From positions 77,132 through 128,346 of the forward strand of contig MU271237.1 in the NCBI GenBank assembly GCA_021432655.1: DNA of 51,215 nucleotides, given 5' to 3'. Numbering within the stretch: the stretch's first letter is position 1; every line of letters begins with the position of its first letter. Below, in pieces: positions 1 to 51,215 of the stretch. The notes under the pieces are model-generated. The model saw only the letters and a program-made list of their open reading frames with translations. It ran no database searches and had not been told where the DNA came from. Source of the DNA: Atractiella rhizophila (lineage: Eukaryota). Both the position numbers and the translations under genes were made by a program.

Positions 1-1944
1 CTCTCTATATCCGTGCAGGAGTTCTCTGTCCACCGTGAGATGAAAAGACGCTCCCGTGTCGACGTAGAAAGGAGAGTCCGCCGCAACTGATTCTCCAATG
101 AACATTGCAGTCACAACGTCTGCTTGGTCCGTGAGGGAGGGAGGATTTGAGTCGGAATCCGTGTCCTGAGCTCCATCCGTGGTGGGAGGATCGTGAGCGT
201 TACCTGCGTCTTCTCCTTGCTCGAGAGCTTCGAATTCGTTATTCATTTGCTCGTCCCCTGGGGAGGATAGGAGGCCGGGATTGAGCAGGGCCAAATCGAT
301 GAGTGAAGCCAAAGTCCTCCTAAAGGCTCGTTGATGCTCATAGTTCGCTTCCCAGTCGCCTAGTCGTAGTAGAGTCAACTTGAAATGAAGGTCGTCCTCG
401 TATGCATCCACCTTCTGCAACTGCAGGGTCGCTCCATCCCCTTCCATGAGTCGCTCCTTCACATGCACCAGAGTGCGGATCAGCAACGCTCTCTCCGTCC
501 CTTCCACCACAGAGATCGACTCCCTCCTTAGTGCCTCCTCTTCCTCAGACCTACCACCCTCCATCGTCACCATGTAGGCTCCAGAGTCCACAGTTTCGAG
601 CTCGTCATCGTAATAGTTACTCGTGGCGAATAAGGCTTGAGGTTGTACATTCGAGATGACAGCAGAAGCATCCGAGGTGTCGTGGTCTGAGATTCTTGAG
701 ACCAAAGCCCGTCCATCTCGTTGAGGTAGGTTGATTTCGTAGATCTTGAAGACTCTGTTGAGGGATTTTGCCTGTTCCTCATGAGGGTGGGGACATGCTT
801 TTCCAAAGTGGCCGTCTTGTCCACAGTTGAAACATTGTCGGTTCCCCACTCTGAATTTTCCCACTCCAGTCACTCCGTGTGGCCATTTCTCCCAGTTTGG
901 CACTTCTCGAGCATTTGGGGCTAGGACATTGAGCATGGAAAGGGAGCCGCTGCCATATTGTGAATTCGTCCTCCGGGTGCTTTGATTCGCCCTTTGGGAT
1001 GAGGTCGATTCAGGAATGGACATGCGGTTTACAAGAGGTACGTTCGTGGCCTTGGAGTACGAATCACTCATCCTTGGAACCAACGCGACGTTTCCCCTCG
1101 AACTCCCCCTTTCCTCCTCTCTGGTCCTCAGAGCCACCTCTTCCATCGTCAGCCTCTGCACTACTGCCGCAAGATCAGTCTGCGTCGTTCCCGTGGAGGA
1201 CAGCCATCTTCTGGTTTCATCGGTTAGACCATTGATGAGGATAAGGGCGAAGAATTGATCATTTATCTTCACAGCGTCTTGGACTTCGTGAAACTGCCTT
1301 CTTCGTTCGTGGAGCTTCGCGATCCATTGTGACAACGGCAATTCATTTGGATTGTGGGCGAAGTTGAGGAGTTGCTTGAGCAGGTATGCGACGTCGATAA
1401 ATTCTTGTGAACCGTACTTCTCTTTCAGAATCTTCACCGCCTCTACAGGATCTTCCAGCTCCTCGATGAAAACTCTCGCTGTCTCCCCTGCCGCTTATTT
1501 GAGTATCGACATGGCGATCGCTCTCATCTTCTGGAAATTCGTGAGGGCCTTGATGTACTTCTCCATGTCTTCCGCCGTCGTCTCTTTAGTCACATATCCC
1601 TCTCCCTTCGCGCTCGCTGCTTGAATTTCGGTTAAAGTGAGTCCGTCTGCTGATTGCGGATTGACAGGCTCCGTGATGATTCCTTCAAGAAGAAGTCCGA
1701 CTGAGTTCTGCTGAAGGGTGTTTTTGATCCCTCGAAACCATTTCGTCGCGTTCGCCGGGCTGAGAACTGGTATCTCGTCTTTATTGATGGAAATTTTGTT
1801 TCCAATCAACAATTCAGAGCTGAGTTTCGTGGAGGATGAAACGGTGTATGGGACGCTGAAATTCGTAGGTTGAACAAGATCGTCGGTAGGAGTTTCTTGT
1901 CTAGAGACAGCTCGTCTGCCCGTCGTAGGCCCCGTTGCATCCAT
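1..1944 (-). pseudogene. Copia gag-pol with one in-frame TAA at 1495-1497
   Basis: ORF 1495..1944, the zinc knuckle and the protease motif share one frame (codon ends all divisible by 3). The gag-like translation resumes directly after the stop (AAGETARVFIEELEDPVEAVKILKEKYG). Confidence 0.85.
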
Positions 1945-1980
1945 GTCGGTCGTGGATTCGTCTTGGATCGTATAACGAGC

Positions 1981-1992
1981 CTCTCGCTACCA
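1981..1992 (-). promoter_or_regulatory. Primer binding site TGGTAGCGAGAG, probably for initiator tRNA-Met
   Basis: Complementary to a tRNA 3' end CUCUCGCU-A-CCA. The implied U72/A73 fits the A1:U72 pair of eukaryotic initiator tRNA, and the site resembles the Ty1 PBS TGGTAGCGCC. Confidence 0.8.
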
Positions 1993-1994
1993 AG

Positions 1995-2435
1995 TGAGAA
2001 TTTGGCTAATCGAGGGAGCTAAATTCCCCAGCCACGTACAAAACGATACGAGTAAGATAAACGGAAAGTGGTTTGGGAAAAGGAAACGAATAAGAAAGGA
2101 AGAAAAGCTTTAATAGTGCTGCAGAGCGGAGGAGTGAAATGCAAAGATAAATCCGCAATAAACAAAACGTGCATAAGTTAGTGTGGTGTGTTCCAGTCTG
2201 TCGTGTCTGCTTCCCGATTCACATTTCCATCTCCAACAAACGTGTTAGACAAATGTAATAAGAAACGCAGCTTAGAAAGATCACAGAAGCGTACCTGCAA
2301 GTTAAGGCTCTAGAGACCAGCTGATAAAGTCTCCACGTCACGCAAAGCATCTCGAGACTCTGGCTGAACGGGCCACTTTTGTATATCCCAAGTAAACCAC
2401 TGGGCATAGAACCTACGGTAATACTAAACTTAACA
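1995..2435 (-). repeat. 5' LTR of the Copia element (~441 bp)
   Basis: Has TG...CA ends on the minus strand and abuts the PBS. The partner LTR is outside the window, so the 2435 boundary is inferred from TGTTAAG. Confidence 0.65.
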
Positions 2436-2469
2436 GGAGAACGATGGCAGATGCAAAGTAAACGTACTT

Positions 2470-3400
2470 ATCTATTTCAGCCGCCCCTCCTTTTCGCACC
2501 TCATTCAACTTTGCGTCAATCTTGTTCCAAAAATCTTTCGAAGTGAAAGGGCCATGCTGCCGATCAAAGAAGGCGCTGGAAGGATCCATTAGCCTGTTTA
2601 CAATTACTCAGTTATGGAACACTCACAAGAAATGCGAGCCGTCTTAGCCGCTAACAGCGGCCACCGTCAGTCTCACAATGTCCCATTCGTTCAGAATAGC
2701 TTTCTCAATCTGGAAACCATTAGAACATAGCATGCAGTACGATACGGAACGCTCACAAGGCCTTTAAGATTGGAGCGCTCCTGACCCGCTTCATATTCGA
2801 TTTCCTTCATCAACGTTGTCTTCATGACTGGGTCTAATGTCCATGCTGCTGCAAAAATGGTTGTTCCGGCATCTCGCTCAACCTTCTCAATGTATTTCTA
2901 TCGTGAAATCAGTGAATGAGCTCGGTGTGAAACAGAAGGCACTGACCCTGGCCCGATCCCCAAACTTCAATTTGTAAGCAAATAGATCATGAGCGCGAAG
3001 TAGCTCAGAGATGAGTTGGCGAAGATAATCCTGCAGACAAGTGTTAGGCAATGGTACTTAGCAAGATACACACACACCTTCATCTCTTTACTAACCGTCC
3101 ACTGTTGAACGAGGGCATGACGATGCTGTCTCACTTCACAAATAATAACGAGGAGATCTGCCTTGAGCTCCACCTTCTGTAATGCTTCGTGTGCCTATCC
3201 GTTATTCAAGAAGAGGGTGACACACTGTATCTTCATTCAGATCACAGAAAGGGACTTACAGCGCCAAACCGGAGCAAATTAGGAAGATCTACGGCCTCTA
3301 ACGCAGGGCGGGCAGCAATGAGGCCTTCTACTGCAGTGCGAAATTCTTGGAAGCTCAACTCCCTGCTGGTCATGGTCGTGGTCGCCTCTTGAACTTGTTG
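2470..3400 (-). pseudogene. Spliced, decayed hypothetical gene divergent from the neighbouring transposase; probable accessory ORF of that element
   Basis: Protein-like exons (MTSRELSFQEFRTAVEGLIAARP; KYIEKVERDAGTTIFAAAW; KDFWNKIDAKLNEVRK) separated by GT-AG introns, with in-frame stops. Confidence 0.35.
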
Positions 3401-3833
3401 TCTTGGCAGCCGATGCCTCAGCGCTTTCCTCAACGTGTTTCTGTTCACGTGAAGGAAGCTCTTGACATCGATGTTGTTGGATAATGGAATGATATATTTG
3501 TGCCATTGTGATATTAACATGGGCCTATTACTAGGTGAGAGCGCATGCACTGTTGAGAAATATTTGTTTTATTGTGTTTCTGCCTGGTCACTTCCTGGCC
3601 CTCATTGTCCGCAATCAGACGGAACCTGAGCGTCCCTTATGATGAAACAGAGGACTTGGTCAACAGCTTCTGCTAAGATGTATAGCTCTGTGGGCTGGTG
3701 GTGGATCCAAATATTCGGTGGACAGTTCAGAATGCACAGAGCCAGCGTGTATTGTGTAGAGTGCAGCGTTATATCAGCCGCAATTGAGGTCAAACACATT
3801 TCGCGGTGAGGGTTACATTCAAAGTGAAAAAGG

Positions 3834-6150
3834 ATGGCTGGTATTAGCACAGACTTCTGCCTCCTCCCAGATGGTCGATTTGGTTGTCAGTTCTGCCCAG
3901 GAGTCATATTCTCCAAACCCTCTGATACTATTCGACACAAGAAGCGCTTGGCTCATCAAGAGAGAAAGGCAACTATCAACATGTCGGTTGAGGAGGAGTC
4001 TACTTTTCAGCTCAACGCATATGCTGCAGAGTATCAAAATAATCAGTTCAGGACGCCTGTTGGGCCAATGTACGAGCAGCGAGGAGATGCTTTGCCGGAT
4101 TTTTTTATTCAGAAGACTTCTTTTGTCCAGGGCGTGGTGGAGGATGTCATCAGAGAGTGTCATCCGATGCAGGTTGAAGATGAGGACGTCGAAGGAACCG
4201 AACAGCTTAAGCTGGCACATGAAGAATATTCTAGAGCAAGATATATCTTAGACAACTCAGATGAAGAGTTTGAGTTGGGGGACTTTAAGGGAGAAGAGGA
4301 GGTTGATTTGACATCAGAAGTGGACGAGGAAGGTACATGTTTCCTCATTTATTTTACCCAGCTAAGTGATTCCTTCGAAGATGTTCTGCCGGAACGAGGC
4401 AGACTGCAGGTTCCAGTCTCTGAGGAGTCTGATCGCTGGTTTCCTTACAAAAATAAACGGGTATGTTCTAATGCTGTTGTATTCAGTATTCTAATCAGAT
4501 CTTATACAGCATGCCCTGTGTGATCTCCTCGTCAACTTTTTACGGCACAAGGTCCCAGAATCCCTTTGCAAACTCCTTTGGAAGTTGATACCGGAACTTG
4601 GGCCTGAGAAATGCCTGTTTGAAGCTGAACTACCATCAAAGGAACGGATGAAAGCATTTGCAGAGGAGATGAGAGAGGTTGGAGTAGGCGCTTGTACTCA
4701 TGAGTATCATGGCGATCGGGGGAACTTGGTGTATGTGAATGACCTGAACACCATGATTGCCGAGGTGTGTGATCATTTATTCACACATGTGCTTGATTGA
4801 TCACAGGAAGGATGAATAGTTTATTGGCAATCCTCTGATTCGAAAGCATCTAAACTTTCTTCCTGAAGAAACTGGCAAGATGATCCAAGAGCTTTATCAA
4901 GGTGAAAAGTGGAAGAATGAAGTAAATGCGCGTCTCCTTACACCTTCCATTGTGGTTGGTGGTCAACAGTACTTTGTGGATGAAGTCATTCAACTAAACA
5001 GTGGTCAATACTGCTTCGTGTCACGATGGTTCACAAAAGGAGGTACTGTGCATTGCAGCGGATATGAAGTGCACTGGAGCAAAGAATTTGCCGGTTTTAT
5101 AAATGATCAGAGGCAGGGAATGACAGTTCCTGTCAGTGCCTTTGAACGGAACGGACTAGCCTTGCAGGCCAACACACCGAGTGCCTATGTAGTTGAAGGT
5201 GAGCATTCCTGTTACCTCGACAACTGTCTCTCAAATTGATGCTGCTTACAGCAATGATTGATTCTGAAGGAATCCTTACACACCGACTCGAAGAATGCCG
5301 ACCGATATCAAGTCTCCGAGAATCTTGTAAAGGCCGTCGCGTTGTGACTGTCCCTATCGTATTGTATGCTGATGATACATCGGGGAACCGCTCAAAGAAA
5401 TGGAACAAACATCAGACATTCCTCATGACATTAGCAGGTCTGTATCTCGTTAGCTTCCTTACAAGTATTGATAATGAATGAAGATTGCCCAATAAAATGT
5501 AACAGCAAGAGTTTTGCATACAGTTCCTTGGAACCACAAATGTCGGCACTGTGCTCGAGTTGCTGGAAGGTATTGTCGCCCAGATTCTGTAAGTATTAAC
5601 TAGCAAGTGAGCTCAGCCGGTGATATGGGACTGAGTGCTACAGTGATGCATGGGAGGAACCTGTAGTCGCATTCGACTCTCTCACAGGAGAAGAAATCGT
5701 TTTTCGGCCGCTTCCACTCCTGTTTGAGGGTGACAATCCTATGCAGTGAATTTTGCTCGATTGCAGGACTGGCTTCCCTGAAGTTCTGTCGAGTCTGCAA
5801 AGTCGGGGCTGCTTCTAAGGTAGAAGAGGAAACTGAAGAACACATTCACAGATTCATGACGGTTCGGTGACACTTTACTTTTTAGTATATCCCTGCTGAG
5901 TGGATCTTTCTATAGTGCGGTACTCCACGACTCCCATTTGAAACGCTTGCTTCACTCCAGAAATCTCTCGCCACTGCTGCTGATCCAACACTTCCTAAGA
6001 ATCAAGTTGACCAAGAACAAACAGCCACTGGAGTCAAGGATACCTTTACGGCGTTTTGTATTGATCAGCTTCTTCAGCTCTGCAAAGACTTTCAGGGATC
6101 CAATCAAGAACTTGAGGTAGAAATTCGCAAAGTTGACGGCAACGAGACCG
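3834..6150 (+). pseudogene. Multi-exon CMC/EnSpm(Plavaka)-like fungal transposase, truncated at the 3' end
   Basis: N-terminal C2H2-like CQFC...RHKKRLAH and an acidic tract, then GNPLIRKHLNFLPE, LYQGEKW, PIVLYADDTSGNRSKKWNKH and FEGDNPMQSEFCS...FCRVC (D..D..CxxC arrangement). The expected C-terminal half is absent. The superfamily call rests on motif recall only. Confidence 0.6.
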
Positions 6151-6380
6151 TCTGGGCGATTCCCAACGTCCTGCCAATGCATTGGCCGACGATGCCGCTA
6201 TGGTTGCTTGAGACGAGACTGTGGTTTGTGGTGACATTAATCAGAAACAGGATCGGAGTGAAGTCAAAGGTGGACAAAGTGGAGGAGTCGGAGCGAAGGG
6301 AAGGGAGGTCAAGAAGCGTTGGAGTCCAGCAGAGGAACATACGCATCAAATATCTGCTCATACTGCACTTGGGAGAGGCG

Positions 6381-9300
6381 TAAGGCATCGACACGGTTTT
6401 GTCTTTCGCGAAGACCGCAAGCCCCGCCCGCGACCGTACCTCGGACGGGTATCCCTGCGGGGGGACAGTTTCTCCGTGAGACGAGGACGGTGCGAGTGAC
6501 GGTCTTGATTTCGAGGACGACGATGACCGCGGTCAACCGTGGGATTGACTGTGAGCATCGACGGGGGCACGGGGGCACGGAGGAACTTGTGAGGGAATGG
6601 CGAGGTTGCGAGGGGACGGGGAGATGGTGGGAGCATTAGGCGGAGGGAAGGAGGACTGATGGTCAGGCTTATATGTGCCATACTGTACGGTCCATTTTTT
6701 TTTCTTTGCAATGTGTATCGTGTATGCCGCCCATCATGCCCGCCGTCCCTTCCGCCAACCCCGCCCCCAATCAAGAGCCTGTCGCTCCATCCAGTAATGT
6801 TGTGGACCTTACTGGCTCTGCCCCCTCCGCCCCCGAAAAAGTGCTCTCGCTCGCACTCCGATTCTGAAGAAGACATAGTTGGTGTTGACGACGCTGAAGA
6901 CGCCGGCTATGGGGTAGCATTTGCGAGGAGACCACCAGAAGGGATAAAGAGTATTGTTGGATACGATGCTATAGCAGGCTGGTCCGATCGTGAAATCATC
7001 GGTGAGTATTCATGTTGATTGGATGATGGAAATAGAGGTGATGCGGGTTTGGTAGCTACGGACCTGACACGTTGGCAACAGTCTGAGTGCTATAAGCACT
7101 TCAAACTAGTGCCAGCACTGGAGCGAACAACATTTGAGAAGAGCACTCAATCTGGAAACACTGGTGACCTCCGCATCAGGTACACCTGGACATGCAAGCA
7201 TGACCCCTCGCACAAATTCAGCCGCTTCCGCGATCAAACCAGCACGAAGGACATGACAGCGGATGTCAAAAAATGTGTGGTATGCATTTCTTTCGCTTTG
7301 AGCTGCAAGAGCCTCGCTGAGTATCTGGCATTACCTAGGCCAAACTTGCAAAGAAGCAGACAAAGCTGGCTGCCACTGGAGACACAGTGACAGTATCCGA
7401 ACAGTTTTCACATGGGGACAGGACATTTGCGTCTCGAGTCTATCATGTCCTTTGGTGTGCTACGAAGGCCCGACCCTTTGCGATCACGAAGGACGAATAC
7501 TATCGGAAGATCCGCATCCAGATTGATCAAACTGAAGAGGTGCTAATTCCATATCCCGAACAAATTTCGGAGGATGCCAAAGTTCTGCATCATCAGTGCA
7601 AAGAGGTTGTTGTGCAGAAGCTACAGGTTTGTGACTTCTTTTTCTGCTCAGGAAGCGCATACTGAACAGTAACACAGGCGCTAAAACATGTTCAGTTCTT
7701 TTCGTTGGGTCTTGACGGTTGGACATCACCAATGGGATATTCTTATGTGGCAGTTCTGCTTTATTACCATGACAGCGGCAAGATGAGACACAGGGCATTG
7801 GGCTTTGTAAGGTTTGTTTTTCATGAATTGGACGGAGCATTTCTGATTCAAACTGAAGGATGGCAGAGTCGCACACAGGCTACAATCTCGCAAAGAACAT
7901 TTATAACCTAGTGGTAGAATATGGACTAGAAGCTAGAATGCGTTATTTCTTTTCATCTAACTACAATTATTGAGTTTAGTCTTGGATTTTCTGTGTGATT
8001 GCTGACAATGCCTCCAACAACAACACTTTCGTAGAAGCTCTCGCTGATTATCCAAGCATGGCTGCTTTTCAAGGGGAGAAAACAAGGGTGCGATGTTTTG
8101 ACCACATATTGAATCTGGTCATGGCGGTATGTGATTTGCTTGCCTTTCCGGAATGTGAGCTCATCTGATAGATAATTTTTAGTCGCTTTGGAAAGCCTCT
8201 CACTAAGAGGAGTACAAGGACAGGAACAAACACCGTTGAACCAGATGAGCAAGCCCTCACAGAGTTGGAGCAGGAGCTTGCAGATGAGGTCGCGGAGGCA
8301 CTGGAAGGTGAAGTTAAGTCCCTTCTACTCATTAATATGGTGCGATCATGACATATTCCCAGAGCGGGGGAAGTTTGCATTTGAAGATGGTGTGGTAGAA
8401 GGAAGTGGAAAAGAGATTGCTCAGAAGGAGACCCACGGGCCTCGTCCTATACACGTACCTGAGAAGGATGCAAAGCAAGCTTGCTTTACACTCACCAAGG
8501 TACATTCAACCCAACTTTACCTCAAACTGATCTGATCTGATCATGAGGAAGCTTACTGCTGTGTCCAAACGTGCTCGAGACAGCGACAAGATCTCAGCTG
8601 CTCTGGTCCGAACCATCAAAAATGCAAAGGAGCTCAATCCTGATGGACCATTGAAAGAGGTAGATGCAGATCTGAAGTTGATTCGACACTGTCCTACGAG
8701 ATGGAATGGTAAAGGTGACATGATTGAGAGGGCACTTAAAATGGAGCATGCTGTAATTCAGATTTGTGCTGATCTGACACTCAATCTGGAGGTCTGCAGG
8801 CTCACCGGAGCAGAATGGAAGATCCTGAAGGAAATGCGGCCGACTCTTTCCGTAAGTGTCTCTCTCCAGCCTTGCATAACTTGTTCTAACTTTCAAATAG
8901 ATAGCGAAGAACATCACTTTGGAGTTTTCCAAGACGGACACACCAAACCTTGGAGAGGTTGTCGTTCTCTTTAACAACATTGCGATGCACCTCTCTCACA
9001 TTTATGAGGAGTACCAAGACCCTGTCACGAAAGTGACAGTCAAACCAATGGCGCATAAAGCCATTCAAGCTGGCGCTCAGATTGCACACAAGGTTTTGGA
9101 CAAGTACTATCTGAAATGTGCTGACCACTCGCACATCTACATTTGGGCTCTACGTATGTCACTTTGTCCATGATTCTTACTGACAGGGTTTGGTAGTGCT
9201 TCACCCACAGCGGCGCATGAAGTATCTGAAGATGATAAACTGGGACGAAGAATGGATGAATGATGCGGAGAAGACTCTCTATGACTTTTGGGATAGATAT

Positions 9301-9487
9301 TACAAACCGGATGTTGCGGATGCTTCCAACGAGACCGTTGCTGTGTCCTATCAAGAGGTATTCATTTTCTGATTACAGGTGCAATGGTAACGTATAGGGA
9401 GTAGGATTTTGATACTCTGTCACAATATGACCTTGCCGCTTCAGGCATAGAAAGTGCATCCAGTGGCGCCGAGAATCCTGTCAAGAT
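6381..9487 (+). mobile_element. hAT transposon A, right end missing and interrupted by hAT B
   Basis: Candidate left end TAAGGCATCGACACGG followed by a GC-rich ACGG/CCGT subterminal region, then a hAT transposase. No matching right TIR was found. Confidence 0.65.
6724..9487 (+). pseudogene. hAT A transposase (spliced; frameshift near 6835; lacks the C-terminal dimerisation domain)
   Basis: Motifs WTCKHDPSH, RPFAI, LGLDGWTSP, IADNASNN, RVRCFDHILNLV, IRHCPTRWN and VLHP. No ERxFS motif follows. Confidence 0.8.
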
Positions 9488-12400
9488 TAGGGCTGTCCAC
9501 CGCAACCGTCCGTACCGCTACGGTACGGCTCGGTAGCCCTATCGTAACCGTCCGCACGAGATTTTCCATGACGGTTACGATACGATTCGATTCACTCCAT
9601 TCCACCGTATCGACCGTTCCGGCCTGGGATATTACGGTACGGTGCGGTTTACGGTGACCTGCGGTTCGGGGGGATGGGCCAATGACGGACACCTAGTGAG
9701 TTTTCACCCGTGGCGCTTGCTTTTTTTACTGAGGTGACTTATAGACTGCGACAGCGCAAAGACGGCTGCCAAACGACGTAGGCGCCGTGCTCCTACCCCG
9801 CCTTTCCCTCTCTTCAAACCCCACTTCTCTCTCCCACGGTCATTACTCGCCGCATTATTTATCCACCATATTCGCTGTCATTGGACAGGATTACGCGTTC
9901 CATATCATTCAAAATGGCGAGCACAGGAGACATAGATTCAGGAAAGAGCAAGAGAAAGAGAACAGAGGTGGACCTGGCTGTTAAGAATAATGAGGATGGG
10001 ACGGCCATGAGTGAGGCAAAGAGGAGAAGAACGAAGAAGGTGGAGTGAGTGTTTGTTTATGAGCTGGTACCTGTCTCATGTCGCACTCTGCTTCAGGAAT
10101 TCAACAATCCCGGACTACAACAAGCTGCAACTGATATTCAAAGCACTGCCGCGGCTTCAAAGAGATCCAAACCACGTAAGTCCAGTTCTTTTCTTAACAT
10201 GTACGGAGTAGTCTGACAAGGTGCATAGAAAACTTCCGCACTCTTTAGAAAGCTGCAACCTTTGATCGGTCAAGCAGACAACGTTGAAGAGGACGTCGAC
10301 GAACCAATTCACCGCGCCTTTTCCCTCTGGAGCCCGACCTCTCTTCTCGATATCGGGGGCTTTGAAGGCGTCAGAGCCTTGCAAGATCTGTGGAGGGCTC
10401 TACTCAAGGTTACCCCGCTGCCTCCCAATCGTGGCCCGCTGGAGATCAATGCCCGGAAAGCGGCCATCTGTGCTGGAGCTGCGCGTGTCCACTTCATTTT
10501 GGTTCAGGAGGGATTGGCGGATGACGTTGGAGACGAAGAAGGATCGGAGTTTGAGCTGGAAGAGGAAGAGGTGTCGCTGGAGGATAAGGAGGTTGATCCT
10601 CGAGAGATTGAAAATGAAGACATTGTTCTGGCGATGGAGGAGAATGATAAGGTCGCTCCTGAGAAGAAGGGGAAGAAATCTGGAAAGCAGAGGTTGAGGG
10701 TAGGTACTTCTTCATTCACTATGCTGCTGCTTACAAGTTTATAGCAACCCGAGAGTAAGCCAACGACCGCTACCTCAACCTTCCAGCGTGTTCCAACGCC
10801 ACCACCTCCGACTGCGGATGACAATGAAGTATGAACATTTTTAGCTTGTCATCCTTCCCGTCACGCTAATAATCTTCTTAGAGACGAAGCAGTCGGAGGA
10901 ATCCTGTCTGGTTCTTCTTCGAGGAAACCCAGAAGAAGAACAAAAGGACGGGGTTGAAGTTTCTCGTTGCGAAGTGCTGCCATTGCTCGTGGGAATACCG
11001 GTTCTCTGAGACGGCGAAGGGGAACCTGACAACGATGGAGAGGCACCTATCAGATATGTCAGTTCATGGCAGGCGGACCAGGGACCACTTGCGCTTGCTC
11101 CAAACAAAGAAGGCATCTCGACAAGAAATCACGGAGGAGGACAGAGCCAAAGCGAGAAATGAGAATCATGTAGGCTTTCTGGCTGCCTTTCGGTCCTCAT
11201 AACTTATGACAGACACAGATCACAGAGGTTGATGCTGAAAATGCACGTCGTTTAAAAAAGGGGATTGATGTCCTGGTCAGCGAGCAGCCTGCGAGGTTCG
11301 GGAATAATACTGTGAGTAAATCATCCGCCTCATATGTTGATAATAACAACGCATGTTGCCTGTATAGGATTTCTCCAAAGAACAATTTTTCAAGCTCCTG
11401 GACCGCTTCGTTGTCGAAACCGATCAGCCATTCAGTATTGCCGAAGCGCCATCATTCCGCGAACTTCTTCTCTATTGCCAATGGACCATACCAATTGTCG
11501 AAGGACTGCGGGAATTCATCATCCGCTGCTGTTAATGCTGAGTGGGTCCTCGGAGGAAAGGAAGCGGAAAGTGCTTTGGAGGATGAAGTGACCTTGGGAC
11601 AGGGAAAGAAGCAGGCTGGAATGCCGTTTCCGAGTAGACAGACTGTTGGGAGAAGAGTTGTCGGCATGGGAAAGGGAACCATGGAGAAGTTAGCAAAGGA
11701 ACTGCAGGTTCGCAGTTTTCCCTTTTCTTTTATCCAGCCCTCATTGCGAGCATAGCAACTAAAGACAAAAGTTCATCTCTCACTTGATGCTTGGACATCC
11801 GAGAACAATTTTGCTTTCCTTGCAATTATAGCTCATTATATCAATGAAGCATGGGAGCCTGAAGAGGTTCTTCTGGATTTTCAAGAACTCGATGGACGAC
11901 ATACTGGAGAAAACATGTCTGAGGTAGTGATGAAAGTTGTTGATTTTTATGGTCTTGCGAACCTTGTATGTCCCCTCCGTATTTTCTACTTCATGATGCT
12001 AATGATGGCCAAGTTGGGAACTTTCACCTCTGACAGCGCTTCTAATAATGGGACCCTCGGCCAACATCTGGAAAAGAAGCTGAACAGCAGAGGAATTCCA
12101 TTCAACTCACGTGAAAGATGGATACGGTGCTTCCCTCATATCATTCACCTTGCGGCTCTCCTCCTCCTTCAATCTCTCCAAGTATGGCCCAAAAATCACA
12201 ATTCCAGCGAAGCGTCGACAGCCTCGGTACCCTGGCAAGAATGTGTAACCGAGAAGATGAATGAATTTGCAGAGCCGGAGGGGAAGATCGGCGAGGAGGT
12301 TACTGATGAGGAGTTGAAGCAGCTTCAAGGAGCAATCCCGAAGGTATGTAGCTCACTGCTCAATCTATTCATCTCATAATATTACAGCTTCGAGAATTCA

Positions 12401-13807
12401 TCAAGTACATTCGTAGTTCACCCCAACGTGCTAAGAAATGGCTTGAGGAGCTTGAATCTGCGCTCCAAGACGTTGAATCGATGTCTGAAGAGACCCTGCG
12501 CAAGTTGATTCTTGATGTTCGAACAAGGTGGGGATCGACCCATGATATGCTTGACTTGGCAATTAGATATCAACCTGCAATCCAGCGGTATGAAGAGAAG
12601 TATGAGCTAGAAGATAAGCTATCAGAGAACGAGTGGTCTGGTATCAAACTCATTTGTAACTGGCTCGAAATGTTTCGAAAGGCGACAATCCGAATGTCCA
12701 CGACTTCAAAATCCTGTCTTTCTGCAACCCTCCTGGAGTACCAGGCCCTCCTTGTACATCTACGTACCTCCGTCGCTAACTTTCCTGCCGACCTTGATCC
12801 AATATATCGAGATGGCCTCGTTGCTGCTCATACCAGACTTGCGGAATATCACTACAGGAGTGATGATTCTCCATATTATATCTATTCAGCCTGTATAGCA
12901 TTCCTCCTTATTCTAGAAGTTGTCTGACAATCTGGTCAGTCCTGGACCCTCGGTTGGGACCTTCATTTTTCAAATCAAATGCCTTCCAACGATACGCAAC
13001 GGAGATTGAGCAACATAAACAGAACTTGCTCAAGCTCTATCGAGATCATTATTACCGCCCTCCACCTTCTCGACCTCGATCAACTACAACTTCTGCCGAG
13101 AATGCGCACTATGCTGCAGTTTTTGCCAATCAAGAACCAGACAGAGATGGACTTTCTGGCGCAAGTTTTGAAATGGATGACACTTGGATGTTGGAGCCTA
13201 AATTTGCATGGAGCCACCGGCGCCTGGATCCTGAAGAAGATATATATGCATGGTACAAGGTTCAGTCTTCAAGCAACCTTCCTAACTGGTCTCAGATGGC
13301 TCGAGATATCCTTTCCATTCCAGGTATGTCTTTCTTATTATCTCCAGTGCTCTAATTTTTCATGTTTTGCTGTGCAGGTTGTGCTGTTGCAGTTGAAAGG
13401 ATCTTTTCAGGTGCGAGAGATACAATTGGGATCCGCAGGCATAGCCTGAAGGCGGAAACTATACGGGTTTTGATGGTGCTGAAAGCACATTTGAAGTTGG
13501 AGAGAGATCAGGAAGCACGGGCATTGCGAGCCGCAATTGCACAATTGGAGGCCTCACTACCAGTGCAGAAGTGATATAGTACGGGAAGCCTGACGGGAAC
13601 GACATGGTATTTGCAACGAGATTTTGTCTATTCCCCCTTATCTTGCACCGTGGTACGTCATAATACGGCTCATTAAACCGTACCGAATGCCCAACCGACC
13701 GTCTTCAGTTGTTCAGTTCGGTAACATTACAGTGCGGTTACGATTCCCTAACCGCACCGACCGTAAGGACCCCTTACGGCACCGGTTCGGTACGGTGGAT
13801 AGCCCTA
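9488..13807 (+). mobile_element. hAT transposon B, structurally complete (4,320 bp)
   Basis: TIRs TAGGGCTGTCCACCG and revcomp TAGGGCTATCCACCG (14/15). Perfect 8-bp TSD GTCAAGAT at 9480-9487 and 13808-13815. Dense ACCGT/ACGGT subterminal repeats at both ends. Confidence 0.95.
9914..13574 (+). CDS. hAT B transposase (multi-exon, possibly intact)
   Basis: ATG at 9914; the first introns splice in frame. BED-like finger, then LSLDAWTS (D1), TSDSASNN (D2), RCFPHIIHL (CxxH), LDVRTRWGST, LDPR and MARDILSIPG/CAVAVERIFS (E). Not every splice junction was checked. Confidence 0.85.
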
Positions 13808-14239
13808 GTCAAGATCTCAAGGTTGACATGCGAGGCTATAAATTTAAGACTCACAGGACCTCCTGGGTTGAGCTTAATTCCCAGGCCTCATTTGGTTGGA
13901 AGGCCCACTTTATCAGCCGTCAGATTGCCCTTCTTGGAGCTACATTCCTTCCTTCTCCATCGATCAGGTCATCTACTGCTAGCGGTTTCACAATGCTTCG
14001 CATAGCATCAGTAAGTACTTTTATCTTCTTATCAGTCCAATAACAGCTGATGTCTAACAGGTTGCAAGTCTTGATGCAGAACAAGTTGAAGGCAGATGAG
14101 GGAGAGCAAGGTTAGGTTGGCAGGATAAATGAAAGGGAAAGGAGGGCAGTGGCATTTAGGTGCATGGTTTCCTCTTCTAGATTATGCAAGGGTTTTCTTT
14201 GTTTCTTAGATTCAAATGCCTGTTAAAATGTCCCATCAC

Positions 14240-16444
14240 TCATTGTTGTGTTGTGTGTAATGCTCGGTCGCTAAACTTGATTATGCGGAGGAGAGTGTCC
14301 GCATGGCTGATCCCATCTATGAGGTTTTGAGGTGCCACATTTCCTCCAAAGGCCCACATCTCCGGCTGTCTAGCCAAGTGTTTGATCTCGTTTAATTTGG
14401 TTAACAAGACATTTTGAAGTCTTGTCCATTCCTCTCCTTGTCTTTCCTCCTCCTCTCGTCTTCTCCTTTCTGCATTTCTTAACTGTTCCACATTAGCCTC
14501 TTCAGTTCATGAAAGAGGTGATCCAGCAGGCTGGAAACCAACGGAAAAGGAAGTCACCCTTACAGCCAAACAAAGGTGTTTGCAAAGTGTGCCGTTCCGT
14601 GTGAAGAAAGGACAGCCACACTTGTCCAAATATCCTGATGGGGCAATGGAGATGTCAAACCAAACTGCAGGGTCCGAAAATGATTGGACCTGAAGTCCAG
14701 TTTCATTCGCCACTTCTCCATCTCCCTCGTGGTCCAGTATGCCTTGGAGATGGCGGACCATGCTACCTGCTAGGGTATAGTCGATGGTATCTGCTTGAGC
14801 ATAACAGGAACGGTCTGCTTTATCCTGAACACGTCTTTCAAAGCCCAAAAGGATGCGCAAGACCTTTCTGCGGTAATCTGGGAGAACCTGTTGCATAAGT
14901 AGGAAGACAAGATAGTCAACACGTTGTCTCCTCTTTCTTTTGATGTAGTTGACCTTGAGATCTTGATGCCAAGACTCGATATAGTTGTTTGTGTCGATGT
15001 TGAGTGTACACTCCTTTCTCCAGGCTTGTCCCATCGTCCCTTCTGATTTATCCATTGTGTTTCAAGGTAGGAAACCCACTCCGGTTGAAGCTTCCATTTC
15101 TCCTTCAAATGTTTCCACTCCTCTTCAAATCCACACTCAGTTTCCTTATACAAGAGTTAGACAAAATCCTTTGCCCCACCATTTCTGTTCTCCACATTGA
15201 GCTCTAGTTGTTGCTTGGTTCTTCCTTTTTGAAGTGGCTTGATCTTGTCCTTTGATTGTGCAACCAGACTTTTGAGGAGGTGCCAGTAACAGAAAAGGAT
15301 CTTTGCAGTTGGAAACACCTGAGCAATTGCAGCAGCTTCTGTGTCGGAACAGTCAATCATCCATTGTAAAGGCTGAAAGGAGGGGGCACAATATCTGATC
15401 CAGCGAAGGAAATCGATTATGGGGTATCGATGCTCTTCAGTAGTAATGCAGAATGAGACCGGAACACCCCTTCCTGCACCACAATGCTTAATCACTACCG
15501 TGTAGAGGAAGACCTTGGATCCTTTCCCCTCAATTGAGAATGCTGTGTTGTGAGTTGAATCGAGGCAAGCTGTCTGTCCAAACTCTGATAACAGCTCGTT
15601 CTGCCATTTGTCCATGAAACAGAACACAAAAGGCTGTGTCTGTTGGCCAGGATCACCATTTCCGATACACTCTTTTAAAAGAGTATCCCATCCTTCTGCT
15701 TTCAGCTCTGCTTCCCATTTCTTCAAGCTCTCCCATCCATCGGTGTCTTTATTTGCCAGGGCATTGAATCTCTTTCGTACAAAGTTGTACACATCTTGAT
15801 ATCCAAGACACATACTTTCCGGGATTGATGAAGGCCCACATGTGCTCCCCAAACCTTGCTCCAATACTTCCATGGCCTTATCTTCAAATGCAAGGAGGCT
15901 CCCGATAGGCCCCCAATCAAAGCCCCGGTTAACTTTGTCTTCTAACCAGGCACGTAAATGAGCAGGAATTCTTGATTCTTGGAATGACCTAAGAGATGAG
16001 GGGTCATGTCCAGTGTGATGGTCAATACGCTCAATTTCAACAAATTGTTCCCCGATGAACTTGCGCACTATAAGTTCCGCTTTGCAGCCGATCTTGATTG
16101 AAGGATCCACGTTTCGTTTCCCCATCTTGTTTTCCTGCTTTCGAGGTTTTCAGCTGTGATCACAGGAGTAGATCTGTACCTATTCCCACTTCTTTTTTGG
16201 TCCTCGTTGTGCTGATGCATTCTTATAGGGTTCATATCGATGGCCTGTTTTTGTTTGAGTTTGAAGGAATAATTCGCACATGCATTGAAGTGTCACCTCT
16301 GTCTTCACCATGATCTTGTACATTCTCTTCTCTCCTTGACCCCGCCATCATTTTTTCTCTCCTCGCCTTATTTTTATCACAACACTTCCCTGTTGCAACT
16401 CTCCACTCCACTCTCTCAGCTTCCTTTGCTAACCACCCATCCAA
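14240..16444 (-). pseudogene. MULE/Mutator-like transposase with SWIM finger
   Basis: KIGCKAE...HHTGH (WRKY/FAR1-like finger), CLDSTHNT, WMIDC...FCYWHLL, TNNYIESWHQDLK and SWIM CGCPFFTRNGTLCKH. In-frame TAA at 15157-15159 and a 1-bp frameshift near 15030. No TIRs identified. Confidence 0.9.
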
Positions 16445-16461
16445 CTCATCAATAGAAACTT

Positions 16462-17892
16462 TAAATGAATAGAACTACTCACCTGTTGTATTGTGATGTG
16501 TAAAAAGCTTTCGTAGCTCTTCAGGTGGAGGCGGGGGAACAGGTAGCAGCACCTTGCCATGGAGACAGCACAATGAAAACTTTGGATTCCGTTGTGGGCT
16601 GTTAACGATCTTCTCTTCCATCCAATGAAAGGCTTTGCAATGTCTACAAAGTAATCCCCAAGTAGAGAGGTGGTGTGCCTCAAGATCCATATCAGGTGAG
16701 TAGTTGAATGCAGGATAGTGATGTTGCCTCATTTCGCCTCGCAACAATGGGACTAATGCCCTATCCTCATCACTGTCCGCACCATCAGGATTAGGAGAGG
16801 ATGGGTGTGATCGGGCTTCTTCTTCACTGTACTCCTCAGGGGAGGGTGAACGCTGTCTCTGATGTCATCGAGCTGGTCGTGACGATATAGACAATGAAGA
16901 GCTTCGACAGCGCCGCTGGCACGGAGCCTTAGTTGATCTTGTCTCATGTTGAGGTGGAGTATGTGGAGTAGGATTGAAACGTGCAGGGCATCGCCTCTCT
17001 CTTATAGGTCGACCTTGGTGTAGTGGTGCCTCCTGCTGCAGACATTGAGGCTGTTTGGATCGGCGCTCTCGATTTCTTGTTTGATTTCTCTGAATTGCAC
17101 GTGGCATGAGAGTGTAGCTTGCTGCACATAACAAAATGATATGAGTGAAGAATATATAAGCCAGAGTCCACACACCTATGCTTTTTTTGCTTGATTTGAT
17201 TTGATGCTAACAGGCTGAGGCATACTATGGTAGACTGTTAGGAAGTATATTTGTGGTGAAAGACACTGTTTCACTTGCACGAATGCTTGCTCACTTTCCC
17301 TCATAGTTGGCAAACAACAGTTTTTGGCGCATGACCTGAGAAATCACAGAGAGCCCTGAAGAAATCACGTGCACACAGTTTGCGGACAACAGGATTTGGC
17401 AGTGACAAAATGTGACATGACTGAGACACGAACCCACACCAGCACCAATCAGTCAAGACTCAACTCCCGACCATATGCCAACTACACCATCACACAAACC
17501 CTTTACTTTGTAGGCTTATTTGATTAGGTAAGGAAATTTTTGTCAAGTGCCGAAGTCAGTCACTTGACTCAGTCAAGGAAGACAACTATTTTTTATCCTT
17601 TAAATAAGCTTTATTGTATATGGTTGGGAAGGTGCTGACACGCATATTCTGGTGGTACGCTCAGAATTTTGATGGGGTTGTTGTGGACCAAGAAGTCAAT
17701 TGAGTCAGTAAGGAAAACAATTTTTTTTCGTCTTTCAAATAGGCTTTGTTGTATACGGTTCGAAAGGCGCCAACACGCGTATTCTGATGGTATGCTCAGA
17801 TTACTGGCAGGCTTGTTGTGGGTGGTCAGAGAAGTGCTCAAAAGTACATGCGTGAGTCATGCTAAAAACCCGTCGTGCTTTATATATAAGGA
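16462..17892 (-). mobile_element. Helitron A, 5' fragment
   Basis: 5' terminus A|TCCTTATATATAAAGC at 17892. Helitron N-terminal Zn motif CRHCKAFHWMEEK...FSLCCLHGKV (16475..16747). Colinear with 49079-50355. Breaks inside an intron. Confidence 0.88.
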
Positions 17893-18607
17893 TTTGGACC
17901 TCTGTAGGATTATCTCATTGCGTTAGGCCCTTTCAATCCATTTCAGCATCACTGGCGGAATCTTGATCTACATTTTTGCTGTGGAGGACACTCTCCACTC
18001 AACTAGTTGGTCAGAACCTACTTCAACCTGAGATCAGTGGAGACGGTGCATCCACAGAAAATGTGTCTCCCTTGAGGAACAGCTGAGAAGGAGCATGTCA
18101 GCGAACAATGGCGCGAGGACTGTTCGGAGGGATGGGTAGGCGAATGTGCAAGCGTTAGTTCGGTGGACCATGGAGGAAAGAAAGGGGTAAATGTGATATA
18201 TAGCACCGGAGTTATTACTGTTGTAATCAATTAGTGTGTTCTGTAAGTTCGTAAAGAGGATCGAGTTCGCTCTATCGATGATTTAGTGCAGTCACACGAC
18301 ACACAGCTATCAGCTATGGATGCTTCGAATACCCTCTGCTCTGCTTAACTGCAGTACCGTCCCTCGTCGCAGATGATGCAGTATCCATCTCCTGCAGTCT
18401 GCTTCACGTCTTAGATTGCCCACTTCCATATAGAGCATCTTTGCCTCTTCGAACGCCTTCAGAGCATCCTCGTTCTCACCTTGGCGGTTAAAACAATCAC
18501 CAAGAGGTGTTGTTAGCGAACACTTTAGTCTTAACCATTCGGACCGTCTCTGACCCGGTGAGAGCGGCATGGCCAGCCTCATGTCCACGACACCGATCGC
18601 CTGTAAC

Positions 18608-19078
18608 TAGGGCTCTTCACCGTCCCGTCTGTCGAAGTTTGGCACTGAGACGGCGACGGGACGGGATCGACCCGTCCCGCCTGCCCGTCCATCTGGAGCT
18701 GTCTCCAATGTCTGACGGTAACAGGACGGTTGACGGGTTGGAGGGGCCGTACCCGTCTGACAGGCGGATGAGGCAGCTCTGTGTCAAGAATATTTCAGCT
18801 CCATAGCCTTGCAAACACTGTGAAAAGGTTAGCAAACCAGCAATGATTGCGTGTAAAGCGCGGGATTTCATGTTTCACACAAAACTTTGACACTTTTCGC
18901 TATTTTTCACAAGACTTGTCGTAAAATAAGACTACCCGCCCAGAAGGCCGATTGGCCCGTCTGTTAACCGTCCGGCTTGTGCCAATGACCTCGTTCGACG
19001 GTGACAGGATGGGAGTGCCAGAAAAGCCGTCCGTCCCGTCCCCGTCAACCGTCTACCCCATGACGGTGAAGAGCCCTA
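18608..19078. mobile_element. hAT-type MITE, 471 bp
   Basis: Perfect 17-bp TIRs TAGGGCTCTTCACCGTC and 8-bp TSD CCTGTAAC (18600-18607, 19079-19086). CCGTC/GACGG subterminal repeats. No coding capacity. Confidence 0.95.
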
Positions 19079-19210
19079 CCTGTAACAGTGAAGTGAGAGC
19101 TGATGTTTCAGGCGTAGAAACTCCGATATGTTCCCCAAATGCTGCAGGAGCGACCAAGCGACGGCCATAGAAAATGGTGATTGGGACCGACAGACACATT
19201 CGTTGAAGTA

Positions 19211-19701
19211 TCCTTATCCTTATATATATCCTTATATATAAAGCACGACAGATTTTTAGCATGACTCACGCATATACTTGAGCACTTCTCTCACCGCTCA
19301 CAACAAGCCTGCCAGAAATCTGAGCATACCATCAGAATACAGGTGTCAGCGCCTTTCGAACGGTATAGTTGGGACTGAGGGCAAGTTTTTCCTTACCTAC
19401 TCAACATCGGATCATTAAGTTAAAGAGTCTGTGCAATGGTGTAGTTGGTGTTAAGTGAGAGTGTGACATAATTTTGTTTTTGGGCTGGTTCGATTCTCTG
19501 TTCCCTCACATTTTGTCACTCTTGAAGCTGTGAGTGCCTGCACACAATTTAACAGATAATGTAGTTCCAAAGAAGTGTTATGAGTACTCAGTCACTGATT
19601 ATCTCTCAGCATGTTCCTAACAGCATAGTCAACCACTTTTTATTGAAAAATAGCAGAAACTCGATGTGGTCCCCCCGAGGGTCGAGGGGCCTCCCAGCTT
19701 G
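19211..19701 (+). mobile_element. Non-autonomous Helitron B (~490 bp)
   Basis: 5' end matches the Helitron A terminus. 19561-19630 matches the helicase stop region at 39394-39463. Ends with GC hairpin GGTCCCCCCGA-GGG-TCGAGGGGCC then CTTG, inserted between A and T. Confidence 0.85.
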
Positions 19702-19866
19702 TTCACAAATAAAATAGTGGCCGTTGCACAATTTCCAACTCCTCTAAATGTAGTAAACCTCCGAAGTGATTCCTTGGCCCTTTCTTGCAGCTCCGGATCC
19801 ATCTTCGAATCAATCTAGATGGAATTTCAGATGTACATGAGAACTCTAAATGAATGACTTTGCAAC

Positions 19867-20800
19867 TCAAAGGGACAAACTGGTATTATGCCTGCTGCCT
19901 TCTGCATCTCCTCCTCCGTGATCCTTGTCCTGCTTTTCCTTCAAAAAGCTGAAGAATGACCTGATTGAGCGCCCATGATTATCCAGGTGATTACGGAGAG
20001 TCCTTGTATTGCCATTGCTGGCAGCTGAAGAACAAACGACTCTAGGGCAATGATTACACTTAAAGTACTTATCGCCTTCTTTATGCTTCAGTTTGAGATA
20101 TCCAGGAACATCCTCCCATTTAAGGAATGGTAGAAGTAATAGACAACTGCACGGCAGTGACTGTAGGTGACAGCTAAACCCTGTGCTTCCATCAATCAGT
20201 ATTTTGACAGCAATGTAGCGTACATACAATGTCTTCAGTTGCCATTTCGTTAGTGCCCCGGAAAGTTGACTTTGCAACAACGGAGCCATCAGAATGAAGC
20301 TGTCCACAATTTAGCTATTGTCAGACGTTTCACAGGCACATCATGTAGAGCGCACCTTTCTCTGCTTGTTGTCTTTCTTTGAGCCATCAACTTTCAATGG
20401 TAATATCTCCGCGATCTCAGCTGCCTCGATATCAATGGGGTCAGGCTCCAACCTTGCATCCTCCTCCTCCTCTTGGTGCTGATCCTTCTCATTGACTGTG
20501 AAAGCTCCATCTGGTCCTATCGGATCAACGAGACCTTCAGGCAGAAGAAAGTGTGGATGTGCTCTGCGGCTGCACATAGATATGCTTTATGAGCACGGAG
20601 AATGACTTCAGGAACCAAAGAGGGGGACGTTTGAAGCTCCTTCCACAGAGTAGCAAACACTTTCAGACCGTCTTGATAACCGACATCGTTGACAGATGAA
20701 GGGCGCCATCCTGAGAGAGCAGCATGGAACGTCGTTATTGTCTTCAGATTGAGATTCCACTTGAGCAAGAAGAGATGTCGCTTCAAGGTAAAGAGCTGGC
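19867..20800 (-). pseudogene. 5' fragment of a hAT transposase related to hAT B and C
   Basis: TFHAALSGWRPSSVNDVG...RAHKAYLCAAAEHIH matches the N-terminal domain of hAT B. It is followed by an acidic linker and BED-like YFKCNHC...RTLRNHL. Confidence 0.7.
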
Positions 20801-22802
20801 TGTTGCTATCCCTTGCATGTTACACTGTTCTCCGAAAATTACGATCCGATAGCCATCCCTAAGCTTGATTATGTCCCTCTGTGACATGTCCCCAATAGAG
20901 GTAGCAAAAACATCTATATACTCCCTGAGAAGGTCACGAGCTGGCTGTTTCCATTCCTTTGTAAGGTTTGAGCCTTCAGGACCATCTCCAACAATGAAGT
21001 GATCCCTCAGCCTTTCCTATCTTTCTGCCATGCTTTCTGTTCCTGTTCCATTTACTCGACATCATGCTGGTGCTGATGCATCATTGGGTCTTGGTTGTGC
21101 ATTGTCTGAGAGTAGGAGGGGTTCGCTTTTCTCAGGTCGATTTGGGAAACCGCTGTTTCATGATTTCTCCAGGGATCTTGTGTTCGCTTATCTTGCCGTT
21201 AAAAAAGCCTGTATCAGTGAGCTTCCATGTTCCCTCAAAGGCTTCTCAAAATATTGTTGCCATATTGCTGGGGGGTGTTCATCCGTCTAATTCCAGACCG
21301 TGCTTGTTGGCCCTGAAGGTTGAACCCTCGAGCTCCGCCATCTTTTCCGTTGAGAATAATAAACCTGCCCAAAACAAGCCAAGATGGCCAAAAAGTGGTC
21401 AGAAAGTTCCCTGAAAATTTAAACATCCACCACCTTCGAAACTTCTCCCTCCTTCCACTACAATCCTCCTATACATTCAGCAGCTGACAGAATCGACGCG
21501 CTGTCAGTAGTCTCATCAATCCATCTCTCTCCATTTCACTCCTCTCCACCACAACCATATTGCCCAAAGCTCCAAAAGGACCATCGACTACTTGTCTCTT
21601 ATGCCATCCAGACTATGCCAGCATGCCCATCTCCTCACCTCTTAGACCTCCATTATCTCCTCAGAAGCAAACTACGCTTGTCAGCAGGATTCTTGCGACT
21701 CCAGCATCAGCAACTCAATTGACGACGACTCTGCACGCCAATCTATTTGGACAGGTGACGGCCCCTCCTGTTTACGAAAACCCACGTCCTACAACAGCGC
21801 CGATACACTCCAAAACAACGGCCCTGGCCCCAACCCCTCCTGTCATACGAACTGGAACTCAGCTTACAAAAAAGCAGATCGCCGCCTCCACGCTTTCACC
21901 CTCCCCCTCGCTTCATCCCCAAAGAAGAGAAGGCGGAGAAACAGTACTGAGGAGAGCATGCCTCTTCCCTTCTCCAGCCTGCCTTCTCACGGCTCTTCGT
22001 CTGCACCCAACACTCCTGATCATGCCGTTACGAGTCCTTCAAGGAAGCGGGTCCGGTTGGAACGGTTGTTTGAGCTTGGGAATTCTTAGACAACAGAGCA
22101 AGCGGTCAGTGCCTACATTGGAGAACACAATGAGAGGGATTGCTAATACAGGAGTAGGGGTCATCTGTTGCATCCCAGCCTCGCTTATTACCGCCAATAA
22201 CGGTATGACACTTGCTTTGCTTATGGAACAATGCACTGAATGATGAGCAACAGATCACTCATGGTCAATCAGCGCTGCCATCCAGCAACACAACGCCAGC
22301 GCCAATCTCCTCTACCCCTACAACCCAGCCACTTGACTTCGTGAATCCTTCTGTTAATGCAGTAATGGTCAGTACCCCTTCAAACCCGCTCCTCCGTCCA
22401 GGCTGTCCCTCCCCATGTACCTGCTGATTCTGGCCTATAGGAGTCGACTCCCAAAATATTCTGTGAACGATGCGGCGCAGATGATGTTTCGGCTTGTCAG
22501 AAAGCTACGCACCAGCGAGGTCAAGCTTGCCAAAAAGCACTACGGATATCTGAAGCGTTGTGGGTGGCATCCGGAATGTTTGGGTGAACAGCGCCAAGAG
22601 CGCATTACCTTGTCAGATGACCGGCTTGGTATGTCACACTCTGTGAGGCAAGGCAAGGTGGAGCTTATCACTTTTGTGATCAGCTTATGGACCTTCGAGA
22701 GAGCGGAGATGATTCAGGAGAGGATGAAGGAGTGCAGAACGCGGAAGGTGAATTTCTTGCAGCTGAAGCTCTTTTTGCGCTTGGAAACTGGCAAGTCAAG
22801 GA

Positions 22803-23327
22803 ATGTTTGCCCGGTCTCCAAACATCATTCCCATGTTTCCAAACGTGTTCCCACGTTTCCCATCTTTGCAAACGTGTTTCGTAGGTCTCCAAACATCGTT
22901 CCCATGTTTCCGATCTTTGCAAACATGTTTCCCAGGTCTCCACACATCATTCCCATGTTTCCACACGTGTTCCCCATGTTTCCCATCTTTGCATACATGT
23001 TTGCCCGGTCTCCAAACATCATTCCCATGTTTCCAAATGTGTTTCCCATCTTTGCATACATGTTTGCCGGTCTCCAAACATCATTCCCATGTTTCCAAAC
23101 GTGTTTCCCATCTTTCCCATCTTTACAAACGTGTTTCCTAGGTCTCCAAACATGATTCCCATGTTTCCCATCTTTGCATACATGTTTGCCCGGTCTCCAA
23201 ACATCATTCCCACGTTTTGAAACGTGTTTCCCATGTTTCCAAACGTGTTTCCCACGTTTCCCATCTTTGCAAACGTGTTTCGTAGGTCTCCCAACATCAT
23301 TCGCATGTTTTGAAACGTGTTTCCCAC
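22803..23327 (-). repeat. Complex minisatellite of 21-bp and 9-bp modules (array 1)
   Basis: Modules on the minus strand: ATGGGAAACACGTTTGGAAAC, ATGGGAATGATGTTTGGAGAC, CTGGGAAACACGTTTGCAAAG and ATGGGAAAC. Confidence 0.95.
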
Positions 23328-23603
23328 CTCCTACCCTCCCTTCTGTCGGGATTCCGAGAGTCCAGAAACAACCGGTGCGACCGCGATGTGTGGTGGAGGT
23401 GTGGGTGTGAGCAAAATTCGAGGTGGCAGTGGAAGTGTGGGTGCGATTGCAAGTGGAGGCAGTGGCAGAGGTGTACATGCGACGAATGGTGCAGGCTCTG
23501 GACTTGGAACGGGTTGACGTTGGGAATGTGAAAGAGGGAAGAGAGCAGTGGATGGCGGTGAAGATGTTTTTGGAGGCAGCAGTGTGTTCAGATTCATGCT
23601 CAA
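22803..23603 (-). pseudogene. Putative Pro-rich plus MGNTFGN-repeat protein, disrupted
   Basis: ORFs 23331..23603 and 23019..23327 are in one frame, separated by a single TAG. The repeat frame shifts near 23060 and is cut off at 22803. Confidence 0.4.
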
Positions 23604-24784
23604 AATGGATCTAATGGCAGTGAATAGTCTTGAGGAGCACGAGGGAGATTAGTGGAAAGTAAGCCTTCTTCAGTATGGCTTTTATAGCGCAGTACCTGAT
23701 AGCAGGACTAGATTAGCTTACGAGAATGCTCGTCATGCTTTGTGGACAGCTGCGAACCCTGGAAAGTCAGAAAAAGAGGCCTGCAGAGCTATTGGAGCAG
23801 AGTCCTCTTTGCTAAGAGATGGGAGGTGGCAAGCAAGTCGATTTTCGCCTATGCTTGAAACAGAACATGATCCTGACTATCACATGTATTCATGCACTGC
23901 AGTTCTAGCACAAAGTTGGGAAAGGGCTGGAGCAAGTACTCTGGACATTGTCTTCCCTACCAGAATTGATAGAAGTAAGGACTTATCAGTACTTCCACTC
24001 TCGCTGATGCGGATTTCAAAGCAGGCACCACTCAGGGTCTTGCTTTCTACATATGTTCGTGCCTACGTTTTACGGATCTCTCTTTTATAATCTAAGCATT
24101 GATTTGGATTAATCGTGTAATACAAGACTTGGCTAATCGCAACTAATTTTGACCAATATTGGCTGAGTAGTATAAGTTTGAGGAAAGCTAGAAAGCGGCT
24201 AGGGAGTGGGTGGAAGTAGCCAGAGGACGGAATTCGTAGGTTTCTGCTTTCTGAAGTGACCAGAAGATTTGCCAAAGTATACATTTTTTTGGCCACATTG
24301 GTCATGATTGGCCACCTTTTTGGTTAGCGACCAAAAACAACCAAAGTTGGCCAAAAGTGACCAAACGGCTTTTGACAGGGCACCAAGTCCCTACCCAAAT
24401 ATGAGCCATAACTTTGAAGATGGATCCCCTCACTCAAAATTTGTATACCACCTTATCCCTCTTTACAAAATACTTGTAATAAGGTGTATTTTGAATTGTA
24501 AAGACCAAATTTTATTTAAACACTTTTTGACAAAGTTGATAAAAAATTTCCCTGTCAATTTGGCCACTGCATCCAGGCAGATCCCAAGGCGGAGTGACCA
24601 AGCTGCACCAGCCACCGGCACGGTTATTGGTGAGTTTGGTAAGTGGCTAAACCTTATTTAGGCGATCAGAGCCGCTCAACAGGAATCCTTTCTTGGCCTT
24701 ATCAACCTTGCCAACCCTCACCTCTCCACCCTTCCACAGCCCTCTTTCACTAGGACTCATACCATGGGCTATCAAAGCAATGCA

Positions 24785-25091
24785 TGTAAGGATCTAAGGC
24801 TAGGAGTAGTTGGTGGTCAATAATGAGCACATTAGAGAAGTATAGAGAGACATACCTAGGAGTAGTTGGTGGTCAATAATGAGCACCAACACTCCTAGGC
24901 AGAACTAAACTACATAGTGATGACTCATATGAGTCATACGAGGCAGATGACCAAAACAACACACTACAACCAACAATGCAGCCATCGCACAGCTTTCCTG
25001 CCGTCTATATCCAAAAGCCAAACTATAACCTCAGCCCACTCTCACCAATCTTCTTCCTTGCAGTCCTCCTTATGCTGTTGTAGATCTGACA
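24785..25091. mobile_element. Probable solo LTR (307 bp)
   Basis: TGTAAGGATCTA...TAGATCTGACA with imperfect terminal inverted repeats, flanked by ATGCA/ATGGA (4/5 TSD). Confidence 0.6.
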
Positions 25092-26218
25092 ATGGATTCT
25101 GAAGAAGATGTGACTCTAGTGGTTGGTGATGGTCCGGGGGAATGACTTCTTCTTGGCTGGATGGGGAAGGGTCAGAAGATGTAGGAGATGACAGTGTGAG
25201 TGAGAGCTCCTTTGATTCTAGAAGTGAAGATGGTGTGAAGGAATATTGAGATGGGGCAGGAGAGCTAGTTGAAGGGTTGGTTGAGGAAGAACAGAGTGAG
25301 GAAGAGGAGGAAATGCTTCCCTTGACAAGTAATGTCAAAAATGCTCATGCTGAAGTTGTGCAATACACTTCTGCCTTTTCTGAGATGCTGAGGAATACCT
25401 GTGATCCGAGGAAGATATCTGAGGCTGAAGAAGCTTTGTGGAAAACCTGCTTTGCTTATGATGGAAACAGTGGGCAGATCGAACGAAGGAGAAAGCCGGA
25501 GATGAGGGAGAAAGCTTGGTATGAACTTCAACTTCATCTGTATTTTATATCTGCGAACACAGTACTTACTCTGCAGGCTCATGAAGGACTCTCTTACCCT
25601 CTTGTCATATTTCAAACCTGTAGGAAGGATCCTTAATGCCGATGAAGAAAGTGACGATGCACCTGGCCATGGCCCTTCCGAACCATCTCCTTGCTCCAAC
25701 TACGTTGCCCCCCCCCCTTCTGCTGGTGTCGATTATACTCTTCCTCCCCTCAGTATATCACCACAGCAGGTGGGAGAAGCGACAGATCAACTGTCAGCAG
25801 GAATTCACAGGATTAGCAGCAGAGATCAAGAAGTTTTGGAACCGTGGCAATTTTTGTTCTTGTCTATATGCTTAAAAGGCTGCACAGCTACAAACAATAA
25901 CTCTAACTCTAGGGCACAAAGGTCATGTGATATATAGGGCAAAAGAGGTGGGGAAGCAGAAACACAAATAAAGCGATGCAAATATAGATTGAGCCCAATG
26001 AGCACATGGTCCTTGTGGTCCGGAGTGTTGATGTTGACATGATAAACGATCAACTTATTCGACAATTTGTCTTCCAACAGTAACGAATCTACCTTAGTGC
26101 TGGCTTATTGATAGAGGAGTTTTGAATTTCAGGATCATATGCACCTAGACCGATAATAATATACTATATAGACTTATGTGAAACCAAAAATTGACTATGC
26201 ATTTGCCAAAAATGAGGT

Positions 26219-26297
26219 GTGCAGTGGCTGCTGAAGGAAGGGGCAAAGGCGCTGGCAAGGGGGTGTTGCCTGAGGGACAAGGGCACAAACACAGTGT
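26219..26297 (+). mobile_element. Degenerate Helitron 3'-end-like sequence
   Basis: GCAGTGGCTGCTG...AAGGGGCAAAG..CTGGC...GACAAG aligns by eye with 39579-39661. Confidence 0.4.
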
Positions 26298-26327
26298 ATA
26301 GACAAAAAGAGTATGGATTGTTGATCC

Positions 26328-27340
26328 TCATTTGATTGCATTGGCATCTTCCAGACACAGATCCCATTCCTCATCTCTTTCCAGTGAGCCTAATATTGTC
26401 CAGGCTGCTTTGAACCTTTCATAAACTTGACCATCAATTGTATGAATGTCCTCAAAAGATTTAGGACTTGGGATCTTGTGAAGAAGCAGTGAAGATAAAA
26501 GAGCTTCCCTTGTGACAGTACAATATAATACATCCAATCAATAGCATTACCTTTCTCACCTATCTCCTAGCTCTTTGAACTACTCAGCCAGACCAACTGT
26601 CAAGGGGCTTGAGGATAGGTCCATGATCAGGAGATGTGGAAGAATCATGCCAATTGAAAAAAATTTGCTAAGCATTGTTTTCCCAACATTTCTCCATGAA
26701 AGACAATCTTCAGGTCGATCATCTTCTGCATTAAAAATAACCATCTGTTGATTTGGAAGATAAATGCTTAGTTAAATCACGGTGTTAGGGTTATAGAGAG
26801 GCTGCCAAGTAGAGTGGATATCCTACATAGACCATTTGCCACATATTCCAGAAATGACTCATGCTCCAGAAGCGAACCCTGACATATGGTTGGAGAGTGA
26901 TCATGAAGCTTGAAGCGGAAAATCTGCCAGCACGCTGTAAATAACACTACTTATTCGTTATCTTTGTAGAATGGACTGAATGAACCTCCTGAAGGACTGA
27001 CATATCGTGCTTCACCATAGAGAAGTAGTGAGAATATATCACTTCATTGATGCGACATGTAAGAATAGAACTCCATTTGGCTGACATGTTGTTCACGCTG
27101 CAATTCCTAACTCGCATGATGTCATCATTCAAGTGCTCTTGCTTGCAAGGAGGAAGATCTGCAGGTCTCAATATGGAATCTGTGGATACCATCCTTGGTC
27201 CCCATATAGAAACAGAAGAGGATAATGAAGTAGAAGATAATAAGCTCATTGACATTTTGTAAGTAGCTACCGGTTGTGGTTGCCCTGAGCTGGATGATGC
27301 TATCTCTGGCCACTCCATATTCTTTGTTGGCATCTCCTAT
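26328..27340 (-). pseudogene. Helitron D, old internal Rep fragments
   Basis: 27030-27340 aligns with 48270-48600. LLLHKIPSPKSFEDIHTIDGQVYERFKAA...EEWDLCLEDA is the typical Helitron Rep-helicase linker. Many stops and deletions. Confidence 0.85.
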
Positions 27341-28309
27341 GACTCCTCAACGACTATATCCCAACCTGTTTACAAATTTCACCCTCCCGTTCAACAGAAA
27401 AGTCCTCCTCCCAATGATTTCCGTTACTAAACCACCCCAGCTCTGATTTCAAGCAATCCTTTCTGGAACAGTTTGCGTATGATAACTTCAACAGGATTTT
27501 CAGACCTTCAATGACAACTCTTCCACCCCAAAAATTCTATCAAGGAATTTCATGATGATTCCTAAAAGAAGTCCGCAAACCATAAATTGCCTATCGGCAT
27601 AGTCACAGTGGAGGAGGTTCTGACAAGTAGATGGTAGATTAAAGTTTCAGTCATTAACGCCAGAAAGAGGTGTATGACAGTGAACTGTGGAGGACTATGA
27701 TTAGGAGGGTTCTCATGCTCTCGAGGAGCAGTCATTTCTCCATATCTTGGCTCTTCTTCACATCTGAGATCGTTGTCGACGTCTTGGAGACCAAAATATG
27801 ATGACTTATTCTCGGTGTTGCTACACCAGGGCAGTCAGCACAAAATCATCCTGCTCGAATGTCATCAAGAACGTCACCTCCCTCAGATGCTACTCAGCAG
27901 TTTTCGTTACCTTTGTAGCTGGTCTGGCGGTCCAAGGATGAGCGATTGGGTGGCGCAAAGTTGGCATGCGAGGATCTTTCGTGTTTTGATATCATGATCG
28001 ATACAATCCCTGGATACAGTTATAATCACAACATGATCGGAGAGGTCTATCGCCGTTCTCTCCATTCTTTTTGGACCTTACCGCTTGTATACTATTTGTT
28101 TTAACATCCAATGTCGAAAATATTAGGGCTAGTGTTCGAGTTGGCCGGGAGACATAGGAATCTAGCTGTGATTCCGATGAGGTTGAGGACCTGCTTGAGG
28201 GCGTCAGAACGACATCAACGGCAGTTGAGAGCCTGACCTTGCTGGTACCTATACATTTGAGAATATTTCATTGAAATATTCACAAACCTGACACAAGGAG
28301 GCGGAAAAC

Positions 28310-31300
28310 CAAGCATCCAAACATGCAAAGGTGACGGGTCCGGAACCCGTACTTCGTTCCCGTCTTTTTTGGCGTGCGTGGAACTCAGTAAACACGTCTC
28401 GAACTGTACACATTTTTGACAGGACGGGAAGACGTGCGGCAGACATGAAGGAGTGTTCCCGTCTTCGTACGCCAACATGTCTCCTAATGTGGCTCCAGAT
28501 TTCTATAGTTGTGCAATCTATGTAGGATCTTTTAGTCAACCAGGCCAGGCCAGCTGGCTCATCAAGAACAAGAAGTCAGAGGTTCCTTTGTGCACCTGGT
28601 GCCTGTCCAATGTAAGACCAGAATCTTCTTCTGAGTAGTCTCGCCTCAGTCGCTCCTGTGCTCCATTCAAAGAGTTGATCCCAAAGTGTCAATAAAAGGC
28701 ATCATGGGTGTTACAGGCACTACTTTCTCCATCATCAGCATGGTGCCATCAAAGCCAACATGCCAAATCAAAGTTGGTGGATATGGTAAAGAGGAATAAT
28801 GAAGAAGGAACGTCAATTAGCGAGAGAGAAAGAAAAAAATCAGACCATGAGATGTAAAGCCCCTCATTCTACAACCATGCGGTAGGACAGAAACTAGGTA
28901 CATTATTTCTCTCACCCTTCCTATTTAATTTTGACTCGTTGCTTAGGCTTCTTCTCGGCTTTACAAGACGTGTGAGGAGCTTAGGGAACAGCTCTCTTCT
29001 AAGGAAGAAGATAACGATTGCCCATTTCATCGCACATTCTCTGGATACCGCCCCCAATCTTCGTCTGATTCTGGTTTTCAACACGGTCTCAGGAGCCTCA
29101 AAATGCTCTGAGACAGTTTATGTGAAAGTGAGAATAAAAATGGTGTACCGTCCTATATTGTGCAAGCTCGGAAAGCTTCATTGTGCGCTGCAGCAGTCCA
29201 TTTCCACCAACTGCTGGTTGTGGATCTAGTAGTGGATGAAGCAAGAGGTGATGGAGGGCTCTTTGTGCTGTCTTCAGGAGAAGAAAACGAGATGGAAGTA
29301 AGCGATAGTAGAGAGGATGGCGAATAGGTGGAGCAAGATGAAATAGAGGTATCCAACTGTGAGCTAGCCGAGATGCTACCAGGGAAGACATTCAAGAAGT
29401 CAAAGAAACGAGTCCAGGTTCGTCCTTTATTCCATTCAAACAGCCTTGAAAAATGGGCCATGGTGATTGAATGGTCAACCTACCTCTACAATGACAGCCC
29501 TTAGTCCTAATAAGCAGCATGTTCAACGCTCAAAGGTGTGTCTCTACTACATCTCAGGTTTCCATTCTTACTTACCAGCTCATTCAGGTAACTGGCACTC
29601 GACAATGAGCCATGGTCCATTACTTTTTCAAACAGATTTCCAAGGATGAGGCGCCAAAACAAATCAAGAAAGGTCATCAGGAAGGGAGCAAATACTATGA
29701 GTGCAATCATTGTGATTTCATCTGCCGGGTAGCAAAAACAAGTCACAATAATTACTCCAGCCTGGAATGTCATCTTAGGATAGCTCAAAAATCACAGAGG
29801 GGCCTATGCCCTTTACCAGAAGTTATAGCTCATGGTGCGGAAGAAAGTAGACATCCCTCAAGAGGATATTGATAAGGCAATGGGACACATTCCTGTCCGT
29901 ATTCACCCTAGCTCTGCACTTAATGTTCACTTACTAATTGTAACTTTTATCATAGACTACACACTCAGATAAAAAGAAGGCAAAGTTACAGGCTATGCCG
30001 ATTAAGAAGATGATGAACCGACTGATGGAAGAGTACAAGAATCAGGTATGTCAATCCCTGCATGTTGATTCCTCATTTCACTGTGTAAAGACATTCGACC
30101 AAAATGTGTTTGATAATCTTCTCATCAAGTGCATCATCAGCACCGACCAGCCCTTTACAACTGACACCTCTCCCGAGTTCCTTGAACTTCTCCTTTACTT
30201 GCAGTGGACAGTCCCCATATCAAAGGATCAAGAGTTCCCAGCTCCAATCGACGGTACTGTTGAAGACGAGGACACTTTGCTCACGAGTGGCGATGAGACC
30301 ATGGAAGTGAATGAAGAAAAGAAAGGGCTCAAACTACCGAGCTGTAAAACCGTTAAGAGAAAAGTCATGTCGATGTTTAAGGATGTTAGGCGTCAGTTAG
30401 GAGAAGTGTTTCAGGTGTGTGGTTTCATCAAGTATGCGGACTCAATATCACTTTAAAGTCGCACGCACTGGAAACAAAGATCCACCTTGCTCAAGATTTA
30501 TGGACATATGATAACTGTTACTCATTCTTAGTGATTGTTGCGTCATTCATCAGTGATGACTGGGTGCTCGAAGAGGTTCTTATCGACTTCCAAGAGATTG
30601 AAGGTGCACATACAGGAGAAGCCATTGCAGATGCAATTATGAAGACGGTAGATGACTGTGGTATTGACAGGCAGGTAAGGGTCTCTCTACACTCCCTTTA
30701 CTGGCAAAGGGCTTAGCTTTCCGAACTCTTACAGCTAGAATGTATCACTGGCGATGGTGCGTCAAATAACACAACCGCTGTGGAACAGATTGGGTCCAGA
30801 TTGCTAGAGCATGGCATCCCCTTCAACACAAAAGAACGCCGCATGTTCTACTCTCCTCACGTCATTCATCTTGCAGCTTTGGAGCTTTTGAAAGTTATCG
30901 GTGCTTTCCCGGAGAAGGGGAAGTAGGATGAGGGAAAGGAATCGGCAGTCTGGCAGGAGGAAGTTACCCAGAAGATCAAGAGGGAAGGTGGAGAACTGCC
31001 ATTTGAAGACCATTCAGATATCGCGGTTCAGGTCGGAATGGTTAAGGAAACCCTTGCTAAGGTATGTCCTTCTCTTCTATTTATGTTGCTAATTAGCAGC
31101 AATAGCTTCGTTTTATTGTGAGACATCTTCGTTTGACGTTTTAACGACGAAAGGGGTGGTTCAAGATACTAGAGGAGACCCTTGACGAACTCGGAAAACT
31201 CTTGGATAAAGAACTGAAGATTCTTGTCCTCAATTGCCGCACACGCTGGTCCTCAACACACGGTATGCTTGCACTCTGCCTTCGTTATCAGGACGCAATA

Positions 31301-32588
31301 GAGAATTATGTTGACCAGTGTGGCTTAGACAGTCAACGTTTGCGGAAAGCAGAGTGGGACGGAGTTGAAGCGGTTGCAACTTGGCTTGAATCTTTTCGCA
31401 ACGCTACGATCGAGATGTCAACAACATCCTCTCCATCCTTATCATCGACACTGGGGATGTACTATGGACTTATGGGGGAAATCAAAGAGTTCATCACGAC
31501 CATGCCAAAAACTATTCCGAAGGAATTTAGAGATGGATTGGTGAATGCTCATGTGAAGCTGAGCACCTACAATGCTGTGCTAGACAATTCTCCTTATCCT
31601 TTATGGTCTGTCTGTGAGTAGTAAGTCTTGATTGGCACCGCTTCAAGTTAACTTCGTTCCACTTAGTTCTTGACCCTCATCTCAATCATCACTTCCTTGT
31701 GAATCCCATTTTCAACAAGCATAGGGACACGATTGCAGCCAGCAAAGCAGCTTTGATCGAACATTTCAAGGTCAATTATCTTCGAAAAAGCAAACCATCT
31801 TCCTCCGACAACTCTCGTTCTTCCGCACCATCGCAGCTTGACGGTACAAAAACTGTAGCAGCACTCTCGTATTCAGCGAAACTTATGCAGAAGGCTAGTC
31901 AGGGTATGAAGGCGTTTCAAGAAGATGAGGATTTGCAACCGAATATCTGGTTTAGTCTTCCTCCGCTGGACTGGATGGAGGATCCTTTGGAAATCTATCG
32001 CACAAGGTTGAAAATGGATATGAAGGAGTGGTCTCAAATGGCAAGGGATATTCTGTCCATTCCTGGTTTGGGTTTCCTTCATTTGTCTCCTTATTCAATT
32101 CTGAGGCAGATTATTCATTTTTAGGCTGTTCCGTAGCTGTGGAACACATCTCCAGCGGAGCACGAGATACAATAGGGATCCACTGCGCACGCCTCAAACC
32201 GAACACTATTCAGTCTCTCATGGTGCTTAAGGCTCAGCTACAATTGGAGAGAGATCGAAAGGCAAAGAAACTAAAGGCAGATCTGGCTGCCATTACGAAA
32301 GGAACTTCAAGTGGAGCAGGCTGAAAAGTTCTTTATACATGCATTCACATCTTGACTTCTCAGCTTCACTCAATGCGCTTTATTTTACATCATCTAGCCT
32401 AGTAATGTCAACATTGCATGTTATTACACGACGTGAGGCGTGTGCCAGCTACAAACCTGCTACCGCAACCTTTGACGTGCGACTCAGCGAATGGAACACG
32501 TCTCCCCGTACCCGCCCGCATTCACTTGACGTGACGAAGCTCACGTCGCCCCCTACACATACCACGCCACGCCACGTGTACATCCCTA
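28310..32588 (+). mobile_element. hAT transposon C, decayed (left boundary approximate)
   Basis: Right end CACGTGTACATCCCTA (revcomp TAGGGATGTACACGTG) with CACG/CGTG subterminal repeats. No clear left TIR or TSD. Confidence 0.7.
28990..32324 (+). pseudogene. hAT C transposase, paralogue of hAT B
   Basis: YYECNHC..., TDQPF, HLAQDLWT, ITGDGASNN, LNCRTRWSST, MARDILSIPG/CSVAVEHISSGARDTIG. In-frame stops (e.g. TAA 31142-31144), and CFPH is altered to YSPH. Confidence 0.9.
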
Positions 32589-33253
32589 ACATATATCTGC
32601 ACCACCTTTACAAAAACACCTTAACTACCCCAAACCTGGACAAGGTCTGCAAAGCGGTAGTGCACGGGGTCTTAAGAAACCCAACGCTCTTAATAGATGA
32701 AGGGCAATCGGATCGATGGGACGGTGATATACTATCTTGATATCGTAATGTTTTTGGAGGAGGAGGAGAGCGGATTTCCTGGGATAGCGAACCAAACACA
32801 GCCAAATCAGAGCTGCGGGAAGACGTCAGTTGGGAGATTGCCAACGATCTGTGTCCAGAGTAGAAAATTGAACGTGGCTTGAAGAAATTATTGTTAGGAA
32901 AAGTCATTTTGAACATCGTGTGATTGAGGCCATTTTATGAGTTGGAGAGCGCGGAAAGTGAGTTCAATTACCTCTCGAAAGGCCAGTATTTTCTTTGATG
33001 TTGTGCAAAAAGGCTGCGTGTAAGAGAGACAGGGTTGTGTGGTTGTCCTTGGACTGCAAAAGACGATTGAGATCTACATTCACTGGCATTGTGGACGTAG
33101 GTGGCAGAGCAGGGATTCCAAATAACCTTCACACGTATCTTGGGTGAAGGATAGACAGATAGACATGCTCTCTGTGAGCTGCATATGAGGAAGCGGAAGC
33201 AATAGCTTGTGACGAGCTTTCGAATGTGATTTCCACTTGACGATCATAAGCCT

Positions 33254-35991
33254 TTGTCTCCTTCTCTTGACCGAGCTACCACACCGACCCTTGAACAGAT
33301 TATGCTTCAAGCCAGGCACCTTCTCAAAGTGACAGAAGATGAAGATCTTCGTCCCTGCGATATTTTCTGTGGTACTTCCACCGGTGAATGGATCGTGCTT
33401 ATGCTCGGCAGGTTGGGAATGATTGCAGCGTACAAAGAGATCATGGAGAACGTATTTTTGAATAACGTCTCAAGCGCCAGCGACGAGTACGCTTACTCGG
33501 CAAAAAAACTCGAAGAAACTTTGACCGCTATCATCCAGCGACAAAACTCTAAGGAGTCTCTTCTGATGAAAGATGCTTCCTTGCAGGACAGATGTAGAAC
33601 GTTCGTGGTTTCTACTTATGAGTCCAACGTTGTCGTTTCCACAGCGATGCGTACATACGATATTCGTGCTGCTGGATCCTCACCATTTATGCCTGCCTCC
33701 GCTTATACGGTCTGGGAAGCTGCAAGGGTGACTGCCGCTGCACCTCCATTCTTCCCTCCTATCAACATAGATTCCACTGAGTACGTTTCGCTAATTCACG
33801 ACAATCCTACCGCAATAGCTGTCCATTCGACAAAGCGCATTTGGGGACACAGCTGTGAGATTGCCTGCCTTGTGTGTCTCGGCTCTGGAATTGCACCTGC
33901 CCTCAAGTTGGACAATGTTGAGCGAGCTTTGAAGGTGATAGCTGAGGATTGCACAAGGGTTGCGAACACCATGAAGATGAAAATGCAGCGATGTCAGATG
34001 GGCCACTGCTACCATCGTTTCTCAGTTGATACGTTCAGAGATTTCAGGTGGGAAGAATGGGAACGAAAGAATGAAGCTGTGGGATGCACGAAGGCTTACA
34101 TGGATGCAATGTGTTATGAAGTGCTCCTTGCTGCTCAATCGCTAGTGAAAGGTATGTTCCTCCTGGTTGCCATTGCATGCGTATGCTCACTTTCTACTTG
34201 TCAGCTTGCAACCATCGTATTGCAGTGTACAAGAAGATTCCATTACCCGCTCCCTGCGCTTGTTACGGAAGAGAAGAGGAAGTTCAGAAAGCGACCGACT
34301 TCATCGCCACCGATCAGAGGCACCTTGCCATTATCGGCTGCGCTGGTAACGGCAAAATCTACGGTCGCACTAGAAGTCTTGCATGCAGATGAAATCAGGA
34401 GAGAATTCACGACTGTGAAAGATGGGAACGAAGAAGATTTTCGTTTTTGGGGGCCGATGTGACACTTTCTCTGATTTCTCCTCGCTCTCCGCCTACCTCT
34501 GCAATGACGTTTTTGGGTTGGCTCCCCAACCTGGAGAAAATGACCTTGCCGCCGTAGCGAGATATTTCCAAGCGCACAAGTGTATCCTCTTCTTGGATAA
34601 TTTCGAGACCCTGCATGCTCGGACATGAATAACCTGCAACCATTCTTCCAATCCTTCCTTCAAGTTTCCAAAAGCTGCCCTTCTGGATCCACTCTTGTTG
34701 TAATACATCAGGGCCATCAGATCGAACGTGTCAATTTGACAAGGGTCAAGAGGTGATGATCCGTCGCTTGAGCAACGATGCTGGGTTAGACTTGTTCAAG
34801 TATATGTACACCGCTGGGAATGAAGCTCGCCTAGATCAAGAGCAACTCGTCCAGATGATTCTCACTAAGCTTGATCATCATGCACTGTCCATTAAGCTCT
34901 TTATTCTTCACGCCAATGCAGAATCAACTGCGCCGCTCGCAGTTTTGGTGCAGGAGTGGGAGGCAAAGAAGACCATCCTTCTGTAGGATGAAGATAGTGA
35001 GGAGACGCACAGTTTTGCAACGTCGATATCTTTTTCCCTCAATTCACCTCTTCTCAGAAAACATGAGGACCTTAGCGCTTTTATCCTTGCTCTCTTATCG
35101 TTGACGCCTGATGGTCTTCTTGTGGATGACATTGAAGCTATCATATGTAGTGATGCTGCTCATCATTCAGAAAAGACTTCCATACTCATCACCTCAATCT
35201 TAGCCGTCAGTCTTGCTGAAATTGCCACAGATGTCCTCATGAAATCACCAAGATTGCGCATGCTCGCGCCAATTCGCGAACACATCAACCGCTTGGTCTT
35301 GCGTCCAGTTCCACCTTTTAAAATCACTGCTTTATCGCTTGAGCCGTTGACTATGGGTCTCATCAATAAAGCTCGTAAAAATGTTCGACGATTCCAAGAT
35401 GGAGCTGACTGGATCGGACTGCGGTCGTTTCGCAACGATTATCCAAACCTTGAATATGTCCTTCTAGCTGCCTTTCAACGCCTGGATGATCGGACAACAC
35501 CATACATCTTCCTAGCAGAAACCTGGAGTTTTCTGTATCATCAAAGCCTTCTCTCCATGGCACTTTTTTAGTCCGCTTTATTCTACACCAGATCCATCTC
35601 TGTTATGTCACTGACCGCTGGATTGACGCTGGCCCTTGGATCAGCATTTCGACTGAAGGGGAGCCTACAACAGGCGCTTATCCGGTTCGAGGAGGCCAAG
35701 GAGTTGTATGTGGTTGTGGAAAATCAGCGCGGACGTGCCCGCTGCATTCGCGGCGAGGAGGAGATCGAGCAGGGTCGCGCGCATAATGAAGAAGCGTTGA
35801 AACAGTTCGAGGAGGCAAAGGAGCTGTATATGATTGTGGAAGATCAGCAGGGCCTTGCCCACTGCATTCGCGGTGTGGGGGAGATCGAGCGTTGTCATGG
35901 GCGTAACGAGGAAGTGTTGAAATGGTTCAAGGAGGCGAAGGAGTTATATATGGTTGTGGAAGATGTGGGAGGTCAACAATATGGGCATTAA
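33254..35991 (+). pseudogene. Fungal NLR-like gene: patatin-like phospholipase + P-loop NTPase (STAND) + TPR
   Basis: Patatin RPCDIFCGTSTG (GxSxG) and AAPPFF. Walker A HLAIIGCAGNGK/STVA is split by a frameshift near 34355. Walker B ILFLDNFET. C-terminal 40-aa TPRs. In-frame TAG at 34984 and 35569. Confidence 0.88.
35686..35970 (+). repeat. Highly similar 120-bp (40-aa) TPR tandem repeats, ~2.4 units
   Basis: TTCRAGGAGGCNAAGGAGYTRTATRTGRTTGTGGAA starts at 35686, 35806 and 35926. Confidence 0.9.
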
Positions 35992-36655
35992 TGCCATTGG
36001 TAACAGCGTGAATTATCCAAATGGCCAAAAGAGCGGTTGGACCAGAGAAGTGCTTGACGTGAGGTTAAGTTAAAGTAGCTCCTCTCCCCTTTAGCGGTAC
36101 TGGATTCAGTGCCTAAACCTCAGGACTGTCCTGGCGCTGGACCTACGATGAGCACTTGGTTTGTGTACGGCCGCGCCAAAGTTGCTGATAAACAGGCCCA
36201 AACATTTCCGCTAACATGCTGTCTTGTACTGAATCAGGTGTTCTCTTCCTCTCAGCAGTGAGACCAATTGCTCAGAAGCTTCGGTTGAGTTCCCTCTTTG
36301 CACTTATGAATCGGCGGTGCAGCCAAGTGTTGGTTCCATGGGATTTGACTGTGCTCGTCATTGAGGGTTGGGGTTCGCTAGTGAATGAAAGGAGATAATT
36401 AGATATTGAAAGAGTTGGACGAATAGAAACTCTCCTTGGGGGCTTTGAGGATCCAATTGGCGAAGGAACTCTCAAAGACATTTAGGACTGTTATCATTAG
36501 GGAAGGCGGTGGGGGCGTTTTGGTCAGAGAAATTCTGCAACCCTCTTAACAATGTCACGATGAGACAAGGCGGCGGTGCTTGGTGGATCAAGAAAGGAGG
36601 GCAGCAGAGTTTCCCAGTCGAAGAGTTGGATGGTGCCGTCTGGAGAAGTGACATT

Positions 36656-39600
36656 TACATATCTGAGAGAGAGGAACAATCATTATAGAGTCAAAGGCAT
36701 TTCCAGAGCATATCAGGGTATTCAATAATGCTTTTTGCCTTTATATCCTTAGGCGTCTGCCAGGTATCAATTCCTGGACATGGTCCCTACTCCTTCAAAA
36801 TTCAGGGAGAGCTGTGCCACCTTATTGGTACTCTTTTACCACAACAAGGGTATGAAACATTTGCACAGGTCTACATTACAGATTCAGCTGTACAGACTGA
36901 ACAAAGAGTTGGCAACACTTCAGTCTCACTGACTCATAGTACGCTTGAAGACCTTCAGACTATGCTCTTCCACATGTCAACCCATATCCCAGGATCTACA
37001 AATTTGCAAAAGAAAGAATGGAACAGGATCCCACTACAACACTACATCTTTGCACAGTCGCCCCACGAGATAGGGACCCAAGACACTACAACATTCCTGT
37101 AGCCAGTGAAGTTGCTGTAGTGATGGTAGGAGACGGTAACAGAGAAGAATATGGAGTGGCCAGAGATATTATCATCCAGCTCAGGGCAACCACAACTGGT
37201 AGCAACTTACAGCGTGTCAATGAGCTCAACCCAAATTATCTTCCACTTCGTTTTCCTCTTCTGTTTCTATATGGGGACCGAGGATGGCATCCGCAGATTC
37301 CGTATCGAGACCTGCCTGCAGATCTTCCTCCTCGCGAGCGAGAGCACTTCAATGATGACGGCATGCAAGTTGGTAATTCTGGGGTTCGACAACGTGTCAG
37401 CCAAATGGAGTTCTATTTTTACATGTTGCATCTACGAAATGATATATTCTCACTCCCTCTCTATGGTGGTCAGCTACTGCAGGAATTGGTAGTCGATGCT
37501 TATGCTCAAATTGAGGCAAATCAACTCCGCTTCTGCAGTTCCATCAGTCTATTCTTTGAGCTGAGGTATATCAGGGTCTTATGGATGCCCTTGCAGAACG
37601 CTATTCTTTAGAAGATATCGGGAGGCAGACTATACTACCATGAGGTTTCACTGGCAGTCCACATTCAATGAATCAGTTGTTCTAGGATGCAATGGGTATA
37701 GTTGGTGCCAAAGGACCTCCAAATATCTTTACAACCTTCACTTGCAACCCACACTGGGCAGAGATCACGGAAGCCCTCCACCCAGGACAAAAACCAGAGG
37801 ATCAACCAGATTTGGTTTCAAGGGTTTTCGACTGAAGGCTCTGGAGTACATCAAGGATTTAGTGGTACGACAGATCTTTGGAAGGGTTATCGGATATGTC
37901 TGGGTCATTGAATTTCAGAAGAGAGGTCTATGACATGTGCACATCCTGAAGATCTTTGGGAGTTGCCAGCAAACCATTATAACTGATTTGAAAACATTAT
38001 GACAAGCTCAAGGACAATCGCGCTCATCTTCTGCAAATAGTTTATGGAATCGCTACACCTTCTGAAGACCAGATCCAAGACTCATGCCTTATTAAGGTAG
38101 AGGATCTGCTACATAGTCTAGGTGAGATACTAGAGGAGTATAGACTGCCATTACCTACCTGGATGTTTGGACGATGGGGAAGAGAGAGACAAGAATAATC
38201 GGAGAAAGAACTGGGTACAGCATTACAGAGCTGAAGCAGCACCTTGATAGGGATCTTTCTCTTATGAATGAGGATCAACGACACACATATGATACAATCA
38301 TTGAAGCCTGCCAGAATGGTACTGGAGGACTCTTCTTTCTTGATGGGCCTGGAGGAACTGGAAAGACTTTTGTTCAGAATCTTATAATGGCAAGAGTAAG
38401 ATCATCCAAGAAGATTGCACTAGCAGTAGCCTCTTCTGGAATTGCTGCTATTCTGCTTGAGGGTGGCTGTACGCTCATACACGATTCAAGATTCCCTCCA
38501 ATGCAGATGCTCAATCAGTTGAGGTATTTCAGCTCAAAGTGATCATGGAAGGCTATATGTTGAGGCAGAAATTATCCTGTGGGATGAAGCCATTATGAGT
38601 GATCAACTATCAGTCAACTATGTGGATCGATTTGGGACAGGATCTTAAAAAGGATTCAAGACCATTTGGAGGAACACTGACGGTTTTCTGTGGTATGATA
38701 CTTCCCTCATAGGAGATGGGATTTAGTGGTATGACAGATCTTTGGAAGGGTTATTGGATATGTCTGGGTCATTGAATTTCAGAAGAAAGGTCTACCACAT
38801 GGCCACATCATGTGGATGGCATCAACGATCGCTTGATTCAGTGGCTCAAATCCATAGGAAATCGGGTATATTATAGTGCAGATCAAATTATAGATGACGA
38901 GGGAGATCTCAGAAATCACTTCTCTGTTGAGTACCTGAATACCCTGGAGATCTCTGGATTCCCTTCACATTGTTTACACCTCAAGATCGATGCACCCATA
39001 ATTCTTCTGCGAAATCTCAATCCATCTGCTGGCCTGTGCAATGGCTCACGCCTCATAGTCACTCAGCTTCTCCGGCGAGTCATTGAAGCAACCATCATTA
39101 CAGGTGCACATAGTGGCGAATCAGTTCTCATTCCTCGAATCAGCATTGACAGTGCAGTATCAAACCAGCTTCCTTTTCAATTCCAGCGCTTTCAATTCCC
39201 TGTGCACTTAGTGTTTGCCTTAACTCTGAATAAAGAGCAAAGACAATCTGTTGGACATGTGGGTTTGTACTTAGAATCTTCTCCTTTGTCTCATGGGCAG
39301 CTTTATGTTGGTCTTTCACAGGTTTCAAATGCAAACAATTTACGAGTATTGGTCAAAACAAAGCAAGGAGAAGAAAACAAGCAAACAGATAATGTAGTTT
39401 ACAAGGAAGTGTTATGAATACTCAATCACTGATCATCTCTCAGCATGTTCCTAACAGTATAGTCAGAGACCACTCGGCTTTCATTGTTTTTTTTTTGAAC
39501 ACAGTAGAGTACATATGGTGAGTCTGTGCTCACTGAAGGCGTGGCCCCATGCAGTGGCTGCCAGAGGCAAGAGCTCCACGCAGTGGCCGCTGGAGGCTGA

Positions 39601-39661
39601 GGTCCAAGGGGCAAAGCCCCTGGCGGGGGGATGCCCGAGAGACAAGCGCCTGACACGCTTG
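36656..39661 (+). mobile_element. Helitron C: Rep-PIF1 helicase pseudogene with 3' end, lacking the 5' part
   Basis: Rep motifs TFTCNPHW and VIEFQKRGL*HVHI. Helicase motifs FFLDGPGGTGKTF, LWDEA, LRNLNPSAGLCNGSRL, SHGQLYVGLS and NVVYKEVL*. Terminal hairpins GGGGC-AAA-GCCCC and ACAAGCG-N7-CGCTTGT, ending CTTG|T. Has internal deletions. Confidence 0.92.
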
Positions 39662-39694
39662 TTGAGGAGAAAAGACATTTTACTGATATGCTTG

Positions 39695-39774
39695 TGCTGG
39701 ATTTAGCCAATTGCACTAAAATGACCAGTCATTCCCAACAGTGCAGATTAACCCTTTATACCCAAGGTTCAACA
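39695..39774 (-). mobile_element. Solo LTR of the 80-bp TRIM family
   Basis: 79/80 identical to the TRIM LTR. 5-bp TSD GCTTG at 39690-39694 and 39775-39779. Confidence 0.95.
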
Positions 39775-40163
39775 GCTTGCACTTTCCTTTTACTACAACT
39801 GTCGACATCTTCGATTCTTACCATTGATGAATCCACAGCTTCACCAAATCATTCCACAGACGAGCGTATATGGCGCACAATCCACGAAGAGATAGGGATG
39901 ATGGGACGATCTTGACCATTACACATCGACTGGAAACCATTATTGACTGTGAGCTTTACTCCTCCCTTTCCAAATGAAGACAGTGATTTTATCTAGAGGT
40001 TAAATTTTAGTTTTATCATTATTGGTGGTTGCCTAATCTACGACCTGCTTGTCGTGGAAGGGCATGCCCGAGGGACGTGGGCAACACTGACACACTTGTT
40101 ATTTCTAAGGATTGATGATAATCCGTCATGTTGTACGCGGGCAAGAGTCACTAAGTACCTTCT

Positions 40164-40770
40164 CTACTCCCAAATGCCTGACTCCACACTACTTCTGTGC
40201 TTCCCTATCATGCTCCTTGCAATCACAATCTCCTCCTCCCTCCACTCACCAAAGAATAAACAAACCTCAAGATGCCAATCTATCCCCATTCCATCAACCT
40301 GATCCCCCTTCTTGATCCCCCTCATACGCCAATCCCCAAAGAACCAGCAGATGAAGTCTGAGAAGTCGAACAAGTCCACCGCACAGTACTTGAGTGTTAT
40401 ATGATATATTCCTGTTGCATTTTTGAGTGTGCCAAAGAACTGGCAAGGAATGAGGTTTGAAGCTTCTTCACCCCCATCGAGGATTAGCTGGGTGAGGGAC
40501 GCTACGTCAAGCAGAGTGGTCAGGATGGAGGTCTTTCCTCTAACAGAGAAGGCGGCAAGCTCGACCATGAGATGCTCCAGAAGGGGTGGCAGAGGGTGCT
40601 CTGAGATGGATGGAGGGAGGGGACACAGAGTAGAGAGAACCAGGGATTCTAAGTTGTGTGGGAGGGAGAGCGATGGGATTGGCGGGAATTTGTAAAGGGT
40701 TAGGCATCTGACGTTGGGACGGAATTGAAGGCCTGTTGAGAATGAAACTGGAGAGTCTCCAACCGTTGGA
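40164..40770 (-). pseudogene. Leucine-rich-repeat-like (F-box/RNI-like C-terminal) gene fragment
   Basis: Periodic LxxLxL pattern: LQRLETLQF, NVRCLTL, NLESLVL, LLEHLMV, SLTQLIL. The annotated ORF start lies inside the TRIM LTR. Confidence 0.45.
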
Positions 40771-40786
40771 GTTCTTTGGAAAAGAC

Positions 40787-41130
40787 TGTTGAGCCTTGGG
40801 TATAAAGGGTTAATCTGCACTGTTGGGAATGACTGGTCATTTTAGTGCAATTGGCTAAATCCAGCATGGTAGCGAGAGCTGACCCTGCATACCCGGGTTC
40901 GAACCCCTGTCTGAGCACTTTAGCCATATTGTGAGAGTGGGGAAAACCACTATGAAAACTGTTGAGTGGGTGCTCTTCCCCACTATAAATGATGGAAGGG
41001 AATGGTTGTGGCAGGGAAAGTGGTTGCAGACAGTACAGATTAGGGAAGGGTGTTGAGCCTTGGGTATAAAGGGTTAATCTGCACTGTTGGGAATGACTGG
41101 TCATTTTAGTGCAATTGGCTAAATCCAGCA
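40787..41130 (+). mobile_element. Complete miniature LTR retrotransposon (TRIM-like), 344 bp
   Basis: Identical 80-bp LTRs at 40787-40866 and 41051-41130 (TGTTG...CAGCA). PBS TGGTAGCGAGAG at 40867-40878. PPT AGGGAAGGG at 41042-41050. 5-bp TSD AAGAC at 40782-40786 and 41131-41135. Non-coding 184-bp interior. Confidence 0.96.
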
Positions 41131-41755
41131 AAGACTTGCTGCACAATCTGTTCGCACGCACGGATGCATTCTTGAACGGTCATTCCCAATCGTCCAAGCA
41201 TGAGGGCAATCCATCCTCCCGTAGAACGGTAGAAGTGCCACAAATGAGATCGAAAACATCGCAGGGTCGAACCTCTTCTCCCTCAGGAACTCCGAGGAGA
41301 TCTCCAATTTGGAGCATGATGACTTGGAGCATGTAAAGTGTGGAAAAGGTACAGATGCCACCGTTGTCGATAGCGAGGATTCGGACGCCTTGGTCGTTCA
41401 TCTTCTTGACATTGCCGGGGCTTGGAAAATCTTGACGGCTTGAACTTGGGAGTGGCTGGGGGATGAGAAAAGTGTTGGAGTAGCAGCTCTGGAGGCAATG
41501 GGCAATGTGGTACGCGATAGGAAGCCAAATTGTTGGCCAAAAATCGTCGGTTTGGCAGTCAGGAAACGGCTGGGTCGAGAGTACAGCTGCAATACTGAAA
41601 GATTTTGACACTCCAATGCCTTCGTTAGACTGTGGAACATGTCGCAAACCGGCGGCGAATGCGTTGTCGTCGTCAGATAAATTCCCAGGGTCTTCATCGT
41701 CGCTGGGATTTAATGAAGAAGGTTTAGGCGTCTTTCTGAAGGCTGAGGTGTCCAT
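41131..41755 (-). pseudogene. N-terminal patatin fragment (second NLR-like copy), interrupted by the TRIM
   Basis: GVRILAIDNGG, RPCDVFDLICGTST, a frameshift, then GWIALMLGRLGM...EQIVQQV. The frame continues as FSKE after removing the TRIM and one TSD. Confidence 0.85.
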
Positions 41756-43247
41756 CGCCTAGAACACAAGATGAAATGAGGACAATTGACCGAGAACTCC
41801 TTGTTGAACGTGAGATACCAAACTGAGGAAATAGGTCAGATCTGGACTAGAGCTGCGAGGAGGGAGAGCATCGAAAGGATAGGTGAAACTGACTCTGAAG
41901 AAGAAACAAGGCAGTAGAGCCCATTCCTATTCAAAGATCCACGCCCATGGAAGAACATTCCTTACGAACGCGAGGACGTAAGGATAAGAAGGGGAGGTCA
42001 ACTTAGGACAACTTGAACCATTTGTCAACTTGCAAGACGGTGGACCGAACGCTGGGAAGAAGAAAGATGTCACGATGAACCAACTGCCTAAGAATGGCAG
42101 TTGTGGATATGCATTTGAGTTTGGATCAATGGAGATATGAAGCCTGCACAACTTGAATATCGAATTGACAAGTACATCTCTCATCTCATCATCGACAGGG
42201 CAAGTGTCAATAAAGACTCACATGCGAGACTTTCTTCGACCGATCGCGTAGTAACAACCAACTGCTGGCACTTGACACTCAACGCGCAAAATCCAGGAAC
42301 AATTTGCTCTCCCGCACAGCATGAGAGAGATGCAGAGAGGGTTCGTCGGTTGATGTAGACAAGGCTCGATTCTCGAAAACCCTCGTCCACCTGATGTTCA
42401 ATATTGATGGCGATCTTGACCTGATTCGTAACACGGATCCGGGGCCATCATCCCAGCAGCGAATTCCAACCCTCTTGCCCTTGCTCCACCCTCCCTGTCG
42501 CTCCTGTCATCATGCAAGCTAGGCTGCATCGAATTCTTCTTTGTAGCTGATTTGCCCCAGCACTGGAGATCAAAATCTAGCAATGGAACTGTCAGAGAAA
42601 CTATACAGAAAGCATGCGATGGCTCACCAATGATCTCATCATCCATCCAAGACTTGAAATTCTCATCATTGCTTTGACTTTTTCCACTATCAAGCTTTTG
42701 AGTGTGTTTTCTAGAAGATCGACGAGGCGAACCTCCTTCATCCTCAGATGCATTGAGGGCAACAGGGTGCAAAGCAGGAGTGATGTCTTGCCTTTGTGGG
42801 TCTCTTAACTCTTCATGAGGGACCTTTGAAGCATGGCTCCCCTCTTTTATCTGCGAGCTTTTCATGCTTGCCTGTAACTCTTTTGTATGTCAGGCATTGA
42901 GATTACTGACATTCCAGTTTGGTTGTACTCCTTCAGAGCGACTCTTCCTGGTGATTGCTTTTCACTTAAATTTCGTGAAGTTCTTATCGCTTCTCAGGCA
43001 CTCTTTTCCACACCTGTAGTTCGAAAAAGGACTCACGTGCCCACCGTATTTGCGCTGCGAAGGATATTTAGAAGGTGACTTGGTTCATATTGCATGGCCA
43101 GCCATCTCACGGCCGCGCCGCTTGTTTCGGTTCCAAGTTCCCAGTCCCTGTCGTCCCTGGGTTACTTTTAGGCAATTTGGTCACTTGTTAGCCTAAATCA
43201 GGCTTTTCGGTCATTTTTGGTTGCTCTACCTCTGCTCTCAAACCCTA

Positions 43248-46200
43248 CTATGGGTTACGGAGATATTGAACATACCTAGATATTGAACACCATATATTAA
43301 AATTTTTCAAATATACATCAATTCCTTAGCTTTTGTATATTCAGGATCACCTACTATCCACGCACATTCTCACAAAATATCTAACCGGTTGTGGAATCGG
43401 TCTTTGAGATATTGTAAAAAATGACATCGCTCCTAAACCCCCAGATTTCTAAGAATCTACATGCAAATTCATATCTTTTTTGTGCTCAGATTCAAACAGA
43501 AGGCTCAGAAGCAACTTCTCATTGTTTGAAAGTGATTGGTCAAAGTGGGGCCAGATGGTCAGTTGTTGAAAGTTGCCAATGCTCAGCTCCACAGATGCGC
43601 AACAGACTGCGCAATAAAGTTAAATTGCGCACTTTGACACGACCTTTTGGGTCACATGGTGCCGGAAACACGGACTTGGACTTGTTATTCATAACGCGCT
43701 GTCCCCAGTCGCGACTTCGACGCAGTTCCTTCCTCTCCAGCACACGGCAGCATCCCTCAAATGCCCCCAAAGAAGAAGGAGTTAACAGAGGAGGACTGGG
43801 TGGCAAGAAAGGAAAGAGATTTGGTGGAGGCAGCAGACATTTACTGGAAGAGTCAAAAAGAAGAGCAGATCAAGAAGGGGTGCGCACTTTCCTATCGGCA
43901 AGTGGCACAGCGGTATTCCTATCCAGATGGAAAGGGTGGTTTTGTGTTTATGAAGAATACTACTCTCAGGAACCGCTGTCAAGGAGGATTAAATGCTGTT
44001 GAGAGTCACTTGAGCCAAAGATTATTAACTGAAGGCGAAGAAGAAGGTTTAGTTGACTGGCTTCGATGGGTTGGGGATTCTGGACTTCCTCTTAGTAAAA
44101 GAGGCCTATATTTGGTGGTCAAGAAGATTGTTGGAACACGGCCAGGACATGGATGGTACTATTGTTTTATGAAGAGGAATGGGAAAACGATCAAAAGCTT
44201 CATAGCAAACCCTCTTGATCTGAAACGAGCAGAAGCTTTCAATCGGAGGAATGTGCAATCTTATTATGATCTGCTAGAAAAAAAGATTGAGGAGTATGGC
44301 TTATTAGCAGAAGATATAACAAATATGGATGAGAAGGGTTTGCAGTTAGGAGGAGGCCGCAAGATGGGGATGCGACGAGTAATTGGACCTGCGGAGCGAC
44401 AGGCTATCTATCGTGCGAAGTCAGATAAGCTAGAATTGATCACACTCATTGAGTGTATTTCTGCAAGTGGGCAATCGCTGAACCCACTCTTTATTTTCTC
44501 GGGAAAACGGTATCAGAAAGGCTGGCTCCAAGGGTTGACGGAACAACAGAGGGACGAGATTCTGTTCATCTTTCTCTATATCCATTAGTGGAGTGTTGTT
44601 GACAATAAAATTGCTTAGCGTGGCTGTTTCCGAAAATGGTTGGACAGATGAAGTACTTGGCTATCTGTGGTTCACGCTGGTCTATGTACCATGGGTTAAC
44701 AGCCGGGCAGATCCAAGACGTCCCTGCCTTCTTATTGTCGATGGCCATGGCTCTTACTCGTCGGCACTCATTATCCGCTACGTTTGGGAACATCTTCACA
44801 ATACCGTCCACATCATTTGCCTGCCGCCACACACGACGCATAAACTTCAACCGTTGGACGTCGGTGTTTTTGGACCAATCGGAAAGGCCTGGAGCCAGGT
44901 CACGGACGATATGCTTGAAGAAGGACGTGATATTTCAAAGAAAAACCTCATTTCAAGGTATTTGAAGTGTCGTGCAGATGGTCTGAAGCCATCAACAATC
45001 GTCAACAGGTGGAGAGCCACTGGTGTTCAAGTTGATGATCTTTCTGGAGCAGTATCAATTGATCGCAATCACTTCACAGAAGCTGATTTTGCACCAGCTC
45101 GGTATTCATCAACACGCACACAGTTTCCAGACTGCATTCCTTCCGACCTTCTCAACTTTGACGATCCTGCTCCTACCGAAACACCTACCTCTCCCTCTCT
45201 GCAAGATGATAACAAAGCAGATGGTATCCAGGTTAGGGATATTGCCCCAGAACCATCGACAATTCATGCCGGATTCCAGCTTATCAACCTCCACACCTCA
45301 CAAGCCTACTCAGATCAAGAACTCGAGGCTCGCAAATTTCCCATAATCCGGTTGCCTCCCATTTCATCTGCTTCCAATGCCGGTAGCGACATTGATCAAC
45401 TGCCAGATAACCCTCCGCAATCACAGTCCGCTCCCTCCTTATCTTGTACTCCCATCCAACCGACTAATCCCGATGTAACCATTCCAATCTCCTTAACCAG
45501 TCCAATCAGGCCTCGTGATTTCTATCCAAAGAAACCACTTACGATCTTCCGAGGTCCAGATGGGAAGAAGATCCAGTTGACAAGTCACAGTGACCCTGTC
45601 CTCCTATTCCAAGCTCTATCTGCCTTAGATTCGGAACTTCATCAAACTCGTCGTCGGGAAGGAGTGTTAAGGACGTCGGTTCACATGGGTGTGAGGGAGA
45701 ATGCGTAGCTCCGGATGTCATTGGAGTCCAAGAGGAAGCCTGGGAAGAAAACAAAGTTAGTTACAACTGCACGGCTGTTGAGCGGGAGTGAAGCATACAG
45801 GCAAATGGAAGCCCAAGAGAAGGAGGCAGCAGATAAGGCAGCGGAAGATGTGAGGAAGAAGCAGGAAAGGGCGATGAAAGCAGTTGAGAGAGCAGCGGAG
45901 AAGGCAGAAGAAGAAGCAAAGAAGAAAGAAAGAGCTGAAGAGAGAAAGAGGAAACAGAAGGACCGGGAAGAAGCTAAGAAAAACAAACTAATGCAGAAGC
46001 GGGGCAAGACAAATGGAACAACACCTCCAACATCTCTCCCACAATTACGCTCTCTCACCCATTCCACATATGCCACTGCTTCAAGCTTGGCAGCAGGTGA
46101 CCGTACATTGTATTTGACAATCAAACCAATCCAGTGTTGATTAGGGTTCTAGGCCAACTTCCTGGTCCTTCAGACCCCACTGAATCGCAACAAAAGCGAA

Positions 46201-46566
46201 AATTACCTGACAGCAGCTTCCCACGATCCCCCATACCTCCGAAGCGCCCATTCGACCCGACCTCGCATCCAACCCACGATCAGAGTCACCACTTACAAGT
46301 CCAATCCATGCAACAATTGCATACTCCAACTTCCCAGATTCAATACCTTGGTTCCTCCAGCCTAATGTACCACAGGATCATTGGAACAGTCTCCCCGGTA
46401 ACCACCTTCAATTTGGACATTTTCAGCAATGACGAATGGAGGCTCTAATTTTCCCCAGCATTCAAGTTAGAACTACAGTCAGCTTTATAGATGGCAACAG
46501 ACTTACTTATAATCTATAAGTTATGCAAACTTCATCATAGGTGCTTTCTGAGCTGTCTTGATTCGA
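43248..46566 (+). mobile_element. pogo/Fot1-like (Tc1-mariner) DNA transposon, right end truncated
   Basis: Candidate left end TA|CTATGGGTTACGG with a direct repeat AGATATTGAACA at 43261 and 43278. No right TIR before the junction with Helitron E. Confidence 0.7.
43761..46140 (+). pseudogene. pogo/Fot1-type DDE transposase with HTH/CENP-B-like domains
   Basis: LSYRQVA...TTLRNR, LLTEGEEEGLVDW, NMDEKG, SENGWT, LIVDGHGS, LPPHTTHKLQPLDVGVFGP. Intron at about 44564-44618. One in-frame TAG (45706-45708) before the K/E-rich tail. Confidence 0.9.
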
Positions 46567-49071
46567 ATACTGCACTGTCAATGCTGATTCGAGGAATGAG
46601 AACTGATTCGCCACTATGTGCACCTGTAATGATGGTTGCTTCAATGACTCGCCGGAGAAGCTGAGTGACTATGAGGCGTGAGCCATTGCACAGGCCAGCA
46701 GATGGATTGAGATTTCGCAGAAGAATTATGGGTGCATCGATCTTGAGGTGTAAACAATGTGAAGGGAATCCAGAGATCTCCAGGGTATTCAGGTACTCAA
46801 CAGAGAAGTGATTTCTGAGATCTCCCTCGTCATCTATAATTTGATCTGCACTATAATATACCCGATTTCCTATGGATTTGAGCCACTGAATCAAGCGATC
46901 GTTGATGCCATCCACATGATGTGGCCATGTGGTAGACCTTTCTTCTGAAATTCAATGACCCAGACATATCCAATAACCCTTCCAAAGATCTGTCATACCA
47001 CTAAATCCCATCTCCTATGAGGGAAGTATCATACCACAGAAAACCGTCAGTGTTCCTCCAAATGGTCTTGAATCCTTTTTAAGATCCTGTCCCAAATCGA
47101 TCCACATAGTTGACTGATAGTTGATCACTCATAATGGCTTCATCCCACAGGATAATTTCTGCCTCAACATATAGCCTTCCATGATCACTTTGAGCTGAAA
47201 TACCTCAACTGATTGAGCATCTGCATTGGAGGGAATCTTGAATCGTGTATGAGCGTACAGCCACCCTCAAGCAGAATAGCAGCAATTCCAGAAGAGGCTA
47301 CTGCTAGTGCAATCTTCTTGGATGATCTTACTCTTGCCATTATAAGATTCTGAACAAAAGTCTTTCCAGTTCCTCCAGGCCCATCAAGAAAGAAGAGTCC
47401 TCCAGTACCATTCTGGCAGGCTTCAATGATTGTATCATATGTGTGTCGTTGATCCTCATTCATAAGAGAAAGATCCCTATCAAGGTGCTGCTTCAGCTCT
47501 GTAATGCTGTACCCAGTTCTTTCTCCGATTATTCTTGTCTCTCTCTTCCCCATCGTCCAAACATCCAGGTAGGTAATGGCAGTCTATACTCCTCTAGTAT
47601 CTCACCTAGACTATGTAGCAGATCCTCTACCTTAATAAGGCATGAGTCTTGGATCTGGTCTTCAGAAGGTGTAGCGATTCCATAAACTATTTGCAGAAGA
47701 TGAGCGCGATTGTCCTTGAGCTTGTCATAATGTTTTCAAATCAGTTATAATGGTTTGCTGGCAACTCCCAAAGATCTTCAGGATGTGCACATGTCATAGA
47801 CCTCTCTTCTGAAATTCAATGACCCAGACATATCCGATAACCCTTCCAAAGATCTGTCGTACCACTAAATCCTTGATGTACTCCAGAGCCTTCAGTCGAA
47901 AACCCTTGAAACCAAATCTGGTTGATCCTCTGGTTTTTGTCCTGGGTGGAGGGCTTCCGTGATCTCTGCCCAGTGTGGGTTGCAAGTGAAGGTTGTAAAG
48001 ATATTTGGAGGTCCTTTGGCACCAACTATACCCATTGCATCCTAGAACAACTGATTCATTGAATGTGGACTGCCAGTGAAACCTCATGGTAGTATAGTCT
48101 GCCTCCCGATATCTTCTAAAGAATAGCGTTCTGCAAGGGCATCCATAAGACCCTGATATACCTCAGCTCAAAGAATAGACTGATGGAACTGCAGAAGCGG
48201 AGTTGATTTGCCTCAATTTGAGCATAAGCATCGACTACCAATTCCTGCAGTAGCTGACCACCATAGAGAGGGAGTGAGAATATATCATTTCGTAGATGCA
48301 ACATGTAAAAATAGAACTCCATTTGGCTGACACGTTGTCGAACCCCAGAATTACCAACTTGCATGCCGTCATCATTGAAGTGCTCTCGCTCGCGAGGAGG
48401 AAGATCTGCAGGCAGGTCTCGATACGGAATCTGCGGATGCCATCCTCGGTCCCCATATAGAAACAGAAGAGGAAAACGAAGTGGAAGATAATTTGGGTTG
48501 AGCTCATTGACACGCTGTAAGTTGCTACCAGTTGTGGTTGCCCTGAGCTGGATGATAATATCTCTGGCCACTCCATATTCTTCTCTGTTACCGTCTCCTA
48601 CCATCACTACAGCAACTTCACTGGCTACAGGAATGTTGTAGTGTCTTGGGTCCCTATCTCGTGGGGCGACTGTGCAAAGATGTAGTGTTGTAGTGGGATC
48701 CTGTTCCATTCTTTCTTTTGCAAATTTGTAGATCCTGGGATATGGGTTGACATGTGGAAGAGCATAGTCTGAAGGTCTTCAAGCGTACTATGAGTCAGTG
48801 AGACTGAAGTGTTGCCAACTCTTTGTTCAGTCTGTACAGCTGAATCTGTAATGTAGACCTGTGCAAATGTTTCATACCCTTGTTGTGGTAAAAGAGTACC
48901 AATAAGGTGGCACAGCTCTCCCTGAATTTTGAAGGAGTAGGGACCATGTCCAGGAATTGATACCTGGCAGACGCCTAAGGATATAAAGGCAAAAAGCATT
49001 ATTGAATACCCTGATATGCTCTGGAAATGCCTTTGACTCTATAATGATTGTTCCTCTCTCTCAGATATGTA
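46567..49071 (-). repeat. Right arm of a 2,505-bp inverted duplication (left arm 36656-39160)
   Basis: Paired coordinates sum to 85727 at both ends and for each mirrored ORF checked, implying no net indels. Mirrored ORF translations are identical within the arms. Confidence 0.97.
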
Positions 49072-49637
49072 TATGCAATAAATTGAATAGAAGTACTTAC
49101 CTGTTGTATTGTGATGTGTAAAAAGCTTTCATAGCTCTTCAGGTGGAGGCAGAGGAACAGGTAGCAGCACCTTGCCATGGAGACAGCACAATGCAAACTT
49201 TGGATTTCGTTGTGGGCTATTACCGATCTTCTCTTCCATCCCATGAAAGGTTTTGCAATGTGTACAAAGTAATCCCCAAGTAGAGAAGTGGTGTGCCTCA
49301 AGATCCATATCAGGTGAGTAATTGAATGCAGGATAGTGATGTTGCCTTATTTCGCCTTGCAACAACGGGACTAATGCCCTATCCTCATCACTGTCCACAC
49401 TATCAGGATCAAGAGAGGATGGGTGTGATCGGGCTTCTTCTTCACTGTACTCCTCAGGGGAGGTGAACGCTGTCTATGTCATCAAGCTGGTCGTGACGAT
49501 ATAGACAGTGAAGAGCTTTGACGGTGCCACTGACGCTGACGTGGAGCCCTAATTGATCTTGTGTCATGTTGAGGTGGAGTAGGATTAAAACGTGCAGGGT
49601 GTCGCCTCTCTCTTACAGGTCGACCTTGGTGTAGTGA

Positions 49638-49717
49638 TGTTGAACCTTGGGTATAAAGGGTTAATCTGCACTGTTGGGAATGACTGGTCATTTTAGTGCA
49701 ATTGGCTAAATCCAGCA
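49638..49717 (+). mobile_element. Solo LTR of the 80-bp TRIM family, inserted in Helitron E
   Basis: 5-bp TSD AGTGA at 49633-49637 and 49718-49722. The paralogous empty site is visible in Helitron A at about 17011-17035 (GACCTTGGTGTAGTGGTGCCTCC). Confidence 0.96.
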
Positions 49718-50701
49718 AGTGATGCCTCCTGCTGCAGACATTGAGGCCGTTTGGATCGGTGCTCTCGATTTCCTGTTTGATTTCTCTGAATTGCACGTGG
49801 CATGCGAGTGTAGCTTGCTGTACATAACAAAATGATATGAGTGAAGAATATATAAGCCACAGTCCACACACCTATGCTTTTTTTGCTTGATTTGATTTGA
49901 TGCTAACGGGCTCAGGGATACTATGGTAGAGTGTTAGGAAGCATACTTGTGGTGAAAGAAACCGTTTCACTTGCATGAATGCTTGCTCACTTTCCCTCAT
50001 AGTTGGCAAACAACAGTTTTTGCCGCACGACCTGAGAAATCTCAGAAAGCCCTAAAATTTGCTTTCATGCAGTTTGCACACAACAGGATTTGGCAGTGAC
50101 AAGATGTGACATAACTGAGAATCGAACCCGCACCAAGACCAATCCGCCAAGACTCAACTACCAACCATACTCCAACTACACTATCGCGCAAACTTTTTAC
50201 CTTGCTGACTTTTTTGAGTAGGTAAGGAAATTTTGGTCAAAGTGTCGAAGTCAGTCACTTGACTCAGTCATGGAAGACAACTATTTTTTCTCCCTTAAAT
50301 AAGCTTTATTGTCTACGGTTGGAAAGGTGCTGACACGCGTATTCTGGTGGTATGCGATGGGGTTGCTGTGACAACTTGCTGCGAGTGGAAGTACTGCAAG
50401 CTGATGAACGTCGAATTTTCCTTGCCACTTATTCCCAGAGAAGCTGGATGAAGACTGCGCTCCGTATGCTCAGGGACAAAGGGATAACTGTCGGCAATCC
50501 GTGTGAGTGGGTGGAGGAACAGTGGCTAGGGGAAGAAGTCATGAGGCTGCTGGAGGATAAATTGGGCCGCACTTGATCTGCAATCTCCGCCGACCAAATG
50601 CAACTTGCGGATCTATTTTTGTGGATTTCAGCGTTGATATGGGATCTGGGAAGCAAGCTTGCGATTTTTATCCGAATCAAATGTGACTATGAACGTTTAC
50701 A

Positions 50702-51215
50702 ACGTATGCAAAGATGGGAAAGATGGGAAACACGTTTGGAAACATTGGAATGATGTTTGGAGACCGGGCAAACACGTATGCAAAGATGGGAAACACGTTT
50801 GGAAACATGGGAACGATGTTTGGAGACCTACGAAACATGTTCGGAAAGATGGGAAACATGGGAATGATGTTTGGAGACCTGGGAAACACGTTTGCAAAGA
50901 TGGGAAACAGGGGAAACGCGTGTGGAAACGTGGGAAGGATGTTTGGAGACCTACGAAACATGTTTGCAAAGGTGGGAAACATGGGAAACACGTGTGGAAA
51001 CATGGGAACGATGTTTGGAGAGAAACACATGTGGAAGCATGGGAATCATGGGAAACACGTGTGGAAACTTGGGGATGATGTGTGGAGACCTACGAAACAT
51101 GTTTCCAAAGATGGGAAACTTGGGAAACATGTTTGGAGACCTACGAAACACGTTTGCAAAGATGGGAAACATGGGAACGATGTTTGGAGACCTGGGAAAC
51201 ACGTTTGCAAAGATG
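50702..51215 (+). repeat. Complex minisatellite of 21-bp and 9-bp modules (array 2), runs off the window
   Basis: Same modules as 22803-23327, in the opposite orientation. Confidence 0.95.

Follow-up and report, generated by a model that had tools for sequence, protein, structure and literature searches.

Introduction

TRIMs in their usual definition (PMC6934838) have been tabulated in fungi as well as in plants, with entries for Boletales (PMC5689174) and Cochliobolus (PMC4112212) and 113 Helenus families in rust fungi (PMC10886601), so that the view of an earlier note on the present locus, that they are described mainly from plants and a few animals, does not hold. Small size is likewise no distinction: the smallest plant TRIM is 233 bp with 52-bp LTRs (10.1101/010850) and SMART of grasses is 292 bp (PMC3281118), which argues against the same note's description of our element as unusually small. 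Plant TRIMs in general are below 1 kb and have a PBS, a PPT, solo LTRs, chimeras with foreign LTRs and an autonomous partner that usually cannot be traced; they concentrate near genes and are scarce in heterochromatin, unlike the TRIM described here (10.1101/010850, PMC13570524). SMART (FRetro129) resembles it in having 85-bp LTRs, a 5-bp TSD, solo LTRs and a proposed copia partner, but differs in its 96% interior identity with that partner and in favoring genes, where our TRIM shares only the PBS with copia elements and favors copia nests; the accessible part of the SMART report mentions no Pol III boxes (PMC3281118).

Helenus, which belongs with the TRIMp3 class, is the closest known kind. 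Fungal Helenus elements have been proposed to be Pol III-driven and copia-mobilized, with a 5-bp TSD and a PBS shared with copia, both also present in our TRIM, and with a complete tRNA-like unit, boxes A and B included, within every LTR (104-323 bp; Table S1 in PMC10886601). Kojima (2024) notes that Pol III activity is validated for Cassandra only, and that how the helper dependence of TRIMs is maintained is not known (PMC10886601). Cassandra, the sole such lineage with demonstrated Pol III transcription (PMC7215508, PMC10886601), is like our element a TRIM with a Pol III promoter, but this promoter is of the 5S type and lies wholly in each LTR of a plant-only element of 565-860 bp (PMC7215508).

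We analyze here a window of 51,215 nucleotides, the whole stretch of DNA under study, from the genome of Atractiella rhizophila. This species is a root-associated basidiomycete. In contrast to Helenus, the TRIM in the window places box A in its 80-bp LTR and box B in the interior, with the att site and the PBS between them, and because box B lies outside the LTR we do not file it as Helenus. Atractiella is not among the taxa in the available part of the Helenus survey, and the U3, PBS and PPT motifs of the TRIM have 0 matches in the Helenus sequence file that was searched, where the box motifs return unrelated matches (PMC10886601). The family is apparently new to the literature, as the earlier note had suggested, although small fungal TRIMs are already known and 344 bp is no record; among the published papers compared, none describes this TRIM family. 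In the literature on Atractiella transposons, fungal TRIMs at centromeres, TRIMs with a B-box, TRIMp3 and internal-region Pol III promoters we likewise found no paper that describes a promoter split between LTR and interior.

Results and discussion

A 344-bp TRIM inserted in a patatin-like gene copy

The gene-less 344-bp element is a TRIM, a non-coding LTR retrotransposon (Table 1). Its LTRs are identical at 80/80 positions and enclose an interior of 184 bp, bounded by a PBS that adjoins the 5' LTR and a PPT that abuts the 3' LTR, all as first described. The 15 nt of the PBS match the 3' terminus, CCA included, of a host tRNA whose gene has the anticodon CAT; this gene was located by a pattern search of the organism's own genome, and from its initiator features we take it to be initiator tRNA-Met. 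The longest ATG frame on the sense strand encodes 35 aa, and coding capacity is absent; an antisense frame is open across the whole element (40787-41130, minus strand) in 5/10 copies and is broken by a 1-bp insertion in the others, has no Pfam match over the cut-off, and is probably due to chance.

Table 1. Positions in the window of the TRIM, its parts and its related insertions.
Feature	Position	Strand	Basis or remark
Left TSD, AAGAC	40782..40786	+	Sequence; single copy at empty paralogous sites
5' LTR, 80 bp, TG...CA ends	40787..40866	+	Sequence comparison
TATA-like TATAAA in U3, LTR positions 15-20	40801..40806	+	Sequence; function inferred
T4 run of 5' LTR	40840..40843	+	Under Pol III model must be read through
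Putative Pol III box A (tRNA positions 8-19) in U5, LTR positions 57-68	40843..40854	+	tRNA weight matrix
PBS, 15 nt	40867..40881	+	Complement of 3' end of host initiator tRNA-Met (presumed)
tRNA 3'-end-like segment (T-arm, acceptor 3' strand, trailer)	40893..40921	+	Host tRNA comparison
Putative Pol III box B	40896..40906	+	Weight matrix; within 12-bp palindrome 40895-40906
Polypurine tract	41037..41050	+	Sequence; abuts 3' LTR
3' LTR	41051..41130	+	Identical to 5' LTR; box A without box B behind
T4 run of 3' LTR	41104-41107	+	Candidate Pol III stop
Right TSD, AAGAC	41131..41135	+	Sequence
Solo LTR 39695-39774 with own 5-bp TSD	39690..39779 including TSD	-	Sequence
Solo LTR 49638-49717 with own 5-bp TSD	49633..49722 including TSD	+	Sequence; empty paralogous site near 17021-17025
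Patatin-like gene copy, 5' part, interrupted by TRIM	41136..41755	-	Paralogue comparison

All 11 patatin paralogues examined have an empty site with one AAGAC each, so the TSD of the full copy is genuine. Independently of the TRIM insertion, the interrupted gene copy is out of frame beyond its GTST motif, owing to an 8-bp duplication at about 41221-41228. The two solo LTRs of the window do each have a 5-bp TSD of their own. For the one at 49638, the empty paralogous site that had been reported is indeed present, at about 17021-17025, but its placement in a Helitron is not supported: the repeat that contains the site is situated just upstream of a MULE/SWIM transposase ORF, and in this repeat we find no Helitron domain, its two short ORFs being without a Pfam match.

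Several minor properties of the window copy are recorded here. Position 7 of its 5' LTR has a private A>G change that is also present in the 3' LTR. All four of its private substitutions are A>G on the sense strand (40793/41057, 40954, 41000 and 41015), one of them in both LTRs; RNA editing or a reverse-transcriptase bias could account for these changes, with a 5' U at only one. Base pairing is possible between U5 and the leader region that surrounds the PBS, and sub-region folds are not significant (z -1.2 for this pairing, and -0.9 and 0.2 elsewhere), while the whole-element value of -3.65 is inflated by LTR-LTR pairing. A U3-U5 hairpin of the TRIM's own LTR family, A, was considered as a conserved feature and set aside because it is absent from A', a sister family described below.

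A multi-copy family with sister LTRs and recombinants

We find 41 matches to the TRIM in the 51.5-Mb assembly, and a U5 motif search gives 39 LTR copies. Of the insertions they represent, 8 are full copies (344-345 bp), 20 are solo LTRs or truncated ones and 3 are chimeras, a census of full against solo copies that the earlier note had proposed. Target sites could be scored for 25/28 non-chimeric insertions, with three dropped for a contig edge, an N run and a truncation; 18 have a perfect 5-bp TSD, 2 a TSD with one mismatch, and 5 are recombinant, with flanks from different places. The full copies differ from one another by 3-12 bases, and in two copies a private change is present in both LTRs, which fits the prediction for reverse transcription though gene conversion could produce the same. 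These data support the conclusion, in agreement with the original reading, that the TRIM is a non-autonomous, multi-copy family moved by integrase and reverse transcriptase.

The age of the family is less tightly bounded than identical LTRs might suggest. The LTR pair is identical in 5/8 full copies, and the pooled LTR difference of 6 in 640 corresponds, at a fungal rate from PMC5689174, to about 4.5 My; at the same rate a single identical 80-bp pair, with 0/80 differences, allows up to about 18 My and is therefore weak evidence of recency. Recent mobility is plausible, but the signs of recent activity that had been read from the identical LTRs are not diagnostic.

Two sister LTR families of 78-79 bp, A' and A'', accompany the TRIM (loci L031, L032, L036, L037, L039, L040, L041, L159, L160 and L161). 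A' is represented by nine 78-bp solo LTRs, most with a 5-bp TSD, and no interior of it survives; A'' consists of a decayed LTR and PBS in two copies of one locus, followed by a different interior that contains a long hairpin.

The three chimeras, L045 (G000:C211), L046 (C665) and L034 (C336), join the TRIM to copia family B or C at or near the shared PBS. As products of co-packaging they do not convince. For two, an inversion or a deletion between the PBS copies of nested loci accounts for the structure equally well; the third lacks a TSD, and its U3 regions do not match. We therefore do not count them as evidence for a helper. A further rearranged locus, L132 (G000:C608:10561-12057), has a 1.3-kb piece of copia C, turned round, between two inverted TRIM solo LTRs; because one target-site word is split between these two LTRs, we read it as an LTR-mediated inversion. 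The TRIM LTR and PBS thus serve as recombination substrates inside copia nests.

Four of five listed sequencing runs were examined across 39300-42300. Run X1 shows both TRIM junctions with no variant letters, but is not an independent confirmation because it may be the source sample; its depth on the TRIM interior is about 30 times that of unique junction contigs and is not a copy number here. Run X3 has matches to patatin paralogues and to 179 nt of the TRIM, with no joint spanning the TRIM site among the 15 of 19 matches listed. Runs X4 and X5, from two metagenome studies, contain low-depth (3-4) contigs with TRIM LTR and interior (40787-41050) at about 99% identity, with internal deletions of 16 bp and 50 bp that spare box A, the PBS, box B and the PPT; one X5 contig runs five bases into the 3' LTR, with the start of a copia C LTR. 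The evidence of these contigs is weak, and they may include errors. A 23-nt PBS pattern has no match in metagenome contigs, a collection from which records near the organism's own genome may be excluded.

A tRNA-type box pair split across the LTR edge

By sequence, the two boxes of a tRNA-type Pol III promoter lie on opposite sides of the TRIM's LTR edge: box A belongs to U5, and box B follows the PBS. Weight matrices for the two boxes were built from 30 distinct host tRNA genes (63 found, 36 stretches used, of which 3 failed an orientation filter and 3 duplicates were left out). The TRIM pair scores 29.5 bits, in the middle of the 21.7-32.6 of the host tRNA genes, and its spacing of 54 bases falls in the host range of 43-74; this is a complete box A and box B at working spacing, as in TRIMp3 elements, from which Pol III transcription may be predicted. 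None of 1500 shuffles reaches the TRIM score (maximum 21.3), the LTR plus leader of all eight copia representatives used as controls scores 7 bits or less, and 4 other pairs of at least 24 bits occur in 518 kb of repeat-rich DNA.

Box A alone is reached in score by 20, 0 and 2 of 2000 shuffles for the three LTR families. Both sister families have box A at the same LTR position, with variable bases that differ and invariant ones that are kept; in the alignment of A with A' the box A stretch is the most divergent part, yet the invariant TAG, A and GG are retained.

Box B is unchanged in 10/10 interiors, but these differ by only 1-3.5% and are too alike for selection on box B to be inferred. A 13-mer around box B occurs at 7 places outside the TRIM, 6 of them T-arms of host tRNA genes. 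Of the host tRNA genes compared, three intron-bearing tRNA-Ile(UAU)-like ones most resemble the 29-base segment around it, agreeing at 24, 24 and 23 of 29 positions, and beyond box B they match at 12-13/16 positions against 2-10 for 32 other genes; this likeness is partly selected, since it was found through the same motif. ARAGORN does not call the tRNA-like unit of the TRIM, a relaxed run giving only implausible long-intron calls, and Rfam models have no tRNA or 5S match in 39000-51215 at E up to 1, so that the TRIM lacks the 5S rRNA-derived LTR sequence of Cassandra and Ajax. The only runs of at least four T in the TRIM are one T4 per LTR, just at box A; among host tRNA genes the first T-run is a T4 in 6/30, and 23/30 end in T5 or longer.

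Two more box A plus box B pairs of about 28 bits are present in the window, at 19437-19500 (+) and at about 50120-50183 (-). Both sit at the edges of DNA-transposon-like repeats and are possible SINE or tRNA relics.

Target sites point to copia families B and C

The PBS pattern has 78 matches in the genome, spread over at least seven LTR families; 46/78 were scored, 3 of them TRIM copies, and the unscored ones that were inspected are B, C or TRIM. The five PBS-sharing families that were scanned are all of copia type; an open frame of 1504 aa is present in one B copy. Families B and C are 72-74% alike and have a common PPT, from which the PPT of the TRIM differs.

We find that the left flank lies in B or C for 17/25 TRIM insertions, compared with 0/21 PBS-bearing copies of families D-H (p 9e-7); the comparison used 150 nt of flank for each TRIM insertion and up to 500 nt for control copies, two of which had short flanks. 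With full TRIM copies only, 4/8 are in B/C (p 0.003). B and C copies themselves have a left flank in B/C in 13/22 cases, and 65 PPT-LTR junctions put the share of the assembly taken up by the two families, roughly, at under about 1%. None of the three TRIM insertions of the window is in a B/C nest. The base composition of TSDs in B and C, from 8 and 4 sites, is too sparse to compare.

The LTR ends speak both for and against a link to B. In its favor, the U5 end of the sister A' LTR equals the U3 end of a B subfamily at 10/10 bases; against it, the TRIM's own family A has a U3 end that matches 7 bases (9/12) at the U5 end of family E. The TRIM interior has no significant likeness to copia families B-H beyond the PBS. 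An apparent likeness to the family D leader was rejected (p 0.05-0.10 among 18 comparisons), the best overall being family H (p 0.013).

In a separate observation, the LTRs of copia B-H (L110, L111, L118, L115 and others) contain a short GT...AG intron-like insert, with copies that have it and copies that do not; the 3' part of the insert repeats the stretch that precedes it.

A model for transcription and mobilization, and its alternatives

We lean towards a model in which the TRIM is copied in trans by copia enzymes and transcribed by Pol III from the split promoter, with B and C as likely helpers. The promoter would be complete only where the 5' LTR meets the interior, and the TRIM RNA would be made there by RNA polymerase III. 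Pol III initiation takes place about 12-20 nt upstream of box A; a start at this distance would require that the T4 run of the 5' LTR be passed part of the time, and a stop at that of the 3' LTR would give an RNA of ~280 nt with a short R of roughly 13-19 nt. Initiator tRNA-Met would then prime reverse transcription, and integration, with the self-nesting target preference of B/C, would yield the 5-bp TSD. Solo LTRs and 3' LTRs would be silent because box B is missing from them.

The boxes themselves probably function in Pol III transcription, to judge from their score and spacing, which match those of working tRNA genes. Two features speak for a different reading: the T4 run falls within the first 20 nt of the predicted Pol III RNA, and TATAAA in U3 permits transcription by Pol II. 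The element could be an ordinary TATA-driven Pol II TRIM whose boxes are left over from a captured tRNA or SINE, or act as a self-complementary loop for dimerization or packaging, or as an insulator that binds TFIIIC and protects the element within heterochromatin. Box B lies inside a 12-bp palindrome, which 51/2000 shuffles also have, and three published Helenus families, whose LTRs already contain complete boxes, have similar GGGTTCAAT-type hairpins in their interiors (PMC10886601), so box B could be a packaging stem-loop. A'', the only PBS-bearing sister, lacks box B (best 0.6 bits), and the pairing of U5 with the leader noted above would also fit a Pol II element, despite its modest z. We consider the Pol II reading rather unlikely, however, as the TATA-like box is altered to TACAAA or TGCAAA in the nine A' LTRs whereas box A is near-perfect in most of them, and as the palindrome is shared by no copia leader tested, only family D having a TTCGAA core.

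With regard to helpers, B and C quite likely serve the TRIM, although the different PPT, the short terminal match to family E, the unequal flank lengths of test and control, and the position of the three window insertions outside B/C nests weigh against them. Mobilization by any iMet-primed copia, with the excess in B/C nests reflecting survival in gene-poor DNA, is suggested by the occurrence of the PBS in at least seven families, by the lack of interior homology to any PBS-sharing family, by the 8/25 insertions outside B/C, and by the generalist mobilization proposed for plant non-autonomous elements (PMC13570524). Families D-H would be under the same selection and yet 0/21 of their copies are found in B/C, TRIM flanks have no match to D-H representatives, and the terminal 10-bp identity is between the sister A' LTR and B; we thus hold a dedicated helper to be the better account and its absence unlikely. 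Far less probable still is an origin of the TRIM by a single internal deletion in an autonomous element that has the same LTR. Such an element is hinted at by G000:C336, in which the last 31 nt of a TRIM LTR and the PBS precede a copia B gag, but its B-type U3, B-type 3' LTR and missing TSD mark this locus as a recombinant. At 8 separate sites, every other TRIM LTR with a PBS behind it continues into the interior of 184-185 bp, and a search with the PPT plus the LTR start gives 29 matches, of which 9 are TRIM copies and 20 unrelated. Nowhere in the assembly does a pair of TRIM LTRs have gag-pol between them, the arrangement that the earlier note had named as contrary to a non-autonomous family.

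Taking the Pol III model with B/C helpers further, we put forward only tentatively that the TRIM represents an undescribed Pol III-driven LTR design, in which the integrase site and PBS stand where a tRNA gene has its anticodon arm and the helpers are tied to the element by targeting and LTR ends, without interior homology. If this is true, a promoter that exists in intact copies alone, and there only in the 5' LTR, would need no strand- or end-specific switch, and the split would let the LTR shrink to 80 bp and silence solo LTRs. A working split promoter would be a simple means for an LTR element to distinguish its 5' LTR from 3' and solo LTRs, and would point to a class of Pol III TRIMs that escapes screens of the kind by which Helenus was defined, which look for tRNA-like LTRs; with inactive boxes, the element would be an ordinary small TRIM. 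A 344-bp element in a culturable fungus, whose RNA ends can be tested and whose co-targeting can be measured, offers a handle on the Pol III activity and helper dependence of TRIMs.

Other features of the window

The patatin-like genes of the window, the interrupted copy and one at 33230-35991, belong to a large paralogue family with 40 scored matches of 84 candidates; a repeat-like helical sequence follows the copy at 33230-35991. On the minus strand from 1992, a PBS-like site for the same initiator tRNA is followed by gag-like sequence, which indicates another LTR element at the left end of the window. A 2.5-kb Helitron-like segment with a Pif1 domain is present as two inverted copies (36652-39160 and 46567-49075) that are 99.96% identical, the second abutting a MULE-linked repeat at 49081. 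Two inverted arrays of 21-bp and 30-bp units are located at 22800-23330 and 50700-51215.

What the first reader, a model, noticed from the sequence alone, without database searches (positions are those of the whole stretch)
40843..40917. Pol III-like split promoter or tRNA-like module assembled across the TRIM LTR and interior
Seen: A-box-like TAGTGCAATTGG in the LTR (40843-40854) and a perfect 12-bp palindrome GGGTTCGAACCC (40895-40906) matching the B-box/T-loop consensus GGTTCGANNCC about 40 bp downstream. TATAAA lies at 40800-40806. The LTR also has two adjacent near-palindromes (AATGAC-TG-GTCATT; TTTAG-TGCAATTGG-CTAAA). Established: plant Cassandra TRIMs use 5S-derived Pol III promoters. 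Inference: this TRIM may use a tRNA-type Pol III promoter that exists only in full-length copies, since solo LTRs lack the B-box. Alternatively the palindrome is an RNA dimerisation or packaging signal.
Basis: partly seen in the sequence, partly recalled or inferred. Interest (0 to 1): 0.7.

Follow-up and report, generated by a model that had tools for sequence, protein, structure and literature searches.

The report
Fungal mini-retrotransposon with split tRNA promoter
A 344-base, gene-less jumping element in a fungus carries the two halves of a tRNA-gene promoter, one in its terminal repeat and one just inside it, so probably only complete copies are read by RNA polymerase III; this is a variant of a known element class, and no RNA data yet show that it works this way.

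Summary
Observation confirmed. 40787-41130 is a young fungal TRIM: identical 80-bp LTRs, 5-bp target duplication, 15-nt tRNAiMet primer site, 8 full copies found. The LTR A box (40843) and interior B box (40896) score like host tRNA genes: 30.1 bits, tRNA median 29.1, 0 of 5000 shuffles, 59 control junctions at most 10.3. Spacing (53) and TATA position (-42) match host tRNA genes, and no T5 terminator interrupts the element. Diverged LTRs keep an A box. An unrelated, probably self-primed TRIM in this genome has the same split layout. The interior box resembles the host tRNA-Ile(UAU) 3' end (23/26). Best reading (0.6): a tRNA-type Pol III promoter complete only at the 5' LTR of full copies, a split variant of Helenus/TRIMp3. 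It is not a Helenus member, as Helenus has both boxes in the LTR. Against: no start-site data; copies too young to test conservation; the segment also pairs with PPT/U3 in the predicted RNA and resembles a Copia-leader-derived motif in rust Helenus. A dimer palindrome is disfavoured. The scan noted this layout before on other DNA (e1-7574941, e1-7785099, e1-7785450).

The parts
40782..40786 (+). 5-bp target site duplication, left copy (AAGAC)
40787..40866 (+). 5' LTR, 80 bp, TG...CA, identical to the 3' LTR
40801..40806 (+). TATAAA, 42 bp before the first T of the A box; inferred TBP/TFIIIB site
   Evidence: TATA-like words start at -50..-36 in 12 of 49 host tRNA upstream regions, against 4 and 2 in the neighbouring windows
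40823..40831 (+). predicted zone of the transcription start (inferred, not observed)
   Evidence: tRNA geometry (PMC5356446); TATA -30 rule (recalled); a Copia/TRIM chimera holds TRIM sequence from 40836 on
40828..40841 (+). LTR near-palindrome in the predicted R region (a perfect palindrome in subfamily F2); lets the two RNA ends pair in the predicted fold
40840..40843 (+). the only T-run of 4 in the LTR, overlapping the A box; weaker than host tRNA terminators
   Evidence: 47 of 50 tRNA calls have T5 or longer within 30 nt
40843..40854 (+). A box, followed by a D-loop-like CTA
   Evidence: 12.0 bits, above 7 of 28 leave-one-out tRNA scores; diverged LTRs carry other valid A boxes
40867..40881 (+). 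primer binding site for tRNAiMet, lying in the A-B spacer
40880..40906 (+). leader segment that is an imperfect inverted repeat of 41048-41076 (end of PPT and start of the 3' LTR)
40895..40920 (+). B box (40896-40906) inside a T-arm/3'-end look-alike, 23 of 26 identical to host tRNA-Ile(UAU)
   Evidence: 18.1 bits, above 22 of 28 tRNA scores
41042..41050 (+). polypurine tract
41051..41130 (+). 3' LTR: TATA, T4 (41104-41107) and A box (41107-41118), with no B box behind it
41131..41135 (+). target site duplication, right copy
39695..39774 (-). solo LTR of the family, 5-bp duplication, A box only
49638..49717 (+). solo LTR of the family, 5-bp duplication; a related empty site lies near 17020

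Best explanation
A non-autonomous, Copia-dependent TRIM is transcribed by Pol III from a tRNA-type promoter that straddles the LTR boundary. Shown in sequence: TATA and A box in the LTR, LTR end and primer site in the spacer where a tRNA gene has its anticodon arm and intron, B box 53 bp after the A box. Inferred: TFIIIC binds both boxes and places TFIIIB on the TATA; Pol III starts at about 40823-40831 and runs through the T5-free element into the 3' LTR, where it stops weakly at T4 or reads on. The uncapped RNA folds into a rod, is co-packaged by Copia particles, primed by tRNAiMet and integrated with a 5-bp duplication. The 3' LTR and solo LTRs lack a B box, so only the 5' LTR of full copies should fire. 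Likely origin (inferred): a captured tRNA gene or a Helenus/SINE-like module, perhaps of Ile(UAU) type, whose middle was replaced by the LTR end and primer site.
For: Pair score 30.1 bits against a host tRNA leave-one-out median of 29.1; 0 of 5000 shuffles; 59 other LTR-PBS junctions at most 10.3; spacing 53 within the host range 42-73; TATA at -42 in the host tRNA zone. 50 genome-wide A+B hits against 2 for the control, mostly tRNA genes, a SINE and two TRIMs. Subfamilies F2/F3 (about 82% identical) changed the box letters, yet 6 of 9 F2 LTRs and the F3 LTR meet the A-box consensus; the two LTRs scored gave 14.5 and 13.2 bits. A second TRIM (114-bp LTR, 523 bp) has the same layout (32.1 bits, 0 of 5000). 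Its best local matches to this element fall on the boxes; its interior B box is unpaired in the fold; its putative self-primer starts 18 nt before the A box, the usual Pol III start. No T5 in 10 of 10 copies. The only BLAST match of the interior among non-family loci fetched is the tRNA-Ile(UAU) 3' end, E 0.004. Two chimeras with different Copia families point to co-packaging.
Against: No start site, cap or Pol III occupancy data (contigs only). Conservation among the 10 copies is uninformative. No full-length F2 copy was found, so a B box there is untested; 3 of 9 F2 LTRs break the A-box consensus. The A box of this family is in the lower part of the host range (above 7 of 28). The A-box ends can also form a short U5 hairpin. 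The B-box segment is an inverted repeat of PPT/U3, and the exact complement of that junction already fits the B consensus in a copy with the common LTR letter, which makes a B-like motif less improbable than shuffles suggest. The tRNA-Ile match beyond the box is modest (11 of 15, p about 0.01). No host-grade terminator: the first T5 lies 42 to more than 1500 nt beyond the 3' LTR. A similar motif occurs in Copia-leader-derived interiors of rust Helenus.
Confidence: 0.6

Rival explanations
1. The boxes are a tRNA-, Helenus- or Copia-leader-derived relic now kept for RNA structure. The segment behind the primer site pairs with PPT/U3 to close a rod that aids packaging or strand transfer, while Pol II transcribes from the LTR TATA.
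For: Rod-like fold, z -4.38; B box paired with PPT/U3 at P of 0.95 or more in 10 of 10 copies. The interior of Helenus-3_PSt, in a group whose interior the paper derives from the Copia-9_PGr leader, matches 40895-40921 at 23 of 27 letters (counted by eye; derivation stated for LTR-1_PTrit and relatives). A TATA box also suits Pol II.
Against: The interior departs from the exact U3 complement towards the tRNA consensus. It does not explain the A box at tRNA spacing, its variants in F2/F3, or the second TRIM, whose interior B box is unpaired. The segment was not found in 60 of 134 and 30 of 38 primer-site leaders read in this genome, nor outside the family by pattern. Of 11 variable paired sites 5 keep and 6 break pairing.
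Confidence: 0.27
2. The 12-bp palindrome is a dimer-initiation (kissing) signal and the A-box likeness is incidental.
For: Self-duplex of -22.5 kcal/mol; 18 of 60 other leaders carry a perfect palindrome of 8 nt or more within 100 nt of the primer site.
Against: In the predicted transcript every palindrome base is paired elsewhere (unpaired probability at most 0.19; local hairpin 0.0 in 10 of 10 copies). The same 12-mer is simply the T arm of tRNA-Leu(UAA) and tRNA-Ile(UAU). One copy has lost the outer pair while the B box stays.
Confidence: 0.07
3. The motif is an extension of the primer site that pairs with the T arm of tRNAiMet.
For: It lies 14 nt behind the primer site; partial pairing of -10.8 kcal/mol is possible.
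Against: It fits the B consensus fully but the iMet T loop only with mismatches, and it must compete with the tRNA's own T hairpin (-6.3) and with the U3 pairing. No other iMet-primed leader has it 8-38 nt behind the primer site: 10 hits, all this family.
Confidence: 0.03
4. Chance resemblance with no function.
For: A boxes are degenerate; the finding was picked from very many windows.
Against: 0 of 5000 shuffles; 2 control hits genome-wide; the layout recurs in a second family.
Confidence: 0.03

Closest known systems
Helenus (TRIMp3), Kojima 2024, PMC10886601 (main text parts 1-5 of 6 read; supplement parts 1 and 10 of 11 and three motif or name searches)
   Same: TRIM under 1 kb with tRNA-type A and B boxes; fungal; 5-bp duplication; Copia-type iMet primer site (some fungal Helenus use the iMet 3' end); many solo LTRs; Pol III use inferred, not validated.
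   Different: Helenus has the whole tRNA-like module, both boxes, in each LTR. The fungal LTRs in the table rows seen are 106-284 bp; here the LTR is 80 bp and holds only TATA and A box, and the B box lies behind the primer site. There is no cloverleaf and no T-run behind the box. Solo and 3' LTRs should be silent.
Cassandra and Ajax (5S-derived TRIMp3; PMC10886601, and passages of PMC7215508)
   Same: TRIM with a Pol III promoter; short predicted R region (18 bp reported for Cassandra; about 13-21 nt here if T4 ends the RNA); rod-like predicted RNA.
   Different: 5S type (A, IE, C boxes) inside the LTR; no Rfam 5S match here.
Second TRIM of this genome
   Same: A box behind a T4 in the LTR, B box in the interior behind the primer site, 5-bp duplications, no other T-run of 4 or more.
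   Different: No overall sequence similarity; primer site complementary to its own LTR rather than to tRNA; an extra B box at the LTR start.
Host tRNA genes and yeast SNR6 (passages of PMC11346459 and PMC5356446)
   Same: TATA + A box + B box with flexible spacing; SNR6 is a precedent for boxes separated by unrelated elements.
   Different: These are genes for stable RNAs with T5 or longer terminators, not retroelements.

Membership tests
TRIM | Under 1 kb, two LTRs, no coding capacity | tested here: met
   344 bp, 80-bp identical LTRs, 184-bp interior; the one stop-to-stop frame of 150 aa or more across it lies on the minus strand and was not searched as such; the neighbouring frame overlapping the 5' LTR has no Pfam match
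TRIM | Primer binding site and polypurine tract at the interior ends | tested here: met
   15-nt match to tRNAiMet; purine tract 41042-41050
TRIM | Dispersed copies with target duplications | tested here: met
   8 full copies, 6 of 8 with a perfect 5-bp duplication
Helenus | tRNA-derived sequence with box A and box B inside the LTR | tested here: not met
   Best B score wholly within an LTR is -1.4 bits against 18.1 in the interior; no tRNA call
Helenus | Box A of tRNA type in the LTR | tested here: met
   12.0 bits; 14.5 and 13.2 in the F2 and F3 LTRs scored
Helenus | Fungal members: 5-bp duplication and Copia-type primer site | tested here: met
   chimeras with Copia elements
TRIMp3 (TRIM with a Pol III promoter) | Small-RNA-derived promoter motifs in working order and spacing | tested here: met
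TRIMp3 (TRIM with a Pol III promoter) | Motifs better conserved than the surrounding sequence | tested here: inconclusive
   Copies too young; A-box consensus kept in 6 of 9 F2 LTRs and in F3; no diverged full-length copy found
TRIMp3 (TRIM with a Pol III promoter) | Transcription by RNA polymerase III | not testable with these tools
   Only assembled contigs were offered; they show no start, strand or cap
Cassandra / Ajax | 5S rRNA-derived sequence in the LTR | tested here: not met
   No 5S match up to E 10 in 39500-42500
tRNA-derived SINE | tRNA head at the 5' end, A-rich tail, long duplication, no LTRs | tested here: not met
   The element has LTRs, primer site and purine tract; the genome's own SINE is a different sequence

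The most novel reading that the evidence does not exclude
Fungal TRIMs have more than once arrived at a split Pol III promoter, with TATA and A box in the LTR and the B box behind the primer site, under both tRNA-primed and self-primed replication. The layout would switch on only the 5' LTR of intact copies, leave 3' and solo LTRs silent, allow LTRs as short as 80 bp, and let one segment serve as TFIIIC site in DNA and as end-joining stem in RNA. That would be a class of TRIMp3 that screens for tRNA-like LTRs miss.
Probability: 0.45. Interest if true: 0.7.

Novelty: new variant of a known kind. Interest (0 to 1): 0.5.

Why it matters
Pol III-driven LTR elements are described only with the whole promoter in each LTR, and only Cassandra is validated (PMC10886601). 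A split promoter would explain how an LTR element makes its 5' LTR active and its identical 3' LTR silent without Pol II signals. It gives a clean test within one genome: full copies against solo LTRs of the same sequence. It also means that searches for tRNA-like LTRs undercount such elements. If the rival holds, it is an ordinary small TRIM with a tRNA-like structural motif.

Tried and rejected
ARAGORN on the window and Rfam on 39500-42500: no tRNA or 5S match. Conservation across copies: the B box is invariant in 10 of 10, but with 17 of 185 columns variable this happens about one time in three by chance (my arithmetic). Structure conservation: 5 of 11 variable paired sites keep pairing, so no signal. 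Metagenome scan for primer site + B box: 49 loci, none with LTR-like direct repeats; mostly bacterial tRNAs and chance hits. RNA evidence: 9 runs listed, all with shares of 0.28 or less; 4 laid, all contigs. One contig per run lay on the element at depth 2.7-10; this shows related copies in other samples but not transcription, start or strand. Full-length copies of subfamily F2: none found. A Copia leader as source of the B-box segment in this genome: not found in 60 of 134 sites of one primer type and 30 of 38 of the other; 4 of the 60 had a loose B-like word within 300 nt, none aligned well. Look-up of earlier notes by sequence: nothing. Literature: searches listed no paper whose title or abstract opening describes a split LTR/interior promoter; 9 of 11 parts of the Helenus supplement were only motif-searched, so a split family there is not excluded.

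Full report
Observation. They lie in a 344-bp element, 40787-41130, with identical 80-bp LTRs, a 5-bp duplication, a purine tract and a primer site. The primer site matches 15 nt of the 3' end of a tRNAiMet gene of this genome. The 51-Mb assembly gave 41 matches, a lower bound: 8 full copies at 97-100%, 2 without the 5' LTR, 22 close solo or partial LTRs and 9 diverged or partial ones. Six of 8 full copies have perfect duplications and 5 of 8 have identical LTRs, so the family is young. The host looks like a fungus from genome size, tRNA introns and transposon content (inference).

Are the boxes more than chance? A strict A+B pattern has 50 hits in the genome against 2 for the reversed control; 8 are this TRIM, 3 a second TRIM, 7 a SINE, and most of the rest tRNA genes. 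I built weight matrices from 49 of 50 ARAGORN calls in 49 fetched loci (28 distinct box pairs). The A box scores 12.0 bits (above 7 of 28 leave-one-out scores), the B box 18.1 (above 22 of 28), and the pair 30.1 (tRNA median 29.1). No shuffle of 5000 reached it (maximum 24.8), and 59 other LTR-primer-site junctions reached at most 10.3. The A-to-B distance is 53 (host 42-73, median 49). TATAAA starts 42 bp before the A box; TATA-like words start at -50..-36 in 12 of 49 host tRNA upstream regions, against 4 and 2 in the neighbouring windows. Upstream TATA elements at tRNA genes are known in fission yeast, plants and some budding-yeast genes (PMC11346459, passages). The element has no T5 in 10 of 10 copies, while 47 of 50 host tRNA calls have T5 or longer within 30 nt. 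Fission yeast needs five T and budding yeast six (PMC5356446, passages). Pol III could therefore cross the element, but it has no host-grade stop signal either.

Comparative evidence. Close copies cannot test conservation. Diverged LTR subfamilies can, in part. F2 (9 solo LTRs) and F3 (one duplicated site) differ at several letters of the box; 6 of 9 F2 LTRs and F3 still meet the consensus, two F2 LTRs with the same flanks break one position, and one is decayed. No full-length F2 copy was found, so their B box is untested. A second TRIM family (523 bp, 114-bp LTR, 29 matches) shares no overall similarity; its best local matches to this element fall on the two boxes. It too has an A box behind the LTR's only T4 and a B box in the interior (32.1 bits, 0 of 5000 shuffles). 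Its primer site pairs with a 10-nt stretch of its own LTR that starts 18 nt before the A box. If it is self-primed as in Tf1 (mechanism recalled; lead from note e1-7574942), the RNA starts there, which is the usual Pol III position: A box at +8 and start 10-12 nt before the mature end (PMC5356446). This is the strongest independent support, and it rests on an inferred priming mode.

Origin. The only BLAST match of the interior among the non-family loci fetched is the 3' end of the host tRNA-Ile(UAU) gene, 23 of 26, E 0.004; beyond the box the match is 11 of 15, p about 0.01. The palindrome is that gene's T arm and also that of tRNA-Leu(UAA). Against a simple tRNA origin, the interior of Helenus-3_PSt matches 40895-40921 at 23 of 27 letters (by eye). 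The paper derives the interior of the related LTR-1_PTrit from the leader of Copia-9_PGr, so a B-like hairpin may exist in Copia leaders. I found no such leader here in 60 of 134 and 30 of 38 primer sites read or by pattern.

RNA level. The predicted transcript folds into a rod (z -4.38). The segment 40880-40906 is an imperfect inverted repeat of the purine tract end and LTR start (41048-41076), and the B box pairs there with probability 0.95 or more in 10 of 10 copies. This disfavours an exposed dimer palindrome, though the self-duplex would be stable and 18 of 60 other leaders carry shorter palindromes. It also supplies the main rival: the segment may be kept for end-to-end pairing, and the exact complement of that junction already fits the B consensus in a typical copy. 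The two roles, DNA site and RNA stem, do not exclude each other.

Helper. The primer site is shared with many Copia-like elements (134 sites against 25 control), one of them in the window at 1992 on the minus strand. Two chimeras suggest co-packaging. In L073 a Copia 5' LTR ends in the last 31 nt of the TRIM LTR, with the junction at LTR positions 45-50, near the predicted start (one case, fits either polymerase). In L031/L032 an F3 LTR and primer site are joined to an inverted Copia LTR within one 5-bp duplication.

Mechanism. Shown: element anatomy, box quality, spacing, TATA position, absence of T5, recurrence in a second family. Inferred: TFIIIC binding, start at about 40823-40831, weak stop at the 3' T4 or read-through, silence of 3' and solo LTRs, Copia packaging. 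RNA runs gave contigs only and no start, strand or cap.

Comparison. It works like Helenus/TRIMp3 (PMC10886601; main text parts 1-5 of 6; supplement list, three searches and parts 1 and 10 of 11). It fails the defining feature of both boxes in the LTR, so it is not filed as Helenus. Cassandra is 5S-type (PMC7215508, passages). Two later papers mention Helenus only in passing (PMC12859917 and PMC13570524, passages). Searches listed no description of a split layout; the library lacks most subscription journals, and unread supplement parts may bear on this. The scan's own notes report the layout in the second family and in two other fungi, and called this family ordinary; these are unchecked leads except where tested above.

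Verdict. A real feature and a new variant of a known kind; working split Pol III promoter 0.6, structural relic with Pol II 0.27. Interest 0.5.

Noticed in passing
L139-L141, L242-L253 (G000 C38, C362, C996 and others): Second TRIM, 523 bp, with the same split A/B layout, a self-complementary primer site and an extra B box at the LTR start.
   Followed up: partly
L133-L138 (e.g. L135, G000:C295:48951): tRNA-derived SINE of about 500 bp with A and B boxes, an A-rich tail and a duplication of about 19 bp; 7 copies met the strict pattern.
   Followed up: partly
L073 (G000:C336, near 30420, minus strand): Copia element whose 5' LTR ends in the last 31 nt of the TRIM LTR, a likely template-switch product.
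   Followed up: partly
L031:1147-1460 and L032: F3 TRIM LTR plus primer site fused to an inverted Copia LTR within one 5-bp duplication.
   Followed up: partly
window 36652-39160 and 46567-49075: 2509-nt, 100% inverted repeat holding a Pif1 helicase fragment; it encloses the TRIM, patatin-like DNA and a DDE_1 transposase. A recent inverted duplication or an assembly effect.
   Followed up: no
window 1-1992, minus strand: Copia-like element with the same iMet primer site, followed by a gag-like frame broken by a stop (no Pfam match for the first frame).
   Followed up: no
window 40164-41758, minus strand: The TRIM sits in what looks like a copy of a multi-copy patatin-like gene (recognised by eye; no Pfam match for these two frames, but PF01734 at 33230-34459; many contigs on the flanks).
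   Followed up: no
window 22800-23330 and 50700-51215: Minisatellite of 21- and 30-nt units in opposite orientations.
   Followed up: no
window 41048-41059, minus strand: In a copy with the common LTR letter the purine tract/LTR junction reads as a B-box consensus on the minus strand; the window copy has lost it by one change present in both LTRs.
   Followed up: partly
L146 (G000:C417:1764-1840): The tRNA-Ile(UAU) copy read has a mismatch in its acceptor stem; two further copies were not read.
   Followed up: no
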